Part shown: piece by piece, positions 1 to 41,415 of the stretch | How positions within the stretch are numbered: the first letter of the stretch is position 1 | Layout of the letters: each line of letters starts with the position of its first letter | Translations under genes and position numbers: made by a program | Notes under the pieces: model-generated | The model's input: only the letters and a program-made list of their open reading frames with translations | What the model was told of the DNA's origin: nothing | Databases searched by the model: none | From: a virus | Taxonomy: Duplodnaviria > Caudoviricetes | Length of the DNA: 41,415 nt | Strand: one strand, 5' to 3' | IMG/VR virus record: IMGVR_UViG_3300007643_000005 | Span: 1-41,415 of that record

Positions 1-2
1 CT

Positions 3-884
3 CATTGGGCTGCTGAGACTGAGAAGGATATCATATCAGGTAAACAGGAAACTATTAAGAATAAAACCTTTGGTGATTTGATAAAAAAATATGCCGATGA
101 AGTATCCCCAGCAAAACGCGGGGGCGACTGGGAAGTAAAGCGATTAAACGCGCTCTCACGCGATGAAATATCAGGAGTAATGTTATCCGATCTAAATCAA
201 TCTTGCTTTGCATCATGGCGTGACAGGAGGCTACTGGCTGTATCAACAAGTACAGTTAGGCGAGAAATGAACCTCTTAAGCCATGCACTTAACATTTCCT
301 TGAAAGAATGGGGCTGGCTTACGGAAAACCCGCTAAAGGGCGTAAGCCGTCCGCCAGAATCACCCTCACGCGACAGACTAATAACCGATGACGAATTAAC
401 CAGGCTTTTATTTGCGCTCGGCTATGACTACGAAGCAGAATTGAATACAGCGTCCAGCCGCGTTGGTGCAGCCCTACTCTTTGCGATTGAAACGGCCATG
501 CGTGCCAGTGAAATAACCGGGCTATCATGGGATCGATTAAACCTTGAGAAGCGCACCGCCATACTGATCGAAACAAAAAACGGCAGCAAAAGAGAAGTGC
601 CATTATCTACGGAAGCAATACGGATTTTACGGCAGCTTAAAACTCATGATGGCTCAGTGTTTCAGTTAAAATCTAGCCAGATAGATTCATTGTTTCGTAA
701 AGCAAAGAAGATGGCCATGATCGAGGATTTACATTTTCACGATTCAAGGCACCTTGCTATCACTAGGCTCGCAAGCAAACTGGATGTTCTTGAATTAGCA
801 CGTGCTGTTGGGCACCGGGACATACGCCAACTCCAAATTTATTACAATAAATCAGCAGAAGAGCTGGCTAAGAAATTGGATTAA
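3..884 (+). CDS. int: Tyrosine recombinase / phage integrase (5'-truncated by window)
   Basis: Catalytic motifs ETAMRASE, TKNG, FHDSRH, VGHRD and YY. The frame is open from position 3 (HWAAETEKDII...), so the true start is upstream of the window. Confidence 0.95.
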   Translation, partial: HWAAETEKDIISGKQETIKNKTFGDLIKKYADEVSPAKRGGDWEVKRLNALSRDEISGVMLSDLNQSCFASWRDRRLLAVSTSTVRREMNLLSHALNISLKEWGWLTENPLKGVSRPPESPSRDRLITDDELTRLLFALGYDYEAELNTASSRVGAALLFAIETAMRASEITGLSWDRLNLEKRTAILIETKNGSKREVPLSTEAIRILRQLKTHDGSVFQLKSSQIDSLFRKAKKMAMIEDLHFHDSRHLAITRLASKLDVLELARAVGHRDIRQLQIYYNKSAEELAKKLD

Positions 885-1052
885 CTGCGCTGGATTTTGA
901 ATCCGGGCGGGATTATTGTATTAACAATATGTTAAGTTGATACTTGTTCCGCAATTGTGTAAAAATCATACAGCTACGAGTGTTTATCCATGCAGTAGTG
1001 ATTATTTTTGCGGAACAGATTTCAACTGTTTCCAAAATGGAAATAGTTCACC

Positions 1053-1088
1053 AAATCATCCGAAGAACTGGCCAAGAAACTAGATTGA
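1053..1088 (+). repeat. Degenerate duplicate of the integrase 3' end
   Basis: 29/36 nt identical to 849-884; encodes KSSEELAKKLD* versus KSAEELAKKLD*. Confidence 0.85.
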
Positions 1089-1114
1089 AATTATTTTAGT
1101 TTCTTTTTCTGTTT

Positions 1115-1146
1115 TGTGTTGACAATACAATATAACACAGTATAAT
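1115..1146 (+). promoter_or_regulatory. Consensus sigma70 promoter with overlapping inverted repeat
   Basis: TTGACA (1119-1124), 16 bp, TATAAT (1141-1146); TGTGTT/AACACA inverted arms at 1115-1120 and 1134-1139. Confidence 0.8.
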
Positions 1147-1209
1147 AGAACTCAGCAACACGCAATACCGACCAGGCGGAACCTGGAACCTAAAGTGGAG
1201 ACTTAAAAA

Positions 1210-1689
1210 ATGACAAAGAACGACGCAGTAAAAATTCTCAACCTCACCGGCGAAATTAACCAGGCAGCAATCAAAAAAGCATACCAAGCAGCCAGCTCAA
1301 AGTTCCATCCAGATCGCAACCCGGCAGGTTTGGAAATGATGAAGCTTGTTAACCAGGCTTTTGAATTTTTAAAAAATGAGCAGGATTTCATCGTAGAAAA
1401 TGATACAAACTACGACGAAAAATTAAATGACGCAATTAACGCAGCGATGACAATGGAAGGTGTAGTGATTGAAATTTGCGGATTGTGGATATGGCTATCA
1501 GGTGATACAAGACCACACAAAGAAGCCATTAAAGAAGCCGGTTACAAATGGGCAAGTAAGAAAAGAATGTGGTACTTCCGCCCAGCAGATTACAAAAGTA
1601 GCTCAAGAGGTAAATTAAACATGGATGAGATAAGAGAAAAACACGGTAGCAAGGTGCTAAACAAGAAGGAAGCCAAGAAGATCAAGTAA
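1210..1689 (+). CDS. J-domain (DnaJ-like) protein with small Trp-rich C-terminal domain
   Basis: IKKAY...FHPDRNP...MKLVNQAFEFL J-domain with intact HPD; C-terminal GLWIWLSGDT...GYKWASKKRMWY; GGAG RBS. Confidence 0.88.
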   Translation: MTKNDAVKILNLTGEINQAAIKKAYQAASSKFHPDRNPAGLEMMKLVNQAFEFLKNEQDFIVENDTNYDEKLNDAINAAMTMEGVVIEICGLWIWLSGDTRPHKEAIKEAGYKWASKKRMWYFRPADYKSSSRGKLNMDEIREKHGSKVLNKKEAKKIK

Positions 1690-1697
1690 GCCGCACC

Positions 1698-1717
1698 AGA
1701 ACCCCGCAAGGGGTTCT
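1698..1717 (+). terminator. Hairpin after the J-domain gene
   Basis: AGAACCCC-GCAA-GGGGTTCT perfect stem with GNRA loop; short U tract. Confidence 0.55.
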
Positions 1718-1760
1718 TACAGTGCTTTTTAAGCAGTGCGGGTACTCTATTCTAACATAG

Positions 1761-1970
1761 GTGAATATAATGAAAGAAAATAATGAAACTAACCCAATGA
1801 TCGGTAACAAGAATGCGGTTAAACCAGGCAAGGATAAAGCCGAATCATTTATTCATGCACGCTGTAAAGGATCAGACAAGGCCGCATGGGTAAAGGCTGC
1901 AAATGCCAAGCATATGAAGCTAACTGAATGGATAACAGAAACGCTTAATAACTCAGTAAAGAAAGGATAA
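1761..1970 (+). CDS. Ribbon-helix-helix DNA-binding protein
   Basis: SFIHARC...DKAAWVKAA...MKLTEWITETLN beta-alpha-alpha pattern; start may be 1770. Confidence 0.65.
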   Translation: MNIMKENNETNPMIGNKNAVKPGKDKAESFIHARCKGSDKAAWVKAANAKHMKLTEWITETLNNSVKKG

Positions 1971-1973
1971 CTT

Positions 1974-2225
1974 ATGCCAGATACTTTACCAGGATTTCTT
2001 TTGCTGTCCGGATTACTTATGTTTCTATTCAGCCTTTTTAAAGGTTCGATTAAGTATAAAGATATAAATATCCCTTCTGCATCTACTACAACGCGTTTGC
2101 TTATTGGTGGATTAGGTATTATCTTTATGTGCTTAAGTGGCGCTATTTACATTAATTATATGCAACCTTCACAATATTCACTAGACGAAATTCCACAGTT
2201 TAGAATGCCACAGTTTCATGAGTGA
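1974..2225 (+). CDS. Small two-TM membrane protein
   Basis: Two hydrophobic segments; starts 3 bp after the RHH gene. Confidence 0.55.
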   Translation: MPDTLPGFLLLSGLLMFLFSLFKGSIKYKDINIPSASTTTRLLIGGLGIIFMCLSGAIYINYMQPSQYSLDEIPQFRMPQFHE

Positions 2226-2270
2226 GTAGATTGAGTCTGAGAATGTCAGATCACGTACGAGCCAATACAA

Positions 2271-2546
2271 TTAAACAACATAACTAAAAGACATATAAGC
2301 AATAGCAACGAGCAAACAAACAATAATCAAGGAATAGGTTATAACACTCCTCTGCTCTCTTTTGTCTGCTTTCGCTGCCCTTTGTATTGCTACACTCATT
2401 TCATCGCGTGCAGAATGATTCTGAGCGGTCAATAATTGAATCGATTTTTCATTTTCACGGATTACCTGATAAAGTATATTTTCTTTTTGTTCAGCAAGTT
2501 CAGCATTGTTTTTTATTTCTCGCATGTTGTCTCGTATACTATTCAC
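2271..2546 (-). CDS. Coiled-coil protein with C-terminal TM (lysis region)
   Basis: Overlaps holin stop; heptad-like stretch followed by a hydrophobic tail. Confidence 0.55.
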   Translation of the reverse strand: MNSIRDNMREIKNNAELAEQKENILYQVIRENEKSIQLLTAQNHSARDEMSVAIQRAAKADKREQRSVITYSLIIVCLLVAIAYMSFSYVV

Positions 2547-2946
2547 GTGATACCCCCTTCATTTTCTCGAAAGTTCTGAGTCCGCCCATACCTAGCATAG
2601 CAAGAACCAATTGATACAATCCATCTGTACTAATCTGCGGTATTGTATCTATGCCTGGATGTGCAACAGATATATACCAGAGCACCAATGGCTGCACGAT
2701 ATAAGCCCAGGCAAGCCCTACTCCGCAAATCCACCCGATGAATGGTCTCCATCCCGCCACGAATACACTTTTATGTTTAGCTTCCGCAAGATTAACCTTA
2801 TTTTGCATTTGCGATGCATCAGAAACCGCTTTCTGCAGATCACGCTCCATTAACTCTTTTGCTTCGGCCCGCGCATTCTTATCTGGTATTAAATCAAGGG
2901 CTTTGGTTATTATCGGCCCTATGATTGGCTGTAAAAATGGCCACAT
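2539..2946 (-). CDS. 3TM-type holin (GTA holin family-like)
   Basis: SVFVAGWRPFIGW and LAMLGMGGLRTFEK motifs typical of this family; at the end of the late operon. Confidence 0.85.
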   Translation of the reverse strand: MWPFLQPIIGPIITKALDLIPDKNARAEAKELMERDLQKAVSDASQMQNKVNLAEAKHKSVFVAGWRPFIGWICGVGLAWAYIVQPLVLWYISVAHPGIDTIPQISTDGLYQLVLAMLGMGGLRTFEKMKGVSRE

Positions 2947-2956
2947 AAAATTCTCC

Positions 2957-3151
2957 TTACAGTATCATTCCAATAAATAGTCCGACAACAAATACACCAA
3001 CATATCTGCCGGACTGAGGACAGCTTCTCAGGAAATTAATGTACTCACCCTTCTGTTTTTGCAAGCACGATCTGATATCGCCCATGTACTGAAGCCTTAT
3101 TTGTTCTTTCTTTTCCTTTAGCTCTTCCTTCACTGTTTCTTCTATGCTCAT
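2957..3151 (-). CDS. Small protein with C-terminal TM
   Basis: GGAG RBS; sits in the tightly packed operon. Confidence 0.55.
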   Translation of the reverse strand: MSIEETVKEELKEKKEQIRLQYMGDIRSCLQKQKGEYINFLRSCPQSGRYVGVFVVGLFIGMIL

Positions 3152-3167
3152 ATAATCTCCGATAAAA

Positions 3168-3314
3168 TTAATTATTTGCTACGCAAACGTTCAGTAAATT
3201 AATGATATTTCTATAATTCTCTGAGATATTATGAAAATTAATCAACAAAATAACAAAACAAATGAGCAATAAAGGAAACGCCGTTTTTTCAACAAAATCC
3301 GCATACTTTATCAA
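3168..3314 (-). CDS. Small single-TM protein (TTG start re-called)
   Basis: GGAGG RBS precedes the TTG at 3314, giving MIKYADFVEKTAFPLLLICFVILLINF... Confidence 0.45.
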   Translation of the reverse strand: MIKYADFVEKTAFPLLLICFVILLINFHNISENYRNIINLLNVCVANN

Positions 3315-3333
3315 TTTATTTTCCTCCAAATAT

Positions 3334-3534
3334 TCACGAAAAAAATCTTTTAATATTTTCGCATCTATTAACACACCAAGCCACCACCACAGCTCTCCCG
3401 CACAAAAAAACATAAAGTGCTTTATGGTATTTATAGAAATCCTTTATGCTTTCCAAATCCTTCTGCAGATCATTTTTTTCTTTGACGAGTTGATTAAATT
3501 CAAATCTTGTTACTGGCCTGTCTTGCTCGTCCAT
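3334..3534 (-). CDS. Small coiled-coil + TM protein (lysis region)
   Basis: AGGTGAG RBS; hydrophobic C-terminal segment. Confidence 0.5.
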   Translation of the reverse strand: MDEQDRPVTRFEFNQLVKEKNDLQKDLESIKDFYKYHKALYVFLCGRAVVVAWCVNRCENIKRFFS

Positions 3535-3605
3535 TTTTTCTCACCTTTTAGCGTTGCTGTACAAAAACCGGAATACTTGACTATAAAATCACGCTAAAAG
3601 CAGCG

Positions 3606-3932
3606 TCACTGAGAATAAAACTTAAGCTTGTCTGGGCAAGGCTTCACGCCTATTGGGTCACCATTGGTTTTCTTGAACGTTATTTCAACAAGAAAATATC
3701 CAGGAATAGTGATGTCACCTTTTTCTAGTCTAAGTAAAAATCCGCTACCATCAACTGTAATTCCACCACCCAAGTAGGATTTACTTACTTTTACTGAATC
3801 GTCATCCTTATAAGTTAGTACCACCTCCAAATCAGCACCAGGCAACGCAAGGTCATCAACCGTAAAACCTTTGATTATAGGTAAGCGGATGAGGCTTACC
3901 GTAGAGTGATACAACTTATCCTCACAAAGCAT
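3606..3932 (-). CDS. Beta-sandwich virion accessory protein (BppU N-terminal-like)
   Basis: DLALPGADLEVVLTY...GDITIPGYFLVEITF pattern; tail-region position. Confidence 0.45.
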   Translation of the reverse strand: MLCEDKLYHSTVSLIRLPIIKGFTVDDLALPGADLEVVLTYKDDDSVKVSKSYLGGGITVDGSGFLLRLEKGDITIPGYFLVEITFKKTNGDPIGVKPCPDKLKFYSQ

Positions 3933-3934
3933 TG

Positions 3935-4360
3935 CTAGACTCTGCTAATTGATGCAGTTTTCTCGATGACCGGAGCAATCCCTGCGCCGAAAGGCAAAGG
4001 TGTTGTTAGTACGCCAGAATCCAATATTTTTCCGGATCCGGTTTGCGCCAATCCGATCGCGGCATATGTCGCATTACCGCTGCCACCTGTTCCGGTAGGA
4101 AACAGGATATCTTCTACAGGGCTAACACTGTTTGCAGTGACGACCCATCCACTAGCGTCTCTGGTAACCTCGACACGGGCATAACCTGGATAAGCAACCT
4201 CGCTTGTTGCCTGATTACCCGCATTGGGGTCTGCTGTATGCAAGGATAAGTAAAGACTGGTGGCAGGACTTGATGCCGCATTATCTGCGATACCAGGTAT
4301 CGGTTGACCGTTATAAATCAAACCAAGTATGTCGTTTCTGAAAGTTGCGCCAATTGACAT
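3935..4360 (-). CDS. Phage tail-fibre-associated protein
   Basis: LYLSLHTADP...EVAYPGYARVEV motif common in siphophage minor tail proteins. Confidence 0.75.
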   Translation of the reverse strand: MSIGATFRNDILGLIYNGQPIPGIADNAASSPATSLYLSLHTADPNAGNQATSEVAYPGYARVEVTRDASGWVVTANSVSPVEDILFPTGTGGSGNATYAAIGLAQTGSGKILDSGVLTTPLPFGAGIAPVIEKTASISRV

Positions 4361-4373
4361 TTATTACTCCTCA

Positions 4374-5594
4374 TTAAGTTGACATTAAAATCTTCTGGTC
4401 GGCTACGGACATTAAAATTGCTTGGTCTGCCACAGACATTGAAATAGTTATCGTCGATATAGGCAGAGAAACGCCATCCAAACTAAACAACGTACTACCA
4501 ATACCATTCAAATAAAAACTTGAAACCGCATGTGACACACCTACAAACGACTCAACACCTAAGCCATAAGCATTAAATGCTGATTTCGATAAACTCGTCG
4601 AATTGAATACAGATAAACCCTGGCCACTTATAGACAATGAGGACGAAACATTAGATGTTGCGCTAAATATCGCATCGCCAACACCGGTTGCAACAAACCT
4701 GTTTCCCCCGATCGCATGACTGTCGAATACCGCATATCCGGAGCCGGCAAATCCAAATGATCCGATTACTGATGCTTTAGAAACAAAAGTATTTTCGCTT
4801 GCACCAAAAAGCGAGAATAAAGATAAACCCTTTGATCTGGCTTCAAATGCAGAATGACCAGCACCAGAGAATGAATATGAGCTTATAACAAATGCTTTTA
4901 CGTCAAAATCATCTGCACCAACACCAGAAAACGCGAATGATGAAACCGGGTCAACTGTATATAGACCAGATCCAGCAAACGAAAAAGAACTTAAACTAAA
5001 CGCTTTTGCATCAAAATTATCTAGGCCAGCACCAGATAATGAAAATGACCTTATGCCAAGTGCTTTTGCATCAAAATTATCTGCACTAACACCAGAAAAC
5101 GCGAATGATGAAACCGGGTCAACTGTATATAGACCAGATCCAGCAAACGAAAAAGAACTTAAACTAAACGCTTTTGTATCAAAATTAACCGGTCCAGTAC
5201 CAGAGAATGAAAACGACCTAATACCAAGAACTTTCGCATCAAGATTGCCTGCGCCAATACCAGAAAACGCGAATGATGAGACGGGATCAAACGTATATAA
5301 ACCAGATCCAGCAAACGAAAAAGAACTTACACCAAATGCTTTTGCGTCAAAATCATCCAGTCCAGCACCAGAAAGCGCAAAGGAGGATAACCCGATTGAT
5401 CTGGAATCAAATGACGCCGTACCCATTCCCTCTGCAGCAAATGCAGACAAAGGAATCCCGGCCCGACGCCTTCTCACACCATAGCCATTAGCGGCAGAAA
5501 CCCTGACGCTTCCGGACGGCATAACAGGAGGATTAACCACTATAGGGTTCGTGGTTCTCCTTACGCCAAAACCCAGCGCGCTTGTTACTTTCAT
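4374..5594 (-). CDS. Ser/Phe/Gly-rich repetitive fibre-like protein
   Basis: ~19-aa SSFxFxGxG units nested within 56-aa repeats. Confidence 0.65.
   Translation of the reverse strand: MKVTSALGFGVRRTTNPIVVNPPVMPSGSVRVSAANGYGVRRRRAGIPLSAFAAEGMGTASFDSRSIGLSSFALSGAGLDDFDAKAFGVSSFSFAGSGLYTFDPVSSFAFSGIGAGNLDAKVLGIRSFSFSGTGPVNFDTKAFSLSSFSFAGSGLYTVDPVSSFAFSGVSADNFDAKALGIRSFSLSGAGLDNFDAKAFSLSSFSFAGSGLYTVDPVSSFAFSGVGADDFDVKAFVISSYSFSGAGHSAFEARSKGLSLFSLFGASENTFVSKASVIGSFGFAGSGYAVFDSHAIGGNRFVATGVGDAIFSATSNVSSSLSISGQGLSVFNSTSLSKSAFNAYGLGVESFVGVSHAVSSFYLNGIGSTLFSLDGVSLPISTITISMSVADQAILMSVADQKILMST
4900..5375. repeat. Intragenic tandem repeat, 168-bp period, about 3 copies
   Basis: (A/T)ACCAGAAAACGCGAATGATGA...CCAGATCCAGCAAACGAAAAAGAACTTA recurs at ~4921, ~5089 and ~5257. 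Confidence 0.9.
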
Positions 5595-5596
5595 TT

Positions 5597-6634
5597 CTAG
5601 ATAATTACAAAATAATCATTCTCGGCAGGCGCAACGGATAACCCTGGCACGGTAAAGACCGGATTAACAGCGCCTGTGCTTGCTGTTATTTCAACGGACA
5701 CGTTCTTCAATTCGGGGGTTGTTGTGCCTTTTGGAAACTTTATCCATTGGCCTTTAAACTGATCTGGATTACCTGCTACACCAGGCGGATTACACGAAGA
5801 AGTAACAATTGTCGTCTGGTTAGATCCGACACCAACAATACATTTTGTATTTCCATCTACTGCCTGAGCAAATCTACTGTTAGTATCTGCACTGCCTGCT
5901 ATTTCACGTTGATCCGACATCATGTTACCGCCTAAGCTCAGTTCAGCAGGAATCCTTTTTCTAATATCTTGTATAGATAAATGATTAACGCCTTCATCAT
6001 CAAAACCAAACACTGACAAACCATCCGTCCAGCTATCATCAGTTAGCTGTAATTTACCGGTTGTCACTTGTATTTTCAGCTTGTTAAAGTGTTGGGGGAA
6101 TATATCCCCAGCTATTCCTATTTGGGTTATCCATCCAGCAGGAATAATCGGCAATGGAATAATCCCAGAAGAAGGCACTGTCAGAGTGTTACCAACTGTT
6201 ATTTTTGGCCGGAATATTTCTAACCGAAGAGTTATCTCCCTAAGTGATGCATGAGTTATTCTGAACAGCTTTGACTCAACATCTTTCCCTGATGAAAGAC
6301 CCATGTCTTGATTACATAGCAAAGCATAGGTTCCAGGAAATAATGGGTCTTCGGTAATTATTGGGGTTGTCATAGCGGCAGCAGCTGCAGAGCCTTTTTT
6401 CTGTGCCACCGTAAAATCTGTTAATCCTGTTAGAAGTCTGCTGTTGTCAGATGGGTCAACTGCGTTAAAGTGAACTGACTCGGTGATGACGCCGCTTGGT
6501 ATTCGCACGCCTGTTTGCTGGATGAGTAGATCCACACCCCCGGAAGTGCCTGTGACTGGCGGCACAACAACCGGTGTGGTTGTAGCGCTCTCACCGAAGG
6601 GGACCTCTCCAAAAATATTTTCGCCAAATGACAT
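5597..6634 (-). CDS. Putative minor tail / structural protein
   Basis: N-terminal FGENIFGEVPFG motif; beta-rich; tail operon position. Confidence 0.6.
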   Translation of the reverse strand: MSFGENIFGEVPFGESATTTPVVVPPVTGTSGGVDLLIQQTGVRIPSGVITESVHFNAVDPSDNSRLLTGLTDFTVAQKKGSAAAAAMTTPIITEDPLFPGTYALLCNQDMGLSSGKDVESKLFRITHASLREITLRLEIFRPKITVGNTLTVPSSGIIPLPIIPAGWITQIGIAGDIFPQHFNKLKIQVTTGKLQLTDDSWTDGLSVFGFDDEGVNHLSIQDIRKRIPAELSLGGNMMSDQREIAGSADTNSRFAQAVDGNTKCIVGVGSNQTTIVTSSCNPPGVAGNPDQFKGQWIKFPKGTTTPELKNVSVEITASTGAVNPVFTVPGLSVAPAENDYFVII

Positions 6635-6635
6635 A

Positions 6636-7490
6636 TTAGTTCATCCAAATAGATAGACCAGATACATTTTCGAGCCAAGTTTCGGCGCTTTGATCGACAG
6701 CAAATGGTGCATATGGTATGTCCCGATAGAGGGACGTATTGACCGTTACTCCCGAAGCCGCTGTACCTAAGAACAAACTAGGATTAACCGATGGGGCTTT
6801 GAAAGAAACACCACCTGCAGAACAATGAGCCAATATGCACAATAGGCCAGAAGGGACATATATTGGACTAGATGGTGTCATAATCTTATTCCCAGTACTT
6901 GAACAGTCGACGGTTGCGGCATTTGTAAATTCGCCTATTATTCTTCCCGGTTTACCGTTTATATGCTTTTCAAATACCCCAATTCGAGCAACTACCCCTG
7001 CCGCCGAAACACCAACATTAACTCCCGCAGTGGTCACAAATCCTGATTTTGGTCTCCAAATAGGGATCATATTTAAGAAAGTTCCCATTGCAGCATTTGC
7101 GCCAAACTCGTTCCCCGACATATTCCCAGAGAATCCGGTAATTCCACTGGCTGGGAATGGGTCTCCGTTAAACGCCTCAACCACGCTCTCAGCATCTGGA
7201 ACCATTTGTAGAACAGCCGCCCCTGTTATGGTAAGACCTGGAGGAGAATTTCGATTTAATGTTCCTGCAACTAAAGTTTGCTCAACTCTATCTGGAACGA
7301 ATTCAGTATTAGATGTCAGATGGCCAATACCAACTTCTTTATTAAGAGCATTAATAATTATGTATTTAAAAGTTACATTTAACGGCATACCAGCTCCAAC
7401 TAGGGAGGAATGGCCATCGGTACCCCCTGCTAGAGTAATAACACCCCCACTCCGACCGCTAATACTTTCTTCGATCCAATTTAATTGCAT
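6636..7490 (-). CDS. Putative tail fibre protein
   Basis: N-terminus (ITLAGG...EVGIG) resembles fibre anchoring domains; Gly-rich beta C-terminus. Confidence 0.6.
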   Translation of the reverse strand: MQLNWIEESISGRSGGVITLAGGTDGHSSLVGAGMPLNVTFKYIIINALNKEVGIGHLTSNTEFVPDRVEQTLVAGTLNRNSPPGLTITGAAVLQMVPDAESVVEAFNGDPFPASGITGFSGNMSGNEFGANAAMGTFLNMIPIWRPKSGFVTTAGVNVGVSAAGVVARIGVFEKHINGKPGRIIGEFTNAATVDCSSTGNKIMTPSSPIYVPSGLLCILAHCSAGGVSFKAPSVNPSLFLGTAASGVTVNTSLYRDIPYAPFAVDQSAETWLENVSGLSIWMN

Positions 7491-7499
7491 TACTTTCTC

Positions 7500-10400
7500 C
7501 TATTGAACTGTGACTGTTTTTCTTGCAACCGTGAATACGCCGTCTTCGTCAACAACCTGCACCTTGATCTTGCATGAGCATGGCTGGGTGTACGTGTGAG
7601 TTACTTCGTTATTGAAAGTACCGTCTCCCCAGTCAACCGATGTAAGCTGTATAGTGTCGTCTCCTGGATCTGTAACAGCTATTGATATGCTGTATAAAGC
7701 ATCAACTGCAACAGTGTCAGCGCCGGTAATAGTTCCGCGTGGATTTACATTTAAAGTAGTGAGCTGGAATGATCCCGAATCGACATCACCTGCAACGTCG
7801 GTCATGTCTACACTGACAGTCATGACCGCATCTCCATCGGGCATTAACCTGCTTATGTCGAATGAAGATAATCCTGCAGCAACATTCAGATTTTCTATCG
7901 TTCCGCCCCAGTCAACTACAACCGTCCATCCGTCTCCGCCCGTGTCCGTCCCGTCTGTAAATGAAACAGTTCTGGTAAAAGTGGTCCCTTCATTGACTAT
8001 AGCGTCACCACCCGTACTGATTGTTAAATCACCTGGGCCTCCAACACTGTCAACAGTGATAGTGAATGATCCGTTAGCTGTTTCACCTACATCATCTGTG
8101 ATCGTTACGGTTACCGGGAATGGTCCGGCTGATGACATTAATCTGGAAATATTGAATGAAGATAAACCGGCCGCAACAGATCCGTTTTCAGTTGTTCCGT
8201 TCCAATCTATGGAATAAGTCCAGCCGTCTGCATTGGTGTCTTCACCGTCTGAGAATGTAATTGTTCTTGAGAAAGTATCGCCAACGTTTACTGTTGCGCT
8301 ACCACCAACATTAATCACAACCTGTGAAGGGGTTCCGGCACCGCCACCCGCAGCTAGTAGGAAACCAGCGTCAAATGAAATATCTCTAGTATTGCCTGAT
8401 ATGTCACTAACAGAAGCTTCTACAATCTGATTAACGTCGCTAATAGGCGTACCGAGATTGAATGTTGTGATCCCATGCAATTGCGCTGCAGGAGCAATAT
8501 TTGTACAAGTACCGCCATTTCTTAAGCATACGTTCAAAGTACCAACATCAATCCCACTACCCAAATCAACAGTGCCTATATTGAATCCTGTGATTGTATT
8601 ACCAGCGCCGCCGTCTATGATTGCAGACATAACCAAGGTAGGTTTGTGAGTATCGGTTAAATAATCGGTACCAGATCCAGCAGGAGCACCAATATTTATC
8701 CATCTTGCTATGGTTTTTATTTCTTCTGCTGTAACCGTAGTTGCTGGATGAACAGAACCGAAATCTATGTCTGTTGCGTGGTCAGTATCCAGCCTGTTGT
8801 CAGTTCTTGAACCAACTAATTTCCAATAGAGCAGGCTCCCTCTAGCATTATTCAACTTGATGTACCGCGTCAGTTGCGGCCTTACAAAATAATTCGAAGA
8901 ATTTCCATTTTCTATATTTTTCCTAAGCGCTGATGGTACGTAAATCTGTCCGTTATCCTCTACCAACCTATAATGAGTAGATCCAGTCTTGGAAGGTAAA
9001 CCAGTTGGACCAACTGAGAAATCGTCAAGCACCAAACCTGCTTCAAGTCGTGGAGACGATCCGGCCCCTGGAGAGCCGCCTGTTGCATGACAGGTTACAC
9101 ATCTTGACTCTAGAATAGGCCTGATATCCCGAGTAAACTCAGGAACGTAATCGTATCCTACAAAATTATCTATTTGTATATCACCATTTACATCTAGACC
9201 AGCGAGCATTGGAACATTGCCTTTTCCTAACTGAGTATGCACAAATCCAGGAGTAGCAGCATGTGATTGTGAAAACTGCACTAATGGTGGGCGGGAATGT
9301 ACATGACATCCTCCGCAAGTCTTAAGCTCCTTAGGTTTTAAGGACTGCCACGCTTGATCCCTATTCAATGCATTGCCATCACAATCAATACCGCTCATTG
9401 TGTAAGCAATATTGGCTGGCATCTCTATCAAAAAACTAGTATCTTCGTTGCCATTAATATCTAATATAGGATCGCCGTTCACATCTTTGTTTCTTGTGTA
9501 TACCTGACCTAAAAATGTCTGTCTCTCCCCTAAAGGAGTTATGATATTTTCTCCTATGTTCCCAATCTCATTAGGATGTATAGCTATTATTTCTACCCCA
9601 CAAATTTCATCATCAGTATAGTCAAATGCATCAGTTCCAAACATATTATGAATGTCTGAGTGTCCAAAATCAGTTGGATCAATCATTATTCCAGCTGGGT
9701 GTCTCGTTTCTCTGTCAACTACTGAAGCAGCGCCTAACATCCCAAATGGAGAACCTTTAGGTATAGCGTCACTGGTTGGCGTAACTAATACTGCTGGTTG
9801 TGATATTCCGTATATATCTGTGTAAGGCACTGCAGCACGTGGGTATATTTCGTGCCAGTCTCTGCTATCAGCCATTAATACTAAATCTGCTGGTGTGGTC
9901 GATGGATTAACTGTTGTTCTGTATATACCTAAATTACATCCCGGTATATCGCCATCCAGACCTCTTGAAATCATTTCATCACTTAATTCTGTGACTAAGT
10001 AAGGCGTGACACCGTTACCATTTCCGGTAGTTAAGAATGGCGCAGACATACCAAGTGCAGTCCATACTTCATGAAAACCTATTATCGAGCAGCTACCTAC
10101 ACCCCAAACTATCCCCAAACCATTACTAGGCAACGCAAACGGAAACCCAGCCTTTCCATACCACGGCATAATTCCAGTATAATTCGCGTGAGTTAGTGCT
10201 GTTGGAACATCTGGGAAAGTTGGCACAATATGCGCTGCATTGTCACGCATAGTTCCCCATGTACTAAGCTTAGAAACGACATTTGGCAGAAAGAAATCGT
10301 TCTTATCAGTAACCACGGGAACTCTTCCTTCCTGTCCTTCAGGTTCCCTCTGAAAACAAAAAACACTGCCTAACGCATTATTGTTTTGCCTGTAGTAATC

Positions 10401-11438
10401 ACCTGTGCAAATATTTCCGTCAGTCTTTTGAGTTATATTATGTAAAGCTACAAACAGATCTCCAGTTGCACCCAGTGAACCTGTTCTGTTGTGTTGCCCA
10501 AATATAGGAAATTGCAATGTTCCATCAGACCTCATATCCCACAACGAAAAGAAATTATGAGTTGTACCAAAACCTAGTGACTGAGAATTTCCTTTAGAGA
10601 AAAGAAAGCTATTGCTTGTCATCCATGTAGAGAAAGCAAGCTTACCATCCATGGTTTGATATGGATGCTGTACCTGTGACAGATCATGATGGCCAATTAA
10701 TTCAATATTTCCACCGTCCTCATCCATTAGATGCATAGCCATCACAGGATCGGTGCTGATTCCAGAGTCATGAAAAATTAAATTACGGAATGCACCCGTT
10801 CTGGTCGAAGTGAAAGCTATCTTATTCTGTATACCTGTAGTAGTAGAGACATAAGCAGGCCCGGAATCATAAACACCAGCTCCTGGAGAAGTAAGGTCAG
10901 AACTAACGCCGCTTGCTATGTTGACAGTCCTAAGCTTAGATCCTGTTGTATGTATTCGCTTGTTATTAGTAAATATAAACCCTGTAGTATCACTTGTGAC
11001 ATCAACAGAGTTGTTAAGCATATAGTGAGCAAAAGGGTGTTGCAGGTTGTGCAATGTTCCTTCAAATAATGCGTAAGTGACAGTCAATCCATCGAATGAT
11101 ACAGCTGCATCTAAGGCCGCACATGTTGTTCCACCAACTACACTTCCAGTAGTAGAGCAATCATGCAATACTGTCTCTACTCCAGCTGCATCTTTACGCA
11201 TCAGATCACATGGAGCGGTGAAGTCAGTGAGAGAATTCCTAACGTCTGGAACTTGGTCGAGAACGTCCATACCTCTGAACGTATAACTAGAACTTACTGG
11301 AACACCGCCGACTATCACGTCATCCGTAACGGTAAAATCTTGAGTAGTAGCAGCACACCTAGAATAAACAATAGGCGTTTCTGCGAAAATCGGAGCTGAA
11401 ACTATTAGCAGTAGAAGTAATGAGGCAAAACGAATCAT
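7500..11438 (-). CDS. Exported diheme c-type cytochrome, hydrazine synthase alpha-like, with C-terminal PKD/Ig repeats
   Basis: Signal peptide MIRFASLLLLLIVSAPIFA (ATG 11438); TolB-like KIAFTSTR; DTSFLIEMPAN...LKPKELKTCGGCH (9303-9317); EFTRDIRPILESRCVTCH (9087-9101); IARWINIGAP; DWNG/DWGG/VDWGDG repeats. Confidence 0.8.
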   Translation of the reverse strand: MIRFASLLLLLIVSAPIFAETPIVYSRCAATTQDFTVTDDVIVGGVPVSSSYTFRGMDVLDQVPDVRNSLTDFTAPCDLMRKDAAGVETVLHDCSTTGSVVGGTTCAALDAAVSFDGLTVTYALFEGTLHNLQHPFAHYMLNNSVDVTSDTTGFIFTNNKRIHTTGSKLRTVNIASGVSSDLTSPGAGVYDSGPAYVSTTTGIQNKIAFTSTRTGAFRNLIFHDSGISTDPVMAMHLMDEDGGNIELIGHHDLSQVQHPYQTMDGKLAFSTWMTSNSFLFSKGNSQSLGFGTTHNFFSLWDMRSDGTLQFPIFGQHNRTGSLGATGDLFVALHNITQKTDGNICTGDYYRQNNNALGSVFCFQREPEGQEGRVPVVTDKNDFFLPNVVSKLSTWGTMRDNAAHIVPTFPDVPTALTHANYTGIMPWYGKAGFPFALPSNGLGIVWGVGSCSIIGFHEVWTALGMSAPFLTTGNGNGVTPYLVTELSDEMISRGLDGDIPGCNLGIYRTTVNPSTTPADLVLMADSRDWHEIYPRAAVPYTDIYGISQPAVLVTPTSDAIPKGSPFGMLGAASVVDRETRHPAGIMIDPTDFGHSDIHNMFGTDAFDYTDDEICGVEIIAIHPNEIGNIGENIITPLGERQTFLGQVYTRNKDVNGDPILDINGNEDTSFLIEMPANIAYTMSGIDCDGNALNRDQAWQSLKPKELKTCGGCHVHSRPPLVQFSQSHAATPGFVHTQLGKGNVPMLAGLDVNGDIQIDNFVGYDYVPEFTRDIRPILESRCVTCHATGGSPGAGSSPRLEAGLVLDDFSVGPTGLPSKTGSTHYRLVEDNGQIYVPSALRKNIENGNSSNYFVRPQLTRYIKLNNARGSLLYWKLVGSRTDNRLDTDHATDIDFGSVHPATTVTAEEIKTIARWINIGAPAGSGTDYLTDTHKPTLVMSAIIDGGAGNTITGFNIGTVDLGSGIDVGTLNVCLRNGGTCTNIAPAAQLHGITTFNLGTPISDVNQIVEASVSDISGNTRDISFDAGFLLAAGGGAGTPSQVVINVGGSATVNVGDTFSRTITFSDGEDTNADGWTYSIDWNGTTENGSVAAGLSSFNISRLMSSAGPFPVTVTITDDVGETANGSFTITVDSVGGPGDLTISTGGDAIVNEGTTFTRTVSFTDGTDTGGDGWTVVVDWGGTIENLNVAAGLSSFDISRLMPDGDAVMTVSVDMTDVAGDVDSGSFQLTTLNVNPRGTITGADTVAVDALYSISIAVTDPGDDTIQLTSVDWGDGTFNNEVTHTYTQPCSCKIKVQVVDEDGVFTVARKTVTVQ

Positions 11439-11540
11439 ATCTTTATGGCCTTTAATATGTGATTGCATTTAATGCTGTTATTGAAGTTGCTGCACTTGCT
11501 AAAGCTATTTGTAATCAGGTTTTCGTTAGATGCGAAACCT

Positions 11541-11972
11541 CTAACCTTCATCCCTTGCCGCCTTTACATCTTTAATCGTCACGTCTCTTTTATAATTCCG
11601 ATCTGCCCAGCTTTCCATAATGACCCCCAAAGCTAAGATTCCTGCTTTGTGTTCCGCCTGAAATTCTGGAATAAGCGTGTCAGAAACCAGATCATCAAGA
11701 ACATTGGATAACGCCACCTCGTTTTCTGAAATACGAATATCAAAACGTTCAAAAAACTCCAGCCCATCAACCGCCATTTCCGCAGCAACTGATGAACCTT
11801 TTTTGACAGAGATCCAACAGTTCTTCAAAAACATGTATCGTTTTATTTCGTATGACTCAATGGGCTGCTTCCCCGTTATATTTTTATTGTTGAGTGCAAT
11901 GACAATTTCCTCGTCAGTATCACCAGCGTGATCAGCAGTAATCTTGGCTTGCAGCACCGCATAATCTGTCAT
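11541..11972 (-). CDS. Hypothetical phage tail-region protein
   Basis: ATGA overlap with the upstream tail gene. Confidence 0.6.
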   Translation of the reverse strand: MTDYAVLQAKITADHAGDTDEEIVIALNNKNITGKQPIESYEIKRYMFLKNCWISVKKGSSVAAEMAVDGLEFFERFDIRISENEVALSNVLDDLVSDTLIPEFQAEHKAGILALGVIMESWADRNYKRDVTIKDVKAARDEG

Positions 11973-13312
11973 TCTGTAAGTCCCTCAATCTCTATGGAAA
12001 CCAAGGATTCATTTTCATAGGGAATCTCAATACTGAAATCAGCAAAGAAACCAAAAACCATCGTTAATGAAATGGTGCCGGCGCCAATGTACACAATTGG
12101 CTTTGCCCTAAATCCAGTGAGTTTGACAAACAAAACCGCAAGATCAGAATTTTGTACGATTGTTATTAACTGAATTGTTTTACTGAAATCACGCTCAAGA
12201 ATGTCGTAATTACCAAAATCATCACGGTCTTTAACGCTGAAATCCTGCATATCCAACTTAAGGCCATATTCCGTATCGCCATAGGACAACAACTTACCCA
12301 TCACGCATGAGCCGCAAAATACCGTCTCACCGATCGCCGTTAATGTAATCTCAATATCAACATCCGAATAAGCGCTGGGCAGATCATTAAACAGAACACT
12401 ATCAGAACGCTCTGTCTTGCCTGTGATTGCACTATGGGCTTCAGTGGTTTTGGTGGTATCGTAAACAACTGTTGATCCGGCGTTTTCAGTAACCTTAACG
12501 CGCACAGTCACGGCATTAATCTTGAAGAATGCAATCGAATCGGTAACTGTCTTCAGGGTGTAGGTATTAGCAATTGAATCGAGATTACTGGTCTGCGTAG
12601 TCACCTTGCTATCATGCATTCGCCATCTATTTGTCGCACCCACACGCGACCAATGTTCCTTGTCTGTATATGGCGCACGGCAGAATATGGTTGCACCAGA
12701 TCCTTGGCTGATACTGACTATGTAAGTCCCTGTGCCTCCACTGCCGTTGCCGAATGAAACGATACGTGTGCCAGCAACAATCCCTGATCCACTGACTATC
12801 ATTCCAACAGCGAGAACACCAGAAGCTACCCCGGTGACACTCATCACTGTGCCACTTACCGTGGCAGTTGCTTGCGCTGATTCCAGCTTGGCTTCATACA
12901 CACTGTGAACAGTTGCGATTGCTGTATGGGTACCTGACTGTGATCCACCTGTATTAATCGGTGTTCCACCTGGTTCGAGCGCCAGTTTGAATGTATCAAA
13001 ATCAGAATCAACAACATAGTAAACTTGATCAGCTACTATGCCGGTCGGCAATGCGCCGGTTGTTGTGAATTGAACTGCAGTATCATCTACCAATAAATGG
13101 TTGACCCATGAAACAACGCATGGCGTTGCTATGGATAAGGTAACAGTGTTTGTTACGCTGGTTACCTGCCGGCGATCCCCAACCGATACAGATTCAGTAA
13201 CACTGAATTCTGTATATTCTGATTCAGTTACATTACTACTAACCAAATGATGATCAGAAACAACAAAAGGCGCTTTACCTGTAGCAAATACTGCGGGATC
13301 AATTAACTCCAT
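11969..13312 (-). CDS. Post-tape-measure tail protein with inserted beta domains
   Basis: TAATG coupling to the TMP stop gives a start at 13312; W..VGATNRWRM.D and DFS.KDRDDFGN motifs. Confidence 0.75.
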   Translation of the reverse strand: MELIDPAVFATGKAPFVVSDHHLVSSNVTESEYTEFSVTESVSVGDRRQVTSVTNTVTLSIATPCVVSWVNHLLVDDTAVQFTTTGALPTGIVADQVYYVVDSDFDTFKLALEPGGTPINTGGSQSGTHTAIATVHSVYEAKLESAQATATVSGTVMSVTGVASGVLAVGMIVSGSGIVAGTRIVSFGNGSGGTGTYIVSISQGSGATIFCRAPYTDKEHWSRVGATNRWRMHDSKVTTQTSNLDSIANTYTLKTVTDSIAFFKINAVTVRVKVTENAGSTVVYDTTKTTEAHSAITGKTERSDSVLFNDLPSAYSDVDIEITLTAIGETVFCGSCVMGKLLSYGDTEYGLKLDMQDFSVKDRDDFGNYDILERDFSKTIQLITIVQNSDLAVLFVKLTGFRAKPIVYIGAGTISLTMVFGFFADFSIEIPYENESLVSIEIEGLTE

Positions 13313-16300
13313 TATGCCGCCCTCTCTTTCGGCATACCTACCTTTTCCCACTTGTCCAAAGTTTTCTTAACTTTGTTATTGCTGACTGTTGATGTTTCTG
13401 TCGCTTTCAATACTTTGCTCATCAATCCAACAAGCTCTTTACGTTCAGCTCTCTCATTATCAACAAAAGCTTTCGGCTTAACTTGCTCGCCTTTATGAGC
13501 AAATACAGGCATGTCGCGCGGTATGAAATTTGTACCAACCCTAAGTCTTGGCAGGTCGTTTTCATCCGCGAATTGATTGATCTGGTCAACTGTGAACGGG
13601 CTATTAGCAGCTAATTGCAGGCCCGTAACATTATTATCACGCGCAGCATTATAAATAGTTAACGGATCATCATTCGCCGCTAAGAAATCTTGTATCTGTG
13701 CGCCAGTGATATTAGGGTTACCGTTGAATGGTGTTGAACCACCCAGACCGGCGACCGTTGAACCGCCTGACCCTGCAATTCTCGTGTTGAAATTACCTAA
13801 CGCATCATTAACGCTAAGATTAGATAATTTACTATCAATTCCGTTGAGCGCATCAAGCTGCAACTGTGCATTAGAAATAATCGAGTCAAGCCGCCCTATT
13901 TCAGTATTGAACCCTATCGTCAATGCATCCAGGCTTTGTTCCTGGGCGGTCAGTTGGTCATCTGTAATACCGCCCAACTGATCCAATAATGAGGTGTTTT
14001 CTTCTTGGCTGCGCACAAACTCTTCACGGGTACGAAACGCGCTTGTGTCGTTTTTTGATAAAACAGCAAGAGAAGTCCTGACACTATTCAAATCAACAAC
14101 ATTGCCACTTCTGGACTGGGCTATCGCACCTCTTAAATTATTTTTTGCTTGATCCAAACCTAACGGATTAATGGCCTCAGTCGTTGATTTCAACGCACTT
14201 GATAAACTGGTTAATTTCCCGATTGAATCATTTACTTCTTTGATTGAATCGTTGTATTGATTAGTCAGTTTGTTGCGCTCCGCATCTACGCTTTGTTGCA
14301 ACCCTGAGAATGAATCGTTCACGCCAATTAATTGGCTATCTTTAAACGCCTGCGCAGCATCAATTGAATCCTGCTTTACTTGCTCTGCGGTATCAATTGA
14401 GGCTTGACTTACTTGCTCTGCAGCGTCTTTAACAATGAGAAATGACCCAGCCACATCGAATAATTTATTTGCAGATTCAGCGCCTTGCTCACCCAAGAAT
14501 ATAAATGACTTAAGAAGATCACCAAATTCACCCTTGGAAATCGACTCGGCTGTTTCACCAAATTCTGACAGGGTTTTATTGACAGCCTGCGAAGCAAGAT
14601 CTACTTTTTCTGCATCAGTCAGGAAATTATTTGCAAAGAATTGTGTTTTTTGGCTTACGGCATCAATGCCGCCTAACGAATCGATTAAAGCTGTTCTAGT
14701 TTCAAATGAAAATCCGCTAATGAGACTTGACGAATCCTGCAGAGACAGACCAAAAACATTCCCAGCATTGGTCAAAGTCGTCATCTCACCACTTAACCTA
14801 CTTAATGTATTAGCGTAAGTCTCGCTGCCCCTGGTCAATTCGGAAATATTTGGTAACACACTCTCAGCAATAGAATCACTAAGTCGCGCCATTTCAGCAG
14901 CAATCTGCTCTTGACTAATGGCTTTTTTCTTTTCTGACTGAATAGCAACATTGAACGTAAGATTATCAAGTGCTTGCGCATCAAGATTCAGATTCTCTGC
15001 TAATGCTCGAGTAGAGCCAAAGAATGCTTTTATTGAATCATCGAACAGACCCAATATTTCATCAGCATTTGCCGCGTCTTGCTGGCTATGTTTATTGCCG
15101 CGCAATAGACCGCCTTTGCTGCGGAACACGTCTGTAACAAACGAGCCCCCAAAACCACTTTCTGAAGCGTTACCACCAAGAAACTGCTGTCTAAATTTGG
15201 ATTCCCCGCGCCCAAAAATACCTGTCAATATTCCGCCGAAATCTGGCAGGAATTTTCCGATCACAGGAATTTGACTCAAAGGATTAATAATTTTATTTAA
15301 CGTGCTTCCTGTAACCCCTGCTATTTTATTGTCGTTAGCTATTAGGTCATTAAATCCTTTTGTTAATAAAGCAGCACCTAAAACCAGCCCCCCGGAAGCA
15401 AGCGACAATCCACCGGTAGCACCAAGACCAGAACCACCAATAGCAGTTCCAGGCCCACCAATAAACGCCGTCCCAGCGCCACCAGTGCCGGATGCAAACA
15501 CTGATCCACCTAGAAAAGACCTTGCGCTTGCTAATCCTCCTAGTAAACTTGATCCAACGTTAGCCAGATCAAACGAACCAGAAGCACCTGATGCCGCAGC
15601 AGATCCAGAAGCAAACAGCGATCCAATCCCGATACTTCGAGCCAGTCCTAATGCTGCAAATTCAGACCCAATACGTCCAGCCGTAGAAATGGCATTTCTC
15701 AGCATTCCTTTGAGTCCATCATCAAAGAAATTGAATATGCTATTTGCTAAGGCTGATTGGATGTTACGGCCAGATTGTATCCACAACTGATCCATCTGGC
15801 TTGTTGTAGATCGAGTAACGTTTGCAATCTCTTCCGTTTTCTCAATAACACCCGACGTGGCATCAATGTATTCATTGATTGCTTTAGTCGATTCCGCGTT
15901 AAATATATTCTCTGGTAAACCAGCTTCACGTTTTTCAAGCAATCGTGCAAGCCTCTCATTTCTCTCAATCAGCGGATCATAAGCACGGGTTAGTTTTTCT
16001 ATATCCCGTTTTAATGATTCTGCTTCACGTTCTTGTCCTTGCTCTGCCTTAGTTAAAGTGTTTGCGCTGCGCGATGTTTTGGTGAATTGCTTATCTATAT
16101 CAGCCAGAGTTTGAGCGAATGTTTTAACTGCAGACGATGCTTTTTCACTTTCCCCGGTTATATCCTCAATCTCATCAGTGGTTTGTGAAATACCCTTGCT
16201 TACATCTTCTATCTGACTACGGTTTGCAATCAACGCACCAATCGGCCCCAGTGATGCCAACCCAACTGTTTTGGCAAGCGAACCAAGCCCAACCAATACA

Positions 16301-17109
16301 CCCTGCAAGATGCCACCTTGCTCGGCGGCTTCTGCCATTTCTGTGGCGACTTCTGATAAAGAACTAACCAACCCGATGGTTAATTGCTGCGCCAATACGC
16401 CGGACGATCTGCCAAGCCTATCCAGATTGTCGTTAAAAACTTCTGCACGCGCTGCCGATTCTGCCGTGACTGGGTTGTATTTTTGCCCTTCAGTCACCAA
16501 ATCACGTAGCCGATCAGACCCACCTGATAGCAACGGCACCAAATCGGCCATCCGGTCACCAAGCAGTGAAGTGACGGCAACTGCACGATCTTGCTCACCC
16601 AAATCCTGAACAGCATCAGCTAAAGCAAAAAACTGTTCTTCCGGGGTCTTGGATTTCAAATCCTCCAGGTCAATACCTAGTGCCCTGAGGATTTCTGAAT
16701 TTTTATTGAGCGCACCGGATGAATCAGCGACGATACGCGAGAATGAGCGCACACCCTTCGCAGTTGTTTCAAGGCTTGTGCCTGATTGTGATGCAGCAAA
16801 ATCAAGCCCAGCAAGTGTCTCAACAGCAAGCCCAGTTTTCTGAGAAAGCTTTCCTATTTCATCCTGAAAATCAATAATGCCTTTAATTTTGCCAAAGCCT
16901 TGATTGATCCCAACCAGTGACGCAATAACACCAGCCGCACCCAAAGCCATACTTTTAAATGCTTGCTTGGCTGCACGCTCCGCACGGTCAAATTGCCGCT
17001 GTGAATTTTGGGCGAACTTCAGCGCTGATTGGTCCGTTTTGCTTAAGCCTTGCGTGTATTCCGCATGGTTTAAAGCGAGTTTAACGACCAGTGAGCCTAA
17101 CGCTGACAT
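13312..17109 (-). CDS. Tail tape measure protein
   Basis: 1265 aa, helical and Ala/Gly-rich; MSALGSLVVKL start; follows the tail chaperones. Confidence 0.93.
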   Translation of the reverse strand: MSALGSLVVKLALNHAEYTQGLSKTDQSALKFAQNSQRQFDRAERAAKQAFKSMALGAAGVIASLVGINQGFGKIKGIIDFQDEIGKLSQKTGLAVETLAGLDFAASQSGTSLETTAKGVRSFSRIVADSSGALNKNSEILRALGIDLEDLKSKTPEEQFFALADAVQDLGEQDRAVAVTSLLGDRMADLVPLLSGGSDRLRDLVTEGQKYNPVTAESAARAEVFNDNLDRLGRSSGVLAQQLTIGLVSSLSEVATEMAEAAEQGGILQGVLVGLGSLAKTVGLASLGPIGALIANRSQIEDVSKGISQTTDEIEDITGESEKASSAVKTFAQTLADIDKQFTKTSRSANTLTKAEQGQEREAESLKRDIEKLTRAYDPLIERNERLARLLEKREAGLPENIFNAESTKAINEYIDATSGVIEKTEEIANVTRSTTSQMDQLWIQSGRNIQSALANSIFNFFDDGLKGMLRNAISTAGRIGSEFAALGLARSIGIGSLFASGSAAASGASGSFDLANVGSSLLGGLASARSFLGGSVFASGTGGAGTAFIGGPGTAIGGSGLGATGGLSLASGGLVLGAALLTKGFNDLIANDNKIAGVTGSTLNKIINPLSQIPVIGKFLPDFGGILTGIFGRGESKFRQQFLGGNASESGFGGSFVTDVFRSKGGLLRGNKHSQQDAANADEILGLFDDSIKAFFGSTRALAENLNLDAQALDNLTFNVAIQSEKKKAISQEQIAAEMARLSDSIAESVLPNISELTRGSETYANTLSRLSGEMTTLTNAGNVFGLSLQDSSSLISGFSFETRTALIDSLGGIDAVSQKTQFFANNFLTDAEKVDLASQAVNKTLSEFGETAESISKGEFGDLLKSFIFLGEQGAESANKLFDVAGSFLIVKDAAEQVSQASIDTAEQVKQDSIDAAQAFKDSQLIGVNDSFSGLQQSVDAERNKLTNQYNDSIKEVNDSIGKLTSLSSALKSTTEAINPLGLDQAKNNLRGAIAQSRSGNVVDLNSVRTSLAVLSKNDTSAFRTREEFVRSQEENTSLLDQLGGITDDQLTAQEQSLDALTIGFNTEIGRLDSIISNAQLQLDALNGIDSKLSNLSVNDALGNFNTRIAGSGGSTVAGLGGSTPFNGNPNITGAQIQDFLAANDDPLTIYNAARDNNVTGLQLAANSPFTVDQINQFADENDLPRLRVGTNFIPRDMPVFAHKGEQVKPKAFVDNERAERKELVGLMSKVLKATETSTVSNNKVKKTLDKWEKVGMPKERAA

Positions 17110-17489
17110 TCTGCTTTTATTTCCTCAATGGTTTCTAATGCAGCCCGTTCCATGAATTTGATTTCACTAAAGAGTTTTGCGCGCCTTCTCTTTCCGTAAA
17201 CATTCATCATATTCATAGTTGATTCGATTGCTTTATGGCACAGCCCGATGCATTGGCCGCTTTTAATAATCCATTGCGTACTGACTGCAAAAAAAAACTG
17301 GGCAGTCGCCCAGTTATCTTTCCAAACCTCACAGTCTTCTGACCCCACTGCATTTAGTTGCTGCATGACTGATTCGATTACTTCTGGTGGCGCATTTGCA
17401 CGCAGAAGCCCGTCGATTACGTCATTGTCAAATCTGGTTTGTTTTTTTCGGTAGCCCGCCCAATAACGAGCTACCGCTTCAAGTTTTTT
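17097..17489 (-). CDS. Tail assembly chaperone, frameshifted GT part (DUF1799-like)
   Basis: EVWKDNW...FF..STQW...GL motif; the frame is open up to the slippery site. Confidence 0.8.
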   Translation of the reverse strand, partial: KKLEAVARYWAGYRKKQTRFDNDVIDGLLRANAPPEVIESVMQQLNAVGSEDCEVWKDNWATAQFFFAVSTQWIIKSGQCIGLCHKAIESTMNMMNVYGKRRRAKLFSEIKFMERAALETIEEIKAECQR

Positions 17490-17809
17490 AGTTTTTGGTT
17501 ACTAAATGCTTCCCAGAAACTTACAGCCATTCCAGCTGTTACTTCAGGAATAGACAATAACGCTTCTTTTGTCTCATCATTAAACGGCACGGGCTGACCT
17601 TCATCATCCAGAAACTGGTCCCATCCAACCAACTTTTCACGCGCCACATCAGCCATTGACATACCCAATAGACGCTCCATTTCATTCGCATCTGAGCGAA
17701 TAAATGTAGCGACAAAAGTGCTTTTATCATGGCCACATTTTTCGTTTGGTGTTAACACCTCGATATTCACAGAAAATTTCTGCTTTACTGTTGATAATTT
17801 AAATGCCAT
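17471..17809 (-). CDS. Tail assembly chaperone (gpG-like)
   Basis: Between tube and TMP; LVGWD...DDEGQPVPF motif. Confidence 0.85.
   Translation of the reverse strand: MAFKLSTVKQKFSVNIEVLTPNEKCGHDKSTFVATFIRSDANEMERLLGMSMADVAREKLVGWDQFLDDEGQPVPFNDETKEALLSIPEVTAGMAVSFWEAFSNQKLKNLKR
17483..17489 (-). promoter_or_regulatory. -1 ribosomal frameshift heptamer A-AAA-AAC
   Basis: CTA AAA AAC TTG AAG CGG TAG; the -1 frame reads LEAVARYWAG...MQQLN without a stop. Confidence 0.85.
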
Positions 17810-17818
17810 TTTTATCCT

Positions 17819-18760
17819 TTACGCCACTGTTATAGTAATTTCATCGTTACCGGTATTGGGCTGCAAATCCAATGTCGCATTGAGCATTTGAATGCCATCT
17901 GATTCAGCGTACTGGGGAGATGTTAATTGCACTTTTGGCGCATCAACTTGCAGAATTTGCCCGGCTATACTTCCATGCACCATTTGCAATGCGTCAAGCG
18001 TGCCAAGCCTTACCGCCTCATGCCAGGCTTTTGTTGCAACGCTGACCATTTCCATACTGATTTGGCCAGACGGCGCGCGGTCTGTCATAACCACATCTTC
18101 ACTGCCGATGAGGTTTCTATACTTGACCTCGTTGTTCATGGCGATTGAAAAATTTTCAACAGCTGCATCACCAGCAGTAACACCATGCAGTGTCATTGTC
18201 GGGGTGTTGACCTTGTTCACTGCTAATGGCGCCAGGAATCCAGAATAATCTGTGCCGGCAGGTAATACAGCATCAGCTACCGTTGTATATAAACCTGTAA
18301 ATTTAAATTTAAATACAGGTATAGATTTGGCGTTTAGTTCAATCGAGAAGTCCCCACGACAACTGGTCATTTTGTGCCACAAGCCATCCAGATAATAATA
18401 AATAGTCACGGTCTCTGGATCATTTGTGACCGGCGCATAAACGACATCAACACCTGCTGTAACCGTTTCACTAAACGCACATGCTTGCAGTAACGGGCCG
18501 TATGCTGGTGCAGTGCCTGCAGCGCCTGCGCTAGCAAATTCAATTTCAAACTCAATTTCTGAGTAGTTTGAAACTTGAATTTTTCCGCCCGAACCAAAAT
18601 ACGGCCTGATAGTATTTCGATCTGCAAACTCAGCAACCACAGGCTGCGCGCCAATTGTCGAAGCAAGCATGGCGTTAGCGCCTGCTGTCGGCAAGGAATC
18701 GGTACCGGGTGTTAATTCCAGTTTTGCTAACAGCAATACATTACGTGTAAATTTTGACAT
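17819..18760 (-). CDS. Major tail tube protein
   Basis: 313 aa; GTAPAYGPLLQAC and GNDEITIT motifs; position. Confidence 0.85.
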   Translation of the reverse strand: MSKFTRNVLLLAKLELTPGTDSLPTAGANAMLASTIGAQPVVAEFADRNTIRPYFGSGGKIQVSNYSEIEFEIEFASAGAAGTAPAYGPLLQACAFSETVTAGVDVVYAPVTNDPETVTIYYYLDGLWHKMTSCRGDFSIELNAKSIPVFKFKFTGLYTTVADAVLPAGTDYSGFLAPLAVNKVNTPTMTLHGVTAGDAAVENFSIAMNNEVKYRNLIGSEDVVMTDRAPSGQISMEMVSVATKAWHEAVRLGTLDALQMVHGSIAGQILQVDAPKVQLTSPQYAESDGIQMLNATLDLQPNTGNDEITITVA

Positions 18761-18951
18761 TACGCCTCCTTAGGTTTCTGTTGTTCAGCTACAGCAGGAA
18801 GAACAGGCTTACGCTTACCGGTCAGAGGATCAATTGTGAAGCGACCGCTTTTACCTGCATTCTCGTCTGTTGTAATGGCCGCTAGCCTTTTCTTCAAAGA
18901 TTGCTGACGCGCATCTTCTACTTTTTCCCTTTCTTTAACATCGTTTCCCAC
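18760..18951 (-). CDS. Small hypothetical phage protein
   Basis: GGAGG RBS; coupled to the tube gene. Confidence 0.6.
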   Translation of the reverse strand: MGNDVKEREKVEDARQQSLKKRLAAITTDENAGKSGRFTIDPLTGKRKPVLPAVAEQQKPKEA

Positions 18952-18959
18952 ATTACCTC

Positions 18960-19301
18960 CTAACTGGTTGTCCTAATTCTGAATTCGATATATTTCCCGT
19001 ACACATCAGGCAAATCTTCATACTCTGCATCACCGCTTCCTTCCTCGCCCATCCACCCTGTGACTGCTTCCATTGCCGTCCTAATTTGTGGAAGATAAGT
19101 TTCAAAGTCCAGTCTTGATCTAGACATCAAATGAACCGTAACAACATGTTGCGTACGCTTTGCACCTTTCACCCAATTCTTTTCATCTTCACTTTCAATC
19201 TCGAATACAATGGCAGGCCAAATAGGTTCTGGTTGCTCAACCGCCCATGTATTAGCCAGCACCGCAGACAATACGGAAGTGATGGTTTCATCAAGAGTCA
19301 T
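18960..19301 (-). CDS. Tail terminator / completion protein (DUF3168-like)
   Basis: Size, position and WPAIVF motif. Confidence 0.7.
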   Translation of the reverse strand: MTLDETITSVLSAVLANTWAVEQPEPIWPAIVFEIESEDEKNWVKGAKRTQHVVTVHLMSRSRLDFETYLPQIRTAMEAVTGWMGEEGSGDAEYEDLPDVYGKYIEFRIRTTS

Positions 19302-19781
19302 TTAAGCGGCCTTAGCTAAATCTTTGGAAAGCTGCACACCCATAGCAGCAGCAGCCTGAGTGCGTTTGTTTTTGAAGGCTTGCTCAATGAATGAAGTACC
19401 CTTCCTGCGTGACGTATCGAATTCCAGGAAACGCCAATAAAACGGGTCATTCTGTCGCCTGGTAACAACCCGCCCACTTCTTTTATCAACCGCCAGAAAT
19501 TTAATAACCCGCTTGCCATTACCAAGATCACGGCCATGCCTAACGCCCAGGTTATATTGCTCAGTTCCCTGTGGTGCATTACGCTCTCGCTTGATGGCAA
19601 TGTTGCGAATTAATGCGCCTGATTTTTTCAACCCGCGCGCAGTTGCAATTGTTTTGGCTTCTTTACGCAACACCCGCCCACCCGATGCGACCATACGTCG
19701 GCCTGTTTTGAGCTTCATGTCAGATCGTAGTTTTTTAAACTCACCCCTTAGATCACCAAGCCCAGTAACACTAGCCATCAT
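19302..19781 (-). CDS. HK97 gp10-like tail component
   Basis: SVTGLGDL, KSGAL..NI and PFYWRFLEF motifs. Confidence 0.88.
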   Translation of the reverse strand: MMASVTGLGDLRGEFKKLRSDMKLKTGRRMVASGGRVLRKEAKTIATARGLKKSGALIRNIAIKRERNAPQGTEQYNLGVRHGRDLGNGKRVIKFLAVDKRSGRVVTRRQNDPFYWRFLEFDTSRRKGTSFIEQAFKNKRTQAAAAMGVQLSKDLAKAA

Positions 19782-20115
19782 TCGCCCCAGTTTCACAGGT
19801 GAGAATTAAATCTTTATTTTCTTCAAACACATTATTGACGTGCTTGATGTTGTAATACTTACCGTTATGCACCACCCGCATGGATTCCGTTATGTCTGGC
19901 TGGTAATACATTTCAAACACAGTGCGCGCAACAGCGACCTGACCACCATGCGCCGTTGCTGATCGTTCGCTTCCTGACAGATTATTTTTTGATGCAAAAG
20001 CAGCGGTGAATTTTTCCCATTTTGTTACCTTGCCACCTTGCGTGTCTTTGGTAATTGTTGGTTGCTGGATTTCTATGTGTTGGTTGCGTGATCCTACTGA
20101 TGATCTACGCATCAC
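19771..20115 (-). CDS. Head closure (head-tail joining) protein
   Basis: IEIQQP...D..GG...W; DITESMRVVHNGKYYNI. Confidence 0.88.
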   Translation of the reverse strand: MMRRSSVGSRNQHIEIQQPTITKDTQGGKVTKWEKFTAAFASKNNLSGSERSATAHGGQVAVARTVFEMYYQPDITESMRVVHNGKYYNIKHVNNVFEENKDLILTCETGANDG

Positions 20116-20690
20116 CTGCTCCAGTCTTTGAATCGCATAATGCTACGATCGATGTTTATTTTTCCTGTTGGTGAATCTGTGATTGATTCGCGGTTACGAT
20201 ACCAATCAGTCGCAACCATTTTCATCCATTTTTTTATAGTTCTTGGTACGCTCGCAGCGTCTCCGTAACCTGCTGTATAACTAACAATCACAGCATCACC
20301 CGCTGGAATTGTTGCTGGCCATGATTGATCTTTTTTTAATTCAAGCCACGCGGTTGTATTGTCCTCTAAAACCAGCTTGTAAACGCTGGATGATAAGGTT
20401 TGCAATACCCCGTCAACATCAAGATATTTGATTGACTCAACACTGATAACCGGCGGCATGGGCAACCGGATTATTAATGGCAATACAACTGGGAATCTAT
20501 CAATTGTTAACTCCCAGGTTCTTGGCATGACAGAATGACCTGTCAATCCCTCGAACTCTTCCCGAACATCTTCAATCAATTCGTCAATAAAATAATTTTC
20601 AGCATCGTGCGTCACACGCATTTGCGCTTTTGCATCAGCCAGAGAAATTGCTTCGCTGGATGGATTGCTTGTAGATTTTACGCCTGACAT
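20112..20690 (-). CDS. Head-tail connector (phiE125 gp8-like)
   Basis: ISLADAKAQMRV...YTAGYG...VP..IK...WYRNRE. Confidence 0.88.
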   Translation of the reverse strand: MSGVKSTSNPSSEAISLADAKAQMRVTHDAENYFIDELIEDVREEFEGLTGHSVMPRTWELTIDRFPVVLPLIIRLPMPPVISVESIKYLDVDGVLQTLSSSVYKLVLEDNTTAWLELKKDQSWPATIPAGDAVIVSYTAGYGDAASVPRTIKKWMKMVATDWYRNRESITDSPTGKINIDRSIMRFKDWSR

Positions 20691-20950
20691 TATTTTTGAG
20701 TTTTAGCTGCTGCTTCTGCTTCTGCTTTGGCTTCCGCTTCTTGCTTCGCCTTGGACTTGACTTCTGCTTCTTGCTTGACCTTAGCTTCCGCTTCTTCCTT
20801 GACACGATCAACGTATTCGCCAGCACCGCATTGCTCAACCAGATGCTTTGCAAACACTGCATCAGTACGCAATATTTCGCCAGATGACAGCGTGCCATAT
20901 CTTGCAGTCACCACTGTTCCTTTGATTTTTACTTCTACAATTTCGGCCAT
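20690..20950 (-). CDS. Small post-capsid protein with EAEAK repeats
   Basis: GGAG RBS before the ATG at 20950. Confidence 0.65.
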   Translation of the reverse strand: MAEIVEVKIKGTVVTARYGTLSSGEILRTDAVFAKHLVEQCGAGEYVDRVKEEAEAKVKQEAEVKSKAKQEAEAKAEAEAAAKTQK

Positions 20951-21015
20951 GCGATATCTCCAAAACAAAAGGCCACGCATGGTGGCCTCTTGTTGTTTTA
21001 CTACTGATTAGTCGT

Positions 21016-22179
21016 TTAAGCTGGTATTAAATCACCATAGCGAACCGCGGCTGGGCGCTCTACTGCCAAACAGGTTCGACGCTCTGCTAATATGGTTACT
21101 AGTTTTTTGGTGAAGTTGTCTGAATCAGATTCAGATAATTCCACTGTCACACCATCTCGGTTATGCATAGTTGCTGCGTTGGCTAATGATGCAACCATAA
21201 CTTTACCCGCCAAAACTGCATTGCTTGGAACGACAGGCAAACCAAACAATATTGGCGGCAAGTCGCTTGATGGATCACCCATGATGTAGTTACCATTTGC
21301 ATCTTTAGCAAGACGCGTTGTCCACCAATCGACAATATTAAGAGCAATCGCATCTGCTGGCCAATATGAAGCAGCACAGTCACCAATCATTTTTCCAATG
21401 AGGTCAAAACGGTTATTTGATAGCCCCGCTGCTATTAATGAAGCATCTGTATACCCATGTGCTGTGAAATTTCCAGCCTTAGTGAATCCACTTAGGTTTG
21501 GCGCAACTCCATCGCCAGACACTATCTGATCCTCAACACGCAGATTAACGCCGTAGATCATTCGCAAATTAATGTATGCAGCCAGCGCAGCATTATCAGC
21601 CGCAAGTTGTCGTGATATTTTAATGAAGTGCCCGACTTCCACTACAGGATTACTTTGAGGCGTTGTAGTAATAGAGCTTTCAGGGCGCGACAAACCCTCC
21701 CCTGTTTCGGATGCTGCATTGGTAAAGACATCCTCACGCACATACTCAACAAGGTTTGAGCTTGTTGGTAGTGCGGTTATTAAATCTTCCAGTGTTAACG
21801 GTCTGAATGCACCAGGCAAAACACCTGGGCGGCGTTCGCTGTATGTATTACCAACAGGATTCGTTACTGTATTTTTAACTTCAACACGGGCTTTTTGAGA
21901 TTGGCCACTAGCAAATGCAGTATACTGATCTGATTTGACTAATTGAGCGCCGACACTTTCATCTTCTTTTTCATCATTACCACCGGCAACGCCGCGCTGC
22001 TTCAGGTTCAACAACTCATCAGCCATCTCGCGCTGTTTGATACCAAGGTTTTCAATGGCAGTTTCTGTGTCTTTTGTCACCTTACCTAAATCATTTAGCT
22101 CTGCTTCAGATTTTTCTGAAAAGGACTTTAGGTTTTGCTCGATTGCTGCGAGCGAATCCATTACTTGTTTGAGTTCCAT
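21016..22179 (-). CDS. HK97-fold major capsid protein
   Basis: N-terminal coiled-coil delta domain; KDANGNYI, LFGLPVV and FTKKLVTILAERR motifs. Confidence 0.95.
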   Translation of the reverse strand: MELKQVMDSLAAIEQNLKSFSEKSEAELNDLGKVTKDTETAIENLGIKQREMADELLNLKQRGVAGGNDEKEDESVGAQLVKSDQYTAFASGQSQKARVEVKNTVTNPVGNTYSERRPGVLPGAFRPLTLEDLITALPTSSNLVEYVREDVFTNAASETGEGLSRPESSITTTPQSNPVVEVGHFIKISRQLAADNAALAAYINLRMIYGVNLRVEDQIVSGDGVAPNLSGFTKAGNFTAHGYTDASLIAAGLSNNRFDLIGKMIGDCAASYWPADAIALNIVDWWTTRLAKDANGNYIMGDPSSDLPPILFGLPVVPSNAVLAGKVMVASLANAATMHNRDGVTVELSESDSDNFTKKLVTILAERRTCLAVERPAAVRYGDLIPA

Positions 22180-22207
22180 ATTGATTTATTCCTGTCGAAT
22201 TAAGGGA

Positions 22208-22891
22208 TTATTTTGGTATTGCGTTCTTGATACGGGTCAACGCTTCTACCAATTCCGCTGTGTCTTTCGCATCTGTTTCGCTGTCAGCATCCCGCTGAGA
22301 AAACAAAACTTTTGCACGGGCAACTAACGCACCAGCAAGCCCTTTACTGAATCCCCCTGCATCCCGCAAGAAGTATTCGAAGTCTCTGATTGTTTCTAAT
22401 TCTGATATTTCGCTTTTGACCGATCCAAGATCAATACGAGCAGCACTATCTGCAGGGAAAACAACCGGGCTAACCTCTGCCAATAACGATACTTTTTCAA
22501 TTATTCGACCGCCTTCAGCCTCGGTTGATGGCTTGTAGTCTTCTTTTTTTAAACGGTATCCAATTGACAAGCCATCCAATGTTTCATGCTTTAATGCTGC
22601 GTAGGTGTCCTCCGCGCGTGACATGCCAAGAGTCAATTCACCTTTAACAAATAATCCATGATCATCTTCGCTGGCTTCCAACCATTTGCCGATCGGCAAT
22701 TCCCATGACTCATGCTGTAGAAACATTTTTGGCAAGCCATTTTGCTCAAGCGTTTCTTTATAAGCACCTGGTAGAATGGTGTCTCCGTAACTATCAATCA
22801 AATTAAATACAGAAGCGTAGCCGCTGAACTGCCCTGACTGACCTTCCATTTTTATCTGACAATCACTGAGCGATAGGGTCTTTCGGGACAT
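22208..22891 (-). CDS. HK97-type prohead protease
   Basis: FSGYASVF, GLSIGY and EVSPVVFPA motifs. Confidence 0.95.
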   Translation of the reverse strand: MSRKTLSLSDCQIKMEGQSGQFSGYASVFNLIDSYGDTILPGAYKETLEQNGLPKMFLQHESWELPIGKWLEASEDDHGLFVKGELTLGMSRAEDTYAALKHETLDGLSIGYRLKKEDYKPSTEAEGGRIIEKVSLLAEVSPVVFPADSAARIDLGSVKSEISELETIRDFEYFLRDAGGFSKGLAGALVARAKVLFSQRDADSETDAKDTAELVEALTRIKNAIPK

Positions 22892-24101
22892 TGCCGCCTC
22901 CTTTTTTGGTTTTTCCTAACATGCTGATGGGTACCAAGTTTGTCTGTACTGTTAATTCATCACCACCTTGTATTGGAGGATCATTCTCTTTTTTGCGGCA
23001 TTCATTCCTGGTCTTGATTCCGTTCTGAGTGGCCTTGGCATATATCTCCATACGATCTTTAAGGCTGGCTCTAAGCAACGCATCGAGATTGAATTCTGCT
23101 GTATATCTAACCCTCTGAGAGCTGGTCAAAACACGCTTCCTTAATGCTTGCTCTAAACAGACCAAAGCAGGCCGGATTGTGAACTTATGAAACACTGCAA
23201 CTAAGTCTTCAATTTTTCCGTATTTAGCAACATTAGATGAGTTCATTAACTCACCAGGAACACCAAACCAGCGACCAATTTCCTCAACGCCGTATCGTCT
23301 TGTTTCCAGTAACTGTATATCTTCCGGTGTCATGGTTATTTGCTGGTACTTCATGTCCGCTTCAATAACAAATAGTCGCGCCTTGTTTCCCTCTGCCATT
23401 TCAGCAAAATTTGCTCTTACTTGCTTACGTTGCTTATCTGTTAGAACTTCATCAACCATCAACACGCCGGTCGGCTTTCCTCCGTTTGTAAATAGCTTTG
23501 TTGCTGCACTTTGCGAGTTACTTATCTCTGTTGTTGTTGCTCGCATGTAGTCAAGACGTGACAAACCAGTTGTACCATTACCCATTTCTTTGATATGGAA
23601 AACATTTTCTTCAGCAAGCACGGCAACATCATTACCAATTCTGTAGTAATAAAGCACCGATCCATCATCAAGTACATCCATCTCAACTTGGTCGGATGGC
23701 ATTGGCCATAGCGCATAAGCTTCACCATTACCTGATCTATCAATTCTTGCGTAACCGTTGCCACGGAATAGCAAATTAAGAAGCATTGCTATCCAAAATT
23801 CTATTGGTGTCATTCTTGCATTTGGTGATTCATGGAAAAGATTCCATAAAGTTGAATCACGCGCCAATTCACGACCGTTCTTTTTTTCCTCCCAAACCAT
23901 GATTGGTAATGAAGCGATTGTTTTCGCAACCAATTCAACAGCACGCCATACTGAAGAAATTTGTAACGCTGCATCAACACCAACCGACTTTGAGTCCTCA
24001 ACAAGACTTGCTGAAGGAATCGACGTTTGCCGACCCTTTGCTTGGCCAAGCGCATTACCACCAAAACCAAAAAATCTAAATATCGCTTTGAATGGACTCA
24101 T
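22863..24101 (-). CDS. HK97-type portal protein
   Basis: LLFRGNGYA, EIGRWFGVP and TRNECR motifs. Confidence 0.95.
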   Translation of the reverse strand: MSPFKAIFRFFGFGGNALGQAKGRQTSIPSASLVEDSKSVGVDAALQISSVWRAVELVAKTIASLPIMVWEEKKNGRELARDSTLWNLFHESPNARMTPIEFWIAMLLNLLFRGNGYARIDRSGNGEAYALWPMPSDQVEMDVLDDGSVLYYYRIGNDVAVLAEENVFHIKEMGNGTTGLSRLDYMRATTTEISNSQSAATKLFTNGGKPTGVLMVDEVLTDKQRKQVRANFAEMAEGNKARLFVIEADMKYQQITMTPEDIQLLETRRYGVEEIGRWFGVPGELMNSSNVAKYGKIEDLVAVFHKFTIRPALVCLEQALRKRVLTSSQRVRYTAEFNLDALLRASLKDRMEIYAKATQNGIKTRNECRKKENDPPIQGGDELTVQTNLVPISMLGKTKKGGGNVPKDPIAQ

Positions 24102-25852
24102 GCGTAGATTGGCTTGTTTATAAATTCATCGATGTCTTGTTTCTCTACTGTCGCTGATAAAGCCAAACCACCACTCATCACTGCCGCAACCATCAAGTCA
24201 ATGCGCCCGGTTGATTTTTTCTTATCAAGTTTTTTATTGTCTGCTTCATCTGTTTTTGTTACCGCATTGGATGCACACATTGTGAATATTGGATTACCGT
24301 TATGAACCACACCGCCATCAATTAAGGCATCTTCAAACTTTTCTAATGCAGGTGACATATCTTTAAAACCTTGTCCGAATGGCTGAATTTCTGGTAGCTC
24401 GATATCCTTATCATCCGCAAGCTGCTGAATTTCCTCGAACCGCCAGCGGTCGTATCCCATCATTACTATTTCAAGATATTTTTTTAATTCTTCTATTTCT
24501 TTTAGAACAGCAAGCCGGCTGACCGATCGCCCTTTGGTCGTTTTTAGCCAGCCCTGTTTTTTCCATTGGGTATATGGAACCTTGTCTCTTTCTTCTTTCT
24601 CTAACAAGCCATCATCCGGCAACCAAGATATAGCTATCATGTGCCATGGTTCGTTGAATGACTCCGGTTCTATGAAAAGCACTAGACCCGTTAAATCTCT
24701 GGTTGATGCAAGGTCAAGTCCTGCGTATGCACGGCGACCTTTGAAGTCTTCCAACGTATATTCACGTTGCGCTCCCATCCATACTTCTTCTGATATCCAT
24801 GGGTTTTCTGCATCCGTCCATTGGCAAAAATTTAAACGACGAACTAACGCTTCCTTGCCGGGCATTCCCCTGGCACCTGTAACCTGTTCTTCTAGGTATT
24901 TCATCCCAGGCAACCCAGCTTTCAAACTGGGGTTGGCTTTATGCCAACATTTTTTATGCTTTAACGGGTCATCACCATCGTCTAATGCGCAGATGTAGGC
25001 AAAGAATGAGTCATCTACCCTCGACCCGCCAGATACTTTTTTTCCGTAATCGTGATATTCACGACACGGGCTTTGTTTGTTTGACCCACTGTTTGTAATG
25101 TTAAAAATAAGCGCTTGCTTTCGGAACTTAGTTCCTGCGCGGATCATTTCCGGTACTACATTAGTTTTGTGTTCGTGTAGTTCGTCAATTAATCCTATAT
25201 GTGGCCTTGGCCCTGACTGCCCTTCGTCCGCTGATATCGGTTTGAAAAAGCTGTGTCTTTCAAGATAAGCCAAGTTCCATACTGATGGCTCCTTTCCACT
25301 GGCTTTTAACCGACCAAATAGCTCCGGAGACAGCTGATACATTGCCACGGCGTCACGAAATAACACCATAGCCTGGTCTTTTTTGGTTGCAGCAGCGTAT
25401 ATTTCAGCGCGTTCTTCGTCATCTGCAACCAGACCGTATAGGCCGATCCCGGCAGCAAGCGGGGATTTACCAGAGCCTTTACCGGTTTCCACATACGAAA
25501 CACGAAATCGGCGATGCCCATTTGCATCAACCCAACCAAACAAACTACCTACAATGAACGCTTGCCAATCTAATAAGTTATATGGCTCGCCTTCGTATTC
25601 ACCACCGTTGAGCCGTAGCACATCTCGATAAAATCCAATGATGCGATCGACTTTTTCCAGGTCGAAAAAAAAGCCCCGAGAAGGGGCTTTTTCTAAATCA
25701 TCCATGTGCCTTTGGCACGCCGCTCGAACATGCGGCCCTGCGATTATTTTTCCGTTTAAAACATTTCGCGCATATTTGGTAACTGGATCACGTGAAGTAT
25801 TTTTTACTTGGAGCATCTGGGAATAGTTCGCCTTGCATTCCTTGTTGTACAC
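24098..25852 (-). CDS. terL: Terminase large subunit
   Basis: Walker A GKGSGKS, Walker B IDELHEH, GLDLA and RIDLMVA nuclease motifs; start may be 25816. Confidence 0.96.
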   Translation of the reverse strand: MYNKECKANYSQMLQVKNTSRDPVTKYARNVLNGKIIAGPHVRAACQRHMDDLEKAPSRGFFFDLEKVDRIIGFYRDVLRLNGGEYEGEPYNLLDWQAFIVGSLFGWVDANGHRRFRVSYVETGKGSGKSPLAAGIGLYGLVADDEERAEIYAAATKKDQAMVLFRDAVAMYQLSPELFGRLKASGKEPSVWNLAYLERHSFFKPISADEGQSGPRPHIGLIDELHEHKTNVVPEMIRAGTKFRKQALIFNITNSGSNKQSPCREYHDYGKKVSGGSRVDDSFFAYICALDDGDDPLKHKKCWHKANPSLKAGLPGMKYLEEQVTGARGMPGKEALVRRLNFCQWTDAENPWISEEVWMGAQREYTLEDFKGRRAYAGLDLASTRDLTGLVLFIEPESFNEPWHMIAISWLPDDGLLEKEERDKVPYTQWKKQGWLKTTKGRSVSRLAVLKEIEELKKYLEIVMMGYDRWRFEEIQQLADDKDIELPEIQPFGQGFKDMSPALEKFEDALIDGGVVHNGNPIFTMCASNAVTKTDEADNKKLDKKKSTGRIDLMVAAVMSGGLALSATVEKQDIDEFINKPIYA

Positions 25853-26243
25853 GCGTCCTTGCTACAGGTGACAAGCCAAATTGTTGTAAATATCTATGGC
25901 AATCTTCCATTGCTCTGTTGGCAATCGCTAAATATGGATTCTGAATCGGATATCCTTTTGGAGATTTAATAATCAGTCCATCCCCACCGGCAATTTTATC
26001 CTTCTTTATTTTCATCTCAGCTTCTTGCCACCGTCCATATGACGCGCAATAAAGTGCAAGTGAAGCGGTATCAATATCAGTCACCATCTTGTATTTAGCA
26101 AGAAATTTAACGATACGTTCCCACTCTAACTTTGCAGCACCATATAAATGGCTCGGTCAATCTGGCTCGCAAAACTGTGGCTTTAGATTATCGTTAGAGG
26201 GAAAATCTCTTACGTTATTTTTTGGTACTCTACCTGGCTTCAT
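25788..26243 (-). pseudogene. terS: P27-family terminase small subunit with in-frame TGA at codon 29
   Basis: MKPGRVPK...EPD*PSHLYGAAKLEWERI...NPYL...FGLSPVAR; TGA at 26157-26159. Confidence 0.85.
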
Positions 26244-26386
26244 TTTTAATCAATTTTTTATTTAAAAGTAGCACAATAAACAAGAATATCAACCTAACCC
26301 CCCCTACCTCTAATTCAACTTTCTGCACAGAAATATAGGCAGACGGTCTAGAAGCAAAAGGATGTAAACATTTTACCCGCCCCCTG
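26244..26386. other. Probable cos / packaging region
   Basis: Non-coding gap between HNH and terS with G-rich tracts on the minus strand, the usual cos location in HK97-like phages; exact ends not determinable. Confidence 0.5.
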
Positions 26387-26713
26387 CTAGTGTTTCGAGT
26401 TCCAATGGTGGCTAGGATCGGTTGGCTTTCCGGTTATGTCGCATCCTGAATCTACACCAGACCTTTCTAGTCGTTGTTTCCAACTGTCATGGCATGGCTT
26501 GCATAGTGATTGCCAGTTGTCTCTATTCCAAAACAAAACCATATCACCTTTGTGCGGTATCTTATGGTCAACGACTGTTGCAATCTCCACGATTCCTCGT
26601 CTCTCATGCTCAACACAATAAGGATGTTTCTTTAAATATCCCTTACTTGCTTGCTGCCATTTATATCCATAACCACGTTTAGTTGATGAACCGCGTCTGT
26701 CATCGTATTTCAC
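26387..26713 (-). CDS. HNH endonuclease (gp74-like terminase cofactor)
   Basis: RGYGYKW; VVDHKIPHKGD..LFWNRDNWQSLCKPCH. Confidence 0.92.
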   Translation of the reverse strand: MKYDDRRGSSTKRGYGYKWQQASKGYLKKHPYCVEHERRGIVEIATVVDHKIPHKGDMVLFWNRDNWQSLCKPCHDSWKQRLERSGVDSGCDITGKPTDPSHHWNSKH

Positions 26714-26728
26714 TATTGTTTAGGCAAC

Positions 26729-26762
26729 AAAAAAGCCAGCACGCAATTGGCTGGCTTTTGTT
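26729..26762 (-). terminator. Intrinsic terminator (tR'-like)
   Basis: AAAAGCCAGC/GCTGGCTTTT stem with T runs on both strands, immediately after the Q-like gene. Confidence 0.75.
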
Positions 26763-27188
26763 TTATCCGGTTTGTTGCGCCGGTTTATGACGCATTACTG
26801 ACTGATTTAGCAGAAATGTATCAGAATCATGCACGTTACGCAAGCGAGAATCTAAAATATTTCCTAGCAACATGTATGAATCATTCAAGTACTTATGGTA
26901 TGCACGCTTCGATATTCCCATTTGATGCGCTTTAACAGCAACTATCTTATGCGTAGAAAGATACTCCATTTTTATTATTTCTTTTGGCATTACTGGTAAC
27001 AACTTAAAAGCATCATCCGTTTCCACACACCACGAATCAACCTCATCATAATTCCTTTTATTGTTTGATGAAGTCTCGCCACCCAGCCTCATAAAACTAA
27101 CCATTGAAGGATAGCCAAGCGCAACACCGCTGGCCAGCTTCCACTTTGACCAACCAATCAAACGATTAACAACTGTACCTTGATGCAT
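26763..27188 (-). CDS. Antiterminator Q-like late regulator
   Basis: RLIGWSKW, LGYP and a C-terminal HTH (AHQMGISKRAY); position before packaging genes; start re-called to 27188. Confidence 0.7.
   Translation of the reverse strand: MHQGTVVNRLIGWSKWKLASGVALGYPSMVSFMRLGGETSSNNKRNYDEVDSWCVETDDAFKLLPVMPKEIIKMEYLSTHKIVAVKAHQMGISKRAYHKYLNDSYMLLGNILDSRLRNVHDSDTFLLNQSVMRHKPAQQTG
26815..26843 (-). promoter_or_regulatory. Candidate late promoter (pR'-like) inside the 3' end of the Q-like gene
   Basis: TTGCGT-17bp-TACATT, ~55 bp upstream of the terminator. Confidence 0.45.
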
Positions 27189-27189
27189 A

Positions 27190-27396
27190 TCACCCCCGAT
27201 CATCAAATAATGGACAACGATGCCCAACACGCGGCACACCAGTTTGCTGCTCATTCCTAACATCACCACACATCACACGATCAAAAACAACCTTATGCGA
27301 TCGACAAGCGCGGCAACCTAAAGCATCCATCTCCGCACGCTCAACAACATCAGCCGGATCACCGTAATAATAATGAGGATGCGCATTACTTCTCAC
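27190..27396 (-). CDS. Small Cys-rich protein
   Basis: YGDPADVVE...CRAC...C...C; probable GTG start. Confidence 0.55.
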   Translation of the reverse strand: MRSNAHPHYYYGDPADVVERAEMDALGCRACRSHKVVFDRVMCGDVRNEQQTGVPRVGHRCPLFDDRG

Positions 27397-27655
27397 GCTT
27401 AGGTACCCACTTACCATTTTTGTATTCAACAGACTCTGATTCAACTGATTCAATAACAATCTCATCAAGACGAACAGCATTACCATCACCCTCCTTTGAA
27501 GTACCAACAGTGCAACCACCCTCACTCATAAAATTAACCTTCACCCCATCACCAAACACAGAACGAAAAGAATCAGCAATCAACGAACAATGTGGGAATG
27601 CAACCCTTACCTTTTCCCGCATCTCATCTCTCTTACTCGCACTATCATCATTCAT
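27386..27655 (-). CDS. Hypothetical phage protein
   Basis: FRSVFGDGVKVNFMSEGG motif; operon context. Confidence 0.6.
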   Translation of the reverse strand: MNDDSASKRDEMREKVRVAFPHCSLIADSFRSVFGDGVKVNFMSEGGCTVGTSKEGDGNAVRLDEIVIESVESESVEYKNGKWVPKREK

Positions 27656-27681
27656 AAGAAAACCTAATGATGAGTAGTGTA

Positions 27682-27915
27682 GTTACGTGGGTTACGCCGT
27701 CGGTTACGCCTAAGATGTACACAGTTACGTGAGTTACGCGGTTACTCGTTGCTTCACAACTTTTGCAAAACTTTATTTGTGAATATTTGAAAGTAATTAA
27801 TAGTGATAAAAGAAAAGCACTCATGTACGCGCGCGTGAAGGTTTTCGCGTAACTCACGTAACCACGCGGCTTTCCCGCGTAACTGAGCGCGTAACCAGCG
27901 CGTAACCCGCGTAAC
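27682..27915. repeat. Iteron-type replication origin
   Basis: GTTACG x5 (+GTTACT) on the left and CGTAAC x6 on the right, around an AT-rich core; perfect 17-bp IR at 27724-27740/27846-27862; immediately downstream of the primase-helicase. Confidence 0.8.
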
Positions 27916-27925
27916 CATGCGACCT

Positions 27926-30268
27926 TCATCGATTCTCACCTGAATTTCTGTCTGTAAATGTATCTATCTTGCCGTTAAAGTTAGCAATCTGAGACGCCAT
28001 CCAAGCACCTTCTGTCTGCTCAGCACCGGGCCCATCATCATGTGGAATCCAACAGCGCTCACTTTTTTGCGAATTATTGCTGTAAATAACCTTCACAACT
28101 TTATAAGTCAGCAAATCAGGCTTATCACGCGCCTTTGAAATAATTTGAATGGACTTCTTAATAGTCTTGGTGAACTGCTCTTGATTAGGCGGGAAACGCT
28201 CTCCATTCAACGCTGACCAGTGTTTGAATACCTTGAATAGTTGGCCAGCCGAACACGCATGAAGAGGGAGAGGGAGATAACCAGAAACCCACTCGCGTAA
28301 GAACCGTTCAGCCGGACGCAACCCCAAATCAATTAAGTCGCGCTTGGCCGCAGTCATCGGTGGATGATCAAAGGCAGAAAATCCAGAAAGATCCAGTTTC
28401 TTCAGATAATGATAAAACGCCTCAATACCACCATTATCAAGACAATCAGCAACACGCTTATAAAGCCCATCGTTGCGCGCCGGTGGCGTGTAGATAACAA
28501 AATAACGACGGTCACCCACCTCTAGTGCCAATGGCTGATGCTCATTAGATAAAAACACCACATTCACATGATTCGCCTCAGTGCGAAGCGGCATCATCTT
28601 AGTGTTAATCTGTATCGTCTCGCCAGTGATGAATGCTTTCAACTTGTTTTTCTGATGATAAAGTTCCTGCCGTGCAACAACCTCATCACCAATCACAAAA
28701 AGCTTTTGTGAAGCCCAGTCGTTAAACTTATCTTCAATCTGCTCCTGGCCGACAACAACAGCATACCGACCGTAAATCTTAGCGATAATCTCAAAAAACA
28801 AATTCTTGCCTGCACCCTGCGGACCATGGAATACCAAAGCCGATCGCATCTTGGTACCAAGCCTTTGCAATGGCAAAGCCAGCCATTTCAACGTCCACTG
28901 AACAACAGCCGCAACATCATCCGGATTATCAGCAGAATCAGCGCACAAATGATAAAGCAGCTCCATAATCGGCTCACAATCACCATCAACAGGCACCATA
29001 GGAAGCCCATCAAACAAATTAATATCCGGAAGCTCACACCTACCAGAAGGATCAAAAATCAACTGATCCGGCAAAATCATGCGTCGCTTATCAGAAGCAA
29101 GCCACATCTTTACGTAATCAGCACCGGCAGCAAGTCGTAAATGATTAATCTTGACCACCATACGGCGACCAATATCAAAGCAAGTATCCGTCCCGTAAAT
29201 AAGTACAAACTCCTCAACCAAGCGATTAAACTTACCCCAATCGATTGGTTTTTTTTCTTTTGATTTAGGTTTGGATTTTGGCTTACGATCAATTGGAATG
29301 ACATTATCGACAGGCTCATCATTTTTGGAACAATTCTCATCAATGCACCCAGCCCTGTCGATACACTCACGCACAGCGGCCAAACCCAAATGCTGGTGCA
29401 AATCATTAAAGTCAGTTGCACTATCTGGACGATCATCACCAAAATCTGGTGTTGCAACAAATCCACCGACAACCTCAGCAACCTCAAGCGCTTTTGTAAC
29501 GCCTGGGTTACCATCCGTCTGATAATCATCATCAGCGCAAATAACAATCTTTACATCCGGAAAAGACTTTCGTATATCCTGACAAACCGGCAACAAATTA
29601 CCCGCATCAAAACAAACGAAAACATTTTCATCTATAGCAGCATGAACACTACAACCAGTCGCCCAACCCTCAACAACATAAGCAACCGAAAAATCTTCTT
29701 TAGATCCTTGCAGATGTGTAAAACAGCCCTTCTTTCGCCCACCCGTCAAAAATCGTTTATCACCGTTCGGCATGATGAACTGTAACGAGTGCAGCACACC
29801 ATTAACATCACGCAAAGGCAAAACCAGCATATTCCTGATCTGCTCAGCCCCAACCGGCCTGATTCCTTTCTTGACTAAATAACCATGCTTAGCATCAACA
29901 GTACCAGCGCGATCCCAAAGCTTAAACGCTTTATCCCTAGCACTCGCACGTAAAGTGACCTCCTCAGCCTCACGCAACGCACGCGCCTCATCCATACGTC
30001 TCTTATTTTCAAGTCGCTCGGATTTTGTGAGCTGCTTGTCAGACTTAGCACACCAGGCAGTAGTCTGCCCGGTCTTCCACGAACCAAAAGAACCGGCTGC
30101 GATGCCATCCAAAAACCACACATACCAGCCGTTCTTTTTGCCCTTACCATCACCCAAAACATGGCAACGATGAATTTTTCCATCGGCAATAATACTGCCT
30201 TTAATCTCAAGACCGGCAGCGCCGATAGCTGACAGGAATTCAATGCATGCATCAGGACGGGAAGTCAT
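27926..30268 (-). CDS. Primase-helicase (TOPRIM + SF3 / DUF5906-like helicase)
   Basis: VVEGWATG, ICADDD, ATDFNDL; Walker A GPQGAGKN, IGDE, DRRYFV. Confidence 0.9.
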   Translation of the reverse strand: MTSRPDACIEFLSAIGAAGLEIKGSIIADGKIHRCHVLGDGKGKKNGWYVWFLDGIAAGSFGSWKTGQTTAWCAKSDKQLTKSERLENKRRMDEARALREAEEVTLRASARDKAFKLWDRAGTVDAKHGYLVKKGIRPVGAEQIRNMLVLPLRDVNGVLHSLQFIMPNGDKRFLTGGRKKGCFTHLQGSKEDFSVAYVVEGWATGCSVHAAIDENVFVCFDAGNLLPVCQDIRKSFPDVKIVICADDDYQTDGNPGVTKALEVAEVVGGFVATPDFGDDRPDSATDFNDLHQHLGLAAVRECIDRAGCIDENCSKNDEPVDNVIPIDRKPKSKPKSKEKKPIDWGKFNRLVEEFVLIYGTDTCFDIGRRMVVKINHLRLAAGADYVKMWLASDKRRMILPDQLIFDPSGRCELPDINLFDGLPMVPVDGDCEPIMELLYHLCADSADNPDDVAAVVQWTLKWLALPLQRLGTKMRSALVFHGPQGAGKNLFFEIIAKIYGRYAVVVGQEQIEDKFNDWASQKLFVIGDEVVARQELYHQKNKLKAFITGETIQINTKMMPLRTEANHVNVVFLSNEHQPLALEVGDRRYFVIYTPPARNDGLYKRVADCLDNGGIEAFYHYLKKLDLSGFSAFDHPPMTAAKRDLIDLGLRPAERFLREWVSGYLPLPLHACSAGQLFKVFKHWSALNGERFPPNQEQFTKTIKKSIQIISKARDKPDLLTYKVVKVIYSNNSQKSERCWIPHDDGPGAEQTEGAWMASQIANFNGKIDTFTDRNSGENR

Positions 30269-30276
30269 TATCTGAT

Positions 30277-30468
30277 TTACTTAATCAAATACTGAACACC
30301 AAAAAACTGGCGAACCTCAAATTTTCCGCTTTGCACTCTTAAATACTGCTCAGTACCAAAACGCACTGCAAGCCAATAAACCCACTTGCGAGCACACATA
30401 GATGCTCTAAGCAATCTCATAAAACGTAGATGTCTCCGCTCAGACTCGGTCACTTTCATATTTAGCAT
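30277..30468 (-). CDS. Small basic hypothetical protein
   Basis: GGAGG RBS before the ATG at 30468. Confidence 0.5.
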   Translation of the reverse strand: MLNMKVTESERRHLRFMRLLRASMCARKWVYWLAVRFGTEQYLRVQSGKFEVRQFFGVQYLIK

Positions 30469-30508
30469 GCTTACCTCCATCGTTAAAAAACAAAAACCAC
30501 CTAACTCA

Positions 30509-30988
30509 CTATCTCCCCCCATTAGCCAAATAAATAACCTCTGCACGCTGCATAACCCTGGCGCGCACCTCACTGGCCTCACGCCATCGTTTCTTGAAAG
30601 CATGAAACTTTTTCAAATTCTTACGCGGATTAGCAACGAACTCTCGTAACTCCTGATCCGACTTACCCATCTTGTCACTGCGCTCAAGCAACAAATGCAA
30701 CAAATCATCATCAGAAATATCCTCAGGCACAACGCGAGGAATACAGAGCATCGAGCGCAAAAATGAAATCTCCTTAGCAAAATCATCCGTATTGACAATC
30801 GTTTGAATGATTAACATCTCATCAAGCCGCAAATGATGTGTCTCACAAGCTGGGTTCACCTTTTTATTTAAAGTCTCTTCGGTCATTTTGGGAAAACCCA
30901 TGCTGCGCATACGCAAAGCAACCACCCTACTACCGCCATCATGCGCATGAACCTTTGCGTGGATTACATCAAACAGGCTGCCACTCAT
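30509..30988 (-). CDS. CII-family (CP76-like) phage regulator
   Basis: GGSRVVALRM...LNKKVNP..ETHHLRLDE; downstream of cro. Confidence 0.75.
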   Translation of the reverse strand: MSGSLFDVIHAKVHAHDGGSRVVALRMRSMGFPKMTEETLNKKVNPACETHHLRLDEMLIIQTIVNTDDFAKEISFLRSMLCIPRVVPEDISDDDLLHLLLERSDKMGKSDQELREFVANPRKNLKKFHAFKKRWREASEVRARVMQRAEVIYLANGGR

Positions 30989-31200
30989 GTCCGACTCCTC
31001 ATAAAAAAAGCGTTTCAAAAAAAACCACAATCCTCTAACCTTATAAAACCGACCATACGGAACGAAACGTATGGCCGGAGTGCTTCACCAAGGGAGGAAT
31101 AAAAACGGATTTACCGTCATCAGCCCACTTTTAACCGAATAGGCACGGTGAACAGCAAAAAACTTGATATTTCTATTCGCTACACTGACGACATGAAAAC

Positions 31201-31407
31201 TTATGCAGATTTATTTGGTAAAAATACTTCCGGCTTAACAACTTTTAAATATCTAAGTTGTGGCTTGGGTATTCCTGAACCTTTACGCCACTTTGAAACC
31301 GCTTGAGGCGTGACTTCACATAATGCAGATACAGCAACAGTCCCCCCCATTAAGTCAATTAATCTGGAATGCTCTTCGTGCGCTTCTGAAAGGTTTGTAT
31401 GTTCCAT
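31201..31407 (-). CDS. cro: Cro-like HTH regulator
   Basis: LIDLMGGTVAVSALCEVTPQAVSKW; divergent from the repressor. Confidence 0.85.
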   Translation of the reverse strand: MEHTNLSEAHEEHSRLIDLMGGTVAVSALCEVTPQAVSKWRKGSGIPKPQLRYLKVVKPEVFLPNKSA

Positions 31408-31414
31408 AACTCAC

Positions 31415-31479
31415 ATTGTAACCATAGTTACCATATAAAAGCAAATTATAGTTTAACTAATTTATGTAACTATGCTCAC
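31415..31479. promoter_or_regulatory. OR operators and PR
   Basis: GTAACCATAGTTAC (31418-31431) and GTAACTATGCTCAC (31466-31479); minus-strand TACAAT 7 nt before the cro ATG. Confidence 0.75.
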
Positions 31480-31869
31480 ATGGAAACGATTGGACAGAGA
31501 ATTAAGAAAAGAAGAGAAGAGGCAAAGGTGTCTCAGCAATACGTTGCCGATAAGGTAGGCGTTAGCCGTGTTGCTGTAACAAAATGGGAAAGCGGCCAAA
31601 CATCTAATTTGAAATTAGGTAACCTTATGAGGTTGTGCAAGCTGCTCGATATTTCGGTTGAGTATCTGATTTACGGTGAAATAAAAAATGATGTAAAAAA
31701 ACCCCTAAAATTCCTGTCTAAAAAAGAATTGGATGCGAGAGAAATAAACGAAGATTTACTTGGCCCAGAAATGACCGGTGATGATGTTACCGTTATTAAA
31801 AGTGTTGTTAAAGGTCTTAAAGTCAGCAAAACCAAGAAAGAGGAACAAGTTAAAAACGATGATAAATAA
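31480..31869 (+). CDS. cI: CI-like XRE repressor (no S24 peptidase domain)
   Basis: METIGQRIKKRR..AKVSQQYVADKVGVSRVAVTKWESG; 129 aa from ATG 31480. Confidence 0.85.
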   Translation: METIGQRIKKRREEAKVSQQYVADKVGVSRVAVTKWESGQTSNLKLGNLMRLCKLLDISVEYLIYGEIKNDVKKPLKFLSKKELDAREINEDLLGPEMTGDDVTVIKSVVKGLKVSKTKKEEQVKNDDK

Positions 31870-32379
31870 TATCCATGAAATAAAGCAAACCTGCAAAATA
31901 GATGAATGCAAATGCAAGAAATAAGGATTACTGAGAATTGCTAGAAACCAAAAAGGGGCACTAGGCCCCGATCTGGCAAAACTAAGGCGTTACTTGCTTG
32001 AATTAAATATATCGGCACAAATTTAAATTAATTAAGAAAGTTTTCTAAAAAAACTCAATGGAATGAAAGACTGATTAATTGATACCAGGCGTGACAAATA
32101 TCACAAAAGCTTTAATTAATAGACAAACATGCTGGTATTTATTATTGACAAATGTTACCTAAATAGAGTACTTTACGCTCGCAAAGAAGTTTTAATGAAA
32201 ATTCAACTAAATTATCCAGTATAGGCTCCGTTGTTGAGCAGACAATGAGGTTTTAGATAAAAAATAAGTTGTTACAGAATTTAATGATAGCTGTCAGTAG
32301 CGGCAGTGATTTTTTAACAAGAGTCTACGCAAGGAACATTGGAATTAAAAAGCAGTATCACAGCAAGGAGGAAATCAAC

Positions 32380-32595
32380 ATGAGCGAGAACGAAGTAAAA
32401 GTAATTGTATTTGATAACCTCAGACAACGATCCAACGTTGTTGGAGAGGAGTATGAGAGTGTTAGAGTGAAGATAAAACCATTTAATGCAAGTAACGCTA
32501 AAGGCGTTCTACGCCAAATCTGCGACATGAACGAAATTAAAGACATCGCTATATCAGCGGCAAACAGCACAAAAATGATCATGAGTTCTAAATAA
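32380..32595 (+). CDS. Small hypothetical protein (possible antitoxin)
   Basis: AAGGAGG RBS before the ATG at 32380; 71 aa. Confidence 0.55.
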   Translation: MSENEVKVIVFDNLRQRSNVVGEEYESVRVKIKPFNASNAKGVLRQICDMNEIKDIAISAANSTKMIMSSK

Positions 32596-32611
32596 GAATC
32601 AAAATAATTAC

Positions 32612-32640
32612 AAAAATGCTCCTTTTAAAGGAGCATTTTT
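32612..32640. terminator. Bidirectional hairpin
   Basis: AAAAATGCTCCTTT-T-AAAGGAGCATTTTT. Confidence 0.7.
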
Positions 32641-32656
32641 ATTATCAGGATAAGTT

Positions 32657-33190
32657 ATGCCGCAATTTCTTTTTAACGATGACCCGCTACATGACACAGT
32701 CTTTGTGTTGAATTTCATAGACAACTACACCAAAGAACTGGGATTAGGACCAATAGAATTGGACACAAGAATTATTGAAAGTGTAATTAAGTCATGCCGG
32801 ATAGACTTCCCTCATAAAGACGGACTAGACAAAGCCAGCGCTTTCAAAAAAGTATCCAACTTCATCTGCTTCTTTATCAGTGAAAGGCCAATCCTTAGTC
32901 CATTTGAAAACGGATTACTTGAGGATATTTCGTCAATAAACAATCACCAAAACGCAATAATTGGCTTCGAGCTTGCAAGAGCAGCCCTTCATAACTCAAC
33001 AATTCTCATGAGTAGCAACGATATTGTTCTCATAAAAAACCCAATAAAACTTTCAAAGCATTCTTATATTGACATAATTGATGCCTTATCCAACGTCACG
33101 CCGGTACATCATTTTAAAGTTGTTTCAGTATTACTTGAACAACTAGTGTACAAAACGAACGAGAATTGCCAGTACAGCATTACAGCGTAG
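32657..33190 (+). CDS. Hypothetical protein, degenerate Doc/Fido-like
   Basis: IELDTRIIESVI...AFKKVSNFICFFISERPI...HQNAIIGF parallels the Doc helix layout but lacks HPFxDGNxR. Confidence 0.45.
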   Translation: MPQFLFNDDPLHDTVFVLNFIDNYTKELGLGPIELDTRIIESVIKSCRIDFPHKDGLDKASAFKKVSNFICFFISERPILSPFENGLLEDISSINNHQNAIIGFELARAALHNSTILMSSNDIVLIKNPIKLSKHSYIDIIDALSNVTPVHHFKVVSVLLEQLVYKTNENCQYSITA

Positions 33191-33251
33191 CCTAGAACCC
33201 ACATAACCCCTCCAAACTCGCCCTAAGCGGGTTATTTATTTTCCACCAAAC

Positions 33252-33929
33252 TTATCTAGCACCAAGCCTACGACGATTGACCGCTATCATACCTGTTAAG
33301 CCTATACCAAGTAAAAGAAATACAGTCGGCTCGGGTATTTGCGCAAAAACATCGCCGCCTTGCATTGCTAAAATACGAAGTTCAGCTTCTGGAGGCCATA
33401 AAAATGCTGTTTGATAAGCATCAAATTGAGATTGGCGCAAACCGTTTGGGGCACCAAGAGAAAAGCCAATTCCGAGTGGACCTGTAGGAAAAGGGCCTGG
33501 ACAAGGAAAGCCACTGCAAACAAGCGGAGAGCCAACTGACCAATATAATTGATTGCCACCAAAAGCATCAAGAAAAGAAGGTGCTTGTACTAATTCGTCA
33601 ATTAGAAAATCTACTTCCGAACTAAAGCCGTTAAACCATCGGCTGGTTTCATCGGTAGCATCCCACCCCGTAACGCCAGCAACATTCAAATTGGTCAGCC
33701 AATCAACGGTATTAGCATAAGTAACCCGGCCGTCATTATTAGATATTCCGTTATCGAAAGCATTAGGACTGGCTGCGCTAGAATCTGCCAACCAGGTAAT
33801 ATTCCGCTCTACGTCGTATACAGCCTTACCGCCTAATCTAAGTTCCAATGTGGCATTTGCTGTTGTGGTCATAAAAATTGCAATAACCCCAACGCCGAGT
33901 AATTCTTTTACATTCTTTATATATTTCAC
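33252..33929 (-). CDS. PEP-CTERM sorting-domain exported protein
   Basis: Signal peptide (..ANA-T); LELRLGG.AVYD..NITWLAD; C-terminal IPEPT + TM + RRR. Confidence 0.92.
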   Translation of the reverse strand: MKYIKNVKELLGVGVIAIFMTTTANATLELRLGGKAVYDVERNITWLADSSAASPNAFDNGISNNDGRVTYANTVDWLTNLNVAGVTGWDATDETSRWFNGFSSEVDFLIDELVQAPSFLDAFGGNQLYWSVGSPLVCSGFPCPGPFPTGPLGIGFSLGAPNGLRQSQFDAYQTAFLWPPEAELRILAMQGGDVFAQIPEPTVFLLLGIGLTGMIAVNRRRLGAR

Positions 33930-33974
33930 TTTTTATTCCCCTTTTTTATGCGGCATTCCCGTTTATTTTATAAA

Positions 33975-34068
33975 GCAAGATTTATACCTTATTTTTACTT
34001 GATTGTTTATTAGGGAACTATTATTGGTGCGGTTAAGCTGCTCAAGGTGAATGTAAAATAAATCGACA
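33975..34068 (-). promoter_or_regulatory. Sigma54 promoter plus upstream enhancer-like site
   Basis: GG-TATAAATCTT-GC (GG-N10-GC, 33975-33988); TGTAAAATAAATCGACA (TGT-N11-ACA, 34052-34068). Confidence 0.65.
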
Positions 34069-34156
34069 CTTTTAGTTTTAGTTATTAGGCCTATCCACCA
34101 CACGCTTTTGCGTGTTTTTTTTCATCTTGATCTTTAAAATTAATCACCATTAATGT

Positions 34157-34198
34157 GTAACTATGGTTGACATTATCTTAAATCGTAACTATAGTTAC
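34157..34198 (+). promoter_or_regulatory. PL promoter with OL operators
   Basis: TTGACA-17-TATAGT (34167-34195), overlapped by GTAACTATGGTTGA and the perfect palindrome GTAACTATAGTTAC, matching OR. Confidence 0.85.
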
Positions 34199-34294
34199 AT
34201 ACATCAACACCAAAACACCATGGTTATTTTATGGCGCAGGTGAGCAACAAAATGTTGAGTCTCGTTTTAATGACTAAGACTGGAAAGGAAGATT

Positions 34295-34561
34295 ATGAAT
34301 AAAGTTATCACATTAATTTCATTAGTTTTGCTCGCATCACTGATGGCGACAAGCGTTAACGCAGGATCTCAGGAGAAAAGAAACCAAGATGTATTTAACC
34401 TGTGCATTCATGAAGTTTACCCGCCCATCGTAGACGCAACCGGGAAAGTGTTTTTTCTAAGTGCTTATATAACTGATTTCATGCAATGCCTAAGAAAAAG
34501 AGGATACCAACACCCAGAAGAAGAGGTTAAAAGCAATGAATATGACAATTTAGATTCTTGA
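34295..34561 (+). CDS. Small exported protein
   Basis: Signal peptide ending VNA-G; two Cys; first gene after PL. Confidence 0.6.
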   Translation: MNKVITLISLVLLASLMATSVNAGSQEKRNQDVFNLCIHEVYPPIVDATGKVFFLSAYITDFMQCLRKRGYQHPEEEVKSNEYDNLDS

Positions 34562-34575
34562 TAAGAAAAATAAGT

Positions 34576-35241
34576 ATGAACGAAAACACCAGAGAAATTT
34601 ATTTCAACTACAAGGCGGGAAATATGAAGATTTATAAACGGGATAACCAAAGGGTGACAGCGGCACTAGTACTAAATCACCCGGACGCCATAAGAAATCT
34701 TAGGGCCATGAACATAATTAGTGACGGCGATAAAGTAAGCCTATTAAGCCAGTCTGTGGACATAGTTAAAGAAAACGGCATCGGCTTAAGCTTCCCTGTG
34801 GGGCATTACGTAACGGTAGACGATTCAGGCAATATCTCTTGTTTTTCTGAAGCCTATTTCAAACTCACGCATGAGGAGGATCAGACAATGAACAATCACA
34901 GACACACACCAACCAAAGAAATACCCAGCCCAATTAGCGAAATAACACCGCCAAACAAAGTCTTCTATGACTTCAATCAAGGCATAGAAACCATTATCAA
35001 GTTCATAGACCTAGACCTGAATGACAATAAAGTAGCTGAGCACATCAAACCTGACCTGCGGGCTTTACGCGCAATTATTGAGGCATTGAATACGAATTAT
35101 CCATTCACTGAAAACCCAAATAATGCAGACGCGATGGAACGAAAATTTCTCCGAGAAAACGCTTTAACTAACATTACCAGACAGATGTTAACTATTGTTG
35201 AAGATAACGTAAACGGCAAATACGACCAACCGCGAGCATAA
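34576..35241 (+). CDS. Hypothetical early protein (possible two-gene fusion)
   Basis: Internal GAGGAGG + ATG at 34888. Confidence 0.55.
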   Translation: MNENTREIYFNYKAGNMKIYKRDNQRVTAALVLNHPDAIRNLRAMNIISDGDKVSLLSQSVDIVKENGIGLSFPVGHYVTVDDSGNISCFSEAYFKLTHEEDQTMNNHRHTPTKEIPSPISEITPPNKVFYDFNQGIETIIKFIDLDLNDNKVAEHIKPDLRALRAIIEALNTNYPFTENPNNADAMERKFLRENALTNITRQMLTIVEDNVNGKYDQPRA

Positions 35242-35246
35242 TCACC

Positions 35247-35738
35247 ATGAACACCCAACAAAATATCAAAGCAACCCACTGGGGTTTTAACTTCGGAAAT
35301 TTGGCGCCAAACATTAACACGGATAACGCGAGAATAATTGTTGAACCGTTGCCGAAGAATAAAAAAAGCAAACCACGTTCAAAAAACAGATTTTACCCAA
35401 TCAAGAAAAAGCGCATTGCAATAAAAACGCAAATTGCAGTAATGCTAATGATGCTAAGAAGCCGTAAAAGCACGCGCCAAATGTATAACGCATTATTAAA
35501 AAAAGGCTTACTAACAGACCACAAAAACGCGGTATTTCAATTCTCAGGCTTTGAAGCAATCGCCAGTGAAGTACGCAATCAAATCTTTCCCGAAAGAAAA
35601 ACGAGAAGGCAAGCAGCCGCAGAATTATTCGATCAAGGCAAAACCAGAGCGGAAATACAAGAAACCTTAAATGCAACAAGAGTGCAAATTTATGAAGCAC
35701 TAGTCAGAACCGGAAGAATCATCCCATCGAAACTCTAA
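35247..35738 (+). CDS. Basic protein with C-terminal HTH
   Basis: ELFDQGKTRAEIQETLNATRVQIYEAL. Confidence 0.6.
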   Translation: MNTQQNIKATHWGFNFGNLAPNINTDNARIIVEPLPKNKKSKPRSKNRFYPIKKKRIAIKTQIAVMLMMLRSRKSTRQMYNALLKKGLLTDHKNAVFQFSGFEAIASEVRNQIFPERKTRRQAAAELFDQGKTRAEIQETLNATRVQIYEALVRTGRIIPSKL

Positions 35739-35752
35739 AGCGAGGAAAAACC

Positions 35753-35935
35753 ATGATATTCGACCTAAAAAATTACAGTCCACCCAACCAAAAAACAGCA
35801 ACAAACAACGTAATCGCCATAGCAGGAATCGTAATCCTGATACTAATACTAAGCTGGATGGAAGAACGTGACCGGCAAAGCTTCGAAGGGCAAATCAAAA
35901 CCTCAGCTACGCAATGCGAGTCTGCGCAGATTTGA
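35753..35935 (+). CDS. Small single-TM protein
   Basis: GAGG RBS; VIAIAGIVILILILSW. Confidence 0.55.
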   Translation: MIFDLKNYSPPNQKTATNNVIAIAGIVILILILSWMEERDRQSFEGQIKTSATQCESAQI

Positions 35936-35960
35936 TAACAACAAAATGATCGGAGAAGGT

Positions 35961-36434
35961 ATGAACATAAGAGCCGCATTAAAAAACGTAATAGATCCAG
36001 GTCTTGCGCTTTTACCAGAAAAAATGAATACACCTGAATCAGTAGCTATGCTTTTAACAATTGGGCAGCAAGAATCAAGATTCAAGTTCAGGAGGCAAGT
36101 GCGTGGGCCAGCGCATGGATTCTATCAATTCGAATCTGGCGGCGGCGTTCACGGCGTATTAACTCATAAAGCATCTCGTCCATACATATATCTTATCCTG
36201 GAATCGTTAGAAGTAAACGAAACAGAGCTGTATGAATCAATTATCTACAATGACGCTCTAGCAACTGTATGTGCGAGATTGCTTCTGTATACCGACCCTC
36301 ACCCATTGCCGGCATTAAATACCGATCCAGAAGAGTCATGGAGTTATTACATAAGAAACTGGCGGCCTGGCAAACCTCATCGTCAAACCTGGGATATCTA
36401 CAGAATGAATGCTGTTAAATATATTAACGGATGA
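35961..36434 (+). CDS. Lysozyme-like / transglycosylase-like (endolysin-type) protein
   Basis: IGQQESRF..RRQ..GPAHGFYQFE and WRPGKPH; ES catalytic and GxxQ motifs. Confidence 0.7.
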   Translation: MNIRAALKNVIDPGLALLPEKMNTPESVAMLLTIGQQESRFKFRRQVRGPAHGFYQFESGGGVHGVLTHKASRPYIYLILESLEVNETELYESIIYNDALATVCARLLLYTDPHPLPALNTDPEESWSYYIRNWRPGKPHRQTWDIYRMNAVKYING

Positions 36435-36441
36435 TATAACA

Positions 36442-36975
36442 ATGAGTGAAACCATGGCAACCAAAGAGCTGCGATATCGCCATTTTATTGTGAAAGTTTA
36501 TGGATGGATGTTTGTTCGCCCAAGACGATGGTTTTTCCACAGGATGGTTTGTGCATCATATCCCCGCTGGAAGATTAAGAAAGAGGACTACTTTGGGTGG
36601 ACGTTTCCTAATATACATTGGTACGTACTTTATATCACCGTGTTTAATTTTTTTACATGGATTCATTATGACGGGTGGCGACCTTTTTGTAATTGGGAAG
36701 GAGGATATCGCAGAACATACCCGTTAATAGCACGCATCATTCATAAGATAGGCTCTACAACAGCAGGATATGCGATAAGTGGCGGTGAATGTTTCCACTG
36801 TGGAAGTGAAGAAGGCAACCCCTCTGAACTAGCAGATGATGAATCAGGAACAACCTTTAAACTGAAAGAAACATGGTCAATTGGAACTCAGGAAGGCACA
36901 GATCATAGGTTTTGTGGAACAACTATTTGTCCAAATTGCGGACACGAGGGGTATTACGAAGATGGCTCGCTATGA
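36442..36975 (+). CDS. Trp-rich protein with two CxxC motifs
   Basis: CFHC and CPNC. Confidence 0.55.
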   Translation: MSETMATKELRYRHFIVKVYGWMFVRPRRWFFHRMVCASYPRWKIKKEDYFGWTFPNIHWYVLYITVFNFFTWIHYDGWRPFCNWEGGYRRTYPLIARIIHKIGSTTAGYAISGGECFHCGSEEGNPSELADDESGTTFKLKETWSIGTQEGTDHRFCGTTICPNCGHEGYYEDGSL

Positions 36976-37027
36976 CAACCTAGACAAACTGCCAAAATCG
37001 TATGCCGCCTAATATGAGGACAATATA

Positions 37028-37339
37028 ATGCAACCCCAAGAAATAGAAGCAATAGAAAAATTGACTCAGGCTCTGATAGATAATGCTCAGGTCATGACTC
37101 AAGCAATTACAGCACAAAAAACGGACGTAACGCTTGACGGTGATTTGTGGGACTCTAAGCAATGTGCAAAGTACTTGCGCATCAGTCCTGACACTTTCAC
37201 GCAATACACTGCAGTTCTGCCAAGCTTCCCTAAAGTTTTGGATATTCCGTCTGCCCGTGGCGTAAAAAAATCAGGCCAACATAGATGGATTGCTGAAAAA
37301 GTTAAGACCTGGGCACTGTCTCACGAACGAAAAAAATAA
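37028..37339 (+). CDS. xis: Excisionase / AlpA-like winged HTH
   Basis: LWDSKQCAKYL...FPK...HRWIAEKVKTW; adjacent to att. Confidence 0.78.
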   Translation: MQPQEIEAIEKLTQALIDNAQVMTQAITAQKTDVTLDGDLWDSKQCAKYLRISPDTFTQYTAVLPSFPKVLDIPSARGVKKSGQHRWIAEKVKTWALSHERKK

Positions 37340-37399
37340 CATTATGTACGGAATAATTACGGAAATTATACCTGAAAGCCTTTATTTACAAGGAACATG

Positions 37400-37419
37400 G
37401 ATTCCTCTTCTGGGCACCA
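37400..37419 (+). mobile_element. Right att core: tRNA (Leu-like) 3'-end copy
   Basis: GATTCCTCTTCTGGGCACCA resembles part of a T-arm plus acceptor strand and CCA; TACGGAA direct repeats upstream (37347-37364) are candidate arm sites. Confidence 0.75.
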
Positions 37420-38865
37420 TCTTCATATACTACTGTTATTATTGAATTATTTTTATCTTTTTTTGAGGCAAGATTGGGAGTGATTCAATAACCATTTGAA
37501 ATTCAATATAATTCTGATTCTAGTCCTGTTACCCCTCTTTTCTCACTTCTTTTTTTAAGTGTACCAAGAAGGCAAGATTCCTTTAAAATCAACAGGCTAA
37601 AAATTGTATGTATGCTAACACCCAAAACTTTTTCAAGGAAAAAGCTTTAAACTAGACGAACGTGGCAGTGTAAAATTTGGCCGTGAATTAAATGCCTTAT
37701 AATGAAGCATTATACAAATATATTGCTTTCTGTGAAGGATAGTTTTTATGGAAAAGCCAACACCATTTATCAGCTACGCAAGAGAAGATATTGATTGGGC
37801 CAGGAAAATAGCCTCTTCACTTAAAAAGATTGGTGCACAACCATGGATTGACGAGGAAGAACTCCTTCCTGGGCAAGACTGGAAGTCACATATTTTAAGG
37901 GCTCTGAAATCCTGCTCACATGTAATTGTTCTAATATCCAAGAACTCCGTAAATAAACGTGGATTTGTACAAAAGGAGGTAAAAAAATCTCTAGAACTTC
38001 TAGATGAATTCCCTCCAGATTCTATTTTTCTTTTGCCTGTTCGTTTAGACAAATCTGAGCCAAAGTATCTATCGCTAAGCAAATTAAATTGGATAGATAT
38101 TTATGATGAATATGATAGGGCTCTAACAAAAATTGCTGCGGCTATGGGATTAATATACCAAAAGGAAACAATAAGTATTAATTGGAAACGAAATACTAAG
38201 AGCTGGAGCTCGTATGAGTGGATGCCTGTTATAGAAGATAGAATTTTACATTTACTGACCAACAAAGAAATTACTCGGCGCTTACGGTTCAGTGAGTTGG
38301 ATTTTTATTTTTATCCAAATGGTAAAATTCAAAGCGCTAGACTAAAGGACAGTCAAGATATTTATGGCATGAGTTTTGATATGGGTGACACAATATACTT
38401 TGATGAGGACGGTCGGATTGTTGGTGTTCATGCTTATCGTGGTGGTGATTAATTTTATGGAATACATACTTACGGCATGTCTAACTAATAAAGATAGATA
38501 ATCTCACAATCTGGATCGGTAATCCCGGCTTTACTAATTAATTCTTGATTTAAATCTACAATATCAAATCACGTGAGAGACCCACATTACACATCTGGAG
38601 AAGGTTCAGGCAGTAGTCCAGTCAACGAAACAGATGCAGGAGATTCATTAAAACTCCCCTTGAGATTCTTATTCCATTCCTCTAAAACACTGAATAATTG
38701 GTTCAAGGTCTCTCCTTGGAGGCGCACCATCTTATACAGTCTTGTTTTCATTGCATTATTTTATCTGCTTTTGGAAAAAGAAAAGGAGTGACGCGACAAC
38801 CCATTGAAATTCAATAGAATTCTGGCTCTAGTCCTACCAACCCTCTTATCTCACTTCTTTTTTTG
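37414..38865 (+). repeat. ~145-bp degenerate direct repeats flanking the TIR gene
   Basis: 37414-37557 vs 38724-38865: both begin GCACCATCTT and share TTGAAATTCAATA.AATTCTG..TCTAGTCCT and CTCACTTCTTTTTTT. Confidence 0.85.
37748..38452 (+). CDS. TIR-domain protein
   Basis: FISYARED, WIDEEELLPGQDW, SKNSV..RGFVQKE (catalytic Glu position), LLPVRLD. Confidence 0.92.
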   Translation: MEKPTPFISYAREDIDWARKIASSLKKIGAQPWIDEEELLPGQDWKSHILRALKSCSHVIVLISKNSVNKRGFVQKEVKKSLELLDEFPPDSIFLLPVRLDKSEPKYLSLSKLNWIDIYDEYDRALTKIAAAMGLIYQKETISINWKRNTKSWSSYEWMPVIEDRILHLLTNKEITRRLRFSELDFYFYPNGKIQSARLKDSQDIYGMSFDMGDTIYFDEDGRIVGVHAYRGGD

Positions 38866-39076
38866 GTTGTAGTCTAATCGTTTCACCAGCAAATCAGCTT
38901 CCAATATTTTCAAGTATCAGTACCTATCCTATAAGAAACTAAGCAGTAATATAAAAACCAAGCTGATAAATCTGGGTGCTATTTTCTGAAAAAACTTGCA
39001 AAATTGCAATACTGATTGGCTCGTCACAAAAAATGTCTCAAAAAAATCTTAATACTCAATGCGGTAATATTTCCGT

Positions 39077-40831
39077 TTATATGATATCAACAGTTACAGC
39101 AGTATCAAGAATCACTGTTCCTATGATGCCTATCTCGGCTGCGGTGAATTCATACACTCCAAAACCTGCATTAGCCCAGTTTCCAACTTGACCATTAGAA
39201 GTATTATCTAGATTGACAATATCACCTGCATTACCATGAATAAACAACGTATCAGTGGTAGTCTGCGCCTCATTAAGATTGAGTAGGTCGGTTAGATTTA
39301 AACTGATGGTGCTATTACCGCCATCATTGGTTAAATCAATGATTTCTATACTGTCAAGTTTCGTGTCTGCCAATGTGCGGAGATCTATATCTAACGGGAC
39401 ATCAAAGCGTAGCGTGTCAATACCCGTACCTCCATCAAGCGAAGCAAAAGTTAAATCAGAAACGGCCAGAATGTCATCACCCGCACCACCCCGCAGTACA
39501 TCTGCGCCACTATTGCCAAGCAAAATATCATCACCGGCACCAGCCACTAATTGGTCGGCGTCACTGTTACCTGTCAACGTATCATTACCACTCGTGCCAA
39601 CCGTTGCTGTCGAGCCCTGCCCTCCAAATACCACAAAACTGGCACCGCTTCTAAAACCATTCGGGTTGTCAAAATATGCCCCAACGATCAAATCAGCCAA
39701 CCCATCGCCATTGACATCTCCAGCACTGCTGACAGAACTCCCGCTGCCACCAAAATCATTTGCACCATTAATCACAAAACCGCCGGTGCCATTTTCAATA
39801 TCTGAGAGCTCTACCTCCGTACCATCTGTTTTACCAAACACCACAAAGCTGGTACCGCCATATCCTCCAAAAACAAAATCGTTATTTCTCCCAATATTTG
39901 GATCATGATCAGGCGCCCCAACGATCAAATCAGCCAACCCATCACCATTGATATCACCAGCATCGCTGACAGAACTCCCACTGTCATCACTCACACTTAC
40001 GCCGTTAATCACAAAGCCGCCGGTGCCACTTTCAATATCTGAGAGTTCCACCTTCGTGCCATCTGTTTTACCAAACACCACAAAGCTGGCGCCGCTATCT
40101 CCTATAATAATGCCAGAATCGGTTTTTCTACTATTTGGATCATCACCAGGCGCCCCAACAATCAGATCAGCCAGTCCGTCGCCATTGACATCACCAGCAT
40201 TGCTGACAGAACGCCCACTGTCATCATTCACACTTACGCCGTTAATCACAAAGCCATTATTGTTGTCATTTTGCTCAAGTTCTGAGAGCTCTACCGTAAT
40301 TAAACTATTAACCAGACTTTGAACGCTTGCATTTGCTACAAGCAGTGATTCGTTGGATGCGTCAATACCGTCAAGCCATTCACGTGTATCTCGCGCCCCA
40401 TGTGTGCTGTTATAACTATTGTCTAAATTGCGTTCAGCCAGCAAGTCGGTAAAAATATTTGCTGCTTCTGCACGATTATTCAGGGTCAAGCTCAATTCAG
40501 CATCAATCTCAGTCGTCAAGAAGGCGAACAATTTTGACCAGGAGTCAATGCCTTGTGCAAGAAAGTCAGTCGCAAGCTGATCAGCTTCGGGGTCAGTCAA
40601 ATCTAAACTAAAGCCATTGCTGGCTATTGTTTGTAAAACACCGTTTACACCTTTTTCATTTTGCAACACCTGCTGCGTCATAAAGTCGTCAACTAACGGT
40701 GCGATCTAACTAAAGTCACCGGTTTGATCGCGCAATTGGGATAGTTGATCGCGCAGTGCGCTTGAGCTAGGGATGCCTGTTGCTAGCAGAATATATTTTT
40801 GAATGGTTGCAAGGGCGGTTTGATTGGGCAT
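39077..40831 (-). pseudogene. FG-GAP (integrin-alpha-like) repeat + RTX Ca-binding protein, with in-frame TAG at codon 42
   Basis: Three AGD(V/I)NGDGLADLIVGA repeats and GxGxD nonapeptides; the frame extends to ATG 40831 across a TAG at 40706-40708. Confidence 0.8.
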
Positions 40832-41099
40832 TTTGTTTGTTATTATGAAATAATGAGTTGGTGATCAGTATTACTGCAACTTCAATTTACATAGTAATAA
40901 TCAAGATGCTTGTGTATGTGTTTGCCTACAAGTTAATATTATCATAGTCTTGGAAGTGAAATAATCACAGAGCAATATGCTATCGAGCGCATTTAAACTG
41001 TTTTATAGCAAATAATTTTGCATCAAGTGGAAGGGGTTTAAGGAAGCTTGTGAAAGCTAAATCATTCGGGTAATTGCTGTATTCGAAAATCTCAGGTTC

Positions 41100-41320
41100 A
41101 AGGCGCACTAGTGCTCCGTCTACTTTATATTGACGGGCTTAGCGACCCGGGAAGTGGTTGACCGTAAGGCACGTCTCGCTGGGAATGGCTAGCCCTTTTC
41201 AAGAGGCGTAACACAGCGGGCAAGTACTTCCCGGGTCGCCCAAAGGGAGCTGCCCAGATGATCCAATACTGCGTTGTGGTCTTTGAAAATGGCTGGTCAT
41301 TTACCGCAGATCATGCCTAG
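41100..41320. repeat. Structured intergenic repeat element
   Basis: Perfect 14-bp IR at 41142-41155/41226-41239; two related ~50-bp units in inverted orientation (41166-41216, 41269-41318). Confidence 0.65.
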
Positions 41321-41415
41321 TAGTCAGTCATGATGAAACACATGGATATAGGCGGGCCAATTTTCTTCGAGCTACTTGAGTAGTAAATCGCCAATTGACT
41401 GGATTAGCCTTTAAG

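What the first reader, a model, noticed from the sequence alone, without database searches (positions are those of the whole stretch)
7500..11438. Exported diheme hydrazine-synthase-alpha-like protein embedded in a phage tail operon
Seen: a 1312-aa ORF with an N-terminal signal peptide, propeller-like repeats, two CxxCH motifs (CGGCH, CVTCH) and three C-terminal PKD/Ig-like units. It is co-oriented with tail genes and only 9 bp from the next fibre-like gene. Knowledge: the segment before CGGCH resembles the HZS-alpha middle domain; the DIRPIL..RCVTCH...WI..GA segment resembles planctomycete-type cytochrome c; heme c attachment occurs in the periplasm. Inference: this sits where a receptor-binding gene would be, yet should be exported rather than assembled in the cytoplasm. 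It may be a redox-active lysogenic-conversion gene, or a captured host surface protein reused as a virion appendage. Hydrazine synthesis is not claimed, since no beta/gamma subunits are present.
Basis: partly seen in the sequence, partly recalled or inferred. Interest (0 to 1): 0.88.

Follow-up and report, generated by a model that had tools for sequence, protein, structure and literature searches.

The report
Phage-encoded exported two-haem protein
A bacterial virus carries, among its tail-fibre genes, a gene for a protein with a predicted export signal and two haem-binding motifs that is predicted to fold like one subunit of the anammox enzyme hydrazine synthase; related genes are kept in many unrelated phages, so it likely does a still unknown redox job outside the infected cell, possibly on the virus particle.

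Summary
Observation confirmed. ORF 7500-11438(-), 1312 aa, lies in the late operon of a temperate HK97-like provirus. It is a full-length relative of hydrazine synthase alpha (PDB 5C2V: profile E 3.6e-25; model Z 31) plus four Ig/PKD domains. It is not hydrazine synthase: Tyr591 is replaced by Arg, no beta/gamma genes lie in the window, NCBIfam score 27 against cut-off 800. It is no one-off: 24 other distinct phage loci carry the family, 18 of them in late structural/lysis blocks; two repeat the window's gene order. Phage copies are polyphyletic (AU test rejects one clade), under purifying selection (dN/dS 0.07-0.17), and nearly all keep a signal-peptide-like leader and haem motifs. Chromosomal copies are secreted or surface-anchored orphans. 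Best reading (0.45): late-expressed cargo, exported and haem-loaded in the periplasm, released at lysis to act on an extracellular substrate. Rival (0.30): it docks on the virion at lysis. Lysogen-expressed moron 0.20. Function and location are untested. The scan's earlier notes already mention this family in phages (e1-5282882) and leader-bearing tail fibres on other DNA; I found nothing in print on phage-borne HzsA-like genes in my searches.

The parts
7500..11438 (-). HzsA-like exported two-haem protein, 1312 aa
11382..11438 (-). predicted Sec signal peptide, residues 1-19 (heuristic; 32-84% identical in 10 close homologues)
9819..11381 (-). TolB-like beta-propeller region, residues 20-540, with near-invariant H258, H316, H333, Y348, Y349, H529, E530 and conserved Cys
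9159..9818 (-). HZS-alpha middle domain, residues 541-760
9297..9317 (-). haem site I, CGGCHVH (C708, C711, H712, H714); Arg716 stands where HzsA has Tyr591
8649..9158 (-). haem alpha-II-type cytochrome c domain, CVTCH (780-784) and H897 aligned to HzsA His772
8343..8663 (-). Ig-like beta-sandwich, residues 926-1032
7503..8333 (-). three PKD-like units, residues 1036-1312 (predicted stalk)
11452..11514 (-). 3' remnant (20 codons ending NAITY-stop) of the DUF4376-type gene that precedes the homologue in L035/L037
11541..11972 (-). 143-aa unknown late gene upstream
   Evidence: no family hit
6636..7490 (-). 284-aa leaderless fibre-like gene, next in operon; 34-36% identical neighbour in L035/L037
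5597..6634 (-). 345-aa leaderless gene of a family common in phage fibre blocks
4374..5594 (-). 406-aa repeat protein (168-nt repeats); probable rope of a chain-like fibre (inferred)
3935..4360 (-). GP4 gp80-like chain-fibre subunit
   Evidence: PF23140 E 1.2e-13; 8jou_a E 1e-4

Best explanation
This prophage gene encodes a full-length HzsA-fold protein with two CxxCH motifs that is likely made with the late genes, likely exported by Sec and haem-loaded in the host periplasm, and would be released at lysis (or secreted shortly before) to act as a redox enzyme on an extracellular substrate, most likely a cell-surface or matrix polymer. Shown: sequence, family, predicted fold, operon position, repeated presence in phages, purifying selection. 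Inferred from established biology: c-type haem attachment and disulfide formation happen outside the cytoplasm, so the working form cannot be built with the virion in the cytoplasm. Inferred, untested: late timing, release route, enzyme activity and substrate. Proposed chemistry: the propeller, with its invariant His/Tyr/Glu, binds substrate beside haem I (CxxCHxH, no Tyr ligand), haem II (H784/H897) relays electrons, and the Ig/PKD stalk tethers the protein to a surface.
For: Fold and family. Export features kept: 23 of 25 phage-context copies with an N-terminus score >=2.4 on my leader heuristic (L129 2.0, L116 none); both CxxCH in 112 of 114 homologues found without a motif filter; 10 Cys besides the four haem-motif Cys kept in 10-12 of 12 close relatives. 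Selection: dN/dS 0.07 (L035/L037), 0.13 and 0.17 (L100 against L104, L103), similar to neighbouring structural genes (0.03-0.13). Late operon: co-oriented, stop codon overlapping the next Shine-Dalgarno in window, L035 and L037; promoter- and terminator-like sites not above shuffles (21 vs 26.9; 11 vs 8.9); 18 of 24 other phage loci in late structural or lysis blocks by my reading of ORF lists. Free cargo rather than a fixed virion part: position varies (after tail genes, after lysis genes, between terminase and portal, among early genes); no extra domain is shared by all clades; only 3 of 62 phage loci with the 345-aa-type gene have it nearby. Substrate hints: Lipase_3 genes in L100 and L111, a sulfatase in L126, a Peptidase_S9 fusion in P0147; MYXO-CTERM anchor in a cellular copy; Colwelliaceae copies beside polysaccharide genes (read by eye).
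Against: No expression, localisation or activity data. Six of 24 loci are not in late structural blocks, so late timing is not universal. The benefit to the phage of a free enzyme released at lysis is not obvious. Four phage copies (L115, L116, L117, L126) keep only haem site I. The window phage has no esterase or sulfatase neighbour. Distances between conserved residues and haems were not measured in the model. The bias towards fibre blocks is equally expected under the virion-docking rival.
Confidence: 0.45

Rival explanations
1. The protein is a virion appendage matured in the periplasm: it is exported, haem-loaded, and docks through its Ig/PKD stalk on the tail or chain-like fibre when the inner membrane fails at lysis, then serves as an adhesin or a surface-degrading enzyme at infection.
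For: It sits between a tail-fibre-assembly-type gene (DUF4376, whole in L035, remnant in the window) and a GP4-like fibre block. In clades only about 27% identical it again precedes 345-type, gp80-like or gp77-like genes (L100, L101, L103, L104, L105). Among the nine close relatives with a PKD tail the tail (60-79% identity) is more conserved than the propeller (44-53%), the anchor-plus-variable-head pattern of receptor-binding proteins; PKD-region dN/dS 0.03. The phage has a separate PEP-CTERM moron elsewhere (33252-33929), yet this gene is in the structural operon. Another phage (L195) has three leader-bearing ORFs in the same slot.
Against: All neighbouring fibre genes in the window are leaderless. 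The PKD tail occurs with different downstream genes (L001 lysis genes, L130 a spanin-like gene) and is absent from other clades. 59 of 62 loci with the 345-type gene have no HzsA-like gene within the stretch fetched. No convincing viral structural match in BFVD (best E 4.5e-6, TM 0.17). No leaderless copy fused to a known virion anchor turned up among the 12 long or unusual homologues scanned with Pfam.
Confidence: 0.3
2. It is a lysogenic-conversion gene: expressed from the quiet prophage, it adds a periplasmic or surface redox protein to the host, as lambda lom does from inside the tail region (lom is recalled, not from a call).
For: The phage is temperate (integrase, repressor, att-like tRNA 3' end). 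Chromosomal homologues are host envelope proteins, several per genome in Nitrosomonas. Three phage loci place it among early genes (L004, L124, L128). Secreted phage proteins with leaders are published for sponge-symbiont phages (bioRxiv 10.1101/608950, passages read).
Against: No promoter above chance upstream and no terminator after it; the upstream spacer is mostly a gene remnant; the downstream fibre gene is coupled to it, so lysogen expression would read into structural genes. GC and GC3 match the phage's structural genes. The scan covers sigma-70-type promoters only.
Confidence: 0.2
3. It is a recently captured, non-functional passenger or an assembly artefact.
For: Most homologues with known context in the genome collection are chromosomal (60 of 64 loci show no match to the window's phage genes). 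No match among 50,697 deposited phage genomes.
Against: Intact in phage relatives at 42-57% identity with the same junctions; dN/dS well below 1; 25 IMG/VR contigs carry the family; short contigs identical to the window inside the gene and both neighbours occur in run X1.
Confidence: 0.03

Closest known systems
Hydrazine synthase alpha subunit HzsA (Kuenenia stuttgartiensis, PDB 5C2V chain A; NCBIfam NF052339)
   Same: Propeller, middle haem domain and C-terminal haem domain in the same order; model Z 31.0, rmsd 3.4 over 615 residues, 18% identity; both CxxCH and the His772 equivalent kept; leader for export.
   Different: Tyr591 replaced by Arg, with a conserved His two residues after the motif; no beta or gamma genes in the window; extra Ig/PKD stalk; NCBIfam 27 bits against cut-off 800; encoded by a phage.
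Non-anammox 'HZS_alpha domain' proteins (PF18582; Hagglund et al. 2025, PMC12758564; abstract, passages and section 8 read)
   Same: Same uncharacterised fold family, lacking the Tyr591 ligand; the paper reports no functionally characterised top hits.
   Different: The paper's clades lie next to fused beta-gamma homologues and lack His772; this subfamily is orphan, keeps the His772 equivalent, and is found in Nitrosomonas, Myxococcota, Colwelliaceae and phages. The paper's main text has 0 occurrences of 'phage'; its supplements were not read.
Exported phage cargo: Ankyphage ANKp (bioRxiv 10.1101/608950, passages read); Q-controlled Stx2 genes (PMC5120812, passages read); lambda Lom and T5 Llp/Cor (recalled)
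   Same: Leader-bearing proteins encoded by phages, some inside late or tail regions.
   Different: None is a haem protein or a 140-kDa multi-domain redox-type protein; this one needs the host's cytochrome c maturation.
GP4/A1002/VP1 chain-like tail fibres (PMC13730344, passages read; PF23140, PF23148)
   Same: The block downstream holds a gp80-like subunit and a repeat protein that may be the rope.
   Different: In the passages read no exported or haem-bearing component is described; the HzsA-like gene is optional to the block.

Membership tests
Hydrazine synthase alpha subunit (HzsA) | Propeller + middle haem domain + C-terminal haem domain fold | tested here: met
Hydrazine synthase alpha subunit (HzsA) | Tyr591 proximal ligand of haem alpha-I (four residues after the CxxCH His) | tested here: not met
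   Arg716 here; Tyr in 0 of 114 homologues (definition)
Hydrazine synthase alpha subunit (HzsA) | Zinc site His587/Cys303 | not tested
   No residue-level superposition was available; Cys303 is not kept in all anammox HzsA either
Hydrazine synthase alpha subunit (HzsA) | Bis-His haem alpha-II (His772) | tested here: met
   H897 aligns with His772; kept in all 114 rows of A2
Hydrazine synthase alpha subunit (HzsA) | hzsB and hzsC adjacent | tested here: not met
   Only other CxxCH among 52 window ORFs translated is an HNH-like ORF; no peroxidase-type Pfam hit in 37 proteins. The host genome is not held.
Hydrazine synthase alpha subunit (HzsA) | NCBIfam NF052339 cut-off 800 | tested here: not met
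   27 bits
HZS_alpha-domain orphan family (PF18582) | PF18582 above gathering score, two CxxCH, leader | tested here: met
   37.5 bits against 26.6
c-type cytochrome | Covalent haem attached after export | not testable with these tools
   Motifs and leader present; haem stain needed
Phage moron (lysogenic conversion gene) | Own promoter and terminator, foreign base composition | tested here: not met
   sigma-70-type consensus scan only
Phage moron (lysogenic conversion gene) | Expressed in the lysogen | not testable with these tools
   Needs RNA or protein from a lysogen
Phage receptor-binding or tail appendage protein | Gene in tail/fibre block | tested here: met
Phage receptor-binding or tail appendage protein | Cytoplasmic, leaderless, with a known virion-anchoring domain | tested here: not met
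   Leader present; no PHROGs hit
Phage receptor-binding or tail appendage protein | Present in the virion | not testable with these tools
   Needs virion proteomics or cryo-EM

The most novel reading that the evidence does not exclude
Tailed phages have repeatedly recruited a host surface haem protein as a virion part that is exported, disulfide-bonded and haem-loaded in the periplasm and joins the particle only at lysis: a c-type cytochrome redox enzyme carried on a phage tail to attack or bind the host's surface polymers.
Probability: 0.3. Interest if true: 0.93.

Novelty: new variant of a known kind. Interest (0 to 1): 0.74.

Why it matters
Phages spend 2.5-4.7 kb of a small genome on this gene, have exchanged it with chromosomes several times and keep it under selection with its export signal and haem motifs. 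That points to a real, undescribed extracellular redox function in phage life cycles. It gives a handle on the uncharacterised family from which anammox hydrazine synthase alpha probably arose. It offers a clean test of whether periplasm-matured proteins join tailed virions, since covalent haem is a built-in marker of passage through the periplasm. It also warns that PF18582 hits on viral contigs should not be counted as anammox auxiliary genes.

Tried and rejected
Single-protein scan of viral contigs found nothing; alignment scans did. No match in INPHARED phages; one weak plasmid match. No PHROGs hit. BFVD gave only generic propeller matches. The protein atlas gave HZS_alpha clusters named 'hypothetical' for homologue P0037, scores 0.75-0.83, leads only. 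No RNA holder listed; this says nothing on expression. Run X1 pieces shown do not bridge either gene border; a joint skipping 4391-11764 in one X1 contig has only 24 letters on its short side and is not used. My by-eye likeness between the leader-bearing 239-aa ORF of L195 and the 345-type C-terminus was not supported by a profile test. The gp80/gp77 profiles were seeded by eye and are circular; only Pfam and direct pairwise hits are counted. Separate capture of the window clade and the L001 clade is not established: holding them together fits as well or better (p-AU 0.74). Host not identified: the flanking FG-GAP protein's N-terminal domain matches 21 of 190 genomes of the Nitrosomonas marina family (best 52%), no other family was searched this way, and its 71-89% matches are unnamed. 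Literature: searches found no report of phage-borne HzsA-like or CxxCH proteins (listings seen; passages read in PMC8115048, PMC9978346, PMC9083009, PMC3556154); search 113 on lom returned nothing; most subscription papers and all supplements were outside what I saw.
Full report
1. The window. It is a virus record holding a temperate HK97-like siphophage: integrase at the left end, terminase, portal, protease, capsid, connectors, tail tube, tape measure, holin, primase, repressor, an excisionase-like ORF, and a tRNA-3'-end-like sequence near 37400-37420 read by eye as the right attachment site, followed by a TIR gene and a host FG-GAP/RTX gene. All genes from 30268 down to 2539 on the minus strand form one run that contains the finding.

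2. The 1312-aa ORF, leader, two CxxCH motifs, PKD units and 9-bp gap are as described. It is the only gene among 23 late genes with a strong leader-like N-terminus by my hydropathy heuristic; SignalP was not available.

3. What the protein is. A profile of 119 homologues matches PDB 5C2V chain A at E 3.6e-25, best in the two haem domains. An AlphaFold2 model of residues 20-1030 (pLDDT 92.5) has 5C2V_A as top Foldseek hit (E 1.7e-23) and Z 31.0 over 615 residues, above TolB propellers at Z 26. It is therefore a full-length HzsA paralogue with four added Ig/PKD domains (model pLDDT 82.5, matching tandem Ig-type proteins such as adhesin repeats). HzsA reads CSGCHYGSY, with His587 on zinc and Tyr591 on the haem iron; this protein reads CGGCHVHSR, and none of 114 aligned homologues has Tyr there. 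H897 aligns with His772. NCBIfam HzsA scores 27 against 800. It is not hydrazine synthase.

4. Cellular relatives. 208 proteins passed in the word-indexed search and 582 in the representative search. The genome collection gave 64 loci: Nitrosomonas (several copies per genome), Myxococcota, Colwelliaceae, Lysobacterales, Nitrospirales. 60 of 64 show no match to the window's phage genes (this does not exclude unrelated prophages). They have leaders, and many end in membrane-sorting tails (MYXO-CTERM by NCBIfam in P0028; others read by eye). No recurrent two-haem neighbour was seen around them (I did not run Pfam on those neighbours).

5. Phage relatives. Two contigs in metagenome bins (L035=L036, L037=L038; 56% identical) repeat the order DUF4376-type gene, HzsA-like gene, 284-aa, 345-aa, repeat protein, small fibre-type gene, gp77-like gene. 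The window keeps a 20-codon remnant of the DUF4376-type gene just upstream, and all three share the stop/Shine-Dalgarno overlap downstream, so the placement is ancestral and not a misassembly. Five alignment scans of viral contigs gave 25 distinct contigs. I dropped L102 and L122 as near-copies of L101 and L003 and L118 as a probable host flank, leaving 22, plus L035 and L037: 24 loci. By my reading of ORF lists, backed in part by Pfam, 18 lie in late structural or lysis blocks, 3 between early genes and lysis/terminase genes (L115-L117), and 3 among early genes (L004, L124, L128). Of the 26 rows, 19 have two CxxCH, 4 only the first, 2 are cut by the contig end and L118 has three; the scan patterns included the first motif, so its conservation there is partly by construction. 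23 of the 25 rows with an N-terminus have a clear leader-like stretch.

6. Repeated exchange and selection. On a 39-row tree (20 phage, 19 chromosomal, chosen by me; L115-L117 and L129 left out as short) the label changes 6 times, at least 5 forced by starred branches, and one phage clade is rejected (p-AU 3e-215); the tree is unrooted, so direction is not shown. Window, L035, L037 and L130 form one group (SH-aLRT 100); joining L001 to it is not rejected. Pairwise dN/dS is 0.07-0.17 where synonymous sites are not saturated.

7. How it likely works. Established biology puts c-type haem attachment and disulfide formation outside the cytoplasm, so the conserved leader, motifs and cysteines mean that the functional form is likely exported. 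Coupling to fibre genes and the lack of its own promoter or terminator suggest late expression. Three fates are open. Free cargo released at lysis (0.45) fits the variable position, the lack of a common docking domain and the optional link to the fibre block (3 of 62 loci, all three already in the query alignment). Docking on the virion (0.30) fits the bias towards fibre blocks and the conserved stalk with variable propeller, but the neighbouring fibre proteins are leaderless and the docking could not be modelled. A lysogen-expressed moron (0.20) fits the temperate lifestyle and the few early-region copies. The substrate is unknown; esterase, lipase and sulfatase neighbours or fusions and polysaccharide loci beside Colwelliaceae copies hint at a surface polymer.

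8. Habitat and host. Short contigs identical to the window, inside the gene and its neighbours, occur at low depth in one run labelled sponge metagenome (one study, possibly not independent of the window's source). The host is not identified; a Nitrosomonadaceae-like host is a lead only.

9. What is known. The HzsA-like family outside anammox bacteria is published as uncharacterised (PMC12758564: abstract, passages, section 8). Three papers that hold both 'hydrazine synthase' and 'auxiliary metabolic gene' mention it only as a pathway label or as absent (passages). Exported phage proteins are known (Lom, Llp and Cor recalled). I found no report of a phage-encoded c-type haem protein of this kind in searches; supplements and most subscription papers were not seen. 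Earlier notes of this scan record the family in phages and, separately, leader-bearing tail fibres; they are unchecked leads and are not counted as support.

10. Verdict. Real, recurrent, selected and unexplained: a new variant of exported phage cargo, from an uncharacterised haem family. Interest 0.74; 0.93 if it proves to be a periplasm-matured virion part (probability 0.30).

Noticed in passing
L195:2021-7028: Three ORFs with leader-like N-termini (812, 641, 239 aa) directly upstream of a 345-type fibre-block gene in a phage with no HzsA-like gene in the stretch fetched.
   Followed up: partly
L002:4334-8069, L003:2493-6158, L121:2565-6210: The HzsA-like gene lies between terminase and portal, flanked by a ~95-aa and a ~140-aa ORF that both have leader-like N-termini; the HzsA-like protein ends in a Pro-rich single strand that could complete the FN3-like neighbour (by eye).
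   Followed up: no
window 4374-5594 and 3935-4360: Repeat protein with 168-nt repeats next to a GP4 gp80-like gene: a probable chain-like fibre on a siphophage.
   Followed up: partly
window 33252-33929: PEP-CTERM protein with a leader inside the prophage early region, a probable moron; the L130 record has one too.
   Followed up: no
window 37451-38871: A TIR-domain gene (37748-38452) between two 113-nt repeats 77% alike that follow tRNA-3'-end-like sequences: a small island beside the prophage's right end.
   Followed up: no
window 11969-17109: No recognisable hub or central-fibre gene follows the tape measure; only a phrog_6278-type 460-aa gene and a 143-aa gene precede the finding.
   Followed up: no
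L115:3405-5396, L117:9902-11902, L126:9688-12273: Phage copies that stop after haem site I or lack site II, as some published HzsA-like clades do; L126 is followed by a leader-bearing sulfatase.
   Followed up: partly
L035-L038: The same two phage contigs are filed in two differently named Alteromonadaceae bins, so the 'Paraglaciecola' label on these proteins is probably a binning artefact.
   Followed up: partly
window 1210-1689: DnaJ-domain protein just inside the prophage's left end.
   Followed up: no
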